This document shows, one piece after another, positions 1 to 64,000 of a DNA stretch of 64,000 nucleotides. This DNA comes from Escherichia coli (GTDB lineage Bacteria > Pseudomonadota > Gammaproteobacteria > Enterobacterales > Enterobacteriaceae). Location of the stretch: NCBI RefSeq assembly GCF_024700885.2, contig NZ_CP117016.1; one strand, written 5' to 3'. Numbering within the stretch: position 1 is the first letter of the stretch; every line of letters starts with the position of its first letter. The notes beneath the pieces are model-generated. The model saw only the letters and a list, made by a program, of their open reading frames with translations, did not search any database and was not told where the DNA came from. The translations under genes and the position numbers were made by a program.

Positions 1-411
1 ACGGTGAGCGGCACCTGGAAAACCAACCTCACGCCGGACAAACTGGGCGTGGTGGCGCTGGACCCGGATGCACTCTCCATCAGTGGTTTGCACAACTACG
101 TGAAGTATCTGAAGTCGAGCGGTCAGGATGCCGGGCGTTATCAGCTCAACATGTGGAGCAAAATCTTCCAGCCGCTATCCGTGGCGGTGATGATGCTGAT
201 GGCGCTGTCGTTCATCTTTGGCCCACTGCGTAGCGTACCGATGGGTGTGCGTGTGGTCACCGGTATTAGCTTCGGTTTTGTCTTCTACGTACTGGACCAG
301 ATCTTCGGCCCGCTGACGTTGGTTTATGGCATCCCGCCGATCATCGGCGCACTGTTGCCAAGCGCTAGCTTCTTCTTAATCAGCCTGTGGCTGTTAATGA
401 GAAAATCGTAA
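1..411 (+). CDS. lptG: LPS export permease LptG, 3' portion (5' end outside window)
   Basis: 135-aa C-terminal translation is hydrophobic and matches my recollection of LptG (YjgQ); conserved neighbourhood with yjgR and ahr. Confidence 0.8.
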   Translation, partial: TVSGTWKTNLTPDKLGVVALDPDALSISGLHNYVKYLKSSGQDAGRYQLNMWSKIFQPLSVAVMMLMALSFIFGPLRSVPMGVRVVTGISFGFVFYVLDQIFGPLTLVYGIPPIIGALLPSASFFLISLWLLMRKS

Positions 412-425
412 CCGAATGAACGAAT

Positions 426-453
426 AAAGGGAGCGAAAGCTCCCTTTATTATT
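426..453 (+). terminator. Rho-independent terminator after lptG
   Basis: Hairpin aaagggagc-gaaa-gctcccttt followed by a T-rich tract, directly after the lptG stop. Confidence 0.55.
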
Positions 454-571
454 GTTAGCATAGTGTGCTTCGTTCATTTATGAAAAATCATTAAAATTCA
501 ATATATTGCAGTGGTGTGGGCATAATAAGACGCGCCAGCGTCGCATCAGGCAAAGACAAATCGCACCTGGC

Positions 572-2074
572 TTACCTTTTTCTCCCCCCCAGCAAACTCC
601 CCAACATTCCACGCACAATCTGATTCGTCACCTGGCGGGCGGCGCTTTTCGCCATTGTTTGCACAACACCATCTTTCTTCCCGCCGCGTGGTCCGGTAGT
701 GCCGAACAAAATATCCTTCAATCCACCAAGAATGCCGTCATCTACCGCTACCTCTTTCCCTTTCGCGGGGGGATTATTTTGCTGCTCGGTGCTTGCCTGT
801 ACGCCTTTTTGCAACATCTCATAGGCGGATTCCCGGTCCACGTCATCCTCGTACTTGCCATACACCGGAGAGTGATTAATCAAGCCATTACGCTCATCTT
901 CCGTCACCGGTCCCATCCGCGAACAAGGCGCAATCACCATCGCCCGTTCCACCACAGAAGGACTTCCTTTTGCATCGAGAAACGAGATTAACGCCTCGCC
1001 GGTCCCCAGTTCCTGGATTGCCTTTTCCGTATCAAATGCAGGGGTGGGGCGCATGGTTTGCGCCGCAGCTTTTACCGCTTTCTGATCTTTGGGCGTAAAA
1101 GCACGCAAAGCGTGTTGAACGCGATTACCGAGCTGGCCGAGCACATTATCTGGAATATCAGACGGGTTTTGCGAAACGAACCAGACGCCCACGCCTTTTG
1201 AGCGAATAAGCCTTATCACCTGCTCAATCTTATCCAGCAGTACCTGCGGGGCATCGTTAAATAGCAGATGTGCCTCGTCGAAGAAAAACACCAGTTTTGG
1301 TTTCTCCAGATCGCCCGCTTCCGGCAATTGTTCATACAACTCTGAAAGCATCCACAGCAGGCTGGCGGCGTACAGTTTCGGCATCTGATAAAGTTTCTCG
1401 GCGCTGAGGATATTGATAACGCCTTTACCGTTGGCATCGGTGCGCATCCAGTCTTTGATATCCAGCATCGGCTCACCAAAGAAGTGTGCTGCGCCTTGCT
1501 GTTCCAGCGACAACAGCCCGCGCTGGATGGCACCAACCGATGCGCTACTGATATTTCCGTACTGATTCTGGAAGGATTTGGCGTTATCGCCGATGTACTG
1601 GGTAATTGCCCGCAGATCTTTAAAGTCGAGCAGTAACAGCCCCTGATCGTCAGCAATGCGGAAAATGATATCCAGCACGCCAGATTGCACATCGTTGAGA
1701 TTCAACAGTCGCGCCAGCAACAGCGGTCCCAGATCCGAAACCGTCGCCCGCACCGGATGGCCTTTCTCGCCAAAGATATCCCACACCACCACCGGATTGG
1801 CATGCGGTTGCCAATCATTGACGCCGATATTTTTAAGCCTTGCGAGCAGTTTTTCCGACGCCGTTCCTGCCTGCGCGATACCGGTCAGATCGCCTTTCAC
1901 ATCAGCCATAAACACCGGCACGCCGATTTCCGACAATGACTCTGCCAGTTTTTGCAGCGTAACGGTTTTACCCGTCCCCGTTGCGCCGGTAATCAGCCCG
2001 TGACGGTTCGCCATTCCCGGCAGTAAAAACAGTTCTGTGTCCGGCGTGCGGGCAATTAACAGGGGTTCGCTCAT
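572..2074 (-). CDS. yjgR: YjgR, DUF853-family P-loop NTPase
   Basis: 516-aa ORF with Walker A (GATGTGKT); start moved to [11 protein letters not shown], which has an SD (ggagg) upstream. Confidence 0.8.
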
Positions 2075-2203
2075 GAGATTTCCTCCAGTTTCCTGCCTGG
2101 AGTATAGGCAACGGCTGCGCACTCTTCACCGCTAAATTCAGCAGATTGCGAGACGCCTTCCAAAGAGATTTAAGTGCCGGGCGACAGGCACCCGGCAAAG
2201 GGA

Positions 2204-3223
2204 TCAGAAGTCGGCTTTCAGGACCACTCGGTAGCGCGCTTTACCATCGCGTACATGCTGAATGGCGTCGTTAATTTTCGACATCGGGAACAATTCGGTA
2301 GTCGGCGCAACCTTGCTGCGGGCGGCAAAGCGCATCAGCTTACGCAACTCATAAGGCGTGCCGGTAGCAGAACCAGAGACGCTGCGGTCGCCCGCAATTA
2401 ACGTAAAGGCCGGAACAGACAGCGGCGTGAGAACCGCACCGACCGTATGGAAATTACCGCCGTACGTCAGCGCTTCAAAATAAGGCTGCCAGTCGAGGCT
2501 GACGTTGACGGTGTTGATAATGAGATCAAACTGCCCCGCCAGTGCTTTCAGTGCCTGCGGATCGCGGCTATTCACCACTTTATCGGCACCCATCGCCAGT
2601 ACTTCCTGCTCTTTCGCCGGATTCGAACTAAAGGCTGTCACCTCGCATCCCATTGCGTGCAGAAGTTTTATAGCGATATGCCCCAGCCCGCCAATACCAA
2701 TTACCCCAACGCGGCTGGTGGCAGTGATATGGTGCATTAACAGTGGTTTGAAGACCGTGATACCACCGCACAACAGCGGCCCGGCGGACTCGATATCAAT
2801 ATTTTCTGGCAGTGGAATCACCCATTGCCAGTCCGCACGCAACTTCTCGGCAAAGCCACCGCGATTCATAATCGTCGGCACCGCACCTTGCTCACAGTTG
2901 ATCTGATTACCGCTAATACAGGCATCGCAATGCCCGCAGCTACGCGCCGTCCAGCCAATCCCGACACGCTGACCGACCTGCAAACCTTTATCCTGCGCGG
3001 CGCTCCCGAGCGCCACCACGCGACCAATCACCTCATGCCCGGCAACCAGCGGATATTGTGAAAATCCCCATTCGTTATCGATCATCGACAGATCGGAATG
3101 GCAGATCCCGCAGTAATCCACCTGCACTTCAACATCTTGTGGCTTCAGTTCACCGGGATCGTACTCATAAACTTCCAGTTCGCCGCCTGCTTCTTTTGCG
3201 GCATAGCTTTTTATCATCGACAT
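2204..3223 (-). CDS. ahr: NADPH-dependent aldehyde reductase Ahr (Zn-dependent alcohol dehydrogenase family)
   Basis: Translation carries the zinc-ADH motifs ([22 protein letters not shown]); start chosen at MSMIKSY. Confidence 0.85.
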
Positions 3224-3418
3224 TTTTTGGTCCTTCTCTGGTGTTGTCTGGGAAGTGTAGAGCATGGCAGGGCGGGGTGCCTGGAGTGTGACAAAGGTTA
3301 CACATCGCTGTATGCAATGCTGAAAATTTCAGCACTTAGCGAGGTGCGAGCAAGCTGGCGCTTGCATGGTGGCGTGCGACAGGTATAATCCACAACGTTT
3401 TCCGCATACCTCTTCAGT

Positions 3419-3503
3419 GCCGAAGTGGCGAAATCGGTAGACGCAGTTGATTCAAAATCAACCGTAGAAATACGTGCCGGTTCGAGTCCGGCCTTCGGCA
3501 CCA
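3419..3503 (+). tRNA. leuX: tRNA-Leu (anticodon CAA)
   Basis: 85-nt sequence GCCGAAGTGG...TTCGAGTCCGGCCTTCGGCACCA with a CAA anticodon loop and long variable arm; genomic position after ahr. Confidence 0.9.
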
Positions 3504-4016
3504 AGTCACTAAATTCCTTACAATACAGGTAGTTAGACAATAAAATCTGTCTCTTTTGCCTGTAAGAAATGCTCTGTTATGTCCCTTGAAAAAGCCGCTG
3601 TGGTTGATAGTGGTAATTGGGATGTTAACTCATAGCGGCGTGTAGTTCCAAGCGTCAAACACGTACTGACTCAACTTGAAAGCTATGACGTAGCCACTGT
3701 CTCTAAACAATCCCAAAAACTTTTAGTGAAGCGCATTTTAGCCCGATGCCCCCGTTCTGCCGCTGTCGCGAGACGCCGCAGGGGATAAACAGGTTTATGG
3801 TGGTCACGGTACTTGCAGACCATATGCAAGCTCTGCCAGCGGTTCGGCCTCGCTCCCCTTGGGTACATGGTCATCCTGATAAGCCTCACTAACTGACATA
3901 ACTGTGATGTAGTCGCCAGAGGCTCCGCTTGTTGTCTTACCACCAACGGGGCTTTATGGATTCTATTGCGGTATGTTTGAAAGTGCGCGGGGGTTCATTC
4001 CCGCGCGTCCGGCGCT

Positions 4017-4931
4017 TTATGGTAAGTATTTAAGTATTTCTGCTGCCCAGTTTACACGGTGGATGACACGGGCATGGTGCAAGTTTCCGTCTAGTATTTC
4101 GGCTTTAGTTAGCTGGGATAACTGCTGCCAATTATTGTTAAGTATATAAGTTGCGTTATTACATTGTGAGCTTTCTAGCACGTAAATGTTTTGGCCTGTG
4201 AACCCAAATATCACGTAGCCTTGGAACCCAGCTTGCCCAACCGCTACGAAATCTGGTTTTTTACTATTGATAAGTTCAAGTCTGCCTTCAACAACAGCGG
4301 TATTGCCCTTTCCCCTGATCTTAATAGCTGAAAGGATTTTTGAGCCGATAGTACTCCAAGGCTGTTGACCCTGAGGCAGGAGGCTCCAGTTTAGTTTTAT
4401 AGATTTACTTTTAACGATGGTATTAAGTTGGTCGTCAACAGTTTCGCACAACCCAAAAAGCTCTAAAAAAAGATTAATGCAGTGAGCCACTAACTCTTTG
4501 TTGTTAGCTGTCAAACTTAGCTTTGGAGAGATGATCAACTTCTCCCCTTGAAGATTCTCTACAATCTTTAACTCTATGCTTGGTGGAGGGGTGAGGATTC
4601 TCTTGTAGCGCTTATACTCAATTTCACGAGTGTCAGTAACTTCTTGAGTTGCGCCCCCTCCGATCCATTGCTTTCTAGTCCATGAAATTTGTCTGTATGC
4701 AGTTTCTTTAGGTGCTGTTTTGTCAGGTACTGATTTGCCATTAGCATTGAATCTGGTTATTGGCCCTAAAATCTTGGGGAGGACTTCTTCACCTAAAGCT
4801 CTTTGACTTGAGAAACCAATAGAGTCCGTTTTCCCCGCATCTGGCAAAGAATGTGCAATGTAGATATCACGGCCATCAAAGTTAGGTATGTAATTATCAA
4901 TATTTCGAATACGCTTTTTCTGAATAAGCAT
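4017..4931 (-). CDS. Hypothetical protein, 304 aa, no family recognised
   Basis: Long ORF in AT-rich island DNA; no motif I can assign. Confidence 0.6.
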   Translation of the reverse strand: MLIQKKRIRNIDNYIPNFDGRDIYIAHSLPDAGKTDSIGFSSQRALGEEVLPKILGPITRFNANGKSVPDKTAPKETAYRQISWTRKQWIGGGATQEVTDTREIEYKRYKRILTPPPSIELKIVENLQGEKLIISPKLSLTANNKELVAHCINLFLELFGLCETVDDQLNTIVKSKSIKLNWSLLPQGQQPWSTIGSKILSAIKIRGKGNTAVVEGRLELINSKKPDFVAVGQAGFQGYVIFGFTGQNIYVLESSQCNNATYILNNNWQQLSQLTKAEILDGNLHHARVIHRVNWAAEILKYLP

Positions 4932-4994
4932 GGATCGTTCCTTTTGATTTTATCTTACTGTTTACATAACCAACCAAGCCGGGCACAATCGAGC

Positions 4995-5094
4995 CGTTAG
5001 AAACGATAGTGAGGCTAACAATCGTTATGAGTTTGCAGACTCATGGCGGTCATGCTTCATAGACCGGATTCACGCAGGTGACTCCGGTTTTTTT
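4995..5094 (+). ncRNA. Candidate small structured RNA with intrinsic terminator
   Basis: Three consecutive hairpins by eye (aacgat/atcgtt; atgagt/actcat; ccgga/tccgg) ending in a 7-T run at 5088-5094; possible sigma70-like promoter (tttaca-17 bp-cacaat) upstream. Confidence 0.3.
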
Positions 5095-5906
5095 ATGCCC
5101 ATCATTTATACATGAGCACAACATATAGGGTGTGTTAATAAGATTACCCCCTACATGTTCAGCATTCTAGTTAGGATTCTTTGCAGTACAAGGGGTGATT
5201 TTGAGGTTAAATTGAGGTTGTCAAAGGGAAATTTCGACCAACCCTACGTGCCGTAAGGCTTAGGCTGTATGTCAATGTTTCAGAAAAAAAATGAAAATTT
5301 GATCGAGTGCTGATTTCTTTAGCACGAGAACATGAGATCGAACCAAAATATTGCAAAGTTTTGAACAAAACTTGAGCTGCCTCGTGTCTCCATAGCCAAG
5401 ACGAATGCAGTTTAAATAAGCTAAGTCAGCTCTCAAAAGTCCTTTATGACCCGAACCAAAAATTGTACCTCTTAAACCCCCACCGCAAGCGGCTCTCCGG
5501 GGTTTGTGCGCGTGGAGTAATGCGATTGTACTGGGTATGTGCGCACAACCCTCTACAAGCCGCATTCTACCGTTAGCCTATAGCTGAATCCCCGGCTTGA
5601 AAAATTGCACGCTTATGGTTGCCCCTCCCTCAACTGTATAGCTCGCCCGCGCCCCCGTGCGCATGTGCGTGCCCGCGCGTCAGGGGTCGCTGAGAAAACC
5701 CTAAGATTTTGCTCATCCGAGACAACCGTTGCAGGCGCGCGTTGCCGGGGCACACTGTTAGTGTTTGATGGTGTCATCAATCGACCGTTTTCTGGCACCT
5801 CCCAATCGCACGCTTTCACACTGTTGGAAAAATAGCCTTGGCTTTTCTGGCAGGCCATCCTAATGTTGGCCTCGTTTTCTGGCAGGGGTCAGATGGGGAG
5901 ATAACA

Positions 5907-6467
5907 ATGGCAACTTTTGGCTACGGACGTGTTTCGACATCGCAGCAGGATACTGAGAACCAACGGCTGGAGCTTGGGCAGGCTGGGTGGCAAATTGATT
6001 ACTGGTTTGCCGATGTTGTTAGCGGGAAGGTTCCGGCAATGCAACGTAAAGCATTTTCTGAAATGCTCAATAAAATCCGCGATGGTGAAACGTTGGTGGT
6101 AGCGAAGCTTGATCGTCTGGGGCGTGATGCGATTGACGTCCTGCAAACGGTAAGGGCGCTGGCTGACCGTAATATCAAGGTTCTTGTCCACCAGCTTGGT
6201 AACACAGATCTCACTTCTGCCGCTGGGAAGTTGCTATTATCTATGCTCGCCGCGGTTGCGGAGATGGAGCGTGATCTGCTGATTGAGCGCACTCAGGCGG
6301 GACTATCACGAGCAAAAGCCGAAGGTAAGAAATTGGGCAGACCTCCTAAAATCGCGTCAGAAGCCCGTAGAGAGATTTTAGAGAAAAAGAATAGCGGTTT
6401 GAGTATCAGTGCGTTAGCGCGTCAATATGGCGTTTCAAGAGCGACTGTAGCAGCTATTACCGATTGA
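5907..6467 (+). CDS. Small serine recombinase (resolvase/invertase family)
   Basis: N-terminal GYGRVSTSQQ catalytic-serine motif and C-terminal HTH (LSISALARQYGVSRATV); start at MATFGYGRVS with SD ggggag. Confidence 0.85.
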   Translation: MATFGYGRVSTSQQDTENQRLELGQAGWQIDYWFADVVSGKVPAMQRKAFSEMLNKIRDGETLVVAKLDRLGRDAIDVLQTVRALADRNIKVLVHQLGNTDLTSAAGKLLLSMLAAVAEMERDLLIERTQAGLSRAKAEGKKLGRPPKIASEARREILEKKNSGLSISALARQYGVSRATVAAITD

Positions 6468-6480
6468 ATATGGAGAGTTT

Positions 6481-7326
6481 ATGGCTTACACAGCAACTGT
6501 TATCCCTGTAATGATTGCTTCTCCTGGTGATGTCGCTGAAGAGAGACAAGTCATTCGTGAAATGATCCATGAGTGGAATGATATAAATTCAGCTCGTTCA
6601 AAAGTAATGTTGACACCAATTGGATGGGAAACTCATACATCACCCGAATTAGGAGTTAGGCCTCAGAAGTTGATTAATCAAAGATTATTAGTAGATTGTG
6701 ATTTATTAATCGGTGTGTTTTGGACTCGTCTAGGCTCACCGACTGGGAACGAGGCCAGCGGAACAGTCGAAGAAATCCACCGTCATTTGAATGCGGGAAA
6801 ACCGGCAATGATTTACTTTTCCTCAAAGCCTGTTGCCCCTGAAAGCCTTGATAGAGAACAATATGAGTCTCTTAAATTGTTCAAAACTGAGTGCATGCAA
6901 AAGGGATTGATAGAGTCTTTTAATGACTTATCTGATTTCAAAGACAAAGTCCGTAGGCAACTTTCGATAATTATTTCTAGTAGCCCTTATTTGTCTTCTC
7001 TTATATCTACCATTAACAATTCTCCTGATGCGAATACAAGTCAATCTTTGCCAGAAAGTAATTTGTCCGCCGATGCACTCAGTTTGCTGAAATTGGCATG
7101 TGTCGATGATAGCGGAACAATTTATGTGATAAGGCATTTAGGTGGCACGGATATTCAAGCGGGAAATCAATCCTTTGGTGGAAGTTCGGCTAGAGAGGTA
7201 GCCCGTTGGGAGGGCGCACTTAACGAACTGTTATCCTTTGATTATGTGATTGAAAGAGGGGCAAAAGGACAAATGTATTATGTTACTCATAAAGGCTGGA
7301 CATTTCTTGAATCTTTAAATGAATAA
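6481..7326 (+). CDS. Hypothetical protein, 281 aa; N-terminal motif resembles DUF4062/TIR-like domains (tentative)
   Basis: Starts 13 bp after the recombinase stop with its own SD (ggagag); N-terminus VMIASPGDVAEERQVI fits a strand-SxxD-x-EER pattern; C-terminal half unassigned. Confidence 0.6.
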   Translation: MAYTATVIPVMIASPGDVAEERQVIREMIHEWNDINSARSKVMLTPIGWETHTSPELGVRPQKLINQRLLVDCDLLIGVFWTRLGSPTGNEASGTVEEIHRHLNAGKPAMIYFSSKPVAPESLDREQYESLKLFKTECMQKGLIESFNDLSDFKDKVRRQLSIIISSSPYLSSLISTINNSPDANTSQSLPESNLSADALSLLKLACVDDSGTIYVIRHLGGTDIQAGNQSFGGSSAREVARWEGALNELLSFDYVIERGAKGQMYYVTHKGWTFLESLNE

Positions 7327-7386
7327 TTAAATGCGAGGCCATTACATAAGTTTATTTTTGATGTGAGGGTGAATTCCCTCACATTT

Positions 7387-7881
7387 TTATTCGAAAGAGG
7401 CCGCAATGACTTCTCCTGTTTTTGCGTTGAAAACACAAAAGTATTGAAGCGGAGCTAGCATCCCCAAGCCGTTAACTACCTTAGCTTGTTGCCCAAATGC
7501 CTGAATAATCTTCGCATTCTCATCGTGCCAGAGATAAGTATTAAATACAGGCGCTTCGCTTTCTTGCCACACATGGCGAAACTTCGCTTTCTCATCCATT
7601 ACCTTTTTGCACTCCCTGACCGGGTTATGGTGCGTTTTCGCATAGCATTCCGGGTTGTCATCTGCACATACGATATCTTTTCGTGCTGTCTGATGCTCAG
7701 CACCTACAGCAGAAAAGGCGCATACGCCCAGCACCAATGAGAGAGTGCCCAGAGCACCCCATACAGTTGCGCGTAGCGTGCTGATGTGCTGCTTTGATAC
7801 AGCATGGGCAACTACACTATAACTGGCCCAGCTAATCGCGGCTCCCGCTGCAATCGGTAGTAAAAAGTCTGCTCCCGTCAT
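7387..7881 (-). CDS. Hypothetical membrane protein (two predicted TM helices plus Cys-containing soluble domain)
   Basis: ORF with hydrophobic N-terminal segments; start set at MTGADFLL with SD gaggga. Confidence 0.5.
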   Translation of the reverse strand: MTGADFLLPIAAGAAISWASYSVVAHAVSKQHISTLRATVWGALGTLSLVLGVCAFSAVGAEHQTARKDIVCADDNPECYAKTHHNPVRECKKVMDEKAKFRHVWQESEAPVFNTYLWHDENAKIIQAFGQQAKVVNGLGMLAPLQYFCVFNAKTGEVIAASFE

Positions 7882-8121
7882 GATTCCCTCACTTTCCAAA
7901 CCACATCGCGCCTGATAGCGAACGCTGGTGACGCCCAACCGATGATGATCATCATACTTGTTGGGTTTTAAATGTCACCATTGGTGTTTGTTTTGAATCA
8001 AAAAGGATTGTCATGATACAGCCGATGAATGCTAGTGACTAAGCTCGCTGACGTGAGATTGGATTCAAAATATCTCATATGGAGCGTGGCCTTACAGTGG
8101 TCAAAATTGCACATTCAGTGC

Positions 8122-8586
8122 ATGAAAAAATCCCTGAGAATACAGTTTGGCGAGCGGGTAAAAGAACTGCGCATTGCCACCGGATTGAGCCAGGAGGCCT
8201 TTGCCGATCGGTGCGGGTTTGCACGTAGTTATATGAGCAGAATTGAACGTGGTGGCTCTAATGCGTCTCTGGATGCGATTGAGGTGCTGGCTAACGCTCT
8301 GAGCGTTGAGCCGTGGCAGTTGTTAGCGCCTGGCCCATCTGAAGATAACGACTCGGAACTGTTGGTTCCATACGCAGCCGATGGTTCCTGTTTTCACCCC
8401 GGTTTGGCGAGCACCCGTGATGGCTCGTTTGGCGTAGGTGATAAAGCGGCTCAGAAGCGTTTTGGCACGTTTGCTGAAGCTCTTGAGTATCTTCGTAGCA
8501 TGGAGACAGCAAAATGGCGTAGGCCTAATCCTAGCGGCAACTGGGGTATCGTATCAGCGGTTCGGTGGGACAAACTGAGAAAGTAG
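8122..8586 (+). CDS. XRE-family HTH transcriptional regulator with unassigned C-terminal domain
   Basis: N-terminal HTH (LRIATGLSQEAFADRCGFARSYMSRIERG); start at MKKSLRIQ. Confidence 0.6.
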   Translation: MKKSLRIQFGERVKELRIATGLSQEAFADRCGFARSYMSRIERGGSNASLDAIEVLANALSVEPWQLLAPGPSEDNDSELLVPYAADGSCFHPGLASTRDGSFGVGDKAAQKRFGTFAEALEYLRSMETAKWRRPNPSGNWGIVSAVRWDKLRK

Positions 8587-9076
8587 CTCAAGTGTAAGTT
8601 TATGAATTTTCATGCTGTATGGATGAACAGTATTCATTAGATGCTGATAGTCTTATGTTTCATCAGCCCTTTGTTTCTATAAGAGTGAATAAAACAGCAA
8701 AATGCGGGTGCGTTACGTAGGCGTTACGGTGGCGTTTCGCTTTGGCTCTTAATGGCTTAATTCATATAAATAACATTGAGTTAAATAGTTATTCTGAACA
8801 AGGTCTGCCGGGGTCTAACTGGTTTCAAAATCCGAACGCAGTGGCGTTTATTCAACGTCCACATAGCTGACAAATGTTCTTTCCTCCCGACTCGGCAGAC
8901 CTCCAGAAACATTAAAAGGCAGGTATGGCACGTTGATGTTTTATGCCGCCACGAACACTCGGTTTGATTCCGTCCAGCGGATCAAACTTAATATGTAGCC
9001 CCTAGAACAAAAAGGTCCTACGATTGCTCTCTTAACAGCTAACAGGAACGTGATTACAGCAGGTTATAGAGACTTA

Positions 9077-9101
9077 GGTTCGAGTCCGGCCTTCGGCACC
9101 A
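9077..9101 (+). repeat. Direct repeat of leuX 3' end (att core copy)
   Basis: 25/25 identity to 3479-3503. Confidence 0.85.
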
Positions 9102-9115
9102 AAAGTATGTAAATA

Positions 9116-9138
9116 GACCTCAACTGAGGTCTTTTTTT
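9116..9138 (+). terminator. Native leuX Rho-independent terminator, displaced 5.6 kb from the tRNA
   Basis: Hairpin gacctc-aact-gaggtc followed by TTTTTTT, immediately after the second copy of the tRNA 3' end. Confidence 0.6.
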
Positions 9139-9287
9139 ATGCCTGAAATCCAGTGTTTATCTATCTTTCCCGCTATATTAACTCTCTCAAGGTCAACCGA
9201 TATCAACGTACATCTACCAACATATGTTGGTACAGATGATGGTATTTCCGGTTCGATAATGCTTGTACCAACAGGGAGGGAATACGC

Positions 9288-9878
9288 ATGGCATTAACAG
9301 ATATCAAAGTCAGAGCAGCCAAGCCAACGGATAAGCAATATAAGCTGACTGATGGTGGCGGTATGCATCTGCTTGTCCATCCAAATGGTTCTAAGTACTG
9401 GCGTTTGCAGTACCGTTATGAGGGAAAGCAAAAAATGCTGGCACTTGGGGTTTATCCTGAAATCACACTAGCGGATGCCAGAGTACGTCGTGACGAGGCG
9501 CGTAAGCTGCTTGCGAATGGCGTCGATCCGGGAGACAAAAAGAAAAATGATAAGGTTGAACAGAGTAAAGCACGAACCTTTAAAGAAGTCGCGATTGAGT
9601 GGCATGGCACCAATAAAAAGTGGTCTGAAGATCACGCCCATCGTGTGCTAAAAAGTCTTGAAGATAATCTTTTTGCAGCGCTTGGTGAACGTAATATCGC
9701 TGAGTTAAAAACTCGAGATTTATTAGCACCTATTGTTCCTTTAACCATCCGCAATGGCCAACGGTTTACAGAGCATAATACGAATAGCCGTAGAGCCAGC
9801 CAGTTACGGTGGTCGCGATGGTGTGTCCGCCAGAAAATCACCACGAATACCAGAATCGCGGCACTGACCAGAAAATGA
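9288..9878 (+). pseudogene. P4-type tyrosine integrase (IntB-like), N-terminal ~150 aa only
   Basis: MALTD.KVRAAKPTDK...YWRLQYRYEGKQKMLALGVYPE matches the P4-integrase N-terminal arm; similarity is lost near 9740 and the catalytic domain is absent. Confidence 0.75.
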
Positions 9879-10406
9879 TAAACAGGAAACACGGGGAGGT
9901 TCACTTTGCTTTCTCCTGTAGTATTTTCTGTAGGTTCTGAACCGGTTCGAGCGGGGTTGTGAGGCTGATGGCAATCCCCGGGCTCTTCCTGCATGTTACA
10001 CTGGTACTGCAACAGGGGGCCTTCGCTCCTATGACATTACTCAGTATTTTCACTACTACACCCCATCTGCCATCCATAACAACCGATTCACCCCCTCGGG
10101 AGGCGTTGTTGCCCGTCACCCGGACAGGCATCGTTATGGACTTCTCTTGTTGCACGATCGATCAATTGTTATGCATGCTGACACCACTACCCCGGTGGGT
10201 ATGACCGATGCCTTTCTCACTCTCTTCCCGGTCATCGTCGGCCTTCCCCGTTATTGTGGCGTGTCGGCACCATCGACGGCATTTCGATGGCTGCTCAGTG
10301 TTCACTCACGTTACGGCCCGCATAACCCATTGACTTCCTGAAGAAGTCGTTTCAGGGAGAGATTCAGCCCTTTTGTTACCTCCTGGACCGCTTCCTGTCC
10401 TTCCAG

Positions 10407-10681
10407 TTGGAGCGAGAGTTAGTCGGGGCGGACTTTCACCGACGGAAAGATCGTGCATTTCAAGGCACACACAACAATATCTGCGAGCGTGCTATCCGTC
10501 CGGTCGTTATGGGACGAAAGGCCTGGTTGTTCGCTGGTTCACTGATGGCCGGGAACCGAGCGGCACAGATAATGAGCCTTCTGGAAACAGCAGTCTGGAG
10601 CCACATGCTTGGCTGACGGACGTCCTAACGCGTCTGCCCGGAGTGGCCGGAGGAGAGGTTGGCAGAGTTACTGCCTCTTGA
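10407..10681 (+). pseudogene. IS66-family transposase (TnpC) C-terminal fragment
   Basis: ERAIRPVVMGRKAWLFAGS motif in one frame, continuation in another. Confidence 0.55.
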
Positions 10682-11045
10682 GGGCTTTACCTTCTTTGGG
10701 TAAGTGATACCTGCCGTCAGGTGTTTGTGCACCGGGCCATAACCTGCAGTTGGGAATTGAACGCCTGACAACAGGAAATGAGCTAGAGCAGTAAACACGC
10801 GGGCTGACAATGGGTCAGAATATGAGTCTGCCCGGCGTTATTCTTGGGGTCAGTACTTCAGATCCAGCCTCCGGTACCAGACTAGCTAGCCCCTACGCAA
10901 CCAAATAAATCAACCATCGTAAGAGTGCAATCGTTCATATACACTGCCGGTGATGGGCGGAAAAATGCGTTAATGTTGAGTTCCTCGAACCCTTACCAAT
11001 TAAGGGACATAGCCAGATACGCAACTGGCTGATGCAAGCAGTCTG

Positions 11046-11358
11046 ATGTCTTTAGATTCGCTGGCCTGCGGGCATGACAATGTCAAACAGTCAAAGATTG
11101 TGGCGTTGACGGTCAGTCTGGGTCGTAAAAACTTCCTGTTCTTCGGCTCTGACCATGGTGGTGAGCGGGGAGCGCTACTGTACAGCCTGATCGGGACGTG
11201 CAAACTGAATGACGTGGATCCAGAAAGCTACCTTCGCCATGTGCTTGGCGTCATAGCAGACTGGCCGGTCAACCGGGTCAGCGAACTGCTTCCGTGGCGT
11301 ATAGCACTGCCAGCTGAATAACACATCCCCGTCAATACGGCCCTCGCTGTACGCTTAC
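11046..11358 (+). mobile_element. IS66-family 3' remnant (TnpC C-terminus plus terminal repeat ending ...GTACGCTTAC)
   Basis: GRKNFLFFGSDHGGERGALLYSLIGTCKLNDVDPESYL; the same end sequence recurs at the other IS66 copies. Confidence 0.65.
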
Positions 11359-11434
11359 GATTAGTGGTGGTGTCTTCCAGTGCGAGGAGCAGCGGATGAG
11401 CCTCACATGCCCTTGCAGTGGCGGTAAATCCGGC

Positions 11435-11808
11435 TTAGGCAATGGCTTCCGGGGACACAGACGGGTTACGTATCAGGCGGTACGCACTTTCAACCTGAGC
11501 AGTGGAGTGGGATGATTTCACAATAGAAAGACCTGCATGCTGAGCGAGAGAAGAGGCCAGTGACACAAGGCGTCGTGTACGACGCGGATCACCGAGACGG
11601 GCATGTCCAAACTGCTCGTTATCCCATGAATAACAATCAGAAAGTACCATAACAGACCCGAAGAAAATGAAATATAAGAGAAGATCAACGGGTGAAGAAA
11701 AAGTTCAAAAAATCGCTGCCGGGGAGGAAGGAAACTACCGAATGGAAAGAGTCCCCCTAAAGCAGACTGACAGACATCACAAATCCCCGGGTGGGGATTT
11801 GTGTATAA
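11435..11808 (-). mobile_element. IS4-family (IS50-like) 5' remnant: transposase N-terminal fragment plus terminal inverted repeat
   Basis: ARLGDPRRTRRLV...AYRLIRNPSVSPEAI resembles the Tn5/IS50 transposase N-terminus; CTGTCTCTTATACACAAATCC end at ~11787-11808. Confidence 0.55.
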
Positions 11809-12113
11809 GAGACAGCCTGATAGGGGGGCGCATACATTATGCATACATACTCTCGGATATTGTAAAAGTTTTTTATATAATTACTAAGTTAGCTACCATC
11901 AATAAAATATTGACGTTAGCAGGTAACATCAACTTAATATATAAAAATATTCTTAGGTGAAAGTAACTGTTCAAGATAAAATAAAATCATCGCTTAAAAA
12001 GAAAAACACTCTCTTTGTTATATACGTACTCTGATAAATGCCAGATAAAACTATTAATTTTCATAAAAATATAATGCCATATATTATGATGCTATACATC
12101 TTACATATTCAAT

Positions 12114-12878
12114 TCAGATATATTTTAATTTTTCCGATAGTTCTTGACACGCATCAAGAACCAAAGTTGAATAATATTCAATTTTTTCTTTAGGTATCTG
12201 AATTTCCACGCCACTAATGCTGATAGCTGCAATTACTTCACGAGTCTGATTAAATACCGGAGCAGCAATACAATAAATTCCCGGTGAATCCTCTGCGTTA
12301 TCAAAAGCCCATCCACGTTCACGAATACGTGCAAATTCCTGTATTAGATCAGATTTACGAGTGATAGTTGTTTGCGTAAATCGTGGCAACGTTTCCTCAG
12401 GCAACAATGTGTCAATGACGTCTTGAGGTAACCACGCACATAAAGCCTTACCAACTCCAGAACTATGGAGTGGCAACTTCTTGCCTACCCACGTTCTGAT
12501 GCCAATTGGTTGTGTACTCTCGAGTTTCAAAATATAGATTGGAGCGACTTCATCGAGAATGCCCAGATGGCAGATAAGATCAGTACTGTCTCTCAGTTTT
12601 TCTAGAACCGGCCTCGCTACCTTACTGATGTCAAACTGCTCCAGAGATCGATTCCCCCATTCATACAATTTCAGCCCAAGAAAAAAACGCCCTCTTTCCT
12701 GACGTAACAGATGATGTTCGACAAGGGCATTCAGTAAAGATGATGTGCTGCTTTTTGGCAGATCCAGATCCTGCTGGATCTGGCTGAAGGTGGCGCCTGG
12801 AGAGCTAAAAAGGTAATTGCAGACTCTGACAGTTTTATCGAGTGCTGGTACCGATGTTCTGATGGTTTGATTATTCAT
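12114..12878 (-). CDS. IclR-family transcriptional regulator
   Basis: Family call from HTH-plus-ligand-domain organisation; start chosen at MNNQTIR (alternative upstream ATGs at 12920 and 12950). Confidence 0.7.
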   Translation of the reverse strand: MNNQTIRTSVPALDKTVRVCNYLFSSPGATFSQIQQDLDLPKSSTSSLLNALVEHHLLRQERGRFFLGLKLYEWGNRSLEQFDISKVARPVLEKLRDSTDLICHLGILDEVAPIYILKLESTQPIGIRTWVGKKLPLHSSGVGKALCAWLPQDVIDTLLPEETLPRFTQTTITRKSDLIQEFARIRERGWAFDNAEDSPGIYCIAAPVFNQTREVIAAISISGVEIQIPKEKIEYYSTLVLDACQELSEKLKYI

Positions 12879-13117
12879 AAAAAAATATGATTCCTTACAA
12901 TACTGAATAGTATACCCCATTCCCCCTTGATGCGCAGCGGCGCTTAGCACACATATTATACATGGCCTCCGCGTACCGGCATGCCTCTATAAACCTGACT
13001 TATTTCACACTTTTCATATCGCATTGTAAAAACATTTGACATGCAAAACCTGAATTTGATTCACTTTATTCAGCATAAAGAACTTATGTTCCATATACAG
13101 AACTTAGTGAGAGTGAT

Positions 13118-14017
13118 ATGTTGACAGCGTTTAGAGGTATTTTCCCGCCAGTTCCTACAATTGTTGACGCACAAGGGAAACTAGATAAGGCTGGCATGGC
13201 CCGGATGATCGACCATGTTTTAGAAAATGGTGCAAACGGGATGTTGATCCTTGGCAGTGGGGGAGAATTCTCACAATTTTCTTCCCAGCAACGAAAAGAG
13301 ATAGCTGCATTTTGCTTAAGTCATGTAGATGGCAAAGTGCCTGTTCTGGTGGGGATCGCCTGCGCGGGAACTGCAGAAACTATTGATTTAGGACATCATG
13401 CACAGGAGCACGGAGCTGATGGTGTGATGGTGGTGAATCCGTATTATGCAAAACTCAGCGATGATGCCCGGTTTATGCATTACAAATCTATTGCCGATTC
13501 ACTTAAAATTCCAGTGTTTCTCTATAACTTTCCTGATCTGACCGGTCAGGATATTGGGCTTGAGGTCATTACCCGGCTGGCCCGGGAAGTTCCAAATATC
13601 GTGGGTATCAAGGATACCATCGATAATATCAGCCATACCCGGGAAGTCATCAACCGTGTACATGCTTTTCGTCCGGATTTCATTATATTCAGCGGATATG
13701 ACGAATATATGCTGGATACCCTGTTACTGGGCGGCCATGGTGGTATTCCGGCGACATTCAATTTTGCTCCAAATATCACACGTGGTATTTATCAGGCCGT
13801 TATGGAAAATGATCTTGATAAAGCACGTTCTTTTCAGCAACAACTGGCAAAACTGTCTCCGTTATACACACTGGAGCAGCCTTTCTTTGGCGTGATAAAA
13901 ACTGCCATCAAACTGAGTGGACTGGACATATCTACTGCAGTTATGGCACCGGCTCTTCCGCTCAGTGATGACAAGGTCGCCAGGGTGAAAGCCATTCTGG
14001 AACACATTCACCAGTGA
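13118..14017 (+). CDS. DapA/DHDPS-family aldolase or dehydratase
   Basis: Family-level similarity (GSGGE, PVFLYNFP, KDT motifs) in the 299-aa translation. Confidence 0.7.
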   Translation: MLTAFRGIFPPVPTIVDAQGKLDKAGMARMIDHVLENGANGMLILGSGGEFSQFSSQQRKEIAAFCLSHVDGKVPVLVGIACAGTAETIDLGHHAQEHGADGVMVVNPYYAKLSDDARFMHYKSIADSLKIPVFLYNFPDLTGQDIGLEVITRLAREVPNIVGIKDTIDNISHTREVINRVHAFRPDFIIFSGYDEYMLDTLLLGGHGGIPATFNFAPNITRGIYQAVMENDLDKARSFQQQLAKLSPLYTLEQPFFGVIKTAIKLSGLDISTAVMAPALPLSDDKVARVKAILEHIHQ

Positions 14018-14033
14018 TTACGAGGATCGTAAG

Positions 14034-15551
14034 ATGAATAAGACTCCGATACTCAAATTAAATAACTCGGATGATGTCGTTATTGCCAGGACAGAACTTC
14101 CTGCCGGAAGCTGGCTGGAATCTGAAAGTATGGAAACACGTGACCTTATTCCGGCAGGGCACAAAATTGCTCTTCGGGATATTCCGGCCGGCAGTGCCGT
14201 TAAACGCTATGGACAGATAATCGGTTTTGCGACCCGTGACATCCGACAGGGCGAACATATTCATGTGCATAATCTCGGTATGGGGAGTTTTGAGCGTGAT
14301 TATGCCTGGGGGATAGACAGTCATCTTCCGGAAAAGGATGTTCATCAGGATACCTTTATGGGGATCCGCAGAAAAGACGGACGGGTGGCAACCCGTAATT
14401 ATATTGGTGTACTGAGTTCTGTAAACTGTAGTGCAACCGTAGTAAGGGCAATTGAAGATCATTTCCGTACCCGTGGTCTCAGTGATTACCCTAATGTGGA
14501 TGGTATTGTTGCCCTCCCACAAAGTTTTGGTTGTGCCTTTGGCTCTGACAGCGAAATGATGAAAGTCATGCGGAGGACAATGGCAGGCTATGCCACGCAC
14601 GCGAACTTTGCCGGGATCGTGATCGTGGGACTGGGATGTGAATCATTCCAGATTAAGGACATGATGAATGCCCACGGATTACATGAAAGTCCTGTATTCC
14701 ATACAATGACTATTCAGGAAAGCGGCGGAACACGTAACGCTATAGAAAAAGGTATTTCCTTCATTCTCGACATGCTCCCGGAAGCCAACAATGTCAAACG
14801 AGAACCAGTTCCGGTATCAGAAATCATTCTGGCTCTTGAGTGTGGCGGCTCTGATAGCTATTCAGGAATTTCCGCTAATCCGGCTCTCGGGTACGCAGTT
14901 GATCGCCTGGTTCGCCAGGGAGGAACGGCTATTCTGTCGGAAACATCGGAAATTTATGGAGCAGAACACCTTCTGACACGCCGTGCCATTAGTCGCGAAG
15001 TTGGCGAGAAACTAATCCGCAGAATTAAGTGGTGGGAAGAGTACTGTAAACGTACAGGGAGTGAAATGAATAACAACCCTTCTGCAGGTAATAAAGCGGG
15101 GGGACTGACCACTGTTCTGGAGAAATCGCTGGGAGGGATAGCAAAAGCTGGTACAACCAGCTTAATGGATGTATATGAATATGCTGAACCGGTGACAGCA
15201 AAAGGGCTTGTCTTTATGGATACCCCCGGATATGACCCGATGGCAGTAACCGGACAAATCGCCGGAGGAGCCAACCTGCTGTGTTTTACCACGGGCAGGG
15301 GATCTGCCTTTGGCGCAAAACCCACTCCTTGTCTGAAACTGTCAACCAATAACGCACTATGGCAACGGCAGCGCGACGACATGGATTTAAACTGTGGCAC
15401 GATTGTTGATGGCGAAGAAACAATAGAACAGGTTGGAGAACGTATTTATCAGAGAATTATTGAGCTGGCTTCAGGTCATCGTAGTCGAAGTGAAGAGCTG
15501 GGTTATGGGAGCCAGGAATTCGTTCCCTGGATAATGAACTCAATCATGTAA
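14034..15551 (+). CDS. UxaA/GarD-family sugar-acid dehydratase (SAF N-domain)
   Basis: 505-aa protein with altronate/galactarate dehydratase architecture. Confidence 0.7.
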   Translation: MNKTPILKLNNSDDVVIARTELPAGSWLESESMETRDLIPAGHKIALRDIPAGSAVKRYGQIIGFATRDIRQGEHIHVHNLGMGSFERDYAWGIDSHLPEKDVHQDTFMGIRRKDGRVATRNYIGVLSSVNCSATVVRAIEDHFRTRGLSDYPNVDGIVALPQSFGCAFGSDSEMMKVMRRTMAGYATHANFAGIVIVGLGCESFQIKDMMNAHGLHESPVFHTMTIQESGGTRNAIEKGISFILDMLPEANNVKREPVPVSEIILALECGGSDSYSGISANPALGYAVDRLVRQGGTAILSETSEIYGAEHLLTRRAISREVGEKLIRRIKWWEEYCKRTGSEMNNNPSAGNKAGGLTTVLEKSLGGIAKAGTTSLMDVYEYAEPVTAKGLVFMDTPGYDPMAVTGQIAGGANLLCFTTGRGSAFGAKPTPCLKLSTNNALWQRQRDDMDLNCGTIVDGEETIEQVGERIYQRIIELASGHRSRSEELGYGSQEFVPWIMNSIM

Positions 15552-15628
15552 TAACTACAGGCATAATTTGTTTTGCCCGGAAATAAGGAAACAAACTGAA
15601 TCCTGTTTTTGATAATTAGAGGTGAATA

Positions 15629-16636
15629 ATGGAACGTAAACCAGTACTGGGCATTTTTTTAGGTGAAGCTGCCGGCATTGGACCTGAACTGGTTGCCAAA
15701 GTCGTAGCTGATGGTACTGTCTATAAATATTGCAGACCTGTTCTGATTGGCGATGCCCGGGTACTTGCTCTTGGGCAAGAGATTGCTGGTGTGGATTTTC
15801 AGTGGGATGTCATCAGTGATCCCACTGAAGCTGACTGGACTACGGGAAATGTACCATTACTTGATTTGAAAAATTTTAATCCCGAAAAACTAACTATGGG
15901 CACCATTGACACTGCCTCAGGTTATGCAACAGGAGAATCACTGGTAACCTGTATGTCATTACTTAAATCAGGTAAAATTGACGGTTTTGTTTTCGCTCCA
16001 CTCAATAAAGAAGCGTTCAAGAAGGGGGGCTGGGATATTGAGGACGAACATTATCTCTTTGCTGAGCAGTTAGGATACTTGGATAAACCACGTGGCCTGT
16101 TGAATGTCCTTGATGACCTCTGGGTTTTTCGCGTGACGGGACATATTCCATTCAAAGATATTGCCAGCCATATTACACCAGAAAATGTCAGTCGTTCGAT
16201 TCAGTTATGCTACGATACATTAAAGATGGCGGGTTATAAATCACCTCGCATTGCAGTTGCGGCACTAAATCCTCATGCTGGTGATGGTGGTACATGTGGC
16301 ACTGAGGAAATAGATGTACTTATCCCTGTAATTGAAATGTTTCGGGAGAAAGGAATGGATATGTACGGTCCTGTCCCAGGGGACACCATCTTTATTCATG
16401 CATTTAATCATGAATATGATGCGATCGTTACCCTGTTCCATGATCAAGGACAAATTGCCACCAAGCTTCATTCCTTTGATGTGGGCATAACTGTAGCCGC
16501 CGGGCTTCCATTTGCTATAACAACACCGGAACATGGCACTGCATTTGATATTGCAGGTAAGGGGATCGCAAAAACAATGGCTACAGAGAGGGCTATTGCT
16601 GTTGCAGCCAGAATGGCATCAACAACACAGAAATAA
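15629..16636 (+). CDS. PdxA-family NAD-dependent dehydrogenase
   Basis: 335 aa; family-level match to 4-hydroxythreonine-4-phosphate dehydrogenase-like proteins. Confidence 0.65.
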   Translation: MERKPVLGIFLGEAAGIGPELVAKVVADGTVYKYCRPVLIGDARVLALGQEIAGVDFQWDVISDPTEADWTTGNVPLLDLKNFNPEKLTMGTIDTASGYATGESLVTCMSLLKSGKIDGFVFAPLNKEAFKKGGWDIEDEHYLFAEQLGYLDKPRGLLNVLDDLWVFRVTGHIPFKDIASHITPENVSRSIQLCYDTLKMAGYKSPRIAVAALNPHAGDGGTCGTEEIDVLIPVIEMFREKGMDMYGPVPGDTIFIHAFNHEYDAIVTLFHDQGQIATKLHSFDVGITVAAGLPFAITTPEHGTAFDIAGKGIAKTMATERAIAVAARMASTTQK

Positions 16637-16937
16637 TTTTTATAATAGCAGATAATAATACAATATATAACTTATATTGAGGGATATAGATATTATCTGC
16701 ATTAAAATGAGCTTTATAAAATGTCTTTATAAAGTTATCGCAAGTAATAGTGACTGTTTAAAATAGCAATAGACTATTTTATCTTCTAAGGAATACGATA
16801 CAGTCTATTGTTGGACTTATAGGAGCACTACTTCTCGGAACTATTCTTTGTTAGTAATTTCGCAATCAATATCCAGAAAGTAAAATCAAATTTTAACATA
16901 TTTAGTCTAATAGGTGTATTATTAAAGGAGAATAATT

Positions 16938-18203
16938 ATGTCCGCCTATGAGAAAGCAACAAATATAAGATGGAGAATATTTTTTGTACTTTTCCTTCTT
17001 GTTGTTGTCAGTATGATTGATCGAGCCTCAATATCTATAGCTATGCCTACTATTGCTAAAGATCTGGGATTAAGCGATACGATGCAAGGACTAATCTTGA
17101 GTGGTTTTTTCTGGACTTATGCATGCATGCAAATACCGGGTGGATTTTTAGCCGATAAATTTGGGGCAAGAATTATATTAGCATGCTCGGCAATACTTTG
17201 GGGAACTGCAGAAGCACTATTAGGGTTATGCCCAACAGGCTTTGCCTTACTTGCTGCTAATCTATTGCTTGGTGCAAGTGAAGCACCTGTATTTCCTTCT
17301 GGAGCCAGACTGAATGCAATCTGGCTTAACAAAAATGAAAGAGCTCGGGGAGCAACACTAATGGATGCAGGAGGGCCATTTGGTGCTGCAATTGGAGGAA
17401 TATTAGTAGCTGAAATGATGTTATATTTTACATCATGGCGGATTACCTTCATTATTTGTGGCATCGCAGCTATAACTCTGGGGCTAATCGCATACTGGGT
17501 TATTCGCGACAGGCCTGAAGATTCGCCAAGAGTGAATAACAAAGAACTGGGAATCATTAATCTCGATCGTGTTGTACAAGATACAGTAGAAGAAAATAAT
17601 GATCCCTTATTAAAAGTGATTCCACTACGTTCCTTCATCGGCATGCTTCTAGGCCGTTGTTCATGGGCTATGTGTTTCTTTGGTTTATTAACATGGGGGC
17701 CGGGATATCTTACACGAGCATTAAACCTGGATTTAAAAGCCGTTGGGTTTGCCACAATGATCGTTTTCTGTGCAGGTGGTTGTGGTAGCCTTTGTGGAGG
17801 ATGGCTCGCAGATAAACTTGCAAGTAAAGGGTTCGGACAGGCTAGATCATGTAAATTTCTATTAACAGTGTCAGGTATCTGCACGCTTATATCATTTGCT
17901 TTATTACCAAGTATTCCTGACGTAAAAACATCGATTATTTTACTGTCCTGCGCTGCATTTGTTTTAATGTGGGGAAGTATGTACTGGACATTCCCTCCTT
18001 TACTGGCACCCCGTTCTCGCGTAGCTACCGTCGGAGGAATGATGAATATGGCGGGAAGTGTTGGGGGCATTTGCATTCCTTTATTAGTAGGACTTATTTT
18101 AGATGTAACAAATTCATTCAATCCTGTACTCTATTTCTTTGCTGGTTGCGCAGTGATATTTATTTTAATGACAAACATTATTGATTTACGACACGTGCGA
18201 TAG
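16938..18203 (+). CDS. MFS transporter
   Basis: 421 aa, multi-pass hydrophobic; strong SD aaggag. Confidence 0.7.
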   Translation: MSAYEKATNIRWRIFFVLFLLVVVSMIDRASISIAMPTIAKDLGLSDTMQGLILSGFFWTYACMQIPGGFLADKFGARIILACSAILWGTAEALLGLCPTGFALLAANLLLGASEAPVFPSGARLNAIWLNKNERARGATLMDAGGPFGAAIGGILVAEMMLYFTSWRITFIICGIAAITLGLIAYWVIRDRPEDSPRVNNKELGIINLDRVVQDTVEENNDPLLKVIPLRSFIGMLLGRCSWAMCFFGLLTWGPGYLTRALNLDLKAVGFATMIVFCAGGCGSLCGGWLADKLASKGFGQARSCKFLLTVSGICTLISFALLPSIPDVKTSIILLSCAAFVLMWGSMYWTFPPLLAPRSRVATVGGMMNMAGSVGGICIPLLVGLILDVTNSFNPVLYFFAGCAVIFILMTNIIDLRHVR

Positions 18204-18212
18204 GAGATAAAT

Positions 18213-19169
18213 ATGAACATTAAGCCACTAAATTTATATGATGGTCCTGTAATCGATGCTCATCATCATTTCTGGGATCCGATAAAAAACGATCATCCTT
18301 GGTTGAAACCGGATGTTTTAATTCCTTTTAGATATGGTGATTATACAGCCATTAAGAGAAAATATTATCCAGAAGATTATTTTGCAGATGTAGGTGATAT
18401 TAATATTGTTGAAACATGTTATATGGAAACTGAATGGAATCCAACGGATCCATGTGGTGAAAGCGATTTCATTACATCAGTGGCAAAAATGACAGGTTAT
18501 CCAAATGCTGTTGTCGGTCAGGCTTGGTTAAACCATGATGATATAGATTCTGTATTAAAAATGCAGAGCTCATATAAGCTAATGCGAAGCATCAGACATA
18601 AACCTGAAGGCCCGGATAAACCAGAAGATGTTGGACAGTATACCACACTGATGAGTGATGAAAAATGGCGATATGGCTATTCGTTACTTTCGAAATATAA
18701 TTTAATGTTTGACCTTCAGACCCAGTGGTGGAACCTGCATGAAGCAGTAAAACTTGCAAATGATTTTCCAGATACAGTCATAATACTTAACCATACAGGA
18801 CTTCCTGCACAACGATCTGCTGAAGGGCTTGCCGGTTGGCATTCAGCAATGGCTTCTTTAGCTGAGTGTCAAAATGTTATGGTCAAAATTTCGGGAATAG
18901 GTTTAAAAGGAATCCCATGGACAATGGAGAATAATTTATGGATTATATCTGAAACCTTATCAATGTTTGGTCCTGACAGGGTAATGTTTGCAAGCAATTT
19001 CCCCGTAGATAGCCTTTGTGGCAGCTTTACTAATATATTCCATGGTTTTATGACAGTGTGTGAAATGAAAGGATATTCGCATGCCGCTCAGCGGAAGATG
19101 TTTCATGACAATTGTAAGAGAATTTATCGAACAATCCCACCACATAAATTGAAAGAAAAGCATAGCTAA
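18213..19169 (+). CDS. Amidohydrolase-2 family metal-dependent hydrolase (possible lactonase or lactone isomerase)
   Basis: 318 aa with N-terminal DAHHH motif typical of TIM-barrel amidohydrolases. Confidence 0.6.
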   Translation: MNIKPLNLYDGPVIDAHHHFWDPIKNDHPWLKPDVLIPFRYGDYTAIKRKYYPEDYFADVGDINIVETCYMETEWNPTDPCGESDFITSVAKMTGYPNAVVGQAWLNHDDIDSVLKMQSSYKLMRSIRHKPEGPDKPEDVGQYTTLMSDEKWRYGYSLLSKYNLMFDLQTQWWNLHEAVKLANDFPDTVIILNHTGLPAQRSAEGLAGWHSAMASLAECQNVMVKISGIGLKGIPWTMENNLWIISETLSMFGPDRVMFASNFPVDSLCGSFTNIFHGFMTVCEMKGYSHAAQRKMFHDNCKRIYRTIPPHKLKEKHS

Positions 19170-19676
19170 TAACCATACAACAAAACCTGATATTTATTGT
19201 GATATATAACGTATCAAACTTTATAACTTTTAAATATATGTTATGTTCATACTATGTCGAATGATAGTGCTCAAGTAGCACATCTAAAAAGACAATGCAA
19301 AACAGTAATAACCCCCCTTGCTAAAAAAAGGGGGGTATCATCCCTACACCGTCTCCAAAGGAGATGGAGATAGTTCCTATAAGGTCATAGCCTAAAAAAT
19401 ACCTATGACGGAATATCTCAACTTACTCACCACAATTAAAAAGAGACAAAATGACATGGAGTTTATGTGACCTCATCCCATTTTGCACAGCCTCCATTGT
19501 TCTGACATTGACGGCAGGTTGCCGCTTTATATCCGGCTTTATTGCAGCCATAAAGTTATGTGCCACTATATAATTCTCTGACTCACACTTCATTTACTGC
19601 ACGGGCTTCAAGCCCAAACCTCATGCAGGTTTAGTGAGTCCCAATCTTACCTGTCTTTATCATCTGTCACGAACGA

Positions 19677-21249
<1,573 letters not shown>

Positions 21250-21297
21250 TGAAATTCCTGAGAGAATAGTGGACACCAAATATGGTGGACGCTATCC

Positions 21298-21702
21298 ATG
21301 AAATCATTAACCGCAGTGCGTAAAAAAAGCCCTAATTATCCCGTTGAGTTCAAAATCAAAATGGTTGAACTCTCGCATCGACCAGAGATCTCCGTAGCGC
21401 AACTCGCTCGTGAGCATGGGATCAACGATAATTTGCTGTTCAAGTGGCGCCAGTACTGGCGCGAAGGAAAACTACGTCCTCCTTCAACAACAGAAAACAA
21501 CGTGCCTGAGCTGCTCCCGATAACACTTGATGCCGAAGATGTTGTCCCTACAACCTCCCCCCGGTCACAACCTGTAGCTGCTGCGACACCTGAATCACTC
21601 AATATCAGCTGTGAAGTGACGTTCCGGCACGGATCACTCCGTCTGAATGGTGCCATCAGCGAAAATATCCTGAACCTGCTGATACGGGAGCTCAAACGTT
21701 GA
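21298..21702 (+). CDS. IS66 OrfA
   Basis: 134 aa; IS66-family accessory protein motif AREHGINDNLLFKWRQ. Confidence 0.7.
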   Translation: MKSLTAVRKKSPNYPVEFKIKMVELSHRPEISVAQLAREHGINDNLLFKWRQYWREGKLRPPSTTENNVPELLPITLDAEDVVPTTSPRSQPVAAATPESLNISCEVTFRHGSLRLNGAISENILNLLIRELKR

Positions 21703-22046
21703 TCCCATTACCATCAGGGACAAAGATCTGGCTGGTCGCTGGCATCACCGATATGAGAAACGGCTTCAACGGCCTGGCGGCAAAGGTGCAGACGACGCTG
21801 AAAGACGATCCGATGTCAGGTCACGTTTTTATCTTCCGTGGGCGTAATGGCAGTCAGGTAAAGCTCCTCTGGTCTACCGGCGATGGACTGTGTCTGCTGA
21901 CCAAACGGCTGGAGCGCGGCCGCTTCGCCTGGCCGTCAGCCCGGGATGGCAAAGTGTTCCTCACACCGGCACAGCTGGCGATGCTGCTGGAAGGTATCGA
22001 CTGGCGGCAGCCTAAAAGACTACTTACGTCCCTGACTATGTTGTAA
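21699..22046 (+). CDS. IS66 OrfB (TnpB)
   Basis: 115 aa; overlaps orfA by 4 bp as is typical. Confidence 0.7.
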   Translation: MIPLPSGTKIWLVAGITDMRNGFNGLAAKVQTTLKDDPMSGHVFIFRGRNGSQVKLLWSTGDGLCLLTKRLERGRFAWPSARDGKVFLTPAQLAMLLEGIDWRQPKRLLTSLTML

Positions 22047-22094
22047 GCCTCTTTATCCTGGTCGACGCTGAATGAGCCTGGTAATATACCCGGT

Positions 22095-23519
22095 ATGAGC
22101 AGCTCACTTCCTGACGATATCAATGCACTGAAACGTCTCCTTGCCGAACAGGAGGCGCTGAACCGTGCCCTGCAGGAAAAGCTGAACGAGCGTGAACGCG
22201 AAATAGACCATCTGCAGGCACAGCTGGATAAGCTGCGCCGGATGAACTTCGGCAGCCGCTCGGAAAAAGTCTCCCGTCGTATCGCACAGATGGAAGCTGA
22301 CCTGAAGGCACTTCAGAAAGAAAGTGATACCCTTACCGGTCGGGTTGACGACCCGGCCGTGCAGCGCCCGCTGCGTCAAACCCGCACCCGCAAACCGTTC
22401 CCCGAATCACTCCCCCGCGATGAAAAACGGCTGCTGCCGGCAGCGTCATGCTGCCCGGAATGTGGAGGCTCGCTGAGCTATCTGGGTGAGGATGCCGCCG
22501 AACAGCTGGAGTTGATGCGCAGCGCCTTCCGGGTTATCCGGACTGTACGTGAAAAGCATGCCTGTACTCAGTGCGATGCCATCGTGCAGGCCCCCGCGCC
22601 TTCACGGCCCATCGAGCGGGGTATCGCAGGACCGGGGCTGCTGGCCCGCGTGCTGATCTCAAAGTATGCAGAGCACACCCCGCTGTACCGCCAGTCTGAA
22701 ATGTACGGCCGCCAGGGCGTGGAGCTGAGTCGTTCACTGCTGTCGGGCTGGGTGGATGCATGCTGCCGGCTACTGTCACCGCTGGAAGAAGCGCTTCAGG
22801 ACTATGTGCTGACTGACGGTAAGCTCCATGCTGATGACACGCCTGTCCCGGTGCTGTTGCCAGGCAATAAGAAAACGAAGACCGGGCGGTTATGGACCTA
22901 CGTTCGTGACGACCGTAACGCCGGGTCAACGCTGGCGCCGGCGGTGTGGTTCGCTTACAGCCCGGACAGAAAAGGCATCCATCCGCAGACCCATCTTGCG
23001 GGGTTCAGTGGTGTACTGCAGGCGGATGCATACGCCGGGTTCAACGAGCTGTACCGGGATGGCCGGATAACGGAAGCCGCCTGTTGGGCTCACGCCCGCC
23101 GTAAAATCCACGATGTGCACGTTCGCACCCCGTCAGCCCTGACGGAGGAAGCGCTGAAACGGATCGGCGAACTGTACGCCATCGAGGCAGAGATAAGGGG
23201 AATGACGGCGGAGCAGCGCCTTGCCGAACGTCAGTTGAAAACGAAACCGCTGCTGAAATCCCTGGAAAGCTGGCTGCGTGAAAAGATGAAAACCCTGTCG
23301 CGACACTCAGAACTGGCGAAAGCGTTCGCATACGCCCTGAACCAGTGGCCGGCGCTGACGTACTATGCAGATGATGGCTGGGCTGAGGCGGACAATAACA
23401 TCGCTGAAAATGCGTTGCGGATGGTCAGTCTGGGCCGCAAAAACTCTTATGACCTTTGTCAAATATTAAGCCCAAAAAGACCTACGCAGCTCCGGGAGCT
23501 TCGTTATATCGCGGATTAA
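22095..23519 (+). pseudogene. IS66 TnpC transposase, interrupted after codon GRKN (~23444) by IS110 insertion; C-terminus resumes at 24897-25079
   Basis: Homology ends at ...MVSLGRKN and resumes at GGERGALLYSLIGTCKLNGVEPESYL on the far side of the insertion. Confidence 0.75.
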
Positions 23520-24896
23520 AGAACCTGAAACAGTCAGACTGTATCTTGGATTTTACAAACTCTTATTCGGGGATTTTAGCCCCATGACGATTTACGCAGT
23601 GAGCTGGCCTCTTTCTACGTGCAGGTATTAGCGCATTCTGGCTTCCCTGAATTCTTTTTCGAGGATCACTCATTCCGTGTCTGACTGCTTCAGGGTTTAA
23701 TTTTGCTTCTGCTGACTGAATGATGATTGGGCAGCAAGTGCAATATCCCACATAAATCCAGTCAACTCACGAGCCACCGCCGTAATGGCTACTTGTGATT
23801 TTTTCCCTTTTGCTGTCAGAGTTCGGTAACGAGAACACAATCGTTGTTGAGCTTTCCATGCAATATCTTTGGAATATTGTGTTACAGAGTCCGGTCGGTA
23901 ATATATAAGCCATGCACCAACTTTTGCAGGTGTACGATAAGACCAGGCGGCTTCGTAAAGCAGACGTCTCAGTTCGCTGTTTCCAACTTTTGTTATTCCT
24001 CTGGGACGAATACTGTTTCCACTGGAATATTCACCTGGCACCAGTCCCAGAAAAGCCATGAGCTGTTTGGGATTGGAAAATCGCGAAAAATCACCCAGTT
24101 CAGCAACCAGGGTTATTGCAATTAGCTGACCAACACCTTTTAGAGCCTGCAACTGGCAGACCAGATTGCACAGAGACCACTCAGGTAACAGGCGAGATAT
24201 TTCCTGGTCGAGTTGAAGTATGCGATCTTCAATCTGCTCCAGACTTTGACAATAGTGTTGAAAAGCAATCTGCTGAGATGGCTGACTAAATGATTGATTA
24301 GCTAACCAGGTTCGATGTTTGCCGGTCCAGTGCTTCCCTGCATAACGTTTGTCTGTTCGCAATAGCATGCTCAGAATTCGCTGTCGGGCAACTCTGCTGT
24401 CTCGTTTAGCTGCTGCACGGGCTCTGATTAGATCCCGCATAGCTTCATGAGTCAGGTCAGGGATCCAGACAGGGGTAAGTTCACCAGCCCGCAGTAACCT
24501 GGCAAGAGAAATTGCGTCCCGATGATCATTTTTGATTCTGTCTGTCGGTGATTTTGGTATCCGGGAAGGGGCAATAACCTGGAATTTTATATTCATCGCT
24601 GTGAGTTGATGATATAGCCCAAAACCACAGGGGCCAGCCTCATAGCAGGAAAGAATGTTTCCGTAAAGTCCCTGCAATTTCTGAAATAATCGACGTACAG
24701 CCTGGGCTTCGTTGTTAATCGTACCATAATAACGAACTTCGCCAAGCCGTTCAGGTGCAGCAATAGCAACCGCCAACGTTTCTTTATGTACATCCAGCCC
24801 GATGTAAGCTGCAATATTTTCCGAATGCATAATGACCTCCTCTGGAATATCCCACCAATGCTATAGTGAGTATATAAAGGTCATACCATCTACCTG
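23445..24896 (-). mobile_element. IS110-family element (~1.45 kb) inserted in IS66 tnpC
   Basis: Boundaries inferred from where IS66 tnpC homology breaks and resumes; carries the 377-aa transposase. Confidence 0.65.
23697..24830 (-). CDS. IS110-family transposase
   Basis: 377 aa; N-terminal YIGLDVHK (DEDD-type) and C-terminal LKGVG.LIAITLVAELGDFSRF motif. Confidence 0.75.
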   Translation of the reverse strand: MHSENIAAYIGLDVHKETLAVAIAAPERLGEVRYYGTINNEAQAVRRLFQKLQGLYGNILSCYEAGPCGFGLYHQLTAMNIKFQVIAPSRIPKSPTDRIKNDHRDAISLARLLRAGELTPVWIPDLTHEAMRDLIRARAAAKRDSRVARQRILSMLLRTDKRYAGKHWTGKHRTWLANQSFSQPSQQIAFQHYCQSLEQIEDRILQLDQEISRLLPEWSLCNLVCQLQALKGVGQLIAITLVAELGDFSRFSNPKQLMAFLGLVPGEYSSGNSIRPRGITKVGNSELRRLLYEAAWSYRTPAKVGAWLIYYRPDSVTQYSKDIAWKAQQRLCSRYRTLTAKGKKSQVAITAVARELTGFMWDIALAAQSSFSQQKQN

Positions 24897-25124
24897 TTCT
24901 TCGGTTCGGATCATGGAGGAGAGCGGGGAGCGCTGCTGTACAGCCTGATCGGGACGTGCAAACTGAACGGAGTGGAGCCAGAAAGCTACCTCCGCTATGT
25001 CCTTGACGTCATAGCCGACTGGCCGATAAACCGGGTCGGCGAACTGCTCCCCTGGCGCGTAGCACTGCCGACTGAATAACACATCCCCGTCAATACGGTT
25101 CTTGCTGCACGCTTACAGTTCGTA

Positions 25125-25770
25125 AACGTCCGATAGCGATGATCTGAAGTGCACTATTTGCAGCACGCTCCCCACCCCGATTAAGTCGGTAACGGTTCAT
25201 TTTTTTAGAAGATACGGTAACCGAGTTGACACCACACAGCACCGCAAAACCTGATTCTATTCTTAGCCGTTGGGGATTATCTCCGGCAGTGATGAGCAAC
25301 TGCGAAGCGCTTTCGTATCCAACAGCATTACGTTTAATCAGTTCAGGTGCCAGTTCATCGACAATTGCCGCAATCATGACATCAAGGTCGGCGATTTCAT
25401 CATGTAACTCGAAATAGCGTCAGGCAAGTGATTTCAATGCAATGCGATAAACGTTGGTAACATTACGATATTCACTGGCACTAGGCTTCCAGGATCCCGG
25501 AGTCCTGATAAGTTGCATACGTGTCATATTTCTGAGTGGTTCGCGTAATTCATCCGGTGCAGAGATAATATAGGAATGGATAATCTGGAGAGCGACTCTG
25601 CAGGCTGATATTGCGGTTTTGCGGCAAGTTTTTGGCATCCGCTTCTACGCCAAATACCTGAAGTAGGAATGGATGCGTTAGCAGCATACATCCGGATCTG
25701 CGCGGGGAATAGCCGGAAACGGCTATCCCTACCACAATAGCTAACTTTGTAATAGTGCCCTTTTAGGCTC
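25125..25770 (-). pseudogene. Degenerate IS110-family transposase remnant
   Basis: Fragments in two frames with the IS110 C-terminal-domain pattern (FAVLCGVNSV..SSKKMNRYRLNRGGERAANSAL). Confidence 0.4.
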
Positions 25771-26800
25771 ATGTACTCTGACGTAATTCTATCTGGTAGT
25801 TGAATTGCACGATACGCGACTCTTCTGATTCATCATGATTATTATTCAATAGCCCAATCAGTAACTTACCCGTCTCTATCCCCATTTTTTTGTAGTCAAT
25901 ACGGATGGATGTCAAGGTTGGGTGTGTTTGATCGCAATTGTCTGAACCATCAAGACAAGCTACAGCGATATTTTCAGGAATTTTTAACAAACGCCGCTGG
26001 CACTCAAACATGATACCCAGCGCAATCTCTTCGTGGCTGCAAATCACAGCATCCAGCTCTGGTTGTCGCAGTAATATCTCGTTTAATGCGTAACGCCCCA
26101 ATTGCAGACTTGCGGCATCCGGCATGGTGATAACAAGATCAGAGTTCTGGTAATGGCTCAACATTGCTTTATGCCAGCCGTTCAGTTGCTGACGTTGCAG
26201 GCGGTTGTCCATATGCGCACCGATAAATCCGATATTCTTATAACCCTGTTCCAGCAGATGTTCGGTCAGTTTATGTGATGCTTCAAAAAATGCTGTTTCG
26301 ATGGTAATTTGAGCCGGACTGAAAGGGGAACCGACAACGTTAATGGTAGGTATATTTGTTTTCTCGAGTATCTGGTGAGTTTTATCAGCCAACTGAGAAC
26401 CAAAAATAACTAACGCCGCCGGGTTGCCTTGAAGAAGCGTCATCAGAATTTCAGCTTCTTTGAGCTGATTATACTCATGACACCCAAGCAGTAGCTGGAA
26501 TTCATTTTTATTAAGCACCTGCTGCAACGACTGCATAAAGCGGGAGCTGGCTTTATCTGTCAGGGAAGGAACCAGTACGGCGACTGTATCACTGTGACCA
26601 GATGCAAGGGCGCCAGCAGTTCTGTTGGGAATATAACCCAACTCTTCTACGGCCTGTTCTATCTTTTCCCTCAGCTTGTCAGATACCTGTTCCGGTGTTC
26701 TCAGCGCACGGGAAACGGTCATGGTTCCGACACCTGCAAAGTTAGCGACCTCCTGCAGCGTCACCCGTCCGGTACCACGGCGCTTACGTGTTTTTTCCAT
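25769..26800 (-). CDS. LacI-family transcriptional regulator
   Basis: N-terminal HTH VTLQEVANFAGVGTMTVSRAL plus periplasmic-binding-like domain. Confidence 0.8.
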   Translation of the reverse strand: MEKTRKRRGTGRVTLQEVANFAGVGTMTVSRALRTPEQVSDKLREKIEQAVEELGYIPNRTAGALASGHSDTVAVLVPSLTDKASSRFMQSLQQVLNKNEFQLLLGCHEYNQLKEAEILMTLLQGNPAALVIFGSQLADKTHQILEKTNIPTINVVGSPFSPAQITIETAFFEASHKLTEHLLEQGYKNIGFIGAHMDNRLQRQQLNGWHKAMLSHYQNSDLVITMPDAASLQLGRYALNEILLRQPELDAVICSHEEIALGIMFECQRRLLKIPENIAVACLDGSDNCDQTHPTLTSIRIDYKKMGIETGKLLIGLLNNNHDESEESRIVQFNYQIELRQST

Positions 26801-27070
26801 TTCGACTCCATGGATAATTACAACCAGCTGTTTTCATTACTTTTATTTCACCATTACTCTTTCCAGTTTTTGCCCACGGTAGCAAATATCCTGTTGCATT
26901 GTATATGCAGGAACCGAATATAGCCAAAGCATGGCGGCAGAGAAATGATAGCGCTATCACAAAGATTGATAGCGTTATCAGATAGCGCTATCAAATGCGA
27001 CAATCATCACATTAATTAATGCGTAAAATATCTACTCTCCTGTTAATTATCATCGGGAGTTATCAGTAGC

Positions 27071-27514
27071 ATGTTAAAAAATCTATTAAATACAGAGGTC
27101 GTTCAGGTCGTGGAACAGGCCAAAGACTGGCGGGAAGCCGTGGCGATTTCATGCCGGCCGTTGATTGAAAACGGTTCTATCGAACCGCGTTATGTTGATG
27201 CGATCTATCGCTCGCACGACACTATCGGTCCGTACTATGTGGTTGGCCCTGGTATTGCGATGCCTCATGCGCGCCCGGAAGAGGGAGCTAACAAGCTGTC
27301 ATTAGCACTGACCCTGATCCCTTCAGGTGTGAATTTTGATGCCGATGAAAACGATCCAGTGAAATTACTGATTGTGCTGGCTGCAACCGACAGTACCAGC
27401 CACATTGAAGCGATTTCTCAACTCGCCAAGTTATTCGATAACGAAAAAGACATACAGGCCATTTTGATGGCCAAAACGACGCAGGACATTTTGTCTGTTA
27501 TTGCGCGCTATTAA
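27071..27514 (+). CDS. PTS EIIA component (ascorbate/mannitol-type)
   Basis: 147 aa with GIAMPHAR phosphorylation-site motif. Confidence 0.75.
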   Translation: MLKNLLNTEVVQVVEQAKDWREAVAISCRPLIENGSIEPRYVDAIYRSHDTIGPYYVVGPGIAMPHARPEEGANKLSLALTLIPSGVNFDADENDPVKLLIVLAATDSTSHIEAISQLAKLFDNEKDIQAILMAKTTQDILSVIARY

Positions 27515-27529
27515 TCCAGAGGAACATTT

Positions 27530-27817
27530 ATGAAAATTACAGTGGTTTGCGGTAACGGCTTAGGCACCAGCCTGATGATGGAAATGAGCATTAAAAGCAT
27601 TTTGAAGGATTTGTCCGTCAGCGCTGATGTTGATCACGTCGACCTGGGCTCCGCGAAAGGGACGTCGAGTGATATCTATGTCGGCACCAAAGACATTGCC
27701 GAGCAGTTAGTCGCGCAGTCTGTCGCAGGCAAAATCGTCGCACTGGAAAATATGATTGATAAGAAAGCCATGAGAGAACGTTTATCCGTGGTATTAAACG
27801 AATTAGGCGCACTGTAA
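27530..27817 (+). CDS. PTS EIIB component
   Basis: 95 aa with N-terminal VVCGNGLGTS Cys motif. Confidence 0.75.
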   Translation: MKITVVCGNGLGTSLMMEMSIKSILKDLSVSADVDHVDLGSAKGTSSDIYVGTKDIAEQLVAQSVAGKIVALENMIDKKAMRERLSVVLNELGAL

Positions 27818-27829
27818 GCTGGGGGCGAT

Positions 27830-29086
27830 ATGGATTTCTTTCGTTTTTTGATGAGCGATGTACTTTCCGAACCCGCAGTGCTGGTCGGTTTAATCGCCCT
27901 GATTGGCCTGATTGCACAGAAAAAACCGGTAACCGAATGCATTAAAGGTACCGTCAAGACCATTATGGGGTTTGTGATTTTAGGCGCAGGGGCGGGTTTA
28001 GTTGTGTCGTCACTGGGTGACTTCGCAAACATTTTCCAGCATGCCTTTGGTATTCAGGGTGTAGTGCCGAACAATGAAGCCATTGTTTCCGTAGCGCAGA
28101 AAAGCTTCGGGAAAGAAATGGCGATGATTATGTTCTTTGCGATGGTTATCAACATTATGATTGCCCGTTTCACACCGTGGAAATTTATCTTCCTGACCGG
28201 TCATCACACGTTGTTTATGTCGATGATGGTAGCGGTAATTCTGGCAACAGCAGGCATGACCGGCATTACGCTTATAGCCGTTGGCTCTTTGGTTGTTGGC
28301 GTGGCAATGGTCTTTTTCCCGGCTATTGCGCATCCGTACATGAAGAAAGTGACCGGTTCTGATGACGTTGCCATCGGCCACTTCTCAACATTATCTTATG
28401 TATTGGCCGGTTTCATCGGCAGCAAGTTTGGTAATAAAGAGCACTCGACTGAAGACATGAATGTGCCGAAAAGTCTGCTGTTCTTGCGCGACACGCCGGT
28501 TGCTATCTCTTTTACCATGAGCATAATTTTCCTGGTGACGTGCCTGTTTGCGGGTGCAGATGCGGTGAAAGAGCTTAGCGGTGGTAAAAACTGGTTCATG
28601 TTCTCTATCATGCAATCCATTACCTTCGCAGCTGGCGTGTACATCATTCTGCAGGGTGTGCGCATGGTGATTGCGGAGATTGTCCCGGCATTCAAAGGTA
28701 TTTCAGACAAGCTGGTTCCGAATGCCAGACCTGCTCTCGATTGCCCGGTCGTCTTCCCTTACGCACCTAACGCTGTACTGGTTGGTTTCCTGAGTAGCTT
28801 TGCTGCAGGTTTAATCGGTATGTTCACGTTGTATCTGCTGAACATGATCGTGATTATTCCTGGTGTGGTGCCGCACTTCTTCGTAGGTGCAGCTGCAGGG
28901 GTATTCGGTAATGCAACGGGTGGACGTCGTGGTGCGATTTTGGGTGCCTTCGCTCAAGGCTTGCTTATTACCTTCCTGCCAGTATTCTTATTGCCGGTGC
29001 TGGGTGATATTGGTTTTGCTAACACCACCTTCAGTGATGCTGACTTTGGCGCACTGGGTATTTTGTTAGGGATTATCGTTCGCTAA
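27830..29086 (+). CDS. PTS EIIC permease (SgaT/UlaA family)
   Basis: 418 aa polytopic membrane protein immediately after IIA and IIB. Confidence 0.75.
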   Translation: MDFFRFLMSDVLSEPAVLVGLIALIGLIAQKKPVTECIKGTVKTIMGFVILGAGAGLVVSSLGDFANIFQHAFGIQGVVPNNEAIVSVAQKSFGKEMAMIMFFAMVINIMIARFTPWKFIFLTGHHTLFMSMMVAVILATAGMTGITLIAVGSLVVGVAMVFFPAIAHPYMKKVTGSDDVAIGHFSTLSYVLAGFIGSKFGNKEHSTEDMNVPKSLLFLRDTPVAISFTMSIIFLVTCLFAGADAVKELSGGKNWFMFSIMQSITFAAGVYIILQGVRMVIAEIVPAFKGISDKLVPNARPALDCPVVFPYAPNAVLVGFLSSFAAGLIGMFTLYLLNMIVIIPGVVPHFFVGAAAGVFGNATGGRRGAILGAFAQGLLITFLPVFLLPVLGDIGFANTTFSDADFGALGILLGIIVR

Positions 29087-29332
29087 TATTTTGATGACAT
29101 TAATATCCTCCAGGATTTCAGGAACGTGGAGGATATTAATTCCTCTTATTTTCTCCATTTTTCTTTCTTCCAGTCAGGACTGCATCCGATTAATCGTAAG
29201 CGCTCCGAGAAGTACGTAGCGTAAGGATTATTTTACAGCTGAGAAGTTTCAGTGCAGCAGTTCATGCACACGGTTCGACGGCTAGTCATTGATCTTCATA
29301 ATTACCTCGCGTAAAAAACGGGGTAAGGCCGC

Positions 29333-29524
29333 TCATCCCAGCGTCATCTCCACAGGTAATAATTCAACGCCAATGCCAGAAGAGTTCGTTAACGGAAGAC
29401 GCCGTGATATACGCCCTTTGATCAGCGAGAGCCTGAGCCATTTGAACAGAAGATTATCATTGATATCATGCTCCCGGGCAATACGGGCAACAGAACCCCT
29501 TGGTTGTAAAGCCAGTGTAACCAT
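29333..29524 (-). pseudogene. IS66-like OrfA fragment
   Basis: ARIAREHDINDNLLFKW motif. Confidence 0.4.
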
Positions 29525-30008
29525 TTGAAGTTTAAACTCATTTGAAAATGACCTGCGGGGTTCAGCTGATAATGTTTTTTGTTCTATAACAGGTGTCCAC
29601 TTGTTGAAAAGGTGGGTACCTATGTTACCAATACAGGCTTAATGGCTACATACAGCAGTCGGTTTACGCATACACTTTTATAGTGCACTCCGGCCTCATG
29701 AATATAACGGTGGATTACCGCCGAACGAATCGGAAAATAGATACTGGAAAAAATCTGAAATTGTGACCAGTTTTTGTTGACCACTACAAATAAATAAAAG
29801 AGTTGCAGTGCTTGCTCGGTAAGAAAACAATGGAAGTTGAGATCCTAAAAGAAGCTGTGGAGTACACCACTCTACAGTAGTTGCGCAAATTTGGAGTGGA
29901 CGATAATGTGATCGTCTATAAGGGCAACGCTATCATAGTATTGTCCTGGCGGGTAAAAAAACGCGCTTACATTAACGATAAGCGCGCCGCTGTTCAGGCC
30001 TTAAGTGG

Positions 30009-31022
30009 TTATTCAATTCCTGTGGTGACTGTAAAAGTGCGTGTTTGCTGCGGTGCAACCTGAATCAGCGTGCCATTACGTTGCGCGGCAAGATACCCCT
30101 CAGGCCGACAGGTTGCAGGTAATGCAAAGGCGGCTACCTGTTGCTCGCCGTTATAAAGGATCCAGCGTGTCACATAATTTAGTTCGGCACTGGAGAAACG
30201 AGTAACAAACGTAGTGCCATCGGGAGCGATCATGCGAAACTCTGGCTGATCTGTGTAAGCGTCCAGTTTGTCTGCAAAGAAGACTATTTCTGGATCATAA
30301 AATTCCGGTTGATTCAGCGTCGACAGAGAGGCTTCTCCCTGCATAATCCGTTGATTAAACGCCAGCCACTGAGCGGTGGGATTAACATGCGAAGGTACTG
30401 ATTCACGCAACCTTAATATTTCGTCCGGTATATTCTGGCTGAACGTAGCATTTGGTATATATGCATAATTCATGTGGCACATATATTGTAGTGGCATATC
30501 TACAGAAGCCAGATTGGTTACGGCCATCTTAATATCGAACAATGTAGAGGATTTGTGAAGGACCACTGTTGGCTGAGCCAGATAATGATGCCCGAACCCC
30601 ATTACATACTCGCAACGCCCGGTAAGGCGTAACATATCTCCCTCTAATTCCATCCATGCTTCATCCATCGCGGCACAGGCCATTTCACCGTGTAGCAGAT
30701 GAGTATCTTCCGCAGATGGGCAGCCATTAGCCAGCAAACCTGAATGAAAGGCAAAACAGCCATAGGTTTCTATCACCTCTGTCGCCGGTTTAGGCTGGCG
30801 AAACATATTGCACATGGTGAGACTGTGTCCATCAAATTGCGCATCCCAAATCATCTGCCCCATCCAGGGAAGAATAATTAAATGTCCACGACTGTTTGCA
30901 ATTTTAAGCCCCTCGACACCACTGTCATAGCGAAAAGACGTGACAGTAAAATCACTATTTTCCAGCAAGATACGAGGTTTTTCGCCAAAAAGCGCCCGCC
31001 ACAAATAAATACGCGTACTCAT
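30009..31022 (-). CDS. deoX: DeoX-like protein of the deoxyribose operon
   Basis: 337 aa; operon position after deoK and deoP as I recall for the Salmonella/ExPEC deoQKPX locus; SD aggag. Confidence 0.6.
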   Translation of the reverse strand: MSTRIYLWRALFGEKPRILLENSDFTVTSFRYDSGVEGLKIANSRGHLIILPWMGQMIWDAQFDGHSLTMCNMFRQPKPATEVIETYGCFAFHSGLLANGCPSAEDTHLLHGEMACAAMDEAWMELEGDMLRLTGRCEYVMGFGHHYLAQPTVVLHKSSTLFDIKMAVTNLASVDMPLQYMCHMNYAYIPNATFSQNIPDEILRLRESVPSHVNPTAQWLAFNQRIMQGEASLSTLNQPEFYDPEIVFFADKLDAYTDQPEFRMIAPDGTTFVTRFSSAELNYVTRWILYNGEQQVAAFALPATCRPEGYLAAQRNGTLIQVAPQQTRTFTVTTGIE

Positions 31023-31033
31023 AACGATTCTCC

Positions 31034-32350
31034 TCAGGACTCTGTGACTTCAGCCAGTGCATTACGTACTTTGCTTTCACGCCAGAAGTAGACTCCGACA
31101 TAGACAAAGCAGAGCATAGAAACCAGGAATGAAAGCTGAAGTGAGTGGAACATATCTGCAATATATCCCTGAATTGCCGGAACCACCGCGGCGCCGACAA
31201 TAGCCATAACAATGACTGCTCCTGCCATTTCTGTATGTTCGTTATCAACTGTATCCAGTGTTCCTGCATAGATCGTCGCCCAGCAAGGGCCAAACAAAAC
31301 ACTTACCAGGACGGCGACATAGACCGCGCTGAAACTTGGAGCCAGTGCAACATATGCCAGGAACAGCGCCCCTATAACGGAATAGAGAATCAATACTTTT
31401 TCCGGATTAAAACGCGTCATAAGGATGTTGGCTATAAACTTGCCAATAAAGAAGCAGGCAAAGCTATAGACCATGAAGTTTGAAGCATCACGTTCGTTGA
31501 TATCGCCCAACTCCAGTGCCAGACGGATGGTAAATGACCATACTGCGACCTGCATACCCACATAAAGGAATTGAGCCACAATACCACGACGAAAGCGCGA
31601 ATTTTTAGCCAGATAGCGCAGCGTATCCATTGCTGACGGGCGTTTATGGTGACTTGTCTGTGCCACTTTACAGGTTGGGAAGCGGGTTAAAAGGAACAAC
31701 ACCATGACCACAACCAGAATCATAATCATATACTTATACGGTTCAAGGGTGTTCTCTAACATCAGCACCTTAAAGTTGTGAATTTGCTCGGCGTTCATTC
31801 CGGACATCTGCTTCTCAAGGCTTTCCCCCTCGGAGAAAACCAGATATTTGCCCAATAAAATACCAGACGCAGCACCAATCGGATAAAAGGTCTGGCTGAT
31901 ATTGAGCCGCAATGTGGCATAGGCTTTTGGACCGATCATTGAACTGTATGTGTTCGCTGCAGTTTCAAGGAAACTCAGGCCAATCGCAATCGCAAAAATA
32001 GCTGCAAGGAACATAGTGTAGGTTGCCATATGCGAGGCAGGGAAAAAAAGTGTACAACCACCAATATACAGCGTCAGGCCAATTAAAATTGCCACCTTAT
32101 AACTGGTCTTTTTAATCACAAGGGATGCTGGTATTGCAATTAAAAAATAACCTCCATAAAATGCGCTCTGCACCAATGCTGAAGCAAAGTTACTTAGCGA
32201 AAATACACTTTTGAATTGAGTGATTAATATGTCATTTAATGCAGCTGCGCATCCCCATAGCGGGAATAAACACGATAACAAAATAAACTGGAACAAGGGA
32301 GTCTTATTCAGATATCCATCAGGCATCTGAATGATGTTTTTATCGTTCAT
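31034..32350 (-). CDS. deoP: Deoxyribose permease (FucP-type MFS)
   Basis: 438 aa MFS permease between deoK and deoX. Confidence 0.7.
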   Translation of the reverse strand: MNDKNIIQMPDGYLNKTPLFQFILLSCLFPLWGCAAALNDILITQFKSVFSLSNFASALVQSAFYGGYFLIAIPASLVIKKTSYKVAILIGLTLYIGGCTLFFPASHMATYTMFLAAIFAIAIGLSFLETAANTYSSMIGPKAYATLRLNISQTFYPIGAASGILLGKYLVFSEGESLEKQMSGMNAEQIHNFKVLMLENTLEPYKYMIMILVVVMVLFLLTRFPTCKVAQTSHHKRPSAMDTLRYLAKNSRFRRGIVAQFLYVGMQVAVWSFTIRLALELGDINERDASNFMVYSFACFFIGKFIANILMTRFNPEKVLILYSVIGALFLAYVALAPSFSAVYVAVLVSVLFGPCWATIYAGTLDTVDNEHTEMAGAVIVMAIVGAAVVPAIQGYIADMFHSLQLSFLVSMLCFVYVGVYFWRESKVRNALAEVTES

Positions 32351-32377
32351 AGTGCTACCTTTAACTGTGCAGGATGA

Positions 32378-33298
32378 TTATTCGTTTAAGGTTAAAAATT
32401 CATTAAATTGTTCAATACTCGGATAAGATGATTGCGTACCTTTCCCTGTGACGCTGAAAGCGGCAAAGAGAGCGGCTTTTTTCAAAGCGGCTTCAACATC
32501 ACCGCTTTGAACATAATAATGGGAAAAGCAACCAATAAATGCGTCACCAGCGCCACTAGTATCAACAGCATTTACTTTGAATGCAGGAACATGGACTTCC
32601 TGATCGCGGGTCATCCATAATGCGCCTTTTTCGCTCATGGTAACAATAATATTGTTCAGCCCTTTATCAACTAACGAACGTGCGGCCAAACGAATATGAT
32701 CATAAGTATCAACCGACATACCGGTTAATATTTCCAGTTCTGTTTCATTCGGGATAAAGAAATCACATTTGCAGGCATAAGACATATCTAACTCACGCAA
32801 TGCCGGAGCCGGATTTAATAACACTTCAATACCATTTATCTTACCAAACTCAATCGCGTGGTAAACTGTTTCCAGTTGAACTTCCAGTTGTAAAACGATC
32901 AATTTGCATTTTTTCAGATCTTCTGCAGCTCGATCGATATCTTCCGGGGAAAGAAATTTATTCGCTCCCTTAATTATTAATATACTATTGCTCGAGTTGG
33001 CATTAACAAAGATCGGTGCAACACCACTGCTGGTACAGGGGACCTTCTCAACATAAGTGGTATTAATTCCCCATGATTCAAGATTACGAATAGTATTATC
33101 CGCAAAAATATCATCACCTACTTTAGTCAGCATCAGGACTTTTGAATTCAATTTAGCCGCCGCCACCGCTTGATTAGCACCTTTCCCACCACATCCGATT
33201 TTGAAGGCAGGTGCTTCCAGAGTTTCTCCTTCTTTAGGCATCTGATTAGTGTAAGTAATGAGATCCACCATATTGGAACCAATAACTGCAATGTCCAT
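32378..33298 (-). CDS. deoK: Deoxyribokinase (ribokinase/PfkB family)
   Basis: PfkB signatures (GGKGANQA, DTSGAGDAF); start at MDIAVIG with SD agagg. Confidence 0.75.
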   Translation of the reverse strand: MDIAVIGSNMVDLITYTNQMPKEGETLEAPAFKIGCGGKGANQAVAAAKLNSKVLMLTKVGDDIFADNTIRNLESWGINTTYVEKVPCTSSGVAPIFVNANSSNSILIIKGANKFLSPEDIDRAAEDLKKCKLIVLQLEVQLETVYHAIEFGKINGIEVLLNPAPALRELDMSYACKCDFFIPNETELEILTGMSVDTYDHIRLAARSLVDKGLNNIIVTMSEKGALWMTRDQEVHVPAFKVNAVDTSGAGDAFIGCFSHYYVQSGDVEAALKKAALFAAFSVTGKGTQSSYPSIEQFNEFLTLNE

Positions 33299-33603
33299 TT
33301 CACTACCTCTTATAAACTTTCGCATAACAATGGTATTTAAATAACATTAGCATGTTACTTTTGCATCATTTGTGACTGAGATCGCGATTAGCACATCAAC
33401 CCGATGTTTATTTAATAGACTTCCAGTCTCATCACTCAGGCCAACACTATCTAATCATAAGCAACCTAACAAGATTAGTGCCCAAAACTCAGCAGCCTAT
33501 ACCCTTTTCATTTCAAAGGGTCGGTCGTATAGTATGGTAATGAAAACAATGTTTACTAACGCCAAAATGTTATTTTTATAACATTCTTACGGAGAGAGAG
33601 TTG

Positions 33604-34386
33604 ATGGAAACGAAGCAAAAAGAGCGTATCCGACGTTTGATGGAACTGCTTAAGAAAACTGACAGAATCCATTTGAAAGACGCAGCGCGAATGCTGGAAG
33701 TTTCTGTAATGACTATTCGTCGCGATCTCCATCAGGAAGATGAACCTCTGCCACTGACCCTACTGGGTGGCTATATTGTAATGGTGAATAAACCCGCGCC
33801 ATCCATGCCAGTAATCCATGACGTTCCAAAAAATCATCGTGATGACTTACCTATTGCAATTCTGGCTGCCGGAATGGTTAATGAAAATGATCTGATCTTC
33901 TTTGATAATGGCCAGGAGATACCACTCGTTATAAGCATGATCCCGGATGCAATCACCTTCACCGGCATCTGTTACTCACATCGCGTCTTTGTTGCGTTGA
34001 ATGAAAAGCCTAATGTAACAGCAATACTTTGTGGTGGTACGTATCGTGCCAGAAGTGATGCTTTTTACGATGCCAGTAACTCTTCGCCATTAGACTCTCT
34101 CAATCCGCGAAAAATATTTATTTCCGCCAGCGGTGTGCATAATCACTTTGGCGTCAGCTGGTTTAACCCTGAAGATCTTGCCACTAAGCGTAAAGCGATG
34201 AACCGTGGACTACGGAAAATTTTGCTCGCCCGCCACGCGTTGTTCGATGAAGTGGCCTCTGCCAGCCTTGCACCGATCTCTGCATTTGACGTTCTGATTA
34301 GCGATCGTCCGTTACCGGCAGATTATGTTACGCACTGCCAGAATGGTTCTGTAAAGATCATTACACCTGATTCAGAAGACGAATGA
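33604..34386 (+). CDS. deoQ: DeoR-family repressor
   Basis: N-terminal HTH and C-terminal sugar-phosphate-binding domain; divergent from deoK. Confidence 0.7.
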   Translation: METKQKERIRRLMELLKKTDRIHLKDAARMLEVSVMTIRRDLHQEDEPLPLTLLGGYIVMVNKPAPSMPVIHDVPKNHRDDLPIAILAAGMVNENDLIFFDNGQEIPLVISMIPDAITFTGICYSHRVFVALNEKPNVTAILCGGTYRARSDAFYDASNSSPLDSLNPRKIFISASGVHNHFGVSWFNPEDLATKRKAMNRGLRKILLARHALFDEVASASLAPISAFDVLISDRPLPADYVTHCQNGSVKIITPDSEDE

Positions 34387-35431
34387 CTTACTGAAAAAAC
34401 ACCACAATCTTGTTAAACATCGTCGGATTGGACTGATTACGTTGCACTTTCACCACATATTCCAGCTTATCTATTTGGCTTATCACCTACTCCAGACGCT
34501 GGTCATCCTTGACCAGTAGCCAGATATGGCTTTTGTCGCAGTCCTGAATCGGCAGGCAGAGAATGTCTTCAACGTTAAGAGCGCGACGGGCAAAAGCCCA
34601 CAAAGGTGAGTCATTACACCCGGATGGTAAACAGGCACTTCCTTGTTGTAGAAGCCGTTATATTGCCCATAATGTCTGGGTTTTTAATGCATACTGGGTA
34701 ACAACCGGACGAATCTTCGAATATCACTGGCGCTGCCAGCCGGTTTGAATTCATCTCACAACCCTGCATAGAGCGAATCTCCTGCCTGCACGTCACTCCA
34801 CTCCATGGTATCAACTTCACACTCTTTATCTGCGGCTAGCTTCAGCCACCAGATAAGCATCGACTATGAAAGATGAGCCATGACAACATAACGTTGGTAA
34901 CGCTCTGACGCCTTAATGGAAGATGCCTGCCACCATAGGGAATGTAAACGACTGAAGTGTGGCCTTTAATGCCGTGAACGGCTCATGGTCTCCTGGCACG
35001 GTTGCCGCCCCAACCTGTAACAACATTCCACAGTACAATGTCTGCCAGAGTCAGAGCCTCCCATGCTTGTTGTAGTAACTCTACCAGTTACGAACATCCT
35101 TCCTCAAAATTGTTGTCATATCTCGCATGGAAGAAAAGATCCTGGCTAAGGAGCAACACACAACGTATTGCGGAACTTGCATATTTTTCCTGTAACTAGT
35201 GTATTACCACATATGGTAATAGCTACCTGTGTGGTTTCGCTGGATAGCAAGGGGATTTATTCGCAAGTAAAATGCCTGATAAAATACACGAATCTAGTAA
35301 TCATCAATATTTACTCTGGTCGAATGACGCGTGAAAGTGGACGGCCAACAGACGCAGTCAGTGATCTACAGCCTGTTGAATAAAACCCCGGATGCTTCCC
35401 CCGATTCTGCAAGTAATACTTCGGTTATTTG

Positions 35432-35537
35432 CACTATTTTATCCCTGTTGAATTTGGTTAAGCCGGTGCAGACGCGCCGGGAAACGCACACCTGAACCGG
35501 CACAATAAAATACAATACAACCCCCTGTTACTGGAGA
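35432..35537 (+). repeat. 106-bp exact repeat (second copy at 49603-49708)
   Basis: Identical strings cactattttatccctgttgaatttggttaagccggtgcag...ccccctgttactggaga at both places. Confidence 0.8.
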
Positions 35538-35837
35538 AATGCCTGCGCCGGGGTCCGATATGGCAGTATTGTTGCAGCCTGCGGCATGGCTCAGGGGATG
35601 GATTTGATGGGCAATATGGCTCCGTTTATTCTGCGTGGTGTCACGCTGAAAGGGATTGATAGCGTCATGTTCGCGAAAGAGAAAAGAGCAGCAATCTGGC
35701 AACAGGCGGTATAGTATTTGCCAGAGTCCAGAATGGATAGTCTCACTACCGTTTATCCGCTCAGTGACGCCATCACTGTGGCTGAAAAACTTCTGAGTGG
35801 CGGAATTCGCGGTCGTGCAGTCATTCAATATAGCTAA
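35523..35837 (+). pseudogene. YhdH/AcuI-like quinone oxidoreductase, C-terminal remnant with frameshift
   Basis: ...PFILRGVTLKGIDSVM... then, in another frame, ...AEKLLSGGIRGRAVIQYS*. Confidence 0.5.
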
Positions 35838-35894
35838 TTAGATGGATGCCGAGCTCAGGCTTAGTATAATAAGTTTTAGGGGCTGCGGCCCCTT

Positions 35895-36551
35895 TTACTG
35901 GCCAGTTGTTGCTTCCTGAGAAGACTGATAGCGTACCGAGGTTTTGAAATAGCTCCAGAAGTCGTACACTGGCTCAGTAGAACAATATAGTTTGGAACGC
36001 ATTACCGCACCTTCCCAGCCACTCCAGAAAATAGCCGCCAGTTGTGTATTATTCATATTTGAACTTATTTCGCCTGAAGATAACGCGTCGGACAGGCAGG
36101 CCGCAACAAGTGCCTGCCAGCTCTCAAGAATATTCTGTAGTACTTTAATGAAGGATTGGGGAAGCCCCGGACTCTCCTGCATCATATTTCCAACCAGGCA
36201 GCCGCGGGTAAAATTGTATTTTTTAATCCCCTCACAGGCATCATTGATGAAATTTTCCAGACGTACCATTGGTGTGCAGGATGATTCATGTAGATGTTTT
36301 TTGAGTTTATGCTCGAAGAAACTGTCATAGGCGTTCAGAACGGTCTGAGCATAATCCTCTTTACTCTTAAAGTAGTAATAAAATGAGCCTTTAGGGACAT
36401 TGGCATTTTTAACAATGGCATCGACTCCCGTCGCAAGAAAACCATTCTGCGTCAGCAGTTCAAGGCCACTGCGGATCAGATCATTACGAGTATCTGCATA
36501 GGTACTTTCTGTCTTTCGCGGCCTTCCCCGGCCACGATTTTCGCCTGTCAT
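35895..36551 (-). CDS. TetR/AcrR-family transcriptional regulator
   Basis: HTH (LIRSGLELLTQNGFLATGVDAIVKNANVPKGSFYYYF); start at MTGENRG with SD aggag. Confidence 0.75.
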   Translation of the reverse strand: MTGENRGRGRPRKTESTYADTRNDLIRSGLELLTQNGFLATGVDAIVKNANVPKGSFYYYFKSKEDYAQTVLNAYDSFFEHKLKKHLHESSCTPMVRLENFINDACEGIKKYNFTRGCLVGNMMQESPGLPQSFIKVLQNILESWQALVAACLSDALSSGEISSNMNNTQLAAIFWSGWEGAVMRSKLYCSTEPVYDFWSYFKTSVRYQSSQEATTGQ

Positions 36552-36798
36552 GACCCATCTCCTACATTTTATTAACGCAAAAGAATAAGTGATTTTGCGC
36601 GAGAGCTTCAATCAGTTTATCCCCGCAGTGGCAAAGTGTTCGCTTTTGCCGACTGGACAGTGGCAGTGCCTGTCGCTACTGCGCCATCGCTGAACAGTGC
36701 AGAATTAGCAACGTTTGCTTTTGGCACAAAGCATACGCCCATTCTCACGCGAATGCTTTGCCCTTGACTTGCCAACAACCGAATCGCTTGCTCTGCAG

Positions 36799-38076
36799 CT
36801 ATGTTTTTTTATTAGAATATTCGCCACTAAATAAATTATAATAAGTTGATTTTATTAGATATCTATCAGAATCTATATGGTCAGCACGAGTTGCATGCTC
36901 TAATGTTTCAAATGCCAGGGTATGTGCGGCTTCAGCAAATATCCCTGGCCAACCTTTACTCAGCATCGACAGTCCTTTAAGGACTCTTATCTGAATCTCC
37001 CTCATACTGGCACCATCGCGCGCGACAGGTGAGAAAAAGTCTTCCAGTAGATCGTTATTCTGAAGTGGTGCAACATGTACTGAAGGATATTTCACTTCTA
37101 TTTCATCAGATTTATTCTGCGCGTAAGTGGAAAGTATACGAACACCTCTGCCAATGACATCAATGGCGGTTCCAGGATCGTTCACTGCAGGGGAAAGGGC
37201 CCGGCAGGCTATTTCGGCCATGACGCTAAGACAAAATCGAGGATCCTGAGCAAATGAACGTGCATCCGAGACAATAATCGTCTCAAGTAAATCGGTGCTG
37301 ATTGACGACTCCTGGCCCTGACTCAGGTACAAAACTGGCATGGACGGATGTATGAAACTGCCTGGCTGCGCCACGAGGTATACATGACGGGGATCATTGG
37401 TCAGCAGCTTGCTAAGTTTCACCATATCAATATATTCAACATAGCCAATCTTCTTCGGATAAACTGCAACCGTTCCTTTCGGCTGTTCATTGTTCTCAAG
37501 CCATGGATATCCGCCGAGACAGGGATTTCTTGCTCTCGCAATAAATGTTTCGATGGCCGCCTGTTCTACTTGTGCCGTTGTCTCACCAACCCTCCCCAGA
37601 GAGGTCAAATGCTGTATCCAGCGAAGCAATGTGATGAGGATTAAGGCAATGACAACCAGTGTGACAATGAATAAAATGACTCTCCCCCTTTCTCCATAAG
37701 CTCCCATATTGAGGGCAATAATCCCTACCAGACTGAAGAGAAAAGAACCGATGAAGGTGGCCAGTACATTTTGTGTGGTGACGTCTTCAACAACTAAACG
37801 CGTAGCTCTGGGAGTCACATTAGTAGTGGCTGAACCGTAGGCTGTGACCATGATACTCAGCGAAAATGTGGTCACTGCCAGCATACTCGATGCCAGTATG
37901 TTCAGAATGTTATCGACTGCTTCCGCACCAACCTTCACGGAAACCGACTCAGGTATCATTGATTTAAAAAGAATTGATAAAAGGGCCGTTATTATCGCGA
38001 CAATTGCGAATAACGTTGCCCTGAACCATAGTTTTTTAATTGTCTGCTTCAGCATCCATTTCCAGCGTGAAATCAT
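36799..38076 (-). CDS. DUF2254-family membrane protein
   Basis: Multi-TM N-terminal half plus soluble domain; start ambiguous (38091 or 38076). Confidence 0.55.
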   Translation of the reverse strand: MISRWKWMLKQTIKKLWFRATLFAIVAIITALLSILFKSMIPESVSVKVGAEAVDNILNILASSMLAVTTFSLSIMVTAYGSATTNVTPRATRLVVEDVTTQNVLATFIGSFLFSLVGIIALNMGAYGERGRVILFIVTLVVIALILITLLRWIQHLTSLGRVGETTAQVEQAAIETFIARARNPCLGGYPWLENNEQPKGTVAVYPKKIGYVEYIDMVKLSKLLTNDPRHVYLVAQPGSFIHPSMPVLYLSQGQESSISTDLLETIIVSDARSFAQDPRFCLSVMAEIACRALSPAVNDPGTAIDVIGRGVRILSTYAQNKSDEIEVKYPSVHVAPLQNNDLLEDFFSPVARDGASMREIQIRVLKGLSMLSKGWPGIFAEAAHTLAFETLEHATRADHIDSDRYLIKSTYYNLFSGEYSNKKT

Positions 38077-38138
38077 TCTGCATTCCCTCATATTGCGGCC
38101 GGGATAATAATTGCCGCCCCCAGGACGGCATGTTGCTA

Positions 38139-40142
38139 TTAACGAACCAGGTGCAGGAAGTGCAGATGTTTTTCGTACTGGTCCAGTATGTCATTAATCA
38201 GCTGTTCCTGGTTCCAGCCCATCACATCATAATTTTGACCGCCTTCTTTGAGATAAACCTCAGCGCGATAATATCGATGTTGTTCAGTCTGCTGCTCATC
38301 ATTATCCATTGCGGCGAGCGCGAAGGTCGGTGAGATATACCCGCGAAGCCTCACTTCATATATAAAATTCAGCTCGTTGCCCAAATCGACTTCAAGACGA
38401 ATACGATCGTCGACTGCATCACTAATGTGGCTTATCGTCCCCTGCTTGTTCAGTTCCTCCTGAACCAGCGTCATGGCGGGCTGGATAACGTCGTCCATAA
38501 AACGTTTCACAAGAGATCGCTTCGGCAGATACGCGATATTGCGTAACCTTCTCTGCCAAGGAATTGGGTTACGTGCAGCCGTAGGAGCAATTGTCGCCAT
38601 GCTCAGGCTTTCACGCTTGGTCAAATCCCGGCGCAAAGCTTTTAAAAGTCCGTATATAGATATTAGTAAGATCACTGAGAAGGGCAATGCACTCGCTATT
38701 GTCACCGTTTGCAGCGCACTTAGCCCTCCGGCAAGGAGAAGCGCAATTGCAACAATGCCCATGAGCGAGGCCCAGAATATTCGCTGCCAGACGGGTGTGT
38801 TTGCCACTCCACCTGATGCCAGAGTATCCACAACCATTGCCCCCGAATCAGCAGACGTTACAAAGAAGACGATGACCATCGCCATTGCAATGAATGACAG
38901 CACAGAAGAGAACGGGAAATGCTCCAGGAAATTAAACAGGGCCAGCGCCACATCCTGCTGAACAGTATTGGCGAGGTCTGTGGCCCCCTGGTTCATAATG
39001 AGATAGATCGCGCTGTTACCAAACACCGTCATCCACATTAGCGTAAAACCCGCGGGAACAAACAGCACGCCGGTGACAAACTCGCGAATGGTTCGCCCGC
39101 GGGAGACTCGTGCGATGAACATCCCCACAAACGGCGACCATGAAAGCCACCATCCCCAGTACAGTAATGTCCAGCCCCCCAGCCAGTTGCTCGACTTGGG
39201 CTCATACGCGTAAAGGTTGAACGTTTTACTCACCAGTTCCGAAAGATAACCGCCCGTATTTTCCACAAATGACTTCAGCAGAAGCACGGTTGGTCCCAGA
39301 CACAGGACCAGCGCCAGGAGCAACAAAGCCAGACCCAGATTGAGTTCAGACAGGATACGTATTCCCTTATCCAGACCGGACACCACTGAAATCGTCGCTA
39401 ACCCCGTGATGACCACGATCAGAATTACCTGCACCGTTTCATTGATGGGCACCCCGAAAAGATGGTTCAAACCGGCATTCACCTGCAAAACACCGTAACC
39501 CAGTGATGTCGCAACGCCAAAGACCGTGCCTATAACAGCGAAAATATCAACCGCATGTCCTACAGGTCCGTATATGCGATCGCCAATAATGGGATAGAGT
39601 GCGGAGCGCAGAGTTAAAGGCAGACCGTGACGGTAACTGAAGAACGCCAGAATCAGCGCCACAATGGCATAAATTGCCCATGCGTGCAGTCCCCAGTGGA
39701 AAAAGGTCAGACGCATTGCTTCCTTAGCTGCCGCAACGGTTTCTGGAGTGCCAACGGGTGGCGAAAGATAATGCATTACAGGTTCGGCAACGCCAAAGAA
39801 CATCAGGCCGATCCCCATCCCTGCCGAAAAAAGCATCGCAAACCAGGAGTGGTAGCTGAAATCAGGCTGCGCATGGTCCGGGCCCAGCTTGATATCACCG
39901 TAGCGTGAGAGTCCAAGGAACGTGACACTCAGTAAAATCAGGGCCACAGCAAGGATGTAGAACCAGCTGGCATTCGTGAAGATTTGTTGCTGAAGTAGTT
40001 TAAAATTTTTGTCGGCGACATCCGGGAATACGGCGGCAAAGGCGACAAGAAGGAAAATTAGCAAAGCAGATGTAAAGAATACCGCTTTGTTAATCTGACT
40101 TGTAGACTTCTTTGGGATTGTATCATTTTCACTCATAATCAT
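38139..40142 (-). CDS. BCCT-family betaine/carnitine/choline transporter
   Basis: 667 aa; BetT-like polytopic protein with long C-terminal cytoplasmic tail. Confidence 0.75.
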   Translation of the reverse strand: MIMSENDTIPKKSTSQINKAVFFTSALLIFLLVAFAAVFPDVADKNFKLLQQQIFTNASWFYILAVALILLSVTFLGLSRYGDIKLGPDHAQPDFSYHSWFAMLFSAGMGIGLMFFGVAEPVMHYLSPPVGTPETVAAAKEAMRLTFFHWGLHAWAIYAIVALILAFFSYRHGLPLTLRSALYPIIGDRIYGPVGHAVDIFAVIGTVFGVATSLGYGVLQVNAGLNHLFGVPINETVQVILIVVITGLATISVVSGLDKGIRILSELNLGLALLLLALVLCLGPTVLLLKSFVENTGGYLSELVSKTFNLYAYEPKSSNWLGGWTLLYWGWWLSWSPFVGMFIARVSRGRTIREFVTGVLFVPAGFTLMWMTVFGNSAIYLIMNQGATDLANTVQQDVALALFNFLEHFPFSSVLSFIAMAMVIVFFVTSADSGAMVVDTLASGGVANTPVWQRIFWASLMGIVAIALLLAGGLSALQTVTIASALPFSVILLISIYGLLKALRRDLTKRESLSMATIAPTAARNPIPWQRRLRNIAYLPKRSLVKRFMDDVIQPAMTLVQEELNKQGTISHISDAVDDRIRLEVDLGNELNFIYEVRLRGYISPTFALAAMDNDEQQTEQHRYYRAEVYLKEGGQNYDVMGWNQEQLINDILDQYEKHLHFLHLVR

Positions 40143-40246
40143 TTATTCCATTAATTAAATTCGCACTGGATAGAAGGTACTACCTCTCACAAAGTAGCAA
40201 AGTTCAACTGGCTATGCGGCGTTAATCGGAATGCATGGTGGAATGT

Positions 40247-41493
40247 TGAGGTGTACTGGCAATAGCGGACACTACCATTTGTTCTTTTTTTAAGCAGCCA
40301 TCTGATGATATTTTTCCCTGAAGGCTGCCGGGGAGATATTCCCCAGACGAGAGTGACGACGCTGACGATTGTAGAAAATCTCAATGTATTCCCGTATTAC
40401 TGAGATGGCTTCATCCCGGTTATTAAAACGATAGTGGCTCAGGCTCTCATTTTTCAGCGTTCCCCAGAAGCTTTCCATCGGAGCGTTGTCGTAACAGTTA
40501 CCTTTACGCGACATTGATGTTTTCAGACCAAACTGCTCCTGTATGACACGGTAATCGTATGCGCAGTACTGTGAACCTCGATCAGAGTGGTGGATTAGCC
40601 CGGCAGGTGGGCGCTGGCTCCTGAGCGCCATAAACAGGGCTTTACCTGTCAGCTCTTTTGTCATGCGCTCTCCCATGGCGTAGCCGACAATTTCGCACGT
40701 ATAAACATCTTTGATGCCAGCGAGGTACAACCATCCCTCCTGTGTGGCAACATACGTCAGGTCCGCCACCCAGACCTGATTTGGTGCTGTAGGAGCGAAC
40801 GTCTGGTTCAGCAGATTTGGCGCAACTGGCAGATTGTGGTTCGAGTTCGTAGTCGCTCTGAACTTGCGTTTCTGCTTACAGCGTAGCCTTAGCTCCTTAC
40901 GAAGACGTGCCAGTCGGTCACGACCAACGATGATGCCATTCTCTGCCAGCTCCGTCTGGAGCTGCCGGGTTCCATATGTTTCGCGAGTGCGGATATGCGC
41001 CACCTTAATCTCCAGTTTTAGCCGCTCATCACTTTGTTTTCTGTCTGAGGGTTCATGCTGTACCCAGTTGTAATAACCGCTCCTGGATACACCAAATACC
41101 TGACACATCGCTTCAATGGGAAATTGTTGTCGCCATTGTTCGATTAACGCGTATTTTTCAGCGACTCCTGTGCAATTTAATATATCTCGCTCAAGGCGAG
41201 CTTCATTTAACGCCTTACGCAGTTGCAGAATTTCAGATTCCAGTTCAGCCACCGTGCGGGAACCAGGAGTACCGAGCCCTTTTCTGGCGGCGGTAACCCA
41301 TTGTCCTAAAGTGCCTTCAGGAAGAGATAATCGGGAAGCACCTTCACTGATCGAAAGTTGATTTTCAAGAACCGTTCTGACAGCTTCGGCTTTGAACTCT
41401 TTAGAGTAACGTTGGGTTTTTCTGCTCATTATTAGCTCCTTCTGATGCCATTCTATTTCAGGAAGGAGTGTCCGTTAAACTCAGGCTACCTCA
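40247..41493 (-). mobile_element. IS3-family insertion sequence (1247 bp), imperfect terminal IRs TGAGGT...CGGACACT
   Basis: Terminal repeats at 40247-40276 and 41464-41493; internal transposase. Confidence 0.7.
40290..41429 (-). CDS. IS3-family transposase encoded as a single fused OrfAB reading frame (379 aa)
   Basis: N-terminal HTH and C-terminal DDE integrase core (ADLTYV, HHSDRGSQY, YDNAPMESFW) in one uninterrupted frame. Confidence 0.75.
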   Translation of the reverse strand: MSRKTQRYSKEFKAEAVRTVLENQLSISEGASRLSLPEGTLGQWVTAARKGLGTPGSRTVAELESEILQLRKALNEARLERDILNCTGVAEKYALIEQWRQQFPIEAMCQVFGVSRSGYYNWVQHEPSDRKQSDERLKLEIKVAHIRTRETYGTRQLQTELAENGIIVGRDRLARLRKELRLRCKQKRKFRATTNSNHNLPVAPNLLNQTFAPTAPNQVWVADLTYVATQEGWLYLAGIKDVYTCEIVGYAMGERMTKELTGKALFMALRSQRPPAGLIHHSDRGSQYCAYDYRVIQEQFGLKTSMSRKGNCYDNAPMESFWGTLKNESLSHYRFNNRDEAISVIREYIEIFYNRQRRHSRLGNISPAAFREKYHQMAA

Positions 41494-41575
41494 TTGGTTC
41501 CCACTACTTATTTGGTGGACACCACTTTGTCTAATTCGTCAGATTCTGACCAGACGGTTCAGGCTGTACGCTTAC
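41494..41575 (-). mobile_element. Orphan IS66-family terminal fragment (82 bp)
   Basis: Same 82-bp string as 49521-49602, the left end of the IS66 copy at 47315-49602, ending ...GTACGCTTAC. Confidence 0.7.
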
Positions 41576-41609
41576 AAACAACTAGTGGAAATACTTGTAC
41601 TTTATAATT

Positions 41610-42554
41610 TCAAGGGTACGGGTCCGCTTCGTTTGATTTGCGTGTTTTTAACAATTTTAAAACCCAGACATACTGTTCCGGATGTGGCCCCACCAAAATT
41701 TCCACTGTTTTGTTCATTTGTCGGGCAATCATTTTATTGTCCGCGCTGGCAATGCAAGCATCCATTGGTGGCCGAATTTCAATAGTCAGGAGATGTTTTT
41801 TTTCATCATAAACCGGGAAAAGTGGTATAATCATAGCCTGACTGATGTTCATCAGACGTCCAATGATTGGTAATGTCGCTTTATAGGTCGCAAAAAAATC
41901 AGCAAATTCACTGTATTCAGGACCATGATCCTGATCTGGGAGGTAATATCCCCAGTATCCCTGGCGTACTGACTGAATAAATGGTTTTATCCCATCCTCC
42001 CGGGCATGTAAGCGCCCCCCGAATTTACGCCGTACTGAATTCCAGACATAATCAATCACTGGATTTCGTTGCTGATGAAACATGGCGGCCATTTTTTTTC
42101 CCTGAGCTGCCAGCAACATTGCAGGAATATCCACGCTCCAGCCATGGGGAACCAGAAAAATCACATTTCTATTATTGTGTCGAATTTCCTCAAGAATTTC
42201 GAGGCCTTTCCAGAACACTCGTTTCTGGAACTTTTCCGGACCACGAATTGCCAGTTCTGCCATCATCACTATGGATTGCAATGCTGTGGCAAACATTTTG
42301 TCGACAATTATTTCCCGTTCTGTATCACTCTTTTCTGGGAAACAAAGCGATAAATTAATCGTCGCCCTGCGACGAGCTTTTTTGCTCAATCTGCCCACCC
42401 AACGCCCTATTTTTGCCAAGACAGGATCTCTGAATGAAGGGGGAAACATTGAAATACCTGCAATCATTCCCAAAAGGAACCATGTAGACCAGTAAACAGG
42501 GGAAAGGTAATTTTTCTTAAATTCAGGAATAAACTCAGATTTATATTTTTTCAT
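41610..42554 (-). CDS. Lipid A secondary acyltransferase (LpxL/LpxM family, MsbB2-like)
   Basis: 314 aa; LpxM-family call on overall similarity (acyltransferase H-box region around VPHGWS); adjacency to a virK-like gene as on Shigella virulence plasmids. Confidence 0.7.
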   Translation of the reverse strand: MKKYKSEFIPEFKKNYLSPVYWSTWFLLGMIAGISMFPPSFRDPVLAKIGRWVGRLSKKARRRATINLSLCFPEKSDTEREIIVDKMFATALQSIVMMAELAIRGPEKFQKRVFWKGLEILEEIRHNNRNVIFLVPHGWSVDIPAMLLAAQGKKMAAMFHQQRNPVIDYVWNSVRRKFGGRLHAREDGIKPFIQSVRQGYWGYYLPDQDHGPEYSEFADFFATYKATLPIIGRLMNISQAMIIPLFPVYDEKKHLLTIEIRPPMDACIASADNKMIARQMNKTVEILVGPHPEQYVWVLKLLKTRKSNEADPYP

Positions 42555-42618
42555 TATTTAGTGCGAATGCCTCTACCAAAATTATCATTACTGTTTTATT
42601 CAGAGAATACATCAAACC

Positions 42619-43233
42619 TTAATTTAAATTCTGATGTTCTGAGTGTACAGGATATGCATCCAAAGAGCGGATAGTAGTTTCATGGATATAATCCAGCAAA
42701 GCGTATCGTTTTCGGTACTCAGAGCGTTTTTTACTGGCTATATCGCTTAGCGGCTTTCGAATCACCTGGGTTGGTAATCTGTACCAGTCACCACAGGTTT
42801 TTCCTGCTACAGACTCCCAGAAATCACTATAGACCGCAACAAAGGTTTTGCGTTTCTGATACCAGTATCTCAATTGCCGGAAAACATGACTGTGCTCACT
42901 GACTGCCAGACACTCAGAGATATTGCAAGCTTTCATCAACGCACAAAATGCTTCAAAAATAATCCGTTTTGGGAAAATCCCATAACAGGCCCGGGTTGCG
43001 CACCGAATAACATCAGGTCCGGTATTTTTAGGGGCTCCCTGTAATCCGCCAATAAAAGCAATGTGTCCATTTTGAGTCAGAATGACTGAAAATGTTAACC
43101 GGGCAATAACTGTTTTATTGTAAAACAATGACAACATCAACTCTCCTTCCCGGTCAAAACCACTGGGAGAACACTGGATATCAAAATTCTCTCCATCTTT
43201 CCCGATGAATTGGACTAATGATACCGATTTTTG
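42619..43233 (-). pseudogene. VirK-like (DUF535) gene, 5'-truncated at the IS1 boundary
   Basis: C-terminal 173 aa (IGGLQG, ACYGIFPKRI, RKTFVAVYSDFW); ORF runs into the IS1 end at 43234. Confidence 0.55.
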
Positions 43234-43288
43234 GGTAATGCTGCCAACTTACTGATTTAGTGTATGATGGTGATTTTAAGGTGCTTGC

Positions 43289-43564
43289 GTGGCTTCCATT
43301 TCCATCAGATGTCCTTCCTGCTCCGCTACTGAAGGCGTGGTGCGTAACGGCAAAAGCACTGCCGGACATCAGCGCTATCTCTGCTCTCATTGCCGTAAAA
43401 CATGGCAACTACAGTTCACTTACACCGCCTCTCAGCCCGGTACGCACCAGAAAATCATTGATATGGCCATGAATGGCGTCGGATGTCGCGCCAGTGCACG
43501 CATTATGGGCGTTGGCCTCAACACGGTTTTACGTCACTTAAAAAACTCAGGTCGCAGTCGGTAA
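43289..43564 (+). CDS. insA: IS1 InsA
   Basis: [30 protein letters not shown]... Confidence 0.85.
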
Positions 43565-43986
43565 CCTCGCGCATACAACCGGGCAGTGATGTGATTGTCT
43601 GCGCTGAAATGGACGAACAGTGGGGCTACGTCGGTGCTAAATCACGTCAGCGCTGGCTGTTTTACGCGTATGACAGGATACGGAGGACGGTTGTGGCGCA
43701 CGTCTTCGGTGAACGCACTCTGGCCACACTGGAGCGTCTTCTGAGCCTGCTGTCGGCCTTTGAGGTCGTGGTATAGATGACGGATGGCTGGCCGCTGTAT
43801 GAATCACGCCTGAAGGGAAAGCTGCACGTTATCAGCAAGCGTTACACTCAGCGCATTGAGCGACATAATCTGAATCTGAGACAACATCTGGCAAGGCTGG
43901 GACGGAAGTCACTGTCGTTCTCAAAATCGGTGGAGCTGCATGACAAGGTCATCGGGCATTATCTGAACATAAAACACTATCAGTAA
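43483..43986 (+). pseudogene. insB: IS1 InsB with in-frame TAG stop at 43774-43776
   Basis: Translation reads ...[18 protein letters not shown] across the stop; canonical IS1 has W at this position as I recall it. Confidence 0.7.
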
Positions 43987-44071
43987 GTTGGAGTCATTAC
44001 CTCCTCCCGAACTCAAAGCTATCATACAGATAATTACTGGTTAACCCTATATAGGGCATTTTAAAGTGTTG

Positions 44072-44400
44072 TGATCTTACCCAGCAATAGTGGACACGCG
44101 GCTAAGTGAGTAAACTCTCAGTCAGAGGTGACTCACAAGACAAAACAGTTTCAACCAGTAAAAAAACGTAAACACCATTCGCATGAATTTCGTAGTTAAG
44201 ATCTGAAGCTTGCAGAATGCATCGGTGTTACTGCCGGAGTCCGTGAACTTAGTCTGCATGAATCACCACAGCTTTACATCTGTCGCAGTAAACAGCAAAA
44301 TCAGCAAACTTACTTAATTATATCGAGTGCGATTACAATCGCTGGCGATGGTACAGTTGGTGTGGCGGTCTCAGTCCGGAACAATTTGAAAATCAGAATC
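44072..44400 (+). mobile_element. IS3 internal-deletion relic (left IR, 5' of orfA, fused to the 3' end region)
   Basis: TGATCTTACCCAGCAATAGTGGACACGCGGCTAAGTGAG... followed by degenerate orfA 5' sequence and then orfB 3' sequence. Confidence 0.55.
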
Positions 44401-44710
44401 TCACTTAAAACGGCATCCATTTTACAAAAGATGGCCGTCTGTGTATTTATAATGAATACCTTCTACATGTTTAGAGTGCATAATCCACGACAAGGCGATA
44501 TCCTAAAAATTAGCTAGCAGGCAACTTTGATGGCATAGATAATGTTTTTAGTAAAAAAGAGTTGACTTAATATAATACAGCCTCTTCCTACATAAGAAGG
44601 AATGTGCTCACAAAAAAAAACATTAGTCTGCTTCCTGTTCTTACAATAATCAGTATTATGTATTTTATTTATATAGCAAAATATGCTTGTTACACCTGTC
44701 ATAATTAGGC

Positions 44711-45004
44711 ATGGTAAAATTATTGACTGAACCCTGGGGGAGAAAGATGCACAGTGATTATTATAATATGGTTTTTGGTGAAAAATTGGCCAATATTTTA
44801 TATGAAGCTAACTCTCAATTTTTTTACGAGAGAAATGTCATAGAAGAGGCAGTCAACGCTTTATTCTGTGAGCGTGAAATAATAAACAACAAGAACATAA
44901 TAAAGAAGCTGATGTTCTTTTTGTCAGATGTTAATCACACCAAGAAAGATGTTGTTCAGAGCGCACTTAATATTATCATTGACATTACATCAGGTGATAT
45001 TTGA
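44711..45004 (+). CDS. Hypothetical small protein (97 aa), AT-rich
   Basis: ORF only; no recognisable motif; weak support. Confidence 0.25.
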   Translation: MVKLLTEPWGRKMHSDYYNMVFGEKLANILYEANSQFFYERNVIEEAVNALFCEREIINNKNIIKKLMFFLSDVNHTKKDVVQSALNIIIDITSGDI

Positions 45005-45261
45005 GATTTTACATAAAAGATAATCTCTCAAGGAGTCTTATCTGAAAACGAAATATATAGTCCCTCTCGTTTTGTAATATCGATTGGCTTTGTTGAATCG
45101 GTTACGTACCCCGGAGCCGGTCATATTTTCAGGTAATACACACGCTTTCAGACATTTCGGCTTTCGTCATTTTGGTATCATGGGCATAGCTTCTGCTACC
45201 TGACCATCATAATCACGCAGCTTCAGTGAAGCAGTGACCACCTGTTTAACCCGGTGTATCG

Positions 45262-45486
45262 TTATGATCTTATCCAGCAATAATGGACACGCGGCTAAGT
45301 GAACCGCCCCGGGTTTCCTGGAGAGTGTTTTATCTGTGAACTCAGGCTGCCAGATCATCGTTTCCGATGGAAGCATAATAAGCTTTTTCTGCTTCTGCCG
45401 GTGGGATATGGCCCTGCCTTTCCAGCAATCGTCGATTGTTATACCAGTCCACCCACGTGAGTGTGGTCAGCTCATCATACTGACAC
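45262..45486 (-). mobile_element. IS3-family (IS629-like) 3' fragment abutting a second IS3 left-IR copy
   Basis: Minus-strand frame encodes ...WVDWYNNRRLLERQGHIPPAEAEKAYYASIGNDDLAA; end sequence TGAACCGCCCCGGGTTTCCTGGAGAG. Confidence 0.5.
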
Positions 45487-45754
45487 GTGCATTACCCCTA
45501 CCGCGATAATGCAACCGTACAATATAGGGCGTTTCCTAAACGCAGCCCTCATCACTCCAATCCAACAAGACACAGCATTTTTGATCACGAAGAAAGACAA
45601 ATAATTTCCGTAAATGTTTCCGTTGTTACAAATAACAACAGTGTTTTACATTTCTTTGGCCTCAGGCCCGCGCATGTTGCCATTCGATGTCATTTTCCTG
45701 ACTCGTTTCTTCTTTATGGTGTAGTGTGATCTTCACTTTATGGATGCTAACAAT

Positions 45755-47113
45755 ATGAAAAGAAAAATTATTCCCGTGCTAATCGGTTGTACGCTCTCTT
45801 TCTCTGCCCTGGCGGCACAACCTACGGCTGAGCGCTATGTCGTCAGTTTTCCAGAAGGCACGCACGTGAACTACGCCGGCGCATTTGCCAGTGCATTCCC
45901 GAACGGCCTTCCGGTTGGGATAGGTTCTGGCCTGCTGTTCACCGGTAAACAGGGCGATGCCCTGACATTCGCAACCATTACCGATCGCGGTCCGAACGCG
46001 GATTCACCGAAAGAGGGGAAAAACGAAACTAAAATTTTCGTTACGCCAGATTTCGCGCCGCTGCTGATGACGATTCGTGTACAAAACGGCAAAGCGGAGG
46101 CCATCGATCCCCGTCCTCTGCATGACGATAAAGGCGCGATCAACGGTCTGCCGCTGGCAAGCGACGTGATTGGCTCCACCAATGAAGTGGCCTTCAGCGA
46201 CACGTTACATAGACTGAAGGGGGATAATCGCGGGCTGGATACGGAAGGGATCACTCCGGATGGTAAAGGAGGTTACTGGCTGTGCGATGAGTATGGCCCG
46301 TTCCTGATTAACATCGACAGTAAAGGGAAAATCCTGGCAATCCACGGTCCGCAGGCGGCGGAAGAGGAAAAAGCGATTGCGGGCGGTTTGCCAAATATCC
46401 TCAAATGGCGTCAGGCGAACCGCGGCTTTGAAGGCCTCACCCGTATGCCGGACGGGCGTATTATTGTCGCCGTGCAAAGTACGCTGGATATCGACGCTAA
46501 GAGCAAGAAAAAGGCGCTGTTTACGCGTCTGGTGAGCTTCGATCCGGCAAGCGGAAAAACCGCGATGTACGGTTATCCCATCGACAGCGCGGCCTACAGC
46601 AAAAACAGCGACGCTAAAATCGGAGACATCGTGGCGCTCGATAACCAGCACATCCTGCTGATCGAACAGGGAAGAGATAAAAACAACAGAATGCGTAACC
46701 TGATTTACGAGGTCGATCTCAATAAGGCGAGCGACCTGTCAGGCTTCGACAAGCCGGGTGAGTATCCGGAGTTTGATGATGAGAAAACCCTGTCACAGCG
46801 CGGCATTACCCTTGCGCAGAAAACGCAGGTTGTTGATCTGCGCTCCTTGGGCTGGCAGCAGGAGAAGGCTGAAGGGTTGGCGCTGATCGACAGCAAAACG
46901 CTGGCGGTGGCGAACGATAACGACTTTGGCGTGAAGGTGGCGATGCAACATCCGGTCGAGGGCAAGACATTCAAGGATTATCGGGTGAACGCGGAAGGAA
47001 AGCTGACGCTTGACGACAAGCAGGTTGAAACGACCCTCAGAGTGAAGCCACTGGAGAAACCGGAGTCTGACAGTGAACTGTGGATTGTGACGCTGCCGGA
47101 AGCGTTGAAATAA
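45755..47113 (+). CDS. Secreted phytase-like esterase family protein (signal peptide)
   Basis: N-terminal signal sequence MKRKIIPVLIGCTLSFSALAA; family call is tentative. Confidence 0.55.
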   Translation: MKRKIIPVLIGCTLSFSALAAQPTAERYVVSFPEGTHVNYAGAFASAFPNGLPVGIGSGLLFTGKQGDALTFATITDRGPNADSPKEGKNETKIFVTPDFAPLLMTIRVQNGKAEAIDPRPLHDDKGAINGLPLASDVIGSTNEVAFSDTLHRLKGDNRGLDTEGITPDGKGGYWLCDEYGPFLINIDSKGKILAIHGPQAAEEEKAIAGGLPNILKWRQANRGFEGLTRMPDGRIIVAVQSTLDIDAKSKKKALFTRLVSFDPASGKTAMYGYPIDSAAYSKNSDAKIGDIVALDNQHILLIEQGRDKNNRMRNLIYEVDLNKASDLSGFDKPGEYPEFDDEKTLSQRGITLAQKTQVVDLRSLGWQQEKAEGLALIDSKTLAVANDNDFGVKVAMQHPVEGKTFKDYRVNAEGKLTLDDKQVETTLRVKPLEKPESDSELWIVTLPEALK

Positions 47114-47314
47114 GTTTATAAGGTACGGACAGCAGTATCGCTTAGTTTTTCAAATTCATGTATGTGAACAATATTGGGGTTCCGGCGTAGACCCCCAATG
47201 AAAGCGTCACCACGTGAAAACATGCCTGCACGGTTTACACGTCATCCCATGGTGGCAGCCGGTTAACTTTCCTGCGCCACCAGTGGAAAAAGGCCATAAG
47301 CAGTCCGAACAAAA

Positions 47315-49602
47315 GTAAGCGTACAGCGAGGGCCGTATTGACGGGGATGTGTTATTCAGCTGGCAGTGCTATGCGCCACGGAAGCAGTTCGCTGACCCGG
47401 TTGACCGGCCAGTCTGCTATGACGCCAGGCACATGGCGAAGGTAGCTTTCTGGATCCACGTCATTCAGTTTGCACGTCCCGATCAGGCTGTACAGTAGCG
47501 CTCCCCGCTCACCACCATGGCCAGAGCCGAAGAACAGGGTCTTCATCTTTTCACGCAACCAGCTTTCCAGGGATTTCAACAGCGGTTTCGTTTTTCGCTG
47601 ACGTTCAGCAAGCCGCTGCTCTGCCGGCATTCCCCTTATATCCGCCTCTATGGCGTACAACTGACCGATCTGCTCCAGGGCTTCTTCCGTCAGTGCTGAC
47701 GGGATGCGGACGTGCACATCGTGGATCTTTCGGCGGGCATGAGCCCAGCAGGCAGCTTCCGTTATCCCACCATTGCGATACAGCTCGTTGAACCCGGCGT
47801 ACGCATCCGCTTGCAGCACACCGCTGAAGCAAGCAAGATGAGTCTGCGGATGGATGCCTTTTCTGTCCGGGCTGTAAGCGAACCTCACTGCAGGTGCCAA
47901 CGCTGACCCGGCATTGCGGTCATCACGAACATACGCCCACAACCGCCCGGTCTTCGTCTTCTTATTACCCGGCAGCAGTACCTGGACCGGGGTATCATCG
48001 GCATGGAGTTTGCCGTCAGTCATGACATAGCCATGAAGCGCCTCTTCCAGCGGAGACAGCAGCCGGCAGCATGCATCCACCCAGCCCGACAGCAGTGAAC
48101 GGCTCAGCTCCACACCTTGCCGGCCGTATATTTCTGACTGGCAATACAGCGGGGTGTGCTCTGCATACTTCGAGGTCAGCACGCGGGCCAGCAGCCCCGG
48201 TCCGGCGATACCCCGCTCGATGGGCCGCGAAGGTGCAGGTGCCTGCACGATGGCATCGCACTGAGTACAGGCATGTTTTTCCCGTACCGTCCGGATAACC
48301 CGGAAGGCGCTACGCATCAACTCCAGCTGTTCGGCGGTATCCTCGCCCAGATAGCTCAGTGAACCGCCGCAGTTCGGGCAGCACGGCGCCGCAGGCAACA
48401 GTCGCTTTTCGTCACGGGGTAGTGATTCAGGGAACGGCTTACGGGTGCGGGTCTGACGCAACGGACGCTGTACTGCCGGGTCATACACCCTACCAGTCAG
48501 CGTATCGCTCTCTTTCTGAAGCCGGTTCAGATCGGCTTCCATTTGTGCGATACGGCGGGAGACTTTTTCGGAACGACTGCCGAAGTTCATCCGGCGGAGT
48601 TTATCCAGCTGCGCCTGCAGATGTCTATTTCGCGCTCCCGGTTGCTCAGCTTTTCCTGCAGGGCGTGGATCAGCGCTTCCTGTTCGGCCAGGCGCTGTTT
48701 CAGCAGGAAGATGTCGTCAGAAGAGATTTCGTTCATAAGCCCGTATTTTACCGGGCTTATTCTGTGACAACCAGGATAAAGAGATTTACAGCATGGTCAG
48801 GGAGGTCAGCAGCCGCTTGGGCTGTCGCCAGTCGATACCTTCCAGCAGCATCGCCAGCTGCGCCTGCGTAAGGAACACTTTGCCATCACGGGCTGACGGC
48901 CAGGCGAAGCGCCCACGCTCCAGCCGTTTGGTCAGGAGGCACAGTCCGTCACCGGTGGACCACAGCAGTTTAACCTGACTGCCGCTGCGGCCCCGGAAAA
49001 TGAAAACATGGCCGGACATGGGATCGTCTTTCAGCGCCGTCTGTACTTTCGCAGCCAGGCCGTTGAAGCCATTTCTCATATCGGTGATACCGGCAACCAG
49101 CCAAATTTTGGTCCCGGAAGGTAACGGGATCATCGCTTCAGTTCCTGTATCAGCAGAGTCAGGAGCTTTTCGCTGACATTGCCATTGAAGCGGAGCGTCC
49201 CGTGCCGGAACGTTACCTCACAGCTGATACTGAGGGTTTCCGGGTCCTCTGCGAGCGATTCTGGCTGTTCGGCAGCTGCATCGGGAGTCACAGGAAGTAG
49301 CTGGGGGCTCTCTGAAGAAGGTAATAGCAGCTTTCCCTCGCGCCATTGTTGTCGCCATTTGAACAACAGATTGGCGTTAATGCCATTTTCAAGAGCAAGT
49401 TTTGAGATGGATATCCCGGGTTCACAGGAGGCAGCAACGAGCTGCTGTTTAAATTCGGGAGGATAATTAGGGCAGCCTTTTCACCTGCCGGGAGTCACAT
49501 TTTTCTGCATATCTGACACTTTGGTTCCCACTACTTATTTGGTGGACACCACTTTGTCTAATTCGTCAGATTCTGACCAGACGGTTCAGGCTGTACGCTT
49601 AC
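47315..49602 (-). mobile_element. IS66-family element, degenerate (tnpC frameshifted with an internal deletion)
   Basis: Ends GTAAGCGTAC... and ...GTACGCTTAC; orfA 49130-49366, orfB 48786-49133, tnpC pieces 47352-48590 and ~48600-48760. Confidence 0.75.
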
Positions 49603-49708
49603 CACTATTTTATCCCTGTTGAATTTGGTTAAGCCGGTGCAGACGCGCCGGGAAACGCACACCTGAACCGGCACAATAAAATACAATACAACCCCCTGTT
49701 ACTGGAGA
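49603..49708 (+). repeat. Second copy of the 106-bp repeat, directly abutting the IS66 end
   Basis: Identical to 35432-35537. Confidence 0.8.
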
Positions 49709-49864
49709 TACGAATGGAATGACGAGGCAGCCTGTCAGTCACAGGGGGCTGTTGGCATAAAATCAACGGAAAGGCCACCAACACCGGAATTAAGCTCCAC
49801 AGTCCCCGCACTGGCAATCCATTCCCGGGAAAGGCATCACCGCAAACTGCTCCGGAGGCAACCA

Positions 49865-50299
49865 TTACAGCCTCTGTAACGGATTATCAGCCCTGGCATC
49901 TTCCGACGGCACCTCCTGCCGCCCCCACGCCCTGCTGTATACCCCGGTACCGCAGCGTGGGCAGCACTTTTCCCCCTCATAATCTTCGTCACACATCACA
50001 CAAAACCACTTTCTCACCTTCACCGTATAATCCGGAACCGTCATGCCCTGCAGATGCAAACGACGGGCCTCTTTCTCCGCCGGGTCAAGCCAGGTACATC
50101 GCAGCAGGATTTTTTCAGCGACAGTCATCTGGTCATGTTCAAACCACGGTGGTTGTCCGTCATTGCCCCGCTGAAGTGTTAACGGGCATCCACAGGACAC
50201 ACAGCACAAAACGTCCTGTCGGTTGTGCTTCGCAGCTTCTTTCGCCGTAACAAAATGGCCTTTGCTGTCATTCGCCATATAACAGTTCAGAATTCGCAT
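49865..50299 (-). CDS. Zinc-ribbon hypothetical protein (paralog 1)
   Basis: CxxC pairs (CCVSCGC, CVMCDEDYEGEKCCPRCG); start set at MRILNCYM. Confidence 0.5.
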   Translation of the reverse strand: MRILNCYMANDSKGHFVTAKEAAKHNRQDVLCCVSCGCPLTLQRGNDGQPPWFEHDQMTVAEKILLRCTWLDPAEKEARRLHLQGMTVPDYTVKVRKWFCVMCDEDYEGEKCCPRCGTGVYSRAWGRQEVPSEDARADNPLQRL

Positions 50300-50694
50300 A
50301 TTTCCTCCTGAGTTGTCCGGGGAATACTGAATCCTCCGGTCTGGCAGTGTGTGCAGTACTGCTCCCCATAATAATCGTGGTGACATTGTCTGCAGTGCCA
50401 GCTGGCTTTACGCACCACGGGTAAGGCATCCGATACGAATTGCTGCAGACGTTTAATCAACTGTATTTCTCTGCGCTCCGGCCTGACATAAGGGCACTGT
50501 TGACCGTGCTCTGTCAGCCTGTCGTCAGTGTGTTCAAACCAGGGAAGTTCAGTGTCGTATTGCGGATGGTATCTGAGTGCACTGCCACACAAGTGGCAGG
50601 TGTAGTTAGCATAAGGTGCGTCCTGTGCAGTACGGGCGCCCGTCAGACGTCCGTTGCCATCAAGAGCGATAAAGGATTTTGCGTACATAGTCAT
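50287..50694 (-). CDS. Zinc-ribbon hypothetical protein (paralog 2)
   Basis: CxxC pairs (CHLCGS, CRQCHHDYYGEQYCTHC); shares the WFEH motif with paralog 1. Confidence 0.55.
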   Translation of the reverse strand: MTMYAKSFIALDGNGRLTGARTAQDAPYANYTCHLCGSALRYHPQYDTELPWFEHTDDRLTEHGQQCPYVRPERREIQLIKRLQQFVSDALPVVRKASWHCRQCHHDYYGEQYCTHCQTGGFSIPRTTQEEICEF

Positions 50695-50947
50695 ATTCCT
50701 TAGCCGCCAGACGACACGCAGGCAACAGCCGTCCCGGTACGGGCAGCGTGGTCAGGGTGTGAATGGCGGTTCAGTTAAAATCTGGACTGGAGTTTGGGTA
50801 AAGCAGGCTGGTTGCTGTTACAGCACTGTGGTTGTCACACAATGGAACACTGACGTAAAAAACAGTCAGTGGGCGAGTGGATACATCGTTGCCGCCAGAC
50901 AACAACCCATACTTTTGGTTTGCCGGATATTGGCGCGCCAGTCGTGC

Positions 50948-51517
50948 TCAACTCCGGCTACAGCCAAAATTGCGCTCACCGGTGCAGTGAGCTTTGGTAT
51001 GCTCTTTCGCCAGATAGTCAGCACGTTCCAGCACTTGCTGAAAGCCGGTGTCATCATTACGCGCCAGCCACACCGCCGGCCAGGCCGGAAAATGCACCAG
51101 CGTGGCATGGCACCCGACATCCACTCCCAGGGCACTGCACCACGCCTGTTTAATCATCCCGGCCAGAGACTCCGGAGCGCGGTAATCACCGGCACGACAC
51201 CAGGTATCCCGGTTGACCAGCAGCATCAGGTGATAGTGTTTTTTACCTTTGAACTCCCCAAACTCCCGGGCCCAGACGTAATGCAGGGGGGTGGGATGCA
51301 CGCGTTTACCTTTCCGATGCTTACGTTTCTGGTAAGCGTCGATTCGGGCTTTCAGGGCATTGATGAAGCGGGATATCACAGCTGCGTCCGTTGCTGCCGG
51401 TACATCCGGGAGACGCAGGTCAACCCGCAATGCCGTCAGGCGGGGATGAACATTCAGTGCGTGCCGCACCGTCTCACGAATACGTTGCTGCCAGAAGGGG
51501 TTGTATTTGTAGGTCAT
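50948..51517 (-). CDS. YagK/YfjJ-family (inovirus Gp2-like) protein
   Basis: Start set at MTYKYNPFWQQRIRETV; prophage-remnant family. Confidence 0.6.
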   Translation of the reverse strand: MTYKYNPFWQQRIRETVRHALNVHPRLTALRVDLRLPDVPAATDAAVISRFINALKARIDAYQKRKHRKGKRVHPTPLHYVWAREFGEFKGKKHYHLMLLVNRDTWCRAGDYRAPESLAGMIKQAWCSALGVDVGCHATLVHFPAWPAVWLARNDDTGFQQVLERADYLAKEHTKAHCTGERNFGCSRS

Positions 51518-51712
51518 GGTTAAATCTCCGTATGGTTCATACGGAATAGCCACGTCGTAAAAAATGCGCAGAGTCCCTGAAGTGACCTCCGGCAGGACAC
51601 TGTCTCAGGCACTCTGTGATAACCCGAACGGTCGTCTCCGGACTGACGGTTGAATTTTCAGCGTCGTTTTTTAATGTAAAAAACCGGTTACGGGTAAGGC
51701 TGTGAGGAGGGA

Positions 51713-51916
51713 GTGATGGTGATACGCAAAAAGAAGTGCAGGGATTGTGGAAACGCGATTACTCATAATACAGTGTGTTGCCCGTATTGTGGTTCTGTCG
51801 ACCCCTTCGGCTACTACCGGAATACAGACCGTATCGTTACCATACTGCTGGCGCTGATTATTGTGGTCCTGCTGACTACTGTCAGCGTCAGTGTGTGTAT
51901 ACTGTGTAGCTGGTGA
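51713..51916 (+). CDS. Small zinc-ribbon plus TM protein (67 aa), hypothetical
   Basis: CRDCGN...CCPYCGS followed by a hydrophobic tail. Confidence 0.3.
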   Translation: MMVIRKKKCRDCGNAITHNTVCCPYCGSVDPFGYYRNTDRIVTILLALIIVVLLTTVSVSVCILCSW

Positions 51917-53144
51917 GATAACGGTTCATGTATCCCCTGAGCTGACAGTGTACCGTGTATATTAAGCGTAACCGACAGGTTCTCCTTCATACCATATTAA
52001 ATTTTCCAGGGATTGCCGCTGCCTTATTTCGTCTCATACAGGAAAACTCATCTGGGTTTCTGACAAATACGCGAAACTCACAGCCCCTCAATATCAACCA
52101 CACGTTGTAAGCCGGTAATACCTGAAAATCAGCCTATTACCGCCCACGCCTCCGGCACCATTCCCTTTTGATTTCGAATTCTTTGTTGTCGCTATACCGC
52201 TTAATGTTCCCGGTCCTCCGGTGCAGATAACACCGGAGTCATCGTAGCGCTGCTTCAATATTCAGGTGACATATTTCCAGACGGAAGCCGGCGCGCGATC
52301 GTAAAGTTTGTTCATTGTCAGTTCTGCCAGCCGGTTGTCAACGGCAGAGTTAAAGGCTTCCAGCTCCGCAAGGGTAAGTTTATAACGCGTGTGGGAATTC
52401 ACTTTTCCCGCGTCTCCTGACGTATTACGGGCTGCCACTTACCTGGTGTCCCGCAATACAGCCTTAGTGTTCCGTTATCGGGGATCCGGACGCACCGCAA
52501 CAACCGGGGAAGTATTTCTGGTTTAGAGCATTGTCAAGAGGGATTTCTCAGCCCCTCACTCACCGCTCAGTCTCAGGGCAGGAGCATTAATACGCTCAGT
52601 TCATGTCTTATACAGGAATGGGCACAGGGGGAGCTGGCGTGTCACTGCTGATTTTACGCATCAGCGTTCATGTATCTGCACTCTGATACATGAACGATTC
52701 ACAGCGCTCTGTTACCGGAGAGATTTACTCTCTTAGCTTACTCTGGCAAATCCTTTACGTTACTCTCTGATGACTTCTTATATTTATAATACCAATCAGA
52801 CAGCCTTATCCCATCGGTGATATCAGTCTCCTCCTCGCCAGGAACGGGCTGACTCACTGTAACCACCTCCGAAAACAACTCTGCAATTATCAGAACGCCT
52901 GCTTCTCTCCCTGTCCTCACGAAAACTATCCCCTCTTTATCGCGCGTGCGTGCGGAAGCATCTTTTCGCAACAACCACCCGGTATACCGGTACGGCTCAG
53001 CCACCGCAACCTCCCCGTTTATCTCCTGGCGGTCACATTCCCGATTATTTTTTACGTTTCTCCCCGGTTGTTATGCCGGTGAAGGTGGCGCGCTGTTTTC
53101 ATGACCACACCGGCTGGTTTAACAACATCCGGAGGAACATTCTC

Positions 53145-53351
53145 ATGGCTACCCCAGTTTCACTGATGGATGACCAGATGGTCGACATGGCATTTATCAC
53201 TCAACTGAACGGCCTGACAGATAAGTGGTTTTACAGGCTCATCAGGGATGGGGCCTTTCCGGCTCCCATCAAGCTGGGCCGCAGCTCCCGCTGGCTGAAA
53301 AGTGAAGTGGAAGCCTGGCTACAGGCGCGTATTGCACAGCCCCGCCCGTAA
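53145..53351 (+). CDS. alpA: AlpA-family phage transcriptional regulator
   Basis: AFITQLNGLTDKWFYRLIRDGAFPAPIKLGRSSRWLKSEVEAWL; SD ggagga. Confidence 0.75.
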   Translation: MATPVSLMDDQMVDMAFITQLNGLTDKWFYRLIRDGAFPAPIKLGRSSRWLKSEVEAWLQARIAQPRP

Positions 53352-53445
53352 TTTCTGACCGTTATCCGTTCACCCGCAGCAGACGTAATCCCCGGCCTGC
53401 CGGCGGCATTCTGCTGCCTGTTATATCCCCGTGAGGAATATGAAA

Positions 53446-54048
53446 ATGAAACAACAGTATCAGACCCGCTACGAATGGCTCCACGAAAGCTACCAGAAAT
53501 GGCTGACCGGCTTCACCCGGCACGCCGTATCCTGGGGCGTGTGTCATCCGAATATCTACTACTTCCATAATCTGACGCCCGGTTGGGTGTCATTCAATGG
53601 TGAAAAACCGGAGATTGCCATCGTACCCCAGAGCCTGCACCGGCTGATTTATGGCCCTGACAAACGGGCCACGCCGCCCCTGGATGATGATCTGATTGTG
53701 AATTTATGCACCAGTGAACATCTGCTGGTTCATCATCCGATGCTGGAAGGCATTCTCCTGTCTGAATGTGAACGTCTGAGGCAGCGTTCTCTGGCAAATA
53801 AACTGATCAGCCTCTTCCGTCAGTTTGGTGGCACGGAGTTGCGCCTCAAACTGGTCTGGCTTTGCTGGCTTGATTTAATGACCGGAAACAGCCTTGAAGA
53901 CTGGAAAGAGAACCTGAAACGGAAATCAGAAAAAGAGCTGGAGGAATGGATCATCAACCGTCAGAGGCAGAGCGCAGCACTGACGGATCTGATGGATCAG
54001 TACGTGCTCCTGGCATACCGCACAACGGTTGACGATAGCCGCAACTGA
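53446..54048 (+). CDS. Hypothetical protein (~200 aa)
   Basis: ORF after alpA; start ambiguous (53431, 53440 or 53446). Confidence 0.45.
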   Translation: MKQQYQTRYEWLHESYQKWLTGFTRHAVSWGVCHPNIYYFHNLTPGWVSFNGEKPEIAIVPQSLHRLIYGPDKRATPPLDDDLIVNLCTSEHLLVHHPMLEGILLSECERLRQRSLANKLISLFRQFGGTELRLKLVWLCWLDLMTGNSLEDWKENLKRKSEKELEEWIINRQRQSAALTDLMDQYVLLAYRTTVDDSRN

Positions 54049-55233
54049 TGCCGGTTGCTTCCGGAAGGTGTGACAAAATACGGAAATGATGATGCTCCCG
54101 GCCCCGCATGCTCACCTGCAGAGCGTGTTCGTCGTCATCATACTGAGCCATGACGGGCGTCTTAAGGGCATCCTGTCATTGCTGAGCAGGCAACACCACC
54201 AGAGGAGCCACGGACAGGGATGTTCTTTACAGCCCGATACACGCCAGGTTCTCAGCAGACTGAATGTGCAGGTGCGGTTATTCACCAGAAATGGCATGCT
54301 GCGGTACATACCCATCCTGGTGACAATATGTACGTGGCGACAGCGATCCCGGCACTGTGGAAGAGACTCACTCAGCCTGCAGGATATTCTTTCCGGCATC
54401 CGGGAATGTCCGCCTGAATGCAAACAGGATGATATTTGAATCCGTAATACTGTTCTTTCATCATAAATAATTTATGCAGATACAGTTAACCGTTACAGTA
54501 GCCGGTTTGTTTTACCGGGAAATAATATCCGTCAGACTGATGCCGGAACATATCTGAAACACGTTATGATGTTTTGTTATCAGAAATGTTGTATATTCTT
54601 ATCCGTGGCGACAGTTTAATGCCCTCTGGTATCACCTTGGATTTGCCCCTATATTTACGGGACACGCCTCTTTTCATTGTGCTCCTTTTCAGACTTCATT
54701 TTCCGTAAGTGTTCCCCGGCATAAAGGAGGTACCTTTCTGGCGTTTATAACTCTCTTTATCGGTGACGCCGGTAATACAGGGAATACCACACCGACAAAC
54801 GAGGTATTAACAGACGATATTTCAGTGTCCATAATTTTTCTGTCCGGTTAAATAACGTCAGTCTGCTGCCCTCTGACTGTAATCATCAAAGCCGGAATGC
54901 ATACCGGGTTACAACGTAAAAAAAGTGATGCTGGCCCCCGGTGCAGCTGGCGGGCGAAACATGTTTACCTTTCAATACCCCCTGTCTGCAGTCTCCACTC
55001 TTCCATCCTCTTAAGCTACGTCGGCCACATGAGTGCACTTCCATGATAACAGGTATTCCTGTCAGCATAACGAAGCCGGTTACCTTCCCTTCCTCCTGCA
55101 TTTCCTGTCAGAATGACTGTACAGCGCGCAGATTGCCTTTTTATTGACCACCTTAATATACCATTATAAACTTCTTTTTATCATGTTATTATCACCTTAT
55201 TATGTTTAATTTTTAAGCAACCGGAGAAAGAGG

Positions 55234-56151
55234 ATGGTTCAGAAAATTTTGTCGGATAAGGTTATGAATGAAAGAACAAATGCGTATTACTCTTATTATC
55301 TTGGAGAGCGTAATATCTCCGTACTGCCCCTTAATGTTTATGATCCCCCGGAACGTTTTATCGCTTACATAAAAAAAAACAGAGAAAATCTGAACATCAC
55401 ACTTTCAGATTTTGAACTTGAACAAATCATTTCTGGTATGCGTCTGAAGGCACTGGCCTCCCTGGTGCCCCTGGAAAAAATATCCTGGATCGCGGGCAGT
55501 GAACGTGCATGCTTATTTTCCTGGTATCTGTTGATGCAGTTTATCCAGAATAACAGGACAAAAATAAGCGCAGACTTGCTTCAAAAGAATAAACTGTATC
55601 TTAAAGAAGAGTATTTAGAAGGGAATGCCTTCCCGTCGGACTCATCGACACAGTTCAGACAAATACTCAGAGTTCTCGATATTCTTTCTGATAAGAATTT
55701 GCGGGATGAGTGGATAATCCAGACCAAAGACAGATGGATGCGGGCATTTAAATCAAAGAGTCCTTTCAGTTACCTCCTCCCGGAGAACGAACATGAATGC
55801 ATATGGACATGGAATTATTTGAAGGGAAAAAATATTGCACTGGAAAAACTGGCCAGTTTTCCTGGTTCTGCTGATATTTACCACGCAATTCACCTTTCAT
55901 TTGACATATGGGTTACCTGTCCACTCACCTCACCTGACGATATAAAAAATTTCAGAAACAGTTTCAATAAGGCCAAGGCGCAGCGCAAGTACAAAAAAAT
56001 GCAGGAAGATAAAGTCAATGTACAGTTTTTTCTTGACGCAGAAACCAGGGCGCAGCTCAAAGAATTATCGAGGGTCAGAAGACTCAGTACCGGCGAAATG
56101 CTGCATGACCTGATTGTTGAAGAGTATAAAAGGTACCGACATTCCAGATAA
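55234..56151 (+). CDS. Hypothetical protein, 305 aa, AT-rich, C-terminal ribbon-helix-helix-like segment
   Basis: Strong SD (gagaaagagg); C-terminus VNVQFFLDAETRAQLKELSRVRRLSTGEMLHDLI looks like strand-helix. Confidence 0.55.
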   Translation: MVQKILSDKVMNERTNAYYSYYLGERNISVLPLNVYDPPERFIAYIKKNRENLNITLSDFELEQIISGMRLKALASLVPLEKISWIAGSERACLFSWYLLMQFIQNNRTKISADLLQKNKLYLKEEYLEGNAFPSDSSTQFRQILRVLDILSDKNLRDEWIIQTKDRWMRAFKSKSPFSYLLPENEHECIWTWNYLKGKNIALEKLASFPGSADIYHAIHLSFDIWVTCPLTSPDDIKNFRNSFNKAKAQRKYKKMQEDKVNVQFFLDAETRAQLKELSRVRRLSTGEMLHDLIVEEYKRYRHSR

Positions 56152-56235
56152 TTTCAGACATATATTATCTCCGTGAGTCCCCCACCACCTTTCCGGTGTG
56201 CGGGGGTTTTGTCTTTTTTCACCGGGAATACATGT

Positions 56236-57108
56236 ATGAATCCGTCTGATGCCATTGAGGCAATTGAAAAACCGCTCTCCTCCCTGCCTTACTCACTTTC
56301 CCGTCACATCCTGGAACATCTGCGCAAACTCACCAGTCACGAACCCGTGATTGGCATTATGGGTAAAAGCGGGGCCGGTAAATCCTCACTCTGTAATGCA
56401 CTGTTTCAGGGGGAGGTCACCCCGGTCAGTGATGTTCACGCCGGCACCCGGGAAGTGCGGCGCTTCCGTCTGAGTGGCCACGGTCACAGCATGATTATCA
56501 CTGACCTGCCCGGGGTGGGCGAGAGCCGGGACAGGGATGCAGAGTATGAAGCCCTGTACCGTGACATTCTGCCTGAACTTGACCTGGTACTGTGGCTGAT
56601 TAAAGCCGATGACCGTGCCCTGTCTGTGGATGAGTATTTCTGGCGACACATCCTGCACCGGGGACATCAGCAGGTGCTGTTTGTGGTGACGCAGGCCGAC
56701 AAAACGGAGCCCTGCCATGAATGGGATATGGCCGGCATTCAGCCTTCTCCCGCACAGGCACAGAACATTCGTGAGAAAACAGATGCGGTATTCCGGCTGT
56801 TCCGGCCCGTACATCCGGTTGTGGCCGTATCGGCCTGCACCGGCTGGGAACTGGATACGCTGGTCAGTGCGCTCATGACAGCGCTTCCCGACCATGCCGC
56901 CAGTCCCCTGATGACCCGCCTGCAGGACGAGCTGCGCACGGAATCTGTCCGGTCTCAGGCCCGTGAACAGTTTACCGGTGCGGTGGACCGGATATTTGAC
57001 ACGGCGGAGAGCGTCTGTATTGCCTCTGTTGCACGCACGGTTCTGCGTGCCGTCCGTGACTCGGTGGTCTCTGTTGCCCGCGCTGTATGGAACTGGATTT
57101 TCTTCTGA
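56236..57108 (+). CDS. yeeP: YeeP/YkfA-family GTPase (50S ribosome-binding GTPase fold), apparently intact
   Basis: G1 motif GIMGKSGAGKSS and G3 DLPG; start set at MNPSDAIEA. Confidence 0.7.
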   Translation: MNPSDAIEAIEKPLSSLPYSLSRHILEHLRKLTSHEPVIGIMGKSGAGKSSLCNALFQGEVTPVSDVHAGTREVRRFRLSGHGHSMIITDLPGVGESRDRDAEYEALYRDILPELDLVLWLIKADDRALSVDEYFWRHILHRGHQQVLFVVTQADKTEPCHEWDMAGIQPSPAQAQNIREKTDAVFRLFRPVHPVVAVSACTGWELDTLVSALMTALPDHAASPLMTRLQDELRTESVRSQAREQFTGAVDRIFDTAESVCIASVARTVLRAVRDSVVSVARAVWNWIFF

Positions 57109-57227
57109 ACACTCTGCCAGGGGAAATGCCTGATTACATTGCGTTAACCAACTGAAAACATGACACAAACACCTCATGCCCCTCCTGTTTCTCTTGCGTG
57201 ACTGCTCTGCTGTTAATAGAATAAAAC

Positions 57228-57263
57228 GATCGATAAAACAGGTATCGATCGTTACTATCGATC
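57228..57263. promoter_or_regulatory. agn43 phase-variation switch: three GATC Dam sites in the OxyR-binding region
   Basis: GATC at 57228, 57247 and 57260 within cgatcgataaaacaggtatcgatcgttactatcgatcg, upstream of flu. Confidence 0.75.
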
Positions 57264-57422
57264 GTTTATAGTGGTTAATGGTCTGCGAAAAGGCAGCTGA
57301 ATCTCTTCATCATGCAGAACGGAATTGCACACAACGGACTGATACTTCTCTGGCGGATGAGAGAGGGGAAGCATTTATGTCCGGGAAAAACCACTTTATC
57401 TGACCATGCTGTTTTGTACCTG

Positions 57423-57457
57423 CCGGTATCCACATTTGTGGGTACCGGCTTTTTTAT
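57423..57457 (+). terminator. Rho-independent terminator-like hairpin in the agn43 leader
   Basis: 11-bp stem ccggtatccac...gtgggtaccgg with one G-U pair, then CTTTTTTATT, 24 bp upstream of the flu ATG. Confidence 0.6.
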
Positions 57458-57480
57458 TCACCCTCTGTAAGGAAAAGCTG

Positions 57481-60327
57481 ATGAAACGACATCTGAACAC
57501 CAGCTACAGGCTGGTATGGAATCACATTACGGGCACCCTGGTGGTGGCTTCCGAACTGGCGCGCTCACGGGGAAAACGCACCGGTGTGGCGGTTGCGCTG
57601 TCTCTTGCTGCTGTCACGTCAGTCCCGGTACTGGCTGCTGACACGGTCGTACAGGCGGGAGAAACCGTGAGCGGCGGAACACTGACAAATCATGACAACC
57701 AGATTGTCTTCGGTACGGCCAACGGAATGACCATCAGTACCGGTCTGGAGTATGGGCCGGATAACGAGGCCAATACCGGCGGACAATGGATACAAAATGG
57801 CGGTATCGCCAACAACACTACTGTCACCGGTGGTGGTCTTCAGAGAGTGAATGCCGGAGGAAGCGTTTCAGACACGGTTATCAGTGCCGGAGGCGGACAG
57901 AGCCTTCAGGGGCAGGCAGTGAACACCACTCTGAACGGCGGTGAGCAGTGGGTACATGAAGGCGGGATTGCAACGGGTACCGTCATTAATGAGAAGGGCT
58001 GGCAGGCCGTCAAATCCGGCGCAATGGCAACCGACACGGTTGTGAATACCGGCGCGGAAGGGGGACCGGATGCAGAAAATGGTGATACCGGGCAGTTTGT
58101 TCGCGGAAATGCCGTACGTACCACTATCAATGAAAATGGTCGTCAGATTGTGGCTGCTGAAGGAACAGCAAATACCACTGTGGTTTATGCCGGCGGCGAC
58201 CAGACGGTACACGGGCATGCGCTGGATACCACACTGAATGGCGGTTACCAGTATGTGCACAACGGAGGCACAGCCTCTGACACGGTTGTAAACAGTGACG
58301 GCTGGCAGATTGTCAAGGAAGGTGGTCTGGCGGATTTCACCACCGTTAACCAGAAAGGCAAACTGCAGGTGAACGCCGGTGGTACAGCCACGAATGTCAC
58401 CCTGAAGCAGGGAGGCGCACTGGTCACCAGTACGGCGGCAACCGTCACCGGCAGCAACCGTCTGGGCAATTTCACTGTGGAAAACGGTAATGCTGACGGT
58501 GTTGTTCTGGAGTCCGGTGGTCGCCTGGATGTACTGGAGGGCCATTCAGCCTGGAAAACACTGGTGGATGACGGCGGAACCCTGGCAGTGTCTGCCGGTG
58601 GTAAGGCAACAGATGTCACCATGACATCCGGTAGTGCCCTGATTGCAGACAGTGGTGCCACTGTTGAGGGGACCAATGCCAGCGGTAAGTTCAGTATTGA
58701 TGGCACATCCGGTCAGGCCAGCGGACTGCTGCTGGAAAATGGCGGCAGCTTTACGGTTAATGCCGGAGGACTGGCCAGCAACACCACTGTCGGACATCGT
58801 GGAACACTGACGCTGGCTGCCGGGGGAAGTCTGAGTGGCAGAACACAGCTCAGTAAAGGTGCCAGCATGGTACTGAATGGCGATGTGGTCAGTACCGGCG
58901 ATATTGTTAACGCAGGGGAGATTCGCTTTGATAATCAGACGACACCGGATGCCGCGCTGAGCCGTGCTGTTGCAAAAGGCGACTCCCCGGTAACGTTCCA
59001 TAAACTGACCACCAGTAACCTCACCGGTCAGGGTGGCACCATCAATATGCGTGTTCGCCTTGATGGCAGCAATACCTCTGACCAGCTGGTGATTAATGGT
59101 GGTCAGGCAACCGGCAAAACCTGGCTTGCGTTTACAAATGTCGGAAACAGTAACCTCGGGGTGGCAACCTCCGGACAGGGTATCCGGGTTGTGGATGCAC
59201 AGAATGGCGCCACCACAGAAGAAGGTGCGTTTGCCCTGAGTCGCCCGCTTCAGGCCGGCGCCTTTAACTACACCCTGAACCGTGACAGCGATGAAGACTG
59301 GTACCTGCGCAGTGAAAATGCTTATCGTGCTGAAGTCCCCCTGTATACATCCATGCTGACACAGGCAATGGACTATGACCGGATTCTGGCAGGCTCCCGC
59401 AGCCATCAGACCGGTGTAAACGGTGAAAATAACAGCGTCCGTCTCAGCATTCAGGGCGGTCATCTCGGTCACGATAACAACGGCGGTATTGCCCGTGGAG
59501 CCACGCCGGAAAGCAGCGGCAGCTATGGCTTCGTCCGTCTGGAGGGTGACCTGCTCAGAACAGAGGTTGCCGGTATGTCTCTGACGACAGGGGTGCATGG
59601 TGCCGCAGGCCATTCTTCCGTTGATGTTAAGGATGATGACGGTTCCCGCGCCGGCACGGTCCGGGATGATGCCGGCAGCCTGGGCGGATACCTGAATCTG
59701 ACACACACGTCCTCCGGCCTGTGGGCTGACATTGTGGCACAGGGAACCCGCCACAGCATGAAAGCGTCATCGGACAATAACGACTTCCGCGCCCGCGGCT
59801 GGGGCTGGCTGGGCTCACTGGAAACCGGTCTGCCCTTCAGTATCACTGACAACCTGATGCTGGAGCCACAACTGCAGTATACCTGGCAGGGACTTTCCCT
59901 GGATGACGGCCAGGATAACGCCGGTTATGTGAAGTTCGGGCATGGCAGTGCACAACATGTGCGTGCCGGTTTCCGTCTGGGCAGCCACAACGATATGAGC
60001 TTTGGTGAAGGCACCTCATCCCGTGACACCCTGCGCGACAGTGCAAAACACCGTGTGCGTGAACTGCCGGTGAACTGGTGGGTACAGCCTTCTGTTATCC
60101 GCACCTTCAGTTCCCGGGGTGACATGAGCATGGGGACAGCCGCCGCCGGCAGTAACATGACGTTCTCACCGTCCCGGAATGGCACGTCACTGGACCTGCA
60201 GGCCGGACTGGAAGCCCGTGTCCGGGAAAATATCACCCTGGGCGTTCAGGCCGGTTATGCCCACAGTGTCAGCGGCAGCAGCGCTGAAGGTTATAACGGT
60301 CAGGCCACGCTGAATGTGACTTTCTGA
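57481..60327 (+). CDS. flu: Antigen 43 autotransporter adhesin (948 aa)
   Basis: Signal peptide, repetitive beta-helix passenger (TVxNxGG repeats), C-terminal beta-barrel ending ...TLNVTF. Confidence 0.85.
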
Positions 60328-60361
60328 TAATCAGGTCACTCTCCTTCAGGCCCCGGTCATC

Positions 60362-60556
60362 ATGACCGGGGCTTTTTACTTTCAGGGAGCAACAGATATG
60401 CCGGGTTGTACATCACGTTTATTGCCCGAAGGCCCTTTCTCACGCGAACAGGCTGTTGCCGTCAAAACAGCTTACCGCAATGTATTTACTGAAGATGACC
60501 AGGGAACATATTCCCGGCTGGTTATCCGTAATGCTGAAGGTCAGTTGCGCTGGTGA
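60362..60556 (+). CDS. Small hypothetical protein (64 aa)
   Basis: ORF only, downstream of flu. Confidence 0.3.
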
Positions 60557-60710
60557 TGCCGGAACACAGCTTAATACTCAGCTCGCCAGTTAAGGGCTTC
60601 TCAGACAATAAACGTCATTCATTTCATCTGTCAGGCCGCGTCTTCTCCGGGAGACGCAGCTTTTTCATTTATTACACCAGTAAATCGTAACCACCGATAA
60701 GGAGCAAATT

Positions 60711-61529
60711 ATGCGACTAGCCAGTCGTTTTGGTTATGCGAACCAGATACGCCGTGACCGTCCGCTGACACACGAAGAACTGATGCACTATGTTCCCAGT
60801 ATTTTCGGTGAAGACCGGCATACTTCCCGCAGTAAACGATATGCGTACATTCCCACCATCACCGTACTGGAAAGCCTGCAGCAGGAAGGTTTTCAGCCAT
60901 TCTTCGCCTGCCAGACCCGCGTGCGCGACCCGGGCCGCCGGGGATACACAAAACACATGCTGCGTCTGCGGCGGGCCGGAGAGATAAACGGAGAACATGT
61001 CCCTGAAATTATTCTGCTCAACTCTCATGACGGTACCTCCAGCTACCAGATGCTGCCGGGTTACTTCAGATTCGTCTGCCAGAATGGCTGCGTCTGCGGT
61101 CAGTCTCTGGGGGAAGTGCGTGTTCCACACCGGGGAAATGTGGTGGAGAAAGTTATCGAAGGGGCTTACGAAGTGGTGGGGGTTTTTGACCGGATTGAGG
61201 AAAAGCGTGATGCCATGCAGTCGCTGGTCCTGCCGCCACCGGCACGCCAGGCGCTGGCACAGGCGGCACTGACTTACCGTTATGGTGACGAACATCAGCC
61301 AGTCACCACCGCTGACATTCTGACGCCACGACGCCGGGAGGATTACGGTAAGGACCTGTGGAGTACTTATCAGACCATCCAGGAGAATATGCTGAAAGGC
61401 GGGATTTCCGGCCGCAGTGCAAAAGGAAAACGTATCCACACCCGTGCCATTCACAACATCGACACCGATATTAAGCTCAACCGCGCATTGTGGGTAATGG
61501 CAGAAACGCTGCTGGAGAGCCTGCGCTGA
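60711..61529 (+). CDS. DUF932-family protein (YafZ/YfjQ-like)
   Basis: 272 aa; strong SD aaggag; conserved CP4-type module position. Confidence 0.7.
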   Translation: MRLASRFGYANQIRRDRPLTHEELMHYVPSIFGEDRHTSRSKRYAYIPTITVLESLQQEGFQPFFACQTRVRDPGRRGYTKHMLRLRRAGEINGEHVPEIILLNSHDGTSSYQMLPGYFRFVCQNGCVCGQSLGEVRVPHRGNVVEKVIEGAYEVVGVFDRIEEKRDAMQSLVLPPPARQALAQAALTYRYGDEHQPVTTADILTPRRREDYGKDLWSTYQTIQENMLKGGISGRSAKGKRIHTRAIHNIDTDIKLNRALWVMAETLLESLR

Positions 61530-61870
61530 TGCAGCATGTCCCTGAAGGCGTGATTCAGGCACCAGAATCACCCGACGCCCCGGAGGCGCTGCCGGGGTGT
61601 CGTTCCATTTCTGATGATGACCTGTGCGCCTGGTGTACCCGTCTGCTTTACCGTCCCGGAGAAATCAGTCTGTGCAGACTGAGTATACAGGCAATGGCAT
61701 CTGGCCATCCGTCTGTGACCGGAACGGTTACGCGTACGGCTGTCCGGAATTTCAGCCGAATATCATTCATCCCTGATATTACCGGGTCATCACGGTCAGT
61801 GATGAACGTGATGTTGCCAGGTCCCGACCTTTACTCCCTCTCATTTATTCACATTACAAGGATTTCATAC

Positions 61871-62344
61871 ATGAAAACATTGTCTCAGAACACCACCTCT
61901 TCGGCCTGTGCACCGGAGACTGACCTGCAACAACTGGTTGCCACCCTCGTCCCTGATGAACAGCGCATCAGCTTCTGGCCGCAGCACTTTGGCCTCATTC
62001 CACAGTGGGTGACCCTGGAGCCCCGTGTCTTCGGCTGGATGGACCGTCTGTGCGAAGACTACTGCGGTGGTATCTGGAATCTGTACACCCTGAACAACGG
62101 CGGGGCATTTATGGCACCCGAACCGGATGACGATGATGACGAAACATGGGTACTGTTCAATGCCATGAACGGTAACCGCGCTGAAATGAGTCCGGAAGCT
62201 GCCGGCATTGCTGCCTGTCTGATGACGTACAGTCATCATGCCTGTCGTACGGAGTGTTATGCCATGACGGTCCATTATTACCGGCTGCGGGATTACGCCC
62301 TGCAGCATCCGGAATGCAGCGCCATTATGCGCATCATCGACTGA
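61871..62344 (+). CDS. Antirestriction protein (KlcA/ArdB-like, YfjX/YafX family)
   Basis: ...AAGIAACLMTYSHHACR...YYRLRDYALQHPECSAIMRIID; start at MKTLSQNT (the frame is open upstream to 61490). Confidence 0.7.
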   Translation: MKTLSQNTTSSACAPETDLQQLVATLVPDEQRISFWPQHFGLIPQWVTLEPRVFGWMDRLCEDYCGGIWNLYTLNNGGAFMAPEPDDDDDETWVLFNAMNGNRAEMSPEAAGIAACLMTYSHHACRTECYAMTVHYYRLRDYALQHPECSAIMRIID

Positions 62345-62359
62345 ATGGAGAGAAGTACA

Positions 62360-62836
62360 ATGCAACAGCTTTCCTTTCTGCCCGGAGAGATGACGCCCGG
62401 CGAGCGCAGCCTCATTCAACGGGCCCTGAAAACCCTGGACCGCCATCTTCATGAACCCGGCGTGGCCTTCACCTCCACCCGTGCGGCACGAGAATGGCTG
62501 ATTCTGAACATGGCGGGACTGGAGCGTGAAGAGTTCCGGGTGCTGTATCTGAACAACCAGAATCAGCTGATTGCCGGTGAAACCCTCTTCACCGGCACCA
62601 TCAACCGCACGGAAGTCCATCCCCGTGAAGTGATTAAACGCGCCCTGTATCACAATGCCGCTGCTGTGGTGCTGGCACACAATCACCCGTCCGGTGAAGT
62701 CACACCCAGCAAGGCAGACCGCCTTATCACGGAACGTCTGGTACAGGCACTGGGCCTGGTGGATATCCGGGTGCCGGACCATCTGATAGTCGGTGGCAGC
62801 CAGGTTTTCTCCTTTGCCGAATATGGTCTGCTTTAA
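62360..62836 (+). CDS. RadC-like JAB-domain protein (YeeS/YkfG family)
   Basis: JAMM motif HNHPSGEVTPSKAD; start at MQQLSFLPGE with SD ggagagaag. Confidence 0.8.
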   Translation: MQQLSFLPGEMTPGERSLIQRALKTLDRHLHEPGVAFTSTRAAREWLILNMAGLEREEFRVLYLNNQNQLIAGETLFTGTINRTEVHPREVIKRALYHNAAAVVLAHNHPSGEVTPSKADRLITERLVQALGLVDIRVPDHLIVGGSQVFSFAEYGLL

Positions 62837-62898
62837 CCCGTCACAACCACATCACACCTGTTTTCACTTTTATCTTCTGTCTTCAGAGGTATCCCACT

Positions 62899-63120
62899 AT
62901 GAAAATCATCACCCGTGGCGAAGCCATGCGTATTCACCGTCAGCATCCGGCATCCCGTCTTTTTCCGTTCTGTACCGGCAAATACCGCTGGCACGGCAGT
63001 GCTGAAGCGTATACCGGTCGTGAAGTGCAGGATATTCCCGGTGTGCTGGCCGTGTTTGCAGAACGCCGTAAGGACAGTTTTGGTCCGTATGTCCGGCTGA
63101 TGAGCGTCACCCTGAACTGA
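62899..63120 (+). CDS. DUF987-family protein (YeeT-like)
   Basis: 73 aa; conserved position between the RadC-like gene and cbeA. Confidence 0.65.
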   Translation: MKIITRGEAMRIHRQHPASRLFPFCTGKYRWHGSAEAYTGREVQDIPGVLAVFAERRKDSFGPYVRLMSVTLN

Positions 63121-63282
63121 TGTTCCGTCACCCGGAAAACGAGTACGACTGGCTGAGCTCAGACGCCGCTGTGGATGAGGCCCTGCTCATCAACGAATAC
63201 ACCTTCACCGAAGCCGGTCTGTGCACCGGCTGACCCGTCATCGTTAAACTATCATTCACCGATTTTCTGTGAGGATTTTATC

Positions 63283-63651
63283 GTGTCAGACACACTTTCC
63301 GGGACAACGCATCCCGATGACAATGACGACCATCCCTGGTGGGGACTACCCTGCACAGTGACGCCCTGTTTCGGCGCCCGTCTGGTGCAGGAGGGTAACC
63401 GGTTGCATTACCTTGCCGACCGTGCCGGTATCAGAGGCCGGTTCAGAGATGCGGATGCGTACCCTCTGGACCAGGCCTTTCCGCTGCTGATGAAACAACT
63501 GAAATTAATGCTCACCAGTGGTGAACTGAATCCCCGCCATCAGCATACCGTGACACTGTATGCGAAGGGGCTGACCTGTGAAGCCGACACCCTCGGCTCC
63601 TGTGGTTACGTTTATCTGGCTGTTTATCCGACACCTGAAACGAAAAAGTAA
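63283..63651 (+). CDS. cbeA: CbeA/YeeU-family type IV antitoxin
   Basis: GTG start with SD gaggat; ...[33 protein letters not shown]...[31 protein letters not shown]. Confidence 0.8.
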
Positions 63652-63740
63652 ACCACCAGAATAACCTTCTGCTCCGGCCTGGTGTTTTCACCACGCCACT
63701 GTCCCATTTTTTATCTCTGCATATCAGGAAAATCTTCAGT

Positions 63741-64000
63741 ATGAAAACATTACCCGACACGCATGTACGGGAGGTATCGTGCTGCCCGTCTCCCGTCACC
63801 ATCTGGCAGACACTGCTCACCCGGTTACTGGACCAGCATTACAGCCTTACGCTGAATGACACACCGTTCGTGGATGAACGCGTGATTGAGCAGCATATTG
63901 AGGCAGGCATTTCACTGTGTGATGCAGTGAACTTTCTCGTGGAAAAATACGCACTGGTACGAACTGACCAGCCGGGATTCAGCGCAGGAGCCTCGTCGCA
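63741..64000 (+). CDS. cbtA: CbtA/YeeV-family toxin, 5' portion (runs off window end)
   Basis: [11 protein letters not shown]...[43 protein letters not shown]. Confidence 0.8.

Follow-up and report, generated by a model that had tools for sequence, protein, structure and literature searches.

PICIs are phage satellites that carry defense hotspots, and tyrosine integrases leave a duplicated tRNA 3′ end as their signature. In the running text of two sources, the Escherichia coli tRNA gene leuX is described as defense hotspot #37, many of whose occupants lack a mobile element that is detectably intact, yet keep integrase or recombinase genes (Hochhauser et al., 2023, PMC10121019; EcoSal Plus review, PMC12707154). 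Defense hotspots are also carried by P4-like satellites (Rousset et al., 2022, PMC9122126). Swarozyc and Evangelion are single-gene abortive-infection defenses, in which the effector is a DUF4062, TIR-like NADase (bioRxiv 10.64898/2026.05.01.722283, 10.64898/2026.06.25.731849).

Within the window (the whole 64,000-nucleotide stretch of E. coli DNA analyzed here), the block at positions 3504–9076 occupies this same locus, the best known of the E. coli defense hotspots, and, as in hotspot #37, holds variable defense cargo brought by tRNA-integrating elements. We consider it probable that the block is a non-autonomous composite remnant, within the leuX defense hotspot, of two tyrosine-integrase elements; neither the chimera nor either of its parent types is described in the running text of PMC10121019 and PMC12707154.

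Insertion Site and Distribution

The features that delimit the block are as follows:

3419–3503, + strand: leuX, tRNA-Leu(CAA), intact (ARAGORN; Rfam tRNA, 59 bits)
3479–3504: left copy of the att core, 26 bp, equal to the leuX 3′ end (exact repeat family D1)
9077–9102: right copy of the att core, 26 bp (exact repeat)
9115–9139, + strand: terminator-like hairpin (9115–9132) and T-run, found directly 3′ of leuX in insertion-free genomes
9288–9878, + strand: truncated P4-type tyrosine integrase of an older island, outside the block (phrog_1, N-terminal part only)

Intact leuX and a copy of its 3′ end enclose 5,573 bp. The direct repeat GGTTCGAGTCCGGCCTTCGGCACCAA is identical at 3479–3504 and 9077–9102, and by our own arithmetic ~5e-7 such 26-mer pairs are expected by chance in 64 kb. 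The initial annotation had already recognized an exact copy of the leuX 3′ end, at a length of 25 bp that the measured 26 bp corrects. In these flanking repeats of the tRNA 3′ end, the block conforms to what is expected of a tRNA-targeting island; a degenerate copy resembling the tRNA 3′ end, the third of the repeat (69%), lies at 8961–8986. Beyond the right repeat, the order given earlier holds: the terminator-like hairpin is followed by the P4-type integrase remnant, whose ORF from 9288 is recorded in RefSeq as incomplete and missing the C-terminus.

An uninterrupted leuX/terminator/int junction without the block is present in 2,201 of 5,426 complete E. coli genomes, while 79 genomes carry the full block at 99.8–100% identity. 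Strains AVS0787 and 21366 have the 14-kb context seen here, with exactly the 5.6-kb block missing from it. Comparison of leuX loci across E. coli, suggested earlier as a check, thus finds the block present or absent as a unit, and its initial description holds: it was inserted next to leuX after the older P4-type island, a remnant of which lies on its other side.

Gene Content and Composition

The block itself comprises the following features:

3504–3969: B-type left arm, non-coding, 466 bp (96.5–98.4% identity in L005, L006, L008, L015, and L016)
4017–4931, − strand: cargo gene, 304 aa, WP_000908169.1, of a widespread single-gene family
4932–5774: non-coding B-type DNA, 5′ of the serine-recombinase slot (no Rfam match)
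5775–5906, + strand: left boundary of A-type homology and three direct copies of (C)GTTTTCTGGCA, a putative res/operator array
5907–6467, + strand: small serine recombinase of resolvase/invertase type with a C-terminal HTH, 186 aa (phrog_125, 1e-55)
6481–7326, + strand: DUF4062 (TIR-like) protein with a C-terminal auxiliary domain, 281 aa, in a cargo slot (Pfam DUF4062, PF13271, 3.9e-4)
7360–7385: terminator-like hairpin between two convergent genes
7387–7881, − strand: predicted membrane protein, 164 aa, conserved A-type scaffold (phrog_20749, 5e-102)
8122–8586, + strand: XRE-family HTH regulator, 154 aa, A-type scaffold (HTH_31, 4.7e-14; PADLOC control-protein models, 1e-18)
8587–9076: A-type right arm, non-coding, contiguous with a 99.2% match to L006

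The five ORFs are those described earlier, and no tyrosine integrase is among them in profile matches including PADLOC and PHROGs; the integrase that an island would carry beside its att site is absent from the block and present in both parent elements. Non-coding DNA accounts for 2,291 of the 5,573 bp (41%), in keeping with the high share of ~2 kb first claimed. Within these ~2.3 kb, a structured RNA was considered and found no support from Rfam or from folding: at E ≤ 1, Rfam returned the tRNA and one sub-threshold potC match, and the folding of 5470–5780 gave z-scores of −0.15 and −1.67. The GC content is 45.5% in the block vs. 53.5% in the core flank, and the AT-richness is centered on the 304-aa gene and the DUF4062 gene (41.1 and 40.2%). 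Given the variable contents of the slots in which they lie, and a GC content of ~40–41% against 49–53% for the scaffold genes, these two AT-rich genes are cargo, and the block does carry cargo of defense type, as had been anticipated. Three of its proteins had been reported as unassignable; one of these is the DUF4062 protein, and the 304-aa gene is the only one that is truly unassigned. The 164-aa predicted membrane protein has no Pfam match and belongs to a phrog without known function, and its gene is kept in L006, L007, L018, and the plasmid L020.

Two Halves Matching Two Elements

The initial annotation regarded the block as one compact element; the two halves instead match opposite ends of two integrase-bearing leuX elements. 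The left element (B-type) is ~15–16 kb long, encodes a capsid protein, and has its tyrosine integrase at the end distal to leuX. Its order is att, the 466-bp arm, a cargo slot, non-coding DNA, a serine recombinase, a DEAD/DEAH helicase, a major head protein, HNH genes, a second cargo slot, a 402-aa integrase, and att. Judging from its annotated genes, this parent appears to be satellite-like: like phage satellites, it is ~16 kb long, integrates at a tRNA, encodes an integrase, helicase, and major head protein, and has a variable cargo slot at either end, whereas, unlike in P4, none of psu, delta, sid, or an alpha-type primase is annotated. The phage-satellite genes (integrase, replication, helper-hijacking) are absent from 3504–9076 and occur only in the B-type parent.

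Positions 3504–5634 (2.1 kb) are colinear, at 98.4–99.0% identity, with the left end of an intact B-type element in EC1094, which encodes an identical 304-aa protein; identity is 99.0% over 3992–5634 to L015 and 98.0% over 5588–5783 to a second B-type element (L016). The 466-bp arm has no annotated feature and directly follows an att copy in all five of the sequences in which it was matched, and the cargo slot next to it is variable: besides the 304-aa gene, it can contain AbiJ-NTD4, a DUF3800 trio, or three hypothetical genes. An Eco29kI restriction-modification system fills the corresponding slot near leuX in E1739, where the arm before it is only 83% identical over ~165 bp.

The right element (A-type) is a 7.3-kb island that starts with att and a 636-aa tyrosine integrase next to leuX, followed by NIPSNAP, DUF1643, a triple-repeat site, a serine recombinase, a cargo slot, the membrane protein, the XRE regulator, and att. 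In strain 73, the right end of such an island matches positions 5775–9102 (3.3 kb) at 99.2% identity. Downstream of the recombinase, the cargo slot contains the DUF4062 gene, an HNH endonuclease (L007), or an AAA ATPase, or is empty (plasmid L020). The right att copy of the block is of the 26-bp A-type form, unlike the right end of B-type elements, where the identity extends over 32 bp. An island would be expected to have both arms from one element, as cognate attL and attR; here the left arm is B-type and the right arm is A-type, and the integrases of the two types are unrelated to each other.

Because the two halves are ~99% identical to opposite ends of different elements, the block is best read as a remnant of deletion or recombination. 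A-type and B-type elements target the same 26-bp leuX 3′ end, and we infer that they came into tandem there. A deletion or recombination event would then have started shortly before the recombinase slot of the B-type element and reached the outer border of the recombinase site array in the A-type island, removing both integrases and the middle att copy and leaving, between the outermost att copies, the B-type left end joined to the A-type right end. The remaining payload would be the DUF4062 and 304-aa genes, the recombinase with its putative res/operator, and the membrane protein/XRE pair. Tandem arrays of this kind exist: E1739 has leuX, an element with a distal integrase, att, an A-type island, att, and a P4-type integrase, while strain 73 has the reverse order, an A-type island and then a B-type remnant. 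The E1739 array matches a synthetic junction at 86%, with different cargo in its first element, and the exact parents in tandem (a B-type element with the 304-aa cargo, then this A-type island) occur in no genome found.

The exact 26-bp att repeats, together with a precise presence/absence that fits rare excision or integration, could also mark an integrase-less, satellite-like mobile element that is moved in trans by a tyrosine integrase elsewhere, and the near-identity of the block in its 79 genomes, beside a left core flank that differs by 2.4% between two carriers, would suit such movement. We nevertheless judge this unlikely, given that the arms derive from two elements with unrelated integrases. 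The neighboring integrase, to which mobilization had been provisionally ascribed, is truncated, and the annotation shows no intact one elsewhere in the window. Every carrier inspected has the same right-hand island beside the block, which was seen at no second locus among the carrier genomes found, and between the two carriers compared the block (0.23%) and the right island (0.33%) diverge in step, vs. 2.4% for the left core flank; this joint divergence gives no sign of independent mobility. From its hybrid arms and the lack of an integrase, the composite remnant is most likely immobile, staying where it is and being passed on together with the island around it.

The Joint and the Serine Recombinase

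The B-type match runs to 5783 and the A-type match begins at 5775, which places the joint at 5775–5783, directly before the first of the three (C)GTTTTCTGGCA copies (5788–5797, 5843–5852, and 5875–5884). These motifs are kept in A-type variants despite differing upstream DNA, and other variants of the recombinase each come with a triple motif of their own at the same place. The recombinase has a C-terminal HTH and an N-terminal catalytic domain with the active-site serine and the YGRVSTSQQ motif, and over its full length it matches γδ resolvase (1.4e-25), Tn3 resolvase, and Gin invertase (6.5e-23); copies that are 91% identical occur on E. coli plasmids. The res site of γδ and Tn3 consists of subsites I–III. 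The block resembles this arrangement in its small serine recombinase with an FGYGRVSTSQQ catalytic motif and C-terminal HTH, and in the three motifs within ~100 bp directly 5′ of the gene, and differs from it in that the motifs are direct repeats without clear dyad partners and that there is no transposase. The original job of the recombinase was probably multimer resolution or autoregulation.

As the sole recombinase of the block, with a repeat array 5′ of its gene, this protein might be proposed as the block's own integrase, which put it into leuX. This is barely credible for a 186-aa enzyme of γδ-resolvase/Gin type: the motif array is internal, away from the block ends, and unrelated to the att core, the same module occurs on plasmids and inside A-type islands, which encode a tyrosine integrase themselves, and the duplicated tRNA 3′ end points to tyrosine integrases. 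A joint made by the resolvase would be attractive, as the breakpoint touches the site array; against it, the breakpoint falls on the outer border of the first motif rather than at a dyad center, where a resolvase would cut, and the recombinases of the B-type parents examined are of other types (27 and 47% identity). A recombinase-controlled invertible segment was considered and set aside: the motif has one inverted match, a lone 9-bp copy at 7049 that is at chance level, and the long inverted repeats are weak (76–93% over 14–21 nt).

The DUF4062 Gene

The DUF4062 protein matches the PADLOC model PDC-S60 over residues 8–167 (1.3e-26), and Foldseek matches its predicted fold to TIR and NDT folds. 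Two glutamates, E97 and E98 (GTVEE), candidates for a catalytic residue, are invariant in 30 homologs, and residues 197–281 form a predicted folded domain of mixed helix and sheet with a weak winged-HTH match. From this domain layout and modeled fold, it is a probable NADase defense gene of Swarozyc/Evangelion type: it shares with those systems an N-terminal DUF4062 that has an invariant Glu, a helical stalk and a small auxiliary domain at the C-terminus, a length of ~280 aa, and a single-gene organization on mobile elements. By analogy with Swarozyc, for which this mode of action was shown, the protein is probably a phage-triggered, TIR-like NADase that causes abortive infection. Its likeness to the tested Klebsiella and E. 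coli proteins, KpSwz and EcSwz (UPI0002A39D72), is one of layout and fold. KpSwz uses E97 and has an HTH/winged auxiliary domain (bioRxiv Swarozyc work, 2026); its residues R18 and W176 do not map onto the protein encoded here, which therefore may belong to another lineage.

The 304-aa Gene

Among the genes of the block, the 304-aa one alone is a real unknown. Its family comprises ~2,000 clusters at 50% identity from bacteria and archaea, is always ~300 aa long and always encoded alone, and recurs in satellite, prophage-end, Tn7-like, and SIR2/HNH-rich island settings. No Pfam or PADLOC model and no recognizable fold was found for it, and a search of papers by accession returned no mention of WP_000908169.1. 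A few database records label the protein a "restriction endonuclease." Type II restriction-modification was considered and rejected, as there is neither an adjacent cognate methyltransferase nor a recognizable nuclease fold. We tentatively raise the possibility that this protein founds a new single-gene family of defense against phages or mobile elements, with a fold unlike any solved structure.

The block had also been put forward as an undescribed system. Its clustering in a defense hotspot and its conservation across the 79 genomes would suit five genes forming one coherent, undescribed multi-gene defense system, which we regard as very improbable: the 304-aa gene stands alone in ten sampled contexts and lies in B-type elements without the block's other genes, the DUF4062 gene also occurs by itself elsewhere and is exchanged for other genes in its slot, and the two halves differ in origin. 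The block instead consists of separate modules at an already numbered hotspot, one of them from a family described as a defense in 2026.

Implications for the leuX Hotspot

As a composite remnant, the block would show in a worked case how integrase-less mini-islands of the leuX hotspot can arise: tandem site-specific integration, and then the loss of mobility genes from the interior, leaves defense cargo frozen in the chromosome. The locus also provides three leads: a DUF4062 (Swarozyc-like) gene that occurs naturally in E. coli, a 304-aa family that is widespread, unannotated, and located in defense slots, and capsid-encoding, apparently satellite-like elements at leuX that have two cargo slots and interchangeable serine-recombinase cassettes.

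Insertion at the leuX locus

The sole tRNA gene in the window, as predicted by ARAGORN, is tRNA-Leu(CAA), and its final 25 bases together with the next A form the sequence GGTTCGAGTCCGGCCTTCGGCACCAA, an exact second copy of which is present downstream; a pair of identical 26-mers is not expected by chance within 64 kb. The initial annotation had recognized this exact copy of the tRNA 3′ end, although its length is 26 bp rather than 25 bp. A terminator-like hairpin and T-run lie 3′ of the right att copy, followed by the 5′ portion of a gene for a P4-type integrase (annotated in RefSeq as missing its C-terminus). The block between the repeats includes 2,291 non-coding bp (of 5,573 bp) and five open reading frames, none of which encodes a tyrosine integrase, as had been stated from the sequence.

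Features of the leuX locus in the window
3419-3503: tRNA-Leu(CAA), leuX
3504-9076: block between the att repeats
4017-4931, minus strand: 304-aa protein
5907-6467, plus strand: small serine recombinase
6481-7326, plus strand: 281-aa DUF4062 protein
7387-7881, minus strand: membrane protein
8122-8586, plus strand: XRE regulator
9077-9102: right att copy
9115-9132: terminator-like hairpin and T-run

Among 5,426 complete E. coli genomes, 2,201 have a synthetic "empty" junction (leuX/terminator/integrase) intact, and two strains have the 14-kb context of the window minus exactly 5.6 kb; 79 genomes contain the complete block, with 99.8-100% identity. Compared with many other genomes, the block is an insertion, located between leuX and an older integrase remnant as originally proposed, and comparison of leuX loci across E. 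coli finds the 5.6 kb present or missing as a unit, with the same junctions. In strain PO06021 (hit H51, matching window 3504-6734), the block ends within the DUF4062 gene and runs into a CoA-transferase gene, which is a further deletion variant. A degenerate third copy (69%) of the tRNA 3′-end-like sequence lies at 8961-8986, within the A-type arm described below and 116 bp before the right att copy; it may represent an older att site that has decayed, or else a T-arm-like chance match.

A Composite of Two Elements

Partial matches to the block in other genomes fall to two different elements and reveal a mosaic: its left end (3504 to about 5775) is that of a capsid-encoding, satellite-like leuX element (B-type), and its right end (5775-9076) that of a smaller leuX island with a 636-aa integrase beside leuX (A-type). 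The feature is real and its reading as an insertion is correct, but instead of a "compact integrase-less element" it is better named a composite remnant of two integrase-bearing elements, the integrase of neither parent having been kept.

Elements related to the two ends of the block
B-type elements, ~15-16 kb: L015 14348-30620 (EC1094); L008 27393-42170 (MMC-J-0066/E2348-69 type); L016 (EC09)
A-type islands, 7.3 kb: L006 219-7507 (strain 73); L007 (HNH-carrying variant); L018 20360-27700 (E1739)

Window 3504-5634 is colinear with the B-type element of EC1094 at 98.4-99.0% identity. From leuX outward, that element has the same 466-bp arm, interrupted by ISSen4, followed by an identical 304-aa protein (WP_000908169.1), ∼1 kb without coding sequence, a 210-aa serine recombinase other than that of the block, a DEAD/DEAH helicase, and several small genes in a row. 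Beyond these lie a gene for a major head protein (phrog_267, 2e-67), HNH and endonuclease genes, and one for a TIR-domain protein; a 402-aa tyrosine integrase occupies the distal end. B-type elements share a distal tyrosine integrase, the helicase, the phrog_267 head protein, HNH genes, and a serine recombinase, and carry variable cargo at both ends (e.g., a TIR protein beside the integrase); they look like capsid-encoding phage satellites. The cargo slot behind the 466-bp arm holds a DUF3800 trio in the MMC-J-0066/E2348-69 type, three hypothetical genes in EC09, and AbiJ-NTD4 in remnants. The equivalent leuX-proximal slot of E1739 is occupied by an Eco29kI restriction-modification (R-M) system, and the arm there is only 83% identical over ∼165 bp.

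Window 5775-9102 is 99.2% identical to a stretch of strain 73 that extends from just 5′ of the recombinase through the att copy. The gene order in strain 73 is leuX, a 636-aa tyrosine integrase (matching phrog_1 and Pfam Phage_integrase, with a DUF6538 N-terminus), NIPSNAP, DUF1643, serine recombinase, DUF4062, membrane protein, XRE, and the 26-bp att; a ∼1 kb unannotated gap separates NIPSNAP from DUF1643. This 7.3-kb island is common in E. coli: 891 genomes, including ATCC 25922 and O157:H7, match its integrase end, and in most of these leuX adjoins. The membrane protein and XRE regulator are kept as scaffold genes, while the DUF4062 slot holds an HNH endonuclease in an 88%-identical variant and an AAA ATPase in another, and is empty in a plasmid copy of the DUF1643/recombinase/membrane-protein module.

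Since A-type and B-type elements share one leuX core as their target, tandem arrays are expected, and such arrays do occur. In strain 73, a B-type remnant follows the A-type island, and E1739 has leuX, an element with a distal integrase, R-M, and Kiwa, an att, an A-type island, another att, and a P4-type integrase. If a deletion in such an array began within the first element and ended at the A-type recombinase site, exactly the structure of the window would result, with loss of both integrases and of the att copy between the two elements. An exact tandem precursor of the block was not found among the genomes compared.

The Joint and the Recombinase Cassette

The joint (5775-5783) sits at the outer limit of an array of three direct CGTTTTCTGGCA copies, 5′ of the recombinase gene. 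All A-type variants, and the plasmid copy too, change from conserved to variable sequence at this boundary. Over window 5588-5783, EC09 has 98%-identical non-coding DNA; beyond this stretch the sequences diverge, and EC09 continues into a recombinase of 47% identity that has a triple motif of its own. Three different small serine recombinases (27-47% mutual identity) each have their own 8-10-bp motif three times directly before the start codon.

Triple motifs upstream of the recombinase genes
Window 5788-5884: TTTTCTGGCA
L016 (EC09) 9190-9318: TGCTACC
L018 (E1739) 13059-13140, minus strand: TTTTGAGAC

In L016, the first motif is bracketed by the 12-bp repeat GGTGTCATCAAT. The constant boundary, and the occurrence of other recombinase variants with their own triple motif in the same position, mark the recombinase and its putative site as an exchangeable cassette. 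The recombinase of the block is of the small serine type, related to γδ/Tn3 resolvase and Gin (phrog_125), with 91%-identical copies on E. coli plasmids; its original role was likely resolution and/or autoregulation via the upstream array. The constant boundary and the triple motifs also hint at site-specific recombination, but the breakpoint does not fall at a dyad centre and the B-type parents examined hold other recombinase types.

Mobility and the Surrounding Island

Mobilization in trans by the neighboring integrase, as had been suggested, is disfavored: that integrase is truncated, the arms of the block are hybrid, and no intact integrase is annotated elsewhere in the window (going by the RefSeq record of an identical genome). 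The most divergent carrier shows differences of 0.23% in the block and 0.33% in the right-hand island, compared with 2.4% in the left core flank, so the block appears to travel with the right-hand island and not independently.

Annotation of window 14001-64000 (from L026) describes a large decayed leuX island with many IS fragments (IS66, IS3, IS1, IS110, IS21), sugar and acid utilization genes, lpxM, a virK fragment, Ag43, and a CP4-44-like module (antirestriction protein, JAB-domain protein, YeeU, and CbtA). The leuX array of E1739 (L018 10506-20192, 27836-31015) is a three-layer defense accretion, comprised of Eco29kI R-M and Kiwa in one element, the A-type island with a pseudogenized integrase and a DUF4062 gene, and a P4-type integrase, behind which lies a frameshifted gene for an RNA-directed DNA polymerase.

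Cargo Proteins and Relation to Known Systems

Among three proteins initially considered unassignable, one is the 281-aa protein, which has a DUF4062 N-terminal domain with an invariant GTVE97E motif. Its predicted fold is flavodoxin-like, matching TIR and nucleoside deoxyribosyltransferase structures, and is followed by a predicted helical stalk and a small C-terminal domain. Two 2026 preprints establish proteins combining DUF4062 with an auxiliary domain as single-gene abortive-infection defenses, including Swarozyc, a TIR-like NADase with catalytic E97, a phage portal as activator, and an HTH/winged auxiliary domain, and the related family Evangelion (bioRxiv 10.64898/2026.05.01.722283, 10.64898/2026.06.25.731849). 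Like Swarozyc, the 281-aa protein has a DUF4062 N-terminus and a C-terminal auxiliary domain; its predicted architecture fits Swarozyc/Evangelion, of which it is a candidate member. At 90% identity, the cluster of this protein also contains entries of 164-197 aa named "recombinase family protein." With the recombinase and DUF4062 genes just 13 bp apart, these entries could reflect an artefact of clustering or gene calling.

The 304-aa protein does lack a model in PADLOC, NCBIfam, PHROGs, and Pfam. Its family comprises 2,021 clusters at 50% identity, nearly all of ∼300 aa with full-length matches, and identity among members from bacteria and methanogens is 40-47%; relatives in AFDB are "uncharacterized," except for three automatic "restriction endonuclease" labels. 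The homolog is a lone gene in 10 of 10 sampled contexts, and a directly adjoining methyltransferase occurs in none of these. Its neighbors include SIR2_2 (twice), ImmA/IrrE-type regulators (twice), a Tn7-like end, a prophage end, and HNH or ThiF genes. A role in defense or counter-defense is plausible, given the satellite cargo slot and the GC content of the gene (41%). A small DUF2188 protein adjoins the homolog in two unrelated contigs (L013 4625-4858; L022 6957-7205), as does, twice, an HTH_3 and Peptidase_M78 (ImmA/IrrE-like) regulator (L012 3970-4962; L013 3207-4448); these could be accessory or regulatory partners.

The leuX locus is E. coli defense hotspot #37, which exceeds all other hotspots in occupancy and diversity, and the majority of its occupants are described as having no detectable intact mobile element (PMC10121019; PMC12707154). 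The block is a fresh instance of this known situation and, as a whole, not the undescribed system it was taken for: it holds one probable member of the just-described DUF4062 defense family and one unassigned family. Its value rests mainly on the latter, the 304-aa family.

Follow-up and report, generated by a model that had tools for sequence, protein, structure and literature searches.

The window analysed here is a stretch of 64,000 nucleotides of the Escherichia coli chromosome (NZ_CP117016.1). The gene order at the locus is lptG-yjgR-ahr-leuX, and the part from 3400 to 6500 is 100% identical to ST648-type strains. The tRNA-Leu(CAA) gene leuX, an island attachment site, lies at 3419-3503 (+) and is called by ARAGORN, by Rfam (tRNA, 59.4 bits) and by RefSeq. 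Because the last 26 nt at the 3' end of the tRNA recur as an exact direct repeat (attL-type at 3479-3504, attR-type at 9077-9102, both +), the segment 3505-9102 is bracketed by att-like repeats. No integrase was found within this repeat-bracketed stretch; the truncated P4-type (IntB-like) integrase that RefSeq annotates at 9288-9749 belongs to the next island. At a distance of 513 bp from leuX there is an ATG-to-stop open reading frame for a protein of 304 aa (4017-4931, -), labelled in RefSeq as hypothetical protein WP_000908169.1. A preliminary description of this DNA had reported an AT-rich gene adjoining an attachment site, and this is borne out. The reading frame is real by its family alignment, pN/pS and AlphaFold2 (AF2) model, both the tRNA gene and the 26-nt repeats are present, and the gene has a G+C content of 41.1% (38.7% at third positions), compared with 52-56% in the flanking core genes.

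Between leuX and the gene lies a non-coding, tRNA-proximal "arm" (3505-3969), which forms the left border of a cargo slot and is 96-98% identical in E. coli islands with other cargo. Directly after the stop codon, a GC-rich hairpin with a weak U tract (3985-4007, -) can be read from the sequence as a possible terminator; the terminator scan did not call it. The divergent neighbour on the other side is a small serine recombinase of the invertase/resolvase type (5907-6467, +; NCBIfam, PHROG, RefSeq), for which the annotated start is 5907 with an alternative TTG at 5838. Homology breakpoints delimit a cargo segment of 1.8 kb (3970-5774, -) that consists of the gene, its leader and a strain-specific spacer, and whose presence varies by strain. 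The spacer and the promoter region of the recombinase together occupy 5321-5906, with mosaic junctions at 5475-5783 where the ends of homology differ in the strains E94, EC09 and 25a.

The protein had been described as an orphan, which it is not. A single search of a 90%-clustered database returned 722 homologues, the family comprises 1,311 clusters at 50% identity, and it is present in 135 of 100,044 species genomes. These belong to the Proteobacteria, Firmicutes, Bacteroidota, Actinomycetota, Acidobacteria, Planctomycetes, Verrucomicrobia, CPR/Patescibacteria and Euryarchaeota. The gene occurs once per genome and in unrelated locations. All members are uniformly about 300-315 aa long with a single domain architecture and are 35-47% identical between phyla; domain fusions in longer homologues were rejected, the N-terminal extensions being mis-called starts. 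An alignment of 54 diverse sequences contains 34 invariant columns, which are densest in the C-terminal third (R217, P226, G232, G235-F236, G238-Y239, E253, N259-A-T-Y262, W268, S272, K276, R288, H291 and W295). Conserved residues of the N-terminal domain are E76, R108, E120, H150 and E157. Among the enterobacterial relatives pN is 0.12-0.15 and pS 0.75-0.81; since the non-synonymous change of 12-15% stands against 75-81% at the synonymous sites, which are saturated, purifying selection is strong, which refutes the idea of a spurious reading frame.

The protein is basic (pI 9.4) and, with no transmembrane segment (maximum Kyte-Doolittle(19) score 1.55), is predicted to be soluble and cytoplasmic. 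Searches of Pfam, NCBIfam, PADLOC, PHROG and the PDB sequences gave no match for the query, in agreement with the earlier remark that recognisable recombinase or catalytic motifs are missing. A confident match to an integrase, an excisionase or an enzyme family was looked for and none was found. No family of PADLOC-DB v2.0 (2023) matched the query at E <= 0.01, and a full-text literature search for the accession found nothing.

We modelled the structure with AlphaFold2 using the family alignment (mean pLDDT 90, pTM 0.54; the relative orientation of the domains is uncertain). The predicted N-terminal domain (~1-175) is beta-rich and the predicted C-terminal domain (~180-304) has the order alpha-beta4-alpha-beta-alpha. 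Foldseek against AFDB50 returned family members only, and no strong structural neighbour of the model was found. The sole recurrent weak match in PADLOC is to the "EH signature" model of ZorC. Of 20 diverse members 5 show it, with 12-15 bits (E 0.002-0.014), which is sub-significant, and it always pairs residues ~245-308 of the protein with positions ~385-450 of the profile. When hhalign compared the C-terminal sub-alignment with one for ZorC (derived from E. coli E24377A zorC), "LES....NATY" was placed on "VEFSGTGNAMY" of ZorC at a probability of only 0.5%; in the same alignment E253 falls on Glu400 of the ZorC EH motif, and the motif NA(T/M)Y is common to both. The spacing from E to H is 38 residues in the 304-aa family versus 43 in ZorC. 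The family HMM scored E. coli ZorC no better than shuffled controls, and by profile none of the 54 aligned members falls into PF15611 (EH signature) or another Pfam family.

ZorC of the type I Zorya system (PF15611) is a protein of 560 aa, and the 304-aa protein lacks both the ZorC core and its C-terminal globular domain. In contrast to the Zorya genes, ours never adjoins zorA, zorB or zorD, neither at the 93 loci compared nor in the window. On the other hand, the Glu/His network of the EH domain, an electrostatic one that also involves Arg and Trp, is needed for DNA binding by ZorC, and the invariant residues R217, E253, NATY (259-262), R288 and H291, perhaps with W295, seem to resemble it. 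We therefore regard the EH-signature resemblance of the C-terminal domain as the best lead, one that probably, with a chance somewhat better than even, reflects a true relationship; membership is not established. A HORMA domain was also considered, as there are weak PADLOC matches in 3 of 20 members, and was rejected because structural support is absent.

No conserved partner gene emerged from an all-against-all clustering of 1,320 neighbouring reading frames at 93 loci. An AbiLi-like ATPase together with a DUF2188 protein was rejected as a partner pair since it is limited to one Lachnospiraceae element. PADLOC scoring of the neighbours found type I restriction-modification (RM) genes near homologues in 6-7 loci, and further GajA (Gabija), DpdF (Dpd), the AbiLi-like ATPase, SIR2 proteins and a BilD-like E1. 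By Pfam, the context of the Methanobacterium homologue comprises SIR2 with HATPase and an integrase, that of the Kosmotoga homologue a methylase with a helicase, and that on an ICE-like contig a reverse transcriptase (RT) with a relaxase and a helicase-methylase. The Proteus homologue is inserted between gpS and gpV of a P2-like prophage, which we take to be a known moron/defence site, and the Serratia homologue lies at a prophage end adjoining tRNA-Gly. Plasmids of 8.6-14 kb carry homologues in Acinetobacter (8.6 kb), Latilactobacillus (11.5 kb) and Lactococcus; on plasmid 5 of Lactococcus cremoris SK11 the homologue is found directly 3' of a DEAD/DEAH helicase of 1,560 aa. In archaea and CPR bacteria, homologues also belong to defence islands of the chromosome. 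Several homologue loci have ordinary neighbours, and the setting in defence islands is circumstantial evidence. The family is thinly spread, under strong purifying selection and without a conserved partner, and it recurs in defence islands and in accessory positions of prophages and plasmids. Judging from its sequences and their neighbourhoods, we suggest that it is a candidate defence protein, uncharacterised so far and widespread.

A more specific version of the defence reading would be a solitary restriction endonuclease which cuts foreign DNA, either type IV-like and modification-dependent or simply without a cognate methyltransferase. Like the solitary and type IV restriction endonucleases, the gene stands alone in RM-rich surroundings. 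It is always single and often found beside type I, ISP or III-like RM genes, and no methyltransferase is present in the 5.6-kb E. coli element nor on the small carrier plasmids of 8.6-14 kb. Three homologues in AFDB were named "Restriction endonuclease" by their submitters, and the invariant residues of the family include acidic ones, Lys and His. However, neither by sequence nor by fold is there a PD-(D/E)xK, HNH, GIY-YIG, PLD or modified-base-reader domain, and we consider a restriction endonuclease unlikely.

It is also conceivable that the protein serves the element which carries it, by anti-defence, by superinfection exclusion or as a DNA-handling accessory of prophages, plasmids or ICEs. 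The basic protein with its possible DNA-binding domain would suit such a task, and so would its presence in prophages and on ICE-like contigs next to relaxases and large helicase-methylases. Yet the family is tied to no type of element, nor to a replication, transfer or packaging module. Among sequenced phage genomes it is nearly absent (1 match in 50,697 records), and the homologues in the defence islands of archaea and CPR bacteria are chromosomal. An element-serving role thus appears improbable to us.

The region upstream of the gene had been described as about 900 bp of non-coding DNA. Indeed, there is no credible reading frame in the stretch from the gene to the serine recombinase gene; about 390 nt of it, however, are conserved. 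Homology with the copies in Pectobacterium, Enterobacter and Serratia reaches 160-390 nt upstream of the ATG, and the 144-nt core of the leader surpasses the coding sequence in conservation (79-85% versus 71-73% identity). Promoter-like hexamers (TTGTAC-16 nt-TAGAAT; 5164-5191, -) are conserved across the cassettes and would place the transcription start near 5157 and give a 5' UTR or leader of ~226 nt. With its poor -35 hexamer this sense promoter stays below the threshold of the promoter scan. The conserved block upstream of the promoter (5192-5320, -) is ~73% alignable with the Pectobacterium and Enterobacter cassettes and is possibly a region for regulator binding, although by eye neither a P2 Ogr/Delta-type site (TGT-N12-ACA) nor a LexA box was seen there.

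The leader is predicted to be highly structured. Two hairpins with variable loops at its 5' terminus (5096-5157, -; individually 5122-5157 and 5096-5121) are supported by compensatory changes. In hairpin 1 these changes are GC/AU and UA/GC, and for hairpin 3 the sequences have alternative complementary stems. In gene orientation the leader further has an A7 run that does not vary, with a hairpin after it. At 4964-5055 (-) RNAalifold predicts a three-way-junction RNA of 92 nt, in which the long-range stem P1 encloses two or three hairpins. With 20 distinct sequences 97.2% of the cells are paired and the covariation is 0.160; 0 of 500 shuffles were as high on either value and slid controls pair ~30%. 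The stem P1 relies on G.U pairs which are present only on the sense strand. A covariance model of the leader core matches 4955-5098 with 165 bits.

Other readings of the leader were rejected. A leader peptide does not agree with a candidate start position that takes A, C, G or T among the cassettes, and a tRNA-like reading of the hairpin AUGAGU-cugcaa-ACUCAU found nothing in ARAGORN and Rfam. The adjacent small serine/tyrosine recombinases prompted us to look for an invertible-promoter switch; there are no consistent flanking inverted repeats, the leader has the same orientation in 42 of 42 distinct loci and inverted copies do not occur.

Read on the opposite strand, the A7 run plus hairpin is a canonical intrinsic terminator, and we suggest that the leader harbours a nested antisense gene. 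Within the leader the promoter scan finds TTTACA-17 nt-CACAAT (4961-4989, +), and both hexamers show little or no variation even though most of their bases have no partner in the sense structure. The terminator (+) consists of a stem at 5061-5087 and a T7 run at 5088-5094; its 12-bp helix reaches 96.6% pairing with covariation, and contains G.U pairs that can form on the plus strand only. The predicted product would be a cis-antisense sRNA of ~100 nt (4996-5094, +; MFE -42.2 kcal/mol, z = -5.8). In Rfam the leader and the antisense RNA have sub-threshold matches only, namely to potC (22.8 bits, gathering 44) and SdsR/RyeB (15.8 bits, gathering 38), and these cover hairpin or terminator parts. 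The leader region is more conserved than the reading frame because it is doubly constrained, that is, on both strands.

The leader is not confined to this gene. A degenerate pattern of 22 nt derived from the leader core led to 38 metagenomic or viral contigs; in 11 of these, the sequence shared with our leader runs for ~270 nt as far as the motif TGTAAAC, and a different operon comes next. This operon encodes an 88-aa Cys-rich protein and a DUF4062 protein of 340-353 aa; in one case a protein of 147 aa is found instead. This makes the leader an expression cassette that different cargos can use. The covariance model detects it only in Enterobacterales cassettes, with no match beside the distant homologues or elsewhere in the window, and blastn of the leader against phage and plasmid collections gave no match. 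We conclude that the leader is a conserved, structured and doubly constrained RNA region common to different cargos. Together with the nested antisense sRNA it is a candidate for a novel, RNA-gated expression cassette.

An antisense gene nested in a long, structured 5' leader is known from the type I toxin-antitoxin (TA) systems of the hok/sok type, from RNA-IN/OUT of IS10 and from CopA/CopT of plasmid R1, where the antisense gene likewise has its own promoter and intrinsic terminator (both of them predicted in our case). The protein could be the toxin of an antisense-RNA-controlled, type I-like addiction module that stabilizes the island or plasmid. The predicted cis-antisense RNA gene inside the leader would agree with this, as would the location of the gene on small plasmids beside other TA modules and the existence of IS-disrupted and truncated copies in E. 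coli. Type I toxins are, however, small (<60 aa) and hydrophobic, whereas here we have a soluble two-domain protein of 304 aa. The cargo is moreover interchangeable, the predicted antisense RNA does not overlap the ribosome binding site and there is no reading frame in the leader, all in contrast to hok/sok-type systems. The same leader with its antisense RNA precedes the unrelated cargo of the 88-aa and DUF4062 proteins, so that the RNA is not specific for the protein, and the distant members have neither the leader nor a conserved partner. Because the leader serves other cargos and the distant homologues lack it, we disfavour an addiction toxin and consider it quite improbable.

The comparison with 5,426 complete E. 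coli genomes reveals a mosaic around the gene. Many of these genomes have the arm (3505-3969) and many the recombinase block (5775-9076), but the cargo segment between the two is carried by only about 80-96. Compared with strain E94 the homology breaks at 3969 and 5775. The strains EC09 and 25a have other cargos, of three genes each, in the same slot, and a DUF3800 protein in one of these matches the PADLOC candidate PDC-M04A. Most alternative cargos of this slot are likewise uncharacterised. In E94 the order is tRNA-Leu, a 636-aa integrase, other genes with the recombinase block, the 26-mer, the arm and an AbiJ-NTD4 gene. In the leuX islands of L098 and L114 a P4-type integrase of 454 aa is situated between the tRNA/att site and the cargo. 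A part of the arm (3594-3968) is found with 69-83% identity 3' of different cargos in other enterobacterial contigs, where it adjoins tRNA-Leu, tRNA-Thr(CGT) or tRNA-Gly(CCC). In strain X14-3 insertions of IS1 and IS3 inactivate leader and gene, which fits a gene that is dispensable or costly.

From this mosaic of the strains it follows that the "element" in the window derives from tandem islands and that the 304-aa gene is an exchangeable cargo. As far as the sequence comparison tells, tandem islands have contributed to a chimeric leuX "element" that lacks an integrase of its own. A remnant of an integrase in 3505-4016 was rejected, as tblastn with the L114 integrase gave no match. An integron-like cassette was also rejected; attC-like and core sites are not found and the breakpoints vary (5475-5637, 5588-5783 and 5775).

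The arrangement resembles the defence hotspots of integrative islands and P2/P4-type prophages, in which conserved borders also enclose a cargo that is swapped between strains. Here the arm (3505-3969) is one border and the leader or the recombinase block the other, and the islands occupy tRNA-Leu, tRNA-Thr and tRNA-Gly sites. It differs from these hotspots in that one border is itself the expression cassette, with promoter, leader and antisense RNA, which would be reused by the incoming cargo.

The preliminary description had remarked that the gene sits where an integrase would normally be. This is correct insofar as the sister islands of E94, L098 and L114 have their integrase at this place; the protein itself is no substitute for an integrase, and its family occurs elsewhere, too. 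A role as a new type of integrase, as an excision factor or as a transposition protein of the element in the tRNA gene would agree with the position directly downstream of the tRNA attachment site, which the gene has in common with the P4-type tyrosine integrases (IntB at leuX), but we consider this role highly improbable and, because of the distribution of the family, essentially refuted, as the gene has the opposite orientation and an unrelated predicted fold, the query and the 54 homologues lack the Phage_integrase domain, the R-H-R-Y residues and any tyrosine or serine recombinase match (Pfam/NCBIfam), the homologues occur once per genome and far from att sites, for example within the late operon of a P2-like prophage or on small plasmids, the sister islands have conventional integrases besides the cargo slot, and unrelated genes occupy the slot in other strains. 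For annotation this means that the gene adjoining att is here cargo and not recombination machinery.

We favour the view that the gene is a self-contained mobile cargo and most likely a single-protein defence factor against phages or other mobile genetic elements, RNA-gated and DNA-binding. This reading of the sequences is tentative, and we give it a little less than an even chance. We suggest that such a defence factor could work in the following way. The basic two-domain protein would bind DNA through its EH-like C-terminal alpha/beta domain, and the conserved N-terminal domain would sense invading DNA or act on it as an effector. In Enterobacterales a sigma-70-type promoter would produce the ~226-nt leader with its two 5' hairpins and the three-way junction. 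The ~100-nt antisense RNA transcribed from inside the leader could then keep the expression of the cargo down. Protein synthesis would be released once the antisense RNA is lost, or once a disturbance of host transcription, such as that during infection, remodels the leader. The net outcome would be defence against phages or other mobile DNA.

A bolder, joint reading would be that the members of the ~305-aa family act, each as a single gene, as an immune system new to bacteria and archaea, and that the cassette of enterobacterial tRNA islands is a plug-and-play device not described before, whose leader and antisense sRNA form a new RNA family. The protein might be a minimal, stand-alone relative of the DNA-binding module of ZorC that does without the membrane motor. 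The cassette would perhaps gate whichever defence cargo recombines in and sense the infection-induced loss of the antisense RNA. Taken together we consider this rather doubtful.

If the defence reading is true, a family of more than 1,000 clusters without annotation would gain a function, probably that of a compact one-protein defence. The EH-signature domain of Zorya, which is poorly understood, would gain a minimal and tractable model protein. The leader with its antisense RNA would, if the predictions hold, be a new family of regulatory RNAs. It is then also possible that the leader alone could mark cargo slots and so locate accessory or defence genes near tRNA genes of Enterobacterales; an example of a cargo found in this way is the pair of the 88-aa Cys-rich protein and the DUF4062 protein.

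The element in the window is a chimera of tandem islands, as follows from the order and the content of the leuX array of E. coli E94 (locus L139, NZ_CP119740.1 4524994-4534371). In this array the recombinase block (window 5775-9076) and the non-coding arm (window 3505-3969) are found in reversed order around the 26-mer derived from the tRNA 3' end. A 636-aa integrase adjoins the E94 tRNA, and behind the arm lies an AbiJ-NTD4 gene. Within the window, 116 nt ahead of the exact repeat at 9077-9102, the tRNA 3' end recurs a third time in degenerate form (69%; 8961-8986). The degenerate copy may be a leftover att site that belonged to a further island or to a different tRNA.

The recombinase block carries additional genes. 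Next to the serine recombinase gene a 281-aa protein is encoded on the plus strand (6481-7326), whose N-terminal 160 residues match the PADLOC candidate PDC-S60 (E = 1e-26) and which is named DUF4062 in some RefSeq records. Probably this is another island gene of defence type. Further along, the plus-strand gene at 8029-8586 codes for an HTH protein resembling the control (C) proteins of RM systems (PADLOC, E = 2e-18); no RM system is present beside it in the window. The HTH gene is adjoined by a minus-strand gene (7387-7938) for a 164-183-aa protein, which matches phrog_20749, a PHROG of unknown function (E = 8e-102).

The conserved leader of the 304-aa gene is also found in front of a different cargo. 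In contigs related to window 4932-5191 (L098:1969-3304, L114, L117, L101 and L134:6391-6657), the first gene behind the leader codes for an 88-aa Cys-rich protein (MTICYKQHRY...GRHKCCGCAY...), and is followed either by a DUF4062-type protein of 340-353 aa or by a 147-aa protein. None of these three cargo proteins gave a match in PADLOC. We suggest that the Cys-rich protein and its partner are a second, uncharacterised candidate system behind this leader. Disruption of both gene and leader is seen in E. coli X14-3 (L135), where the 304-aa gene is broken by an IS3 element at the position of window 4250-4255 and the leader by an IS1 element at window 5005; a truncated phosphorothioate-dependent restriction gene is close by.

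Members of the 304-aa protein family also occur in Firmicutes. On plasmid 5 of Lactococcus cremoris SK11 (L141, 4299-9910) the family gene lies within the main operon of the replicon, where 18 bp separate it from the upstream gene of a 1,560-aa DEAD/DEAH helicase, the size of which we take to be reminiscent of the single-polypeptide type ISP restriction enzymes. One gut Firmicutes element, found in Lachnospiraceae contigs (L047-L052, L057, L068, L075), carries the family gene between an upstream AbiLi-like AAA ATPase (PADLOC, E = 3e-73) and a 74-aa DUF2188 protein 0-5 bp downstream. DUF2188 abuts the family gene in two unrelated loci as well (L005 and L094).

From about 9300 to 64000 the window holds a mosaic leuX island of the usual pathogenicity or fitness type, with numerous IS fragments (IS66, IS100, IS110, IS3, IS1), modules for sugar utilisation, and lpxM and virK as pseudogenes. 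An Ag43 autotransporter, an antirestriction protein and a YeeU/CbtA toxin-antitoxin pair are also encoded there.

Follow-up and report, generated by a model that had tools for sequence, protein, structure and literature searches.

A candidate cis-antisense small RNA in a portable promoter-leader module within a gene-free gap of an Escherichia coli leuX islet

Does a stretch of almost 1 kb without genes, lying between a cargo gene and a recombinase gene on mobile DNA of Escherichia coli, hold a regulatory element, and if so, what does it regulate? The stretch in question is the 975-bp gap at positions 4932-5906 of the 64,000 nucleotides analyzed here (the window), between a 304-aa gene and a serine recombinase gene, in a region that matches several E. 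coli chromosomes at 100% identity. The last 25 bases of the tRNA gene leuX are repeated at 9077-9101, directly before a truncated P4-type integrase, and positions 3504-9101 therefore represent a 5.6-kb islet at leuX. Besides the 304-aa gene and the serine recombinase, the islet encodes a DUF4062 protein, a 183-aa ORF and an HTH protein (Table 1). The gap itself contains no credible genes: RefSeq annotates no feature at 4932-5906, and the mechanical ORFs in it have a length of 53-97 aa, include one that spans a recombination junction, and have no family match in Pfam or PHROG. This agrees with the initial annotation, which saw no convincing ORF in ~0.9 kb, and gives no support to the decayed ORF that it had named as one possible refutation of its reading. 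A decayed partner gene was also considered since distant homologues of the 304-aa gene have a divergent 195-240-aa regulator, and was rejected for want of an ORF or a family match; the enterobacterial homologues share a non-coding module in place of the divergent regulator gene. In this study, we propose, with a probability of roughly 60%, that this portable module encodes a small RNA (sRNA) of ~100 nt with its own promoter and terminator, which is antisense to the leader transcribed from an opposing promoter (P1) and represses the cargo gene.

Table 1. Position, strand and character of the features discussed, in the numbering of the window.
Feature	Position	Strand	Description
tRNA-Leu(CAA), leuX	3419-3503		
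Cargo gene	4017-4931	-	304 aa; terminator-like hairpin just downstream (3985-4006), read from sequence
Regulatory module	~4960-5330		~370 bp; travels with the 304-aa cargo gene
Putative sRNA promoter	4961-4989	+	-35 TTTACA (4961-4966), 17-nt spacer, -10 CACAAT (4984-4989); consensus scan, conservation
Candidate sRNA	4991-5097	+	~100 nt; inferred start ~4993-4996, inferred end at the U-run
Long imperfect hairpin of the sRNA	5009-5060	+	
Putative sRNA terminator	5061-5094	+	intrinsic-type; stem 5061-5087, T7 5088-5094
Hairpin B	5096-5118	-	inferred 5' end of cargo mRNA; compensatory changes in stem
Hairpin A	5122-5157	-	inferred 5' end of cargo mRNA; compensatory changes in stem
Putative promoter P1	5164-5191	-	toward the 304-aa gene; -35 TTGTAC (5186-5191), 16-nt spacer, -10 TAGAAT (5164-5169)
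Conserved block upstream of P1	5192-5330	-	
Spacer	5357-5477		specific to islet type; outside Ewingella/Leclercia cassette homology and backbone homology
Non-coding backbone	5478-5739		of a leuX-integrating, satellite-like element; includes inverted repeat 5489-5511/5541-5563 and GC-rich tract ~5636-5690
Repeat cluster	5772-5884	+	recombinase-binding type
Small serine recombinase	5907-6467	+	186 aa; resolvase/invertase type; Pfam Resolvase and HTH_7

Comparisons with related islets show the gap to be pieced together from four unrelated modules and not to be one unit between functionally paired genes. Among 5,426 E. coli genomes, only ~93-95 contain the segment 4940-5480, almost always in identical form, and 5470-5790 is present in 147 genomes in three sequence classes. 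Other leuX islets have 3504-3969 in common with the window, and homology is back at 5475, 5486 or 5591; between 3969 and this resumption point they carry different cargo and, beyond it, different recombinases, with 5478-5739 being retained at 92.6-96.9% identity. In one strain the site is 'empty', with 47 bp between 3969 and 5486. The complete element of this strain measures ~15 kb and looks like a phage satellite because of its gene set (a DEAD-box helicase, a capsid protein, HNH nucleases, a methyltransferase and a distal tyrosine integrase). Based on the shared flanks and the empty site, 3970-5485 is therefore considered an inserted cargo cassette and 5478-5739 the backbone of the element, and by the same kind of comparison the sequence from ~5784 onward is a swapped-in recombinase module. 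The recombination junctions lie at 3969/3970, 5485/5486, 5591 and ~5784.

Within the backbone, 5478-5590 contains an imperfect inverted repeat of 23 nt, in which two islet types differ by one compensatory change; the fold signal of 5478-5570 is modest, with z about -2.4 for either strand, and no more than two or three variants of it exist. An oriT (MOBQ-like GTGCGC...CCCT) in 5478-5570 was rejected, as there is no relaxase context and only these two or three variants. The remainder (5591-5739) is conserved without detectable structure, and scans of viral contigs with the backbone segment returned no matches. This part includes the GC-rich tract with repeated GCCCGCGC and GTGCGC elements to which the initial annotation had drawn attention. 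The repeats are indeed present, with GCCCGCGC at 5645 and 5671 and GTGCGC-type repeats in between, but the five copies of GCCCGCGC in the window (2.4 expected) are within chance, 9 of 100 shuffles reaching five, and 5620-5700 folds no better than its shuffles (z = -0.03 and -0.40 on the two strands). The tract is part of the backbone of a different element. The suggestion that the gap contains recombination sites does not hold for the GC-rich tract; site-like repeats are found elsewhere, at 5772-5884.

These repeats lie directly upstream of the recombinase gene, whose product has gamma-delta and Tn3 resolvase and Gin invertase as its best solved relatives. The segment 5775-5950 is 91% identical to regions upstream of plasmid recombinase genes, and CGTTTTCTGGCA occurs three times in front of the recombinase, at 5786, 5841-5852 and 5873-5884. 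The first copy belongs to a 26-bp imperfect palindrome, TGTCATCAATCG-AC-CGTTTTCTGGCA (5772-5797), with arms that are symmetric at 8/12 positions (9/12 in the plasmid homologue), and it is the sole copy with a recognizable inverted partner. The motif cores are located at -118, -63 and -31 from the recombinase gene, compared to -117, -62 and -31 in the plasmid homologue. A distinct triple motif accompanies each of the other recombinase types, and the palindrome is a hybrid combining the left arm of one recombinase type with the right arm of another, with the break at the core. The repeats are best described as probable recombinase binding or autoregulatory sites. Similar to res of Tn3/gamma-delta and to hix/gix, three 12-bp motifs are found directly upstream of a serine recombinase, and the 12 + 2 + 12 bp palindrome resembles a crossover site. 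Unlike in those systems, a second site is missing from the window, where further matches are scattered at chance level without clustered copies, and the other two copies are without a convincing inverted partner. Neither a transposase nor an invertible segment could be assigned to the sites at 5772-5884. An invertible promoter switch between the 9-bp inverted repeats CAAGCCGGG/CCCGGCTTG (4975-4983 and 5591-5599) was likewise considered and found unsupported: about two such inverted repeats are expected by chance in the region, their sequence is unlike that of hix/gix sites, and no inverted isoform of the segment 4975-5599 occurs among 93 E. coli genomes. As a separate observation, the second of these repeat copies falls on the backbone junction at 5591.

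The candidate sRNA occupies the cargo-proximal part of the first module. The promoter match by itself is at chance level (two found, 1.5 expected), with a -10 that matches the consensus imperfectly, and the sRNA promoter carries weight because it is conserved: its -35, its 17-nt spacer and its -10 are identical in 30/30 distinct variants from genomes and metagenomes. The initial annotation had called it a plausible sigma70 promoter. The last hairpin and its seven Ts are present as described at the outset. The T-run follows the terminator stem in 29/30 variants, the exception being one Pectobacterium sequence with T4, and a simple terminator scan passed it over, owing to a mismatch inside the stem and the size of the loop. 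The region 4990-5100 folds with -42.2 kcal/mol (z = -4.76), which none of 200 shuffles equals. Three consecutive hairpins had been reported at 5000-5094; two of them, the long imperfect hairpin and the terminator stem, are robust and kept across 29 distinct sequences, whereas the small 5' hairpin (4995-5005) is lost in relatives.

The strand of the structure follows from its variation. RNAalifold gives -19.3 kcal/mol and 27 pairs on the + strand vs. -6.7 kcal/mol and 10 pairs on the - strand for 12 sequences, and -27.5 vs. -11.7 kcal/mol for 29 distinct sequences. A G-U pair on one strand corresponds to an A-C mismatch on the opposite strand. The 28 pairs in 29 sequences yield 809 pair cells, including 610 Watson-Crick pairs, 162 G-U and 11 A-C combinations, and the structure is therefore assigned to the + strand. 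In total, 95.4% of the cells are paired, a share that drops below 50% when the partner column is slid. Nine pairs have changed on both sides compared to 3.9 ± 1.5 in shuffled alignments, 1/500 of which reaches nine; the covariation score is matched by 0/500 shuffles, a significance that is overstated by the kinship among the sequences. Six of the nine covarying pairs are located in the terminator stem, from which the covariation mostly comes because the inner helices are nearly invariant in sequence.

A covariance model built on this alignment has a single strong match in the 64-kb window (4991-5097, 114.7 bits) and recovers one copy outside its training set, in Enterobacter asburiae (80.5 bits); on the loci of distant cargo homologues outside Enterobacterales it finds zero copies. 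Scans of metagenomes and viral sequences with the core pattern added 58 loci, 44 with the sRNA core and 14 chance matches, and in total the sRNA was found in about 10 genera and many metagenome contigs. A search of 3300-7000 against Rfam 15 with gathering and permissive thresholds returned matches to the tRNA only, with neither the sRNA nor the GC-rich tract matching a family; the best other score was obtained for potC (E = 0.33, 22.8 bits vs. a threshold of 44). Searches of the literature, by protein accession and for defence-island antisense RNAs, yielded nothing on the locus. The sRNA thus matches no described family and, from its sequence and placement, looks like a new, unannotated family of cis-antisense small RNA. 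The initial annotation was largely right in this respect, its GC-repeat part being the one that is not supported. The ~100-nt + strand sRNA it had suggested is backed by a conserved promoter, a U-tail, strand-specific G-U pairs, compensatory changes and its occurrence in about 10 genera. A regulatory RNA is the best of the roles it listed; an RNA antitoxin does not apply except, possibly, in the type I (antisense) sense.

The same + strand element might also act as an intrinsic terminator or insulator only: antisense or read-through transcription that originates at leuX or within the cargo gene would be halted short of P1 and the backbone, with an unused promoter and no discrete sRNA. Such a role accommodates the strongest covariation in the terminator stem, the nearly universal T-run, the imperfect -10 and the upstream position of leuX, which reads in the same direction. 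We nevertheless consider it unlikely, as it leaves unexplained why a near-constant 50-nt hairpin precedes the terminator, why the -35, spacer and -10 are identical in all variants, and why the region is kept despite the exchange of cargo, with the junction directly after the -35. It is less likely still that the transcript is a small mRNA or dual-function sRNA encoding the peptide MSLQTHGGHAS (5027-5062, +). Its first eight codons are kept in 26/29 sequences, GAGG is present upstream, and the ratio of synonymous to non-synonymous changes is 13:12 in this frame compared to 5:17 and 5:18 in the other frames. Yet, the synonymous sites fall on positions that form loops or G-U pairs in the RNA, and the variable sites show no third-position bias (4, 4, 5). 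The stop codon is not conserved, resulting in 11 to more than 23 codons that often extend into the terminator; the GAGG is 12 nt away from an ATG that is buried in the main stem; and the mini-ORF is destroyed in Ewingella and Pantoea eucrina.

The target of the proposed antisense sRNA would be provided by P1, which faces the sRNA promoter. The P1 hexamers (TTGTRC, TARAAT) are kept in 29/31 distinct sequences, and the -35 agrees with the consensus at only 3/6 positions. An mRNA starting near 5157, as predicted from P1, would have a ~226-nt cargo leader that spans the entire sRNA gene. Based on the conservation of P1 and this span, the arrangement is therefore probably convergent and cis-antisense. 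Closer to the cargo gene, the stretch 4932-4960 contains a -10-like TAAGAT/TAAGTT and no usable -35 for a cargo-proximal promoter, and no convincing alternative to P1 was found in the ~35 nt from the module edge to the ribosome-binding site. Hairpins A and B at the presumed 5' end of the cargo mRNA fold with -21.9 kcal/mol (z = -3.44) on the - strand vs. -13.7 kcal/mol (z = -1.5) on the + strand. In the leader, no leader peptide on the - strand is conserved in the alignment, and neither an anti-Shine-Dalgarno sequence nor an attenuator was found.

The block upstream of P1 is presumably a regulator-binding or UP-type region. It contains two TTGAGGTT repeats, 11 bp apart (5201-5208 and 5212-5219), a conserved TTGACA on the - strand (5270-5275) and an A8/T8 run (5284-5291), and it is kept with the module in Enterobacter, Leclercia, Pectobacterium and Pseudescherichia. 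The P1 block (5118-5320) also occurs alone, unannotated and at 73-81% identity, in 27 records of a plasmid collection, from Citrobacter, Klebsiella, Enterobacter, Salmonella, Leclercia and Kosakonia, mostly on non-mobilizable plasmids of 60-130 kb. In the aligned copy on an 89-kb E. coli plasmid, it is followed by a different opposite-strand terminator.

Since P1 should transcribe through the region, the conserved structure could in principle belong to the - strand and serve the cargo mRNA as a cis-regulatory 5' UTR (riboswitch, thermosensor or protein-binding leader), which would make the + strand irrelevant. The better folding of hairpins A and B on this strand and the behavior of the module as a transferable leader would suit such a role. 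Within 4991-5097, by contrast, both the excess of G-U over A-C combinations and the consensus energies favor the + strand; read on the - strand, the hairpin has an A-run before it and no U-run after it; and no cis-regulatory family of Rfam matches, the best (potC) scoring below threshold. We rate this reading a shade lower than the mini-ORF.

The preferred reading, an antisense sRNA within a portable module, is further informed by the distribution of the cargo. Homologues of the 304-aa protein number 722, from bacteria and archaea, and it has no family or model in Pfam, PADLOC or PHROG; its confident AlphaFold2 model (pLDDT 83) is mixed alpha/beta, and a fold search returned no convincing match. 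The cargo gene occurs in unrelated contexts in Ewingella, Serratia, Leclercia, Pantoea, Enterobacter, Pectobacterium, Pseudescherichia and Kluyvera, with 450-1,000 bp of gene-free DNA ahead of it each time. Homology to the window runs, at the DNA level, through this stretch, as far as 5356, and the alignment shows strong conservation in blocks from the start codon of the cargo gene to about 5330. In five enterobacterial comparisons (Enterobacter, Leclercia, Pseudescherichia and Serratia), the sRNA is 80-86% identical vs. 70-75% for the coding sequence, while in Ewingella and Pantoea the sRNA segment is at 55-61% vs. 72-82% for the gene; both patterns of sequence identity are consistent with module exchange. 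The sRNA, the hairpins and P1 are present without the 304-aa gene in ~18 loci from metagenomes and in one replicon of E. asburiae. The position of the 304-aa gene is taken there by an 88-aa protein rich in cysteine (phrog_3941), with a DUF4062 protein or other genes behind it. The homology between the two cassette types ends directly after the sRNA -35, placing the junction ~35 nt before each cargo gene's own ribosome-binding site. An 'MLI' N-terminus that the two cargo types seemed to share was dismissed as an artefact, caused by an in-frame start further upstream. Distant homologues of the cargo gene often adjoin a divergent LexA-like or sigma-like regulator, which would fit a cargo that needs tight control. 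The E. coli gene occupies the variable end of a satellite-like element, and in Proteus the gene is located between the P2-type tail genes V and S; this placement in variable regions of phages and satellites hints at a role of the cargo in defence or competition.

An RNA that adjoins an uncharacterized, tightly regulated cargo on a mobile element could also be thought of as a type III-like antitoxin that binds and neutralizes the 304-aa protein directly. This is very improbable. In type III (ToxIN-like) systems, a tandem-repeat RNA is encoded on the strand of the toxin with a terminator in between, whereas here the RNA lies on the opposite strand and has no tandem-repeat array. Moreover, the same RNA occurs with the unrelated 88-aa protein, and homologues of the 304-aa protein outside Enterobacterales are without it, and the upstream region of the copy in the Proteus P2 prophage measures only 133 bp. 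The least probable reading is that the whole gap is junk, made up of decayed coding sequence and recombination scars, as its several junctions and the absence of signal in the spacer (5357-5477) and the GC-rich tract might suggest; on the alignment evidence it already fails for 4960-5330, given that no ORF has a family match and that a module with intact promoters and structure is kept across genera, outconserving the gene in five comparisons.

In summary, we document the conservation, strand, structure and portability of a ~370-bp module that comprises the putative promoter P1, its upstream block, two leader hairpins and the candidate sRNA gene with its promoter, and that mobile elements of Enterobacterales carry in front of different cargo genes. 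From its layout, we infer that both RNAs are produced and pair with each other, the sRNA and the ~226-nt cargo leader being perfectly complementary over the full length of the sRNA. Pairing would lead to cleavage of the duplex or to destabilization of the cargo mRNA, and the convergent promoters may interfere with each other and add to the repression. By analogy with hok/sok, the cargo would stay silent until the balance shifts, e.g., upon collapse of host transcription in phage infection. Antisense repression of a tightly controlled, possibly toxic or defensive, cargo would be the most likely function. A bolder and rather doubtful extension is that the module works as an 'arming switch' of a generic kind, independent of the gene behind it, for cargo that is toxic or causes abortive infection. 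In this view, a long-lived leader mRNA protected by hairpins would be restrained by a short-lived antisense RNA, and any unrelated effector that has recombined behind the sRNA -35 junction would be freed when the phage shuts off host transcription. The switch would then be a portable RNA-based sensor common to many cargo genes of mobile elements, with related modules of a promoter and an opposite terminator in phage-plasmids.

If the sRNA exists as proposed, annotation overlooks a control element of a widespread, uncharacterized mobile-element cargo gene, and the few antisense RNA families known from E. coli are joined by a new one. The finding would likewise offer a 100-nt gene that can be deleted or mutated as a handle on the silencing of cargo in variable regions of phages and satellites. 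The same promoter-leader-antisense unit in front of unrelated genes suggests that regulation is exchanged as a cassette, and not the effector alone. Clones of candidate defence genes 'with native promoter' may include this repressor unnoticed.

As a regulator, the sRNA belongs to a known kind. Among the closest systems are the type I loci hok/sok, SymR/SymE and RalA/RalR. Their antisense RNA, short and terminated, is made from a promoter of its own and lies inside the leader of an mRNA from an upstream promoter, as would be the case here, and these loci are, as is this module, found on mobile DNA. The antisense geometry fits type I if the cargo mRNA starts at P1, as predicted. The logic of type I, in which an unstable antisense RNA restrains a stable mRNA, would by analogy be expected here as well. 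The cargo is nonetheless different: type I toxins are small membrane peptides, hydrophobic and usually under about 60 aa, as opposed to a 304-aa soluble protein or an 88-aa cysteine-rich protein. The type I antitoxin families in Rfam do not match the sRNA. In addition, one RNA module here serves unrelated genes, and it does not overlap the ribosome-binding site, the sRNA ending ~60 nt upstream of the cargo ATG.

In the latter respect the arrangement is reminiscent of CopA/CopT of plasmid R1. There, too, an antisense RNA of ~90-100 nt with stem-loops and a terminator is produced from convergent promoters, and the complementary leader region is situated tens of nucleotides upstream of the start codon. 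CopA/CopT regulates a replication initiator, which the cargo here is not, and shares no similarity in sequence or model with the sRNA, nor was a leader peptide for translational coupling found as in CopA/CopT. RNA-OUT/RNA-IN of IS10 and sar of phage P22 provide further parallels, being stable stem-loop antisense RNAs of a mobile element or phage, with a promoter facing the target promoter, that limit the expression of a potentially harmful gene. RNA-OUT and sar overlap the 5' end and the ribosome-binding site of their target, whereas the overlap proposed here is internal to a long leader, and, unlike the IS10 and P22 RNAs, the module described here moves between cargo genes.

The islet at leuX is bounded on both sides by a direct repeat of the 25-bp leuX 3' end, with 5.6 kb lying between the flanking copies. 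A truncated P4-type integrase is located beyond the second copy, and we therefore conclude that islands are stacked in tandem at this tRNA gene.

The sRNA module, the unit of about 370 bp that carries the candidate small RNA and its promoter, occurs with more than one cargo and more than one recombinase. In six comparison loci (L096 and L110; also L095, L102, L121 and L150) the 304-aa gene behind the module is replaced by that of phrog_3941, an 88-aa protein bearing the motif HKCCGCAY, whose distant relatives are found in three records of Salmonella and Escherichia phages, including one named BIS08P22. In L096 and L110 this protein is followed by a 340-aa DUF4062 protein, and a DUF4062 protein is also encoded in the window's own islet. 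Conversely, L017, L018 and L107 have cargo and module identical to those of the window, while the serine recombinases at the same position are only 32-47% identical. Overall, a serine recombinase lies 0.6-1 kb past the sRNA in the same orientation in roughly a quarter of the loci with enough flanking sequence, and 2.3-3 kb past it in two further loci.

The imperfect 26-bp palindrome that precedes the recombinase gene combines sites belonging to two different recombinase types into one hybrid, and the homology break falls at its core. This is the expected remnant of a site-specific exchange between related sites, but the core dinucleotides differ (TT vs. AC). In addition, the region contains a perfect 9-bp inverted repeat (CAAGCCGGG/CCCGGCTTG), of which one copy resides inside the conserved spacer of the sRNA promoter and the other exactly where homology to the satellite-like backbone begins in two other islets. 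Chance alone would produce about two inverted repeats of this kind, and no inversion isoform of this pair was observed.

The 304-aa cargo protein is a member of a large family that lacks annotation (722 matches in bacteria and archaea), with about 40-50% identity across phyla. Its AlphaFold2 model is confident, yet the fold is not recognisable. In CPR bacteria the homologue is often found beside a divergent LexA-like repressor, and its partner in Burkholderiales is a three-gene operon of which the first gene encodes a sigma-like protein. Directly past the stop codon of the window's gene, a G+C-rich hairpin (GCGCGGGG...CCCGCGC) likely serves as the terminator ending the cargo transcription unit.

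The block around P1, the promoter pointing at the cargo gene, is present without the sRNA in 27 records of the plasmid collection, mostly non-mobilizable plasmids of 60-130 kb. In the aligned 89-kb E. coli plasmid L003, the block (4972-5170) is followed by a different terminator on the opposite strand and roughly 600 bp in which no gene is convincing. The plasmid block with its own opposite-strand terminator may represent a second, related antisense module. Elsewhere in the window, Rfam matches were obtained for IS102 RNA (74.6 bits) and, among fragments of IS elements and transposases, for group II intron domains D1-D4 (66.3 bits).

Positions of the features discussed, in window coordinates
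Feature	Position	Strand
leuX 3' end repeat, first copy	3479-3503	
Hairpin behind 304-aa gene	3985-4006	
304-aa cargo gene	4017-4931	-
9-bp inverted repeat, promoter copy	4975-4983	
9-bp inverted repeat, backbone copy	5591-5599	
Hybrid palindrome	5772-5797	
DUF4062 gene	6481-7326	
leuX 3' end repeat, second copy	9077-9101	
Truncated P4-type integrase	9288-9878	
Group II intron match	10306-10445	-
IS102 RNA match	57226-57462	+

The satellite-like element family comprises L008 (NZ_CM132257), L002, L005, L006 and L007. Four of these five loci are located at leuX, the exception being L006, which adjoins a different integrase. The elements encode a serine recombinase, a DEAD-box helicase, a capsid protein, HNH nucleases, a methyltransferase and a distal tyrosine integrase, the span from leuX to this integrase being about 15 kb in L008. 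A variable cargo slot, either empty or occupied by AbiJ-NTD4, DUF3800 or DUF4145 genes, separates the recombinase from the attL-side arm.

Follow-up and report, generated by a model that had tools for sequence, protein, structure and literature searches.

The three short repeats upstream of a small serine recombinase gene in an Escherichia coli genomic island are very probably part of a res site of the Tn3/gamma-delta type, serving the serine resolvase encoded directly downstream. Each repeat forms the right half of one of three predicted dyad sub-sites, whose spacing is kept in 68 homologous loci and whose outer word co-varies within a locus and tracks the recognition helix of the recombinase. 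The comparison supports the res-like, multi-subsite binding region suggested by the first-pass annotation. Sharp mosaic junctions between related islands fall at site I, the putative crossover site.

Repeats upstream of the resolvase gene

The window (the whole 64-kb stretch of DNA that was analysed) belongs to an E. coli chromosome of ST648 type, and identical DNA occurs in dozens of RefSeq genomes. An exact-word search located the following copies of one 10-mer:

5788-5797, + strand: repeat 1, TTTTCTGGCA
5843-5852, + strand: repeat 2, TTTTCTGGCA
5875-5884, + strand: repeat 3, TTTTCTGGCA

As 12-mers, the copies read CGTTTTCTGGCA (at 5786 and 5873) and GCTTTTCTGGCA (at 5841), and the bottom-strand reading of each repeat is TGCCAGAAAACG. 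The exact copies reported near the recombinase gene are real, although their coordinates had been placed 1-2 nt off. From start to start, the copies are 55 and 32 bp apart, not 55 and 30 bp as given before, and the first copy begins 121 bp upstream of the ATG at 5907, not within ~100 bp of it. The 10-mer is expected ~0.1 times in 64 kb, counting both strands (4^-10 x 128,000), and is present four times. Given this expectation, the three copies inside 97 bp are not due to chance. The fourth exact copy (2802-2811) lies within the ahr coding sequence, without neighbouring half-sites, and looks like a chance match.

Layout of the probable res site

The description of these elements as direct repeats is correct in that the words are repeated, but they are not free-standing: each is the right half-site of a probable dyad sub-site. 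Only direct repeats are visible by eye because the left halves are degenerate in E. coli. The sub-sites are arranged as follows:

5772..5884, + strand: whole res, 113 bp (site I, 24-bp spacer, site II and abutting site III; layout kept in 68 homologous loci)
5772..5797, + strand: site I, putative crossover site, TGTCATCAATCG-AC-CGTTTTCTGGCA
5772-5783, + strand: I-L half-site, degenerate in the window genome
5784-5785, + strand: central dinucleotide AC of site I
5786-5797, + strand: I-R half-site (repeat 1)
5822..5852, + strand: site II, accessory, TGTTGGAAAAAT-AGCCTTG-GCTTTTCTGGCA
5841-5852, + strand: II-R half-site (repeat 2)
5853..5884, + strand: site III, accessory, GGCCATCCTAAT-GTTGGCCT-CGTTTTCTGGCA
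5873-5884, + strand: III-R half-site (repeat 3); III-L is weak in E. coli

Sites I, II and III are 26, 31 and 32 bp long, and the distances between their centres are 52.5 bp (I-II) and 31.5 bp (II-III). The res adjoins the resolvase gene on its upstream side; site III is nearest the gene and site I furthest away, and 22 bp separate the end of res from the ATG. Dyad symmetry is weak in the window (8, 7 and 5 of 12 positions match in sites I, II and III, respectively), and its I-L is more degenerate than any other I-L seen. Only one match to the full 26-bp pattern of site I is present in the window, versus 0.01 expected. Binding of the resolvase to these sub-sites and catalysis at site I are predicted from sequence. 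The sequence CACACTGTT, found at 5751, recurs at 5817 at the start of site II.

A search of the whole 64-kb window found no second site I or strong half-site pair, and neither the window nor any one of the loci compared yielded a second res. With one res, there is no invertible or resolvable segment in the window of the kind that partner half-sites had been suggested to define.

Conservation and co-variation in homologous loci

A homologue scan with one genome per species returned 80 loci with recombinases 60-100% identical; the taxa include Enterobacterales, Pseudomonas, Oxalobacteraceae and Methylococcales. For 70 loci, including the window, the upstream sequence was long enough and a site I could be detected; two mis-anchored loci were removed and 68 were analysed by comparison of the upstream 170 bp. 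Absence of the repeats from homologous loci had been considered beforehand as evidence against a recombinase-binding role; they are present at kept positions in the 68 loci. The offset from I-R to II-R is 54-57 bp (almost all 55-56 bp) and that from II-R to III-R is 30-32 bp.

In most loci, site I is a 12+2+12 inverted repeat located ~133 bp before the start codon (e.g., TGCCAACAAACG-AC-CGTTTTCTGGCA in enterobacteria and TGTTAGAAAACG-AA-CGATTTCTAACA in Duganella). Site II is a 12+7/8+12 inverted repeat that is conserved across loci. III-R is strongly conserved. III-L is degenerate and AT-rich across the family, and a clear inverted partner was identified only in two clades, those with the outer words GAACA and CAACA (e.g., TGTTCATATATA...CGTTATCGAACA in L056). 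The mean dyad match is 9.6/12 for site I and 7.8/12 for site II, versus a null value of 3.1; for site III it is 4.9/12. The consensus TGTYRGAAAAnn is common to five of the six half-sites in the 68 loci.

The outer half-site word differs by clade (TGGCA, TAACA, GAACA or CAACA), and all sub-sites of one locus switch together. Identity of the outer pentamer within a locus is 0.862, versus 0.677 +/- 0.013 when sub-sites are shuffled among loci, a figure that phylogeny inflates. Each word is paired with a particular recognition helix of the recombinase: SRATIAA with TGGCA, SRANILG with TAACA, SRASVMR with GAACA and SRATVLS with CAACA. Four loci from Oxalobacteraceae (L037, L045, L048 and L065) keep the sites despite different gene neighbourhoods. 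Because the word tracks the helix and the sites persist in other neighbourhoods, we infer that the adjacent recombinase is their natural ligand. Among E. coli genomes, the 125 bp between the left edge of homology (5775-5781) and the ATG show stronger conservation than the resolvase gene (in UTI89, 2 changes versus 88% gene identity).

The resolvase, its neighbour and a putative promoter

The following features accompany the res:

5838..5866, + strand: putative resolvase promoter (-35 TTGGCT at 5838-5843, 17-bp spacer, -10 TAATGT at 5861-5866)
5895..5900, + strand: Shine-Dalgarno-like GGGGAG, 6 nt ahead of the ATG, read from the sequence
5907..6467, + strand: small serine recombinase (resolvase) gene, assigned by Pfam; 186 aa, identical to RefSeq WP_000190110.1
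6481..7326, + strand: DUF4062 protein gene, separated from the resolvase stop by 13 bp (Pfam DUF4062, 23.1 bits versus a curated cut-off of 24.7 bits)

The resolvase matches the Pfam families Resolvase (8.8e-37) and HTH_7. Its best PDB relatives are the gamma-delta and Tn3 resolvases (E ~1e-25), with a weaker match to Sin (1.9e-14). The alignment to gamma-delta resolvase begins at residue 1, and the equivalents of R8, S10, D67, R68 and R71 are kept. Gamma-delta R2 and E56 are residues of the 2-3' interface; Ala and Arg occupy the aligned positions here.

The DUF4062 protein matches the N-terminal 170 residues of PDC-S60 (E 1.3e-26), a candidate defence protein in PADLOC, which makes its gene a candidate for defence cargo. 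It is probably co-transcribed with the resolvase gene from the res promoter. The DUF4062 gene moves together with the resolvase gene in mosaic islands, and in other relatives the slot to the right of the resolvase holds other genes (e.g., AIPR in TUM18530). This region appears to be a second cargo slot.

An element of the form TTGnnn-16/18-TAnnnT is present at a fixed offset from II-R in nearly all of the 68 loci. A consensus promoter scanner identified no + strand promoter inside the window res, where the putative promoter scores 7/12, so the promoter is proposed solely from positional conservation. With this placement, the spacer contains II-R, the -10 box lies within III-L, and transcription would be expected to start close to III-R. 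Tn3, gamma-delta and SGI1 have resolvase promoters for which the same arrangement has been reported or predicted (PMC12217951). Autorepression by the resolvase, probably reaching the DUF4062 gene, is plausible given the conserved promoter position. Of the earlier suggestion of an autoregulatory operator, the conserved promoter-like element inside sites II and III is observed, and the operator role is a plausible extension of it.

The host island

The res lies in a tRNA-associated island, for which the following features were identified:

3419-3503: tRNA-Leu(CAA) gene (leuX)
3479..3504, + strand: attL, 26-bp 3' end of tRNA-Leu(CAA), left island boundary
4017-4931, - strand: 304-aa ORF, left of res
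8029-8586: Cro/C1-type HTH protein gene, conserved in E. coli islands
9077..9102, + strand: attR, right island boundary, where the 26-bp leuX 3' end recurs exactly in direct orientation; a truncated P4-like integrase gene comes next

The gene order is yjgR, ahr, tRNA-Leu(CAA), the 304-aa orphan on the minus strand, ~840 bp of non-coding DNA, the repeats, the recombinase gene, the DUF4062 gene, a 183-aa ORF (a 164-aa protein in RefSeq), the HTH gene and the truncated P4-like integrase gene. The island comprises the 5.6 kb between the 26-bp repeats and has no integrase of its own. A degenerate third copy of the leuX 3' repeat is present at 8961-8986.

The left 490 bp of the island (3479-3969) are the same as the DNA after attR of the complete ATCC 25922 island (L002 11292-11781), which suggests a deletion across two tandem elements, ending at site I. 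The res system of the window strain is probably idle, as there is one res, no integrase and a degenerate left half of site I.

No Pfam, NCBIfam or PADLOC match was found for the 304-aa ORF (E <= 0.001-0.01). A 304-aa gene is also present at the right end of the UTI89 island; an island rearrangement connecting the two was considered and discarded, as the genes are unrelated. Non-coding DNA at 5475-5740 has unannotated counterparts of 93-97% identity in other E. coli, e.g., N9 (L007 6001-6254), where the segment lies ~370 bp upstream of the gene for an unrelated 209-aa serine recombinase (27% identity). The window segment includes a 23-nt imperfect inverted repeat (5489-5511 / 5541-5563). This stretch has no Rfam match and unremarkable folding z-scores (-1.5 to -1.9), and over 3300-9500 the tRNA was the sole Rfam match. 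We also rejected the idea that the left flank is a hybrid with an N9-type res: the N9 homology stops at 5740, leaving 45 bp to the centre of site I, and no motif similar to res was found in the N9-type element. The 43 bp at 5741-5783, of which the odd left half-site TGTCATCAATCG is a part, are confined to the 86 genomes with the same configuration as the window.

Relatives of the island and their cargo

In complete relatives, the order is tRNA, a ~640-aa integrase gene, NIPSNAP, cargo, res and resolvase gene, and the orientation of the flanks around res is constant in all relatives compared. The cargo directly left of site I consists of defence systems or candidates. In UTI89 (L003 3793-7892) it is a complete Gabija system (GajA and GajB). 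Elsewhere this position is occupied by PDC-S06 or a type II methyltransferase (L009, L012, L019; L014), or by proteins with partial matches to PDC-S71/PbeA (L024) and Hachiman-type helicases (L025).

The res-resolvase module of the four Oxalobacteraceae loci lies 200-1900 bp from an opposite-strand tRNA gene. There the module is part of a small island, with a P4-like integrase and a Mob_Pre relaxase at L048 and with a 514-aa large serine recombinase at L065. A search of a phage collection returned one unannotated match of 67%.

Copies of res, the resolvase gene and the next gene, 86% identical, are also found on E. coli IncF/IncHI plasmids (L088, L089), flanked by IS26/IS1. In one plasmid record the 186-aa resolvase is labelled 'Tn3 family transposase', which is a mis-annotation. 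Origin from a Tn3 transposon was considered and rejected, as those on plasmids are pieces of the island module with IS26 or IS1 at their flanks. No tnpA was found in the window island or its relatives; direct repeats derived from a tRNA mark the ends of the element instead.

Mosaic junctions at site I

In ~400 E. coli genomes, homology to the window starts abruptly at 5775-5781, just left of repeat 1, and left flanks of at least 12 unrelated kinds run up to the outer T of I-L. The islands of ATCC 25922 (L002) and 2017.02.03CC (L006) are 99-100% identical for 4 kb from leuX, left of site I. Their identity falls to 65-80% from site I and is back to 99% ~1.86 kb further on. For this pair, and for L004 versus L006, the first mismatch is at +1 after the central AC. 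The divergent right-hand patch of L006 matches a Pluralibacter island (L021) at 91-100%. Left of site I, another pair (L018 and L023) shows no difference over at least 3 kb; to the right, identity is 80-88%. The window and ATCC 25922 are identical for more than 300 bp rightward, and their first mismatch is 3 bp left of the centre.

These junctions are consistent with what crossover at the centre of site I would leave. They map within 1-13 bp of the central AC, a distance to be read against a junction resolution that the conserved half-sites limit to ~13-26 bp, so RecA-dependent homologous recombination at micro-homology could also have produced them. We therefore put forward only tentatively, as a possibility, that site I is the junction at which tRNA-integrating islands exchange modules by resolvase crossover at the central AC.

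In E. coli C 691-04A, a deletion starts within res, 55 bp right of the site I centre (L090 9457), and removes the resolvase and downstream genes. It was rejected as a res event, as it ends at an IS remnant and is IS-associated.

Alternative explanations for the repeats

A resolvase-like protein could repress its own operon from these sites, with no recombination taking place at them. The promoter-like element at a conserved position inside sites II and III would fit such an operator, as would the presence of one site copy per genome (two copies in 5 of 558) in an island without an integrase. Repression alone, however, needs neither a site I ~50 bp upstream of the promoter nor its conservation as the best dyad of the three. 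The catalytic residues are intact and the mosaic junctions at site I are sharp, and we consider it unlikely that the sites are an operator only.

Less likely again is binding of the repeats by a different island regulator, such as the Cro/C1-type HTH protein encoded at 8029-8586. Although this gene is conserved in E. coli islands, the distant loci L037, L045, L048 and L065 keep the sites in different gene neighbourhoods, and the type of half-site tracks the recognition helix of the recombinase. The half-site design is also that of gamma-delta, with an outer TGYCRG followed by an A-tract.

A DNA-invertase switch, in which Hin/Gin-like sites flank an invertible segment, is highly improbable. The recombinase weakly matches the NCBIfam Mpi invertase model (98 bits, below the cut-off of 272) and Gin invertase structures were also matched, but no second or inverted site I was found in 64 kb, the architecture of three sub-sites is that of a resolvase, and the flanks have one orientation in every locus. 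The idea that the repeats are due to chance, or are sigma-54 -24 boxes, can be virtually dismissed: the sigma-54 -24 element resembles TGGCA, but the sequence has no GC element at -12 spacing, three exact 10-mers lie in 97 bp, and the word becomes TAACA or GAACA in homologues with positions unchanged.

Proposed mechanism

For a Tn3/gamma-delta-type res, analogy with gamma-delta predicts that the outer hexamer of the half-site TGCCAG-AAAA-CG would be read by the C-terminal helix-turn-helix of the resolvase, and its A-tract by the minor-groove arm. The substrate would be two res copies in direct repeat on one supercoiled molecule, either tandem islands at one tRNA or dimers and concatemers of the excised circle. 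Resolvase dimers at sites II and III would assemble a synaptosome, and dimers on the two copies of site I would then cut and exchange strands at the central dinucleotide, leaving single copies in place of the array. Resolvase bound at sites II and III would also cover its own promoter and repress its gene, and probably the DUF4062 gene too.

Over evolution, crossover at site I between non-identical islands would join the left part of one (integrase and defence cargo) to the right part of the other. Such module exchange could occur when two islands are in tandem at one tRNA, or when a circle meets a resident island.

By analogy with SGI1, the best-supported role for the family would be to remove tandem copies or concatemers of an integrative, mobilisable island. 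The distant modules beside tRNA genes, with a P4-like integrase and Mob_Pre or with a large serine recombinase, fit this role. Exchange of cargo among unlike islands would be a side effect of this resolution reaction.

Comparison with known systems

As in Tn3 and gamma-delta, a small serine recombinase of the same sub-family is preceded by a res of ~114 bp with three predicted dimer sites, site I distal, a distance of ~53 bp between the centres of sites I and II, and a promoter inside res. The gamma-delta half-site has an outer TGYCNR and then an A-rich tract, and the 12-bp half-sites here are alike in having TGYCNR and an A/T-rich tract. The specific word, TGCCAG, differs, as does the central dinucleotide (AC rather than AT). 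Tn3 sub-sites are 28, 34 and 25 bp (of which only the relative spacer lengths are confirmed), versus 26, 31 and 32 bp here, where sites II and III abut. The present resolvase also departs from the Tn3 and gamma-delta enzymes in having Ala and Arg at the positions aligned to R2 and E56. Unlike those transposons, the element lacks a Tn3 transposase and terminal inverted repeats; its host is a tRNA-integrating island, which carries a tyrosine integrase in relatives. The res of Tn3 is 114 bp long with three dimer sites (PMC2602789). In the family as a whole, the centres of sites I and II are ~5 helical turns apart; the distance is 51 bp in SGI1, with a central AC (PMC12217951).

SGI1 is an integrative mobilisable island with a Tn3-like, three-box res upstream of its resolvase gene, and removal of island concatemers has been demonstrated as the role of that res (PMC12217951). 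As in the present case, the central dinucleotide of its box I is AC, box II (~30 bp) is short and is overlapped by a predicted promoter, and the symmetry of box III is weak. SGI1 belongs to another island family, located at trmE rather than a tRNA, with spacers of 2 bp and 22 bp and a box III of 25 bp. By its description in PMC12217951, the SGI1 res-res system would be the closest in biology to the system described here.

The Sin and beta systems also pair a serine resolvase with accessory sites, and half-sites in direct repeat occur in their accessory site (bioRxiv 10.1101/2021.12.07.471667). They have two sub-sites and a bending protein of the HU/IHF type, whereas the present res has three sub-sites and its site II is an inverted repeat.

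Significance for recombinase-linked defence islands

A res upstream of a resolvase gene is textbook biology, and the finding itself is ordinary. Its value comes from the context of defence-linked recombinases and recombinase-only islands (PMC12632615; PMC10121019). Small serine recombinases have recently been reported as markers of anti-phage defence loci and were used as the RADS bait, with the role of the recombinase stated to be unknown (PMC12632615). The way in which E. coli defence islands with only an integrase or recombinase move has been called unclear (PMC10121019). The present island resembles these loci in having a small serine recombinase gene beside defence genes, with which it is probably co-transcribed. 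Those papers define no recombination site, whereas here a predicted res is tied to the boundary of the cargo. Our search of the literature found no description of the res of this island family.

For one widespread family, ranging over Enterobacterales, Pseudomonas and Oxalobacteraceae, the analysis provides a predicted DNA site of the recombinase at base-pair resolution. It also provides four natural specificity classes of matched helix and half-site, which are possible tools, and evidence that a slot for defence cargo ends exactly at the putative crossover site. The maintenance and cargo-shuffling roles thereby become directly testable. If modules are indeed exchanged at site I, this would provide a mechanism for the link between recombinases and anti-phage systems, and would explain the turnover of cargo in 'integrase/recombinase-only' defence islands.

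Follow-up and report, generated by a model that had tools for sequence, protein, structure and literature searches.

Gene pair and transcription unit

The window analysed here, a stretch of 64,000 nucleotides of Escherichia coli DNA taken at its full length, carries a small serine recombinase gene that is followed on the same strand by a DUF4062 gene and an intrinsic-terminator-like hairpin:

5907-6467, plus strand: serine recombinase gene, ATG at 5907 to stop codon TGA at 6465-6467, 186 aa, RefSeq WP_000190110.1
6481-7326, plus strand: DUF4062 gene, ATG at 6481 to TAA at 7324-7326, 281 aa, RefSeq WP_000331918.1
7360-7385, plus strand: intrinsic-terminator-like hairpin, a 10-pair stem followed by TTTATT, closing the recombinase-DUF4062 unit

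A first-pass annotation had placed the recombinase stop at 6467 and the next start at 6481, 13 bp apart and each gene with its own Shine-Dalgarno sequence. These coordinates proved exact: the intergenic gap measures 13 nt (6468-6480), GGAG precedes both the recombinase ATG (5897-5900) and the DUF4062 ATG (6472-6475), and the N-terminus quoted for the 281-aa protein, VIPVMIASPGDVAEERQVIREMIHEW, was found. As no promoter-like site was detected between the two genes and the terminator lies behind the second, a bicistronic unit fits the arrangement, and the proposed co-transcription is plausible.

The collinear pair occurs in 387 of 5426 complete E. coli genomes (~7%), and the same 13-nt junction recurs in lineages whose DUF4062 proteins share just 61-83% identity, findings that exclude a chance juxtaposition. 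The strict retention of this junction over 61-99% DUF4062 identity could even reflect a functional tie tighter than adjacency.

Anatomy of the leuX mini-island and its cargo slot

Both genes reside in a mini-island inserted at the tRNA gene leuX, with the following features:

3419-3503, plus strand: tRNA-Leu(CAA) gene leuX, the integration target, detected by ARAGORN
3479-3504: attL, the leuX 3' end, left copy of an exact 26-nt direct repeat
3505-9102: mini-island of 5.6 kb, delimited by the 26-nt direct repeats and without a tyrosine integrase
4017-4931, minus strand: 304-aa ORF, WP_000908169.1, the left-slot module common to ARS-C101-type elements
5772-5884, plus strand: res-like region predicted from its sequence pattern, a 26-bp crossover-type site and two more motif copies
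7387-7938, minus strand: membrane protein of ~165 aa, PHROG_20749 at 7.8e-102, a backbone gene
8122-8586, plus strand: XRE-type HTH regulator, 154 aa in RefSeq, a backbone gene kept in all element variants
9077-9102, plus strand: attR, right copy of the 26-nt leuX 3'-end repeat

A second, decayed island starting with a truncated intB lies 3' of attR. Many genomes, including K-12, hold the empty site, with the leuX and intB flanks joined over ~300 bp, while the exact island version of the window was found in 78 genomes and full versions with a 636-650-aa integrase are present in ATCC 25922, FORC_031 and EDL933. The order in Enterobacterales islands is tRNA, 650-aa integrase, variable slot, res-like site, resolvase, cargo slot, 165-aa membrane protein and HTH regulator. 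The E. coli defence-island paper PMC10121019 mentions neither leuX nor this island.

The cargo slot of the window (6459-7383) holds nothing but the DUF4062 gene. In CX05, which shares the backbone, this interval is replaced by 405 bp of unrelated sequence, EDL933 carries different genes downstream of the recombinase, and the GC content drops from ~0.51 to ~0.40 at the boundary of the DUF4062 gene. Moreover, ~300 E. coli genomes, including O157:H7, contain the recombinase without the DUF4062 gene. The DUF4062 gene is optional cargo, and the recombinase is a gene of the island backbone. The earlier suggestion of a recombinase-mobilised cassette was only loosely right: the backbone to which the recombinase belongs normally brings its own 650-aa tyrosine integrase, and the DUF4062 gene is an optional load. 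PADLOC returned no matches for the alternative cargo of EDL933 or for the island backbone genes.

Two further island genes were considered as partners of the DUF4062 gene. The ~165-aa membrane protein was rejected: it remains with the backbone where DUF4062 is absent, adjoining the recombinase in CX05, and is missing from DUF4062 loci outside enterics. The 304-aa ORF, which has no match in Pfam, PADLOC, NCBIfam or PHROG and whose module stands upstream of a different resolvase in ARS-C101, was weighed because one Legionella MAG has a homolog of it immediately 5' of a DUF4062 homolog, a single observation.

A res-like region upstream of the recombinase

The recombinase shows the catalytic S10, a DRLGRD motif and a C-terminal HTH, and the recombinases of orthologous loci contain the Pfam Resolvase domain. 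Its profile match in PHROGs (PHROG_125 at 1.2e-55) scores as 'DNA invertase', while in the PDB gamma-delta resolvase (1.4e-25, residues 1-183) ranks before Gin (6.5e-23); with 93 versus 85 bits, however, sequence alone cannot separate a resolvase from an invertase. Against the Mpi master-invertase model it reached 98 bits, far below the cutoff of 272.

Immediately upstream of the gene, a 26-bp hybrid crossover-type site, TGTCATCAATCG-AC-CGTTTTCTGGCA, occupies 5772-5797, and three exact, directly repeated copies of TTTTCTGGCA lie within 100 bp, with only one other copy in 64 kb. They start at 5786, 5841 and 5873, the last two spanning 5841-5852 and 5873-5884, and both motif and positions are conserved in diverged elements. 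The gamma-delta res measures 114 bp, with subsite centres 53 and 34.5 bp apart. The 55/32-bp spacing and 113-bp span found here make 5772-5884 look like the res site of a resolvase. The 26-bp site is a near-palindrome, its arms being symmetric at 10 of 12 positions in L092/L095.

Every left-hand context diverges at this site, in five unrelated contexts and one hybrid junction. The hybrid is that of the window: on the left side of the central AC it agrees with ARS-C101, on the right side with ATCC 25922. Tn3 and Tn21 relatives undergo res-mediated module exchange with junctions at the outermost subsite, and the mosaic junction of the window island falls at the same place. Modules appear to be exchanged at the res-like site, and the island of the window looks like the outcome of a res-by-res recombination in which its integrase was lost. 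Further likenesses to Tn3/gamma-delta are the ~185-aa resolvase with S10 and the DRLGR motif, for which gamma-delta resolvase is the best PDB match, and a ~113-bp region with three motif copies directly upstream of the gene. In contrast to those transposons, the element lacks a transposase, being a tRNA-integrating island whose integrase is of the tyrosine type, and its half-site TGCCARMAAACG is unrelated to that of gamma-delta. Both the res role and resolvase action at this site are proposed from the sequence pattern.

This layout bears directly on the earlier proposal of an invertase-controlled, phase-variable effector, in which inversion of a promoter or gene segment by the recombinase would switch DUF4062 expression on and off. 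The invertase label in PHROGs and the Mpi match, poor as it is, speak for it, and at least some documented Pin-type invertases affect phage adsorption. Yet the candidate site has no inverted copy anywhere in the island (3400-9400), no second recombination site was found to the right of the recombinase-DUF4062 pair, and a search for hix-like inverted repeats gave only short, imperfect pairs, as expected by chance. Each of the 387 genome matches runs as one collinear piece, and the ~20 annotated loci inspected show one orientation, with no inverted allele in either set. Three direct motif copies right upstream of the gene correspond to a res layout, not to hix or gix. Lacking both a partner site and inverted alleles, phase variation is unsupported and we regard it as highly improbable.

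Domain structure of the 281-aa protein

The DUF4062/TIR-like N-terminus noticed in the first pass was borne out. Pfam PF13271 matches residues 10-99 (model positions 2-79 of 82) at E=3.9e-4, a weak hit of 21 bits; the N-terminal region of the PADLOC model PDC-S60 matches at E=1.3e-26; and an AF2 model with a pLDDT of 94.1 shows a five-stranded parallel beta-alpha fold of the flavodoxin/TIR-like type. RefSeq likewise names WP_000331918.1 a DUF4062 domain-containing protein, while no matches were obtained in NCBIfam or PHROGs, and phmmer and family-profile searches of PDB sequences returned no solved relative. The C-terminal ~130 aa, previously left unassigned, resolve into a helical stalk and a winged helix, giving the following architecture:

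Residues ~1-147: TIR/NDT-like domain with the candidate catalytic E97/E98 in SGTVEEI
Residues 150-179: helical stalk
Residues 180-196: disordered linker
Residues 197-281: winged-helix C-domain, MarR-type

Among 85 relatives, PF13271 is matched at E<=1e-3 by 49 and at E<=0.1 by 83, with a best value of 9.2e-8. The N-domain is ~12 residues longer than the Pfam model, the extra residues lying between strand A and the Glu, and the protein belongs to a divergent DUF4062 lineage. D17, D74, G94 and E98 are invariant in the 85 sequences (37-64% identical to the query) and E97 is conserved in at least 90% of them. The SGTVEEI helix lies at the end of the Pfam-aligned region, and by position its Glu would be equivalent to E97 of KpSwz, E1008 of TEP1 and E87 of Eva01; E97/E98 are the candidate catalytic acid of what is most likely an NADase. 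Since the fold is common to nucleoside 2-deoxyribosyltransferases, a substrate other than NAD+ is possible.

Distribution and genomic neighbourhood

At E<=1e-30 the family comprises 2121 close homologs and 1214 representative clusters from many phyla, nearly all ~270-290 aa long and conserved over the full length. Many Enterococcus plasmid genes match the N-domain as well, their similarity being limited to residues 1-160. The distribution is patchy and horizontally transferred. Across 80 species from many phyla no conserved neighbour gene was found. Strong PADLOC matches account for six of the 20 immediate neighbours in 17 non-enteric loci (LmuB, a pAgo-associated nuclease, a CBASS cyclase, a type III REase, PDC-S06 and PDC-M55C), and the flanks of enteric loci carry type I RM, BREX, Shedu, GmrSD and Mrr genes. 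The DUF4062 gene is therefore without an obligatory partner and stands in a defence-island context.

The pairing with the recombinase, whose conservation in homologous loci had been named as a test, is confined to one Enterobacterales mini-island family. Outside Enterobacterales it is not conserved, 77 of the 80 species with the DUF4062 family having no adjacent upstream recombinase. These counts weigh against the idea of an obligate two-gene system, in which the recombinase would serve as a regulator, an antitoxin-like partner or a DNA-damaging co-effector, or of an autonomous cassette mobilised by it. The retained junction and gene order and the probably bicistronic unit favour such a tie, and if the resolvase regulated its own gene at res, as happens in Tn3-family elements, it would thereby fix the level of DUF4062 expression. 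Against it stand, besides the species count, the ~300 recombinase-only E. coli genomes and the missing right-flank site described above, and the pair always lies inside the same island backbone. In addition, Andersen et al. (PMC12632615) described serine recombinases co-transcribed with defence genes and found the recombinase dispensable for defence in the tested E. faecalis case. Taken together, we consider an obligate pair or autonomous cassette improbable, and prefer the reading of a self-contained protein encoded in a cargo slot.

The recombinase-associated systems (RADS) of that study resemble the present locus in that a defence gene lies on the same strand within 100 bp behind a small serine recombinase. 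They differ in that the bait recombinase was the enterococcal EF_B0058, while the window recombinase can be assigned to a defined backbone that includes a res-like site, and its linkage is explained by a cargo slot adjoining a backbone gene.

Comparison with characterized DUF4062 defences

A DUF4062 NADase family with anti-phage function is already described, and the window gene is a stand-alone further member. Osinski et al. (10.64898/2026.05.01.722283) reported KpSwz (Swarozyc), which joins DUF4062, a stalk and a winged-helix AUX domain, as a portal-activated NADase that causes abortive infection by way of its catalytic Glu. In a second bioRxiv preprint, Ibarra-Chavez et al. (10.64898/2026.06.25.731849) found the same logic in Evangelion, with a drop in NAD+ and abortive infection. 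By analogy with these two systems, the earlier suggestion of an immune protein is most likely correct.

The likeness to Swarozyc is extensive: both are single ~280-aa polypeptides in which a DUF4062 TIR-like N-domain is followed by a helical stalk and, at the C-terminus, by an auxiliary domain of the winged-helix/HTH kind; in each, the helix behind strand 3 carries a conserved Glu of the catalytic type, and both are enterobacterial, located in defence islands and without a partner gene. However, the DUF4062 domain of the 281-aa protein is the divergent one, and KpSwz D16, R18, D71, W176 and W238/Y239 have no counterparts at those positions. They also fail to map onto the Klebsiella and Yersinia relatives of the 281-aa protein, which probably places it outside the clade of the five tested proteins, KpSwz and four others, an E. 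coli protein among them. The trigger of KpSwz is the phage portal, while for the 281-aa protein NADase activity is predicted only.

With Evangelion (Eva01-04) the protein shares a DUF4062 core, a required and diversified auxiliary region and an occurrence as single genes on mobile elements. The conserved residues differ (F11, E87-Y88 and a Q/W/E set with W162 in Eva01 versus SPGD, W49-E50 and SGTVEE in the family studied here), the auxiliary region of the 281-aa protein is a compact winged helix, and its gene lies in a chromosomal tRNA island rather than on an AMR plasmid. Homology to PDC-S60 covers the N-terminal ~165 residues (profile positions 5-169), while the remaining ~740 positions of the 906-position model have no counterpart; with the match limited to the N-domain, PADLOC would not call the gene as PDC-S60.

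The NDT-like fold also admits a non-immune reading, namely an enzyme of nucleotide salvage or modification that is fused to a DNA-binding winged helix and would serve the island as a metabolic enzyme or transcription regulator. We deem this unlikely, given the patchy, horizontally transferred distribution of the gene as mobile-island cargo, the enrichment of defence genes among its neighbours, the lack of conserved metabolic partner genes and the fact that the tested DUF4062 proteins of the same architecture are NADase defences (10.64898/2026.05.01.722283, 10.64898/2026.06.25.731849).

Proposed mechanism and significance

The reading that we hold to be probable is that the 281-aa protein is a self-contained DUF4062 abortive-infection defence whose gene is optional island cargo behind a backbone resolvase acting at res. 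Its NADase chemistry, trigger and defence phenotype are proposed by analogy with the tested family members. A TIR/NDT-like nucleotide-glycosidase N-domain, most likely an NADase, would be kept inactive in oligomers held via the helical stalk; the C-terminal winged-helix sensor would bind a phage-derived protein or nucleic-acid cue and switch the N-domain on, and the ensuing NAD+ depletion would abort the infection. The DUF4062 gene would probably be read through from the resolvase promoter. The recombinase itself would act as a resolvase on the res-like region of three subsites that directly precedes its gene, serving the island in resolution and module exchange and being unnecessary for the immune reaction. 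The window island would have arisen from two leuX islands in tandem, by a res-by-res deletion that removed the integrase.

A bolder extension, which we put forward tentatively and as somewhat doubtful, holds that the resolvase and its res-like site shuffle defence cargo and that the DUF4062-winged-helix lineage forms a defence clade of its own. Tandem leuX islands, or pairs of an island and a plasmid with related res sites, may recombine at subsite I, so that left-hand modules (Shedu, AAA_13, NUDIX, DUF6119, the 304-aa ORF module p304 and others) may be swapped whole and integrases occasionally deleted, as in the window. The lineage, which spans many phyla and forms more than 1000 clusters at 50% identity, may constitute a separate and very widely distributed clade with its own trigger.

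With this locus the DUF4062 NADase defence family gains a large, phylogenetically broad candidate lineage, and the protein, compact at 281 aa and modelled with very high confidence, is well suited to finding what a winged-helix sensor recognises. Serine recombinases and defence genes have been reported to be statistically linked, and for this link the locus offers a concrete anatomical explanation in one well-sampled case: the backbone resolvase of a mini-island with a defence gene in the cargo slot behind it. For E. coli genomics, a common leuX-adjacent gene pair, so far annotated as 'hypothetical protein / recombinase', is given an identity.

A serine recombinase and its cargo in a leuX mini-island

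In the window, an E. coli chromosomal region with the gene order lptG, yjgR, ahr and then leuX, the serine recombinase and DUF4062 ORFs were located exactly where the first-pass annotation had placed them:

5907-6467 (+), serine recombinase gene, from ATG to stop, 186 aa
6481-7326 (+), DUF4062 ORF, 281 aa
7360-7385, strong terminator-like hairpin 3' of the 281-aa gene

The recombinase stop and the 281-aa ORF are separated by a 13-nt gap, both genes carry GGAG 5-6 nt ahead of the ATG, and no promoter-like site was found between them. This collinear pair occurs in 387 of 5426 complete E. coli genomes.

The pair resides in a 5.6-kb insertion flanked by an exact 26-nt repeat of the leuX 3' end (3479-3504 and 9077-9102), for which the precise empty site is seen in K-12 and many other genomes. 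Complete elements, present in ATCC 25922, FORC_031, EDL933, Klebsiella, Enterobacter and others, follow the order tRNA, tyrosine integrase (636-652 aa, DUF6538 and Phage_integrase), hypervariable left slot (NIPSNAP/DUF1643, AAA_13, NUDIX/DUF4468, Shedu SduA_C, DUF6119 and others), resolvase, DUF4062, 165-aa membrane protein (-), XRE-HTH and attR. The spacing of the four-gene right block is identical across lineages with DUF4062 proteins 61-99% identical.

DUF4062 is optional in the element: in CX05, which carries the same backbone at tRNA-Gly, 405 unrelated bp replace window 6459-7383; in O157:H7 EDL933 two other genes, and not DUF4062, come after the recombinase (81% nt identity); and about 300 E. 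coli genomes hold the recombinase without DUF4062. As GC content also drops from ~0.51 in the recombinase to ~0.40 in the DUF4062 gene, we conclude that the pairing is one of a backbone gene with a recombinase-adjacent cargo slot in a small leuX island. This arrangement agrees with a published statistical association of serine recombinases with defence genes transcribed together with them; in the one case tested there, defence did not require the recombinase (PMC12632615). Since recombinase and DUF4062 are distributed independently of each other, an obligate two-gene system is unlikely, while the conserved 13-nt junction and possible autoregulation by the resolvase leave some room for it.

In EDL933 (locus L082, 7901-10142), the homologous recombinase is followed, in the cargo slot, by two minus-strand genes of 438 and 257 aa, for which PADLOC returned no match and which are candidate defence genes by position. 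The convergent neighbour of DUF4062 in the window (7387-7938 (-), ~165 aa) is a conserved mini-island backbone gene matching PHROG_20749 (7.8e-102), whose product has two N-terminal TM helices and a Cys-containing C-domain. Beyond attR lies a second, decayed island (9288-11650) with a truncated P4-type integrase (intB), a phosphoethanolamine-transferase fragment, and IS66 and IS4/Tn5 transposase remnants, named according to the RefSeq annotation of an identical locus; a very AT-rich stretch (11800-12200, GC 0.275) separates the IS remnants from an IclR-family regulator gene.

The recombinase and its res-like region

The recombinase shows S10, DRLGRD and a C-terminal HTH, and its match to gamma-delta resolvase (1.4e-25) is marginally stronger than that to Gin (6.5e-23). 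In the sequence immediately preceding its ATG, the motif TTTTCTGGCA occurs in three exact copies at about 5788, 5843 and 5875, with only one other exact copy in the 64 kb. In span (113 bp) and spacing (55/32 bp), the resulting region resembles the gamma-delta res site of 114 bp and three subsites. Because neither a second or inverted copy of the recombination site was found in the island nor an inverted allele among the E. coli genome matches to the pair, the recombinase is read, from sequence pattern only, as a probable resolvase. Invertase-driven phase variation of the effector, as initially proposed alongside a recombinase-mobilised defence cassette, is contradicted by this site layout and the population data and is essentially excluded; the mechanism proposed at first thus holds only in part, the DUF4062 gene being carried as cargo behind a backbone recombinase.

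The outermost TTTTCTGGCA copy lies within a 26-bp near-palindrome, TGCCAACAAACG-AC-CGTTTTCTGGCA (arm symmetry 10/12 in loci L092 and L095), as its right arm; this site is the exact convergence point of five unrelated left-hand contexts. As far as the left arm of this site, the window sequence is identical to that of ARS-C101, and beginning with the central AC it is identical to that of ATCC 25922. ARS-C101, whose recombinase is 47% identical to that of the window, possesses a res-like array of its own, in which the left-arm motif TGTCATCAAT recurs at 52/29 bp spacing. The integrase-less island of the window may represent the res-by-res deletion product of two leuX-stacked islands, and defence modules may be shuffled by res-mediated recombination within the mini-island family.

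The left slot of the island in the window contains a 304-aa ORF (4017-4931 (-)) with no family assignment, lying about 1 kb ahead of the recombinase gene and oriented opposite to it. The ARS-C101 element sharing this module (L085, 11467-16386) carries a DpdF-like DEAD/DEAH helicase (PADLOC DpdF, E=0) together with a series of small genes 3' of its own resolvase gene. A Legionella MAG encodes a clear homolog of the 304-aa ORF (L029, 1265-2164 (+), E 5e-54), 183 nt upstream of a DUF4062-family homolog on the same strand; this co-occurrence, 1 in 80 loci, could reflect chance within defence islands or a functional link.

Genomic neighbourhood of the DUF4062 family

Conservation of the pairing in homologous loci, proposed as a check in the first-pass annotation, does not extend outside Enterobacterales. 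A serine recombinase lies directly upstream in only 3 of 80 species-representative loci, all enterobacterial (E. coli-like, Enterobacteriaceae UBA5654 and Citrobacter), and when 725 neighbouring ORFs from the 80 loci were clustered all against all, no conserved partner, whatever its kind, emerged. Members of the family are stand-alone genes associated with defence islands: among 20 large ORFs immediately beside the DUF4062 gene in 17 non-enteric loci, 6 match PADLOC models strongly (Lamassu LmuB, a pAgo-associated nuclease, a CBASS cyclase, a type III restriction enzyme, PDC-S06 and PDC-M55C). Full-length homologs are also carried by plasmids of Caulobacter and Synechococcus PCC 7942, and none was found in the phage genomes searched. 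A 9.8-kb contig labelled as a Collinsella sp. MAG (L002, JAIJJM010000048.1), with recombinase, DUF4062, membrane protein and HTH genes, shares 99% identity with the E. coli island; it probably derives from E. coli and was assigned to an Actinomycetota MAG through a binning error.

Architecture of the 281-aa protein and comparison with tested DUF4062 defences

The Pfam DUF4062 match of the 281-aa protein is weak but specific (E=3.9e-4; among 85 relatives, 49 pass 1e-3 and 83 pass 0.1), and residues 8-167 match the N-terminal region of the PADLOC candidate system PDC-S60 (1.3e-26), covering only positions 5-169 of the 906-position model. The family is very large, with 2121 homologs in a word-indexed search and, at E<=1e-30, 1214 representative clusters. 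Its members, about 270-290 aa long, are conserved from end to end and occur in 80 species that range from Proteobacteria to Planctomycetota, Chlorobi, Bacteroidota, Bacillota, Actinomycetota and Chloroflexi. Residues D17, N33, Q62, D74, G85, G94, E98 and H102 are invariant in relatives 37-64% identical to the query. An AlphaFold2 model built with the family alignment (pLDDT 94.1) comprises:

residues 1-147, five-stranded beta-alpha domain
residues 150-179, two stalk helices
residues 180-196, disordered linker
after the linker, compact C-domain

Profile matches, family and model therefore bear out the DUF4062/TIR-like N-terminus recognized at first, and the C-terminus, then left unassigned, now resolves into a stalk and a winged helix.

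DUF4062 has been described as a TIR-like NADase, and the single-protein Swarozyc system (KpSwz) joins a DUF4062 domain, through a stalk of helices, to an AUX domain of HTH/winged type; these proteins form oligomers that inhibit themselves until AUX binds the phage portal, protect E. coli via abortive infection and need a catalytic Glu (Osinski et al., 10.64898/2026.05.01.722283). Evangelion, likewise single-gene, joins a DUF4062 core to a co-adapted AUX region and causes NAD+ loss (Ibarra-Chavez et al., 10.64898/2026.06.25.731849). The 281-aa protein has the same architecture as such DUF4062-stalk-HTH/winged-AUX proteins. However, the KpSwz residue positions as reported map neither onto it nor onto its Klebsiella and Yersinia relatives, and a search of PDB sequences gave no match; we therefore file it as a DUF4062 family member with Swarozyc-like architecture and a predicted defence function. 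A non-immune nucleotide enzyme or regulator would be compatible with the fold alone and is possible, but is disfavoured by the genomic context and the experiments on relatives. We regard the locus as a new lineage of a just-described defence family, and the 281-aa ORF as a putative defence gene.

Eight relatives of about 360-490 aa (P0157, P0162, P0200, P0203, P0224, P0234, P0247 and P0255) contain two stretches matching the query, a pattern suggestive of either a second winged helix at the C-terminus, arisen by duplication, or additional modules there. The 90%-identity cluster of the 281-aa protein also contains 164-197-aa members named 'recombinase family protein', which points to a fused or read-through ORF call linking both genes during clustering.
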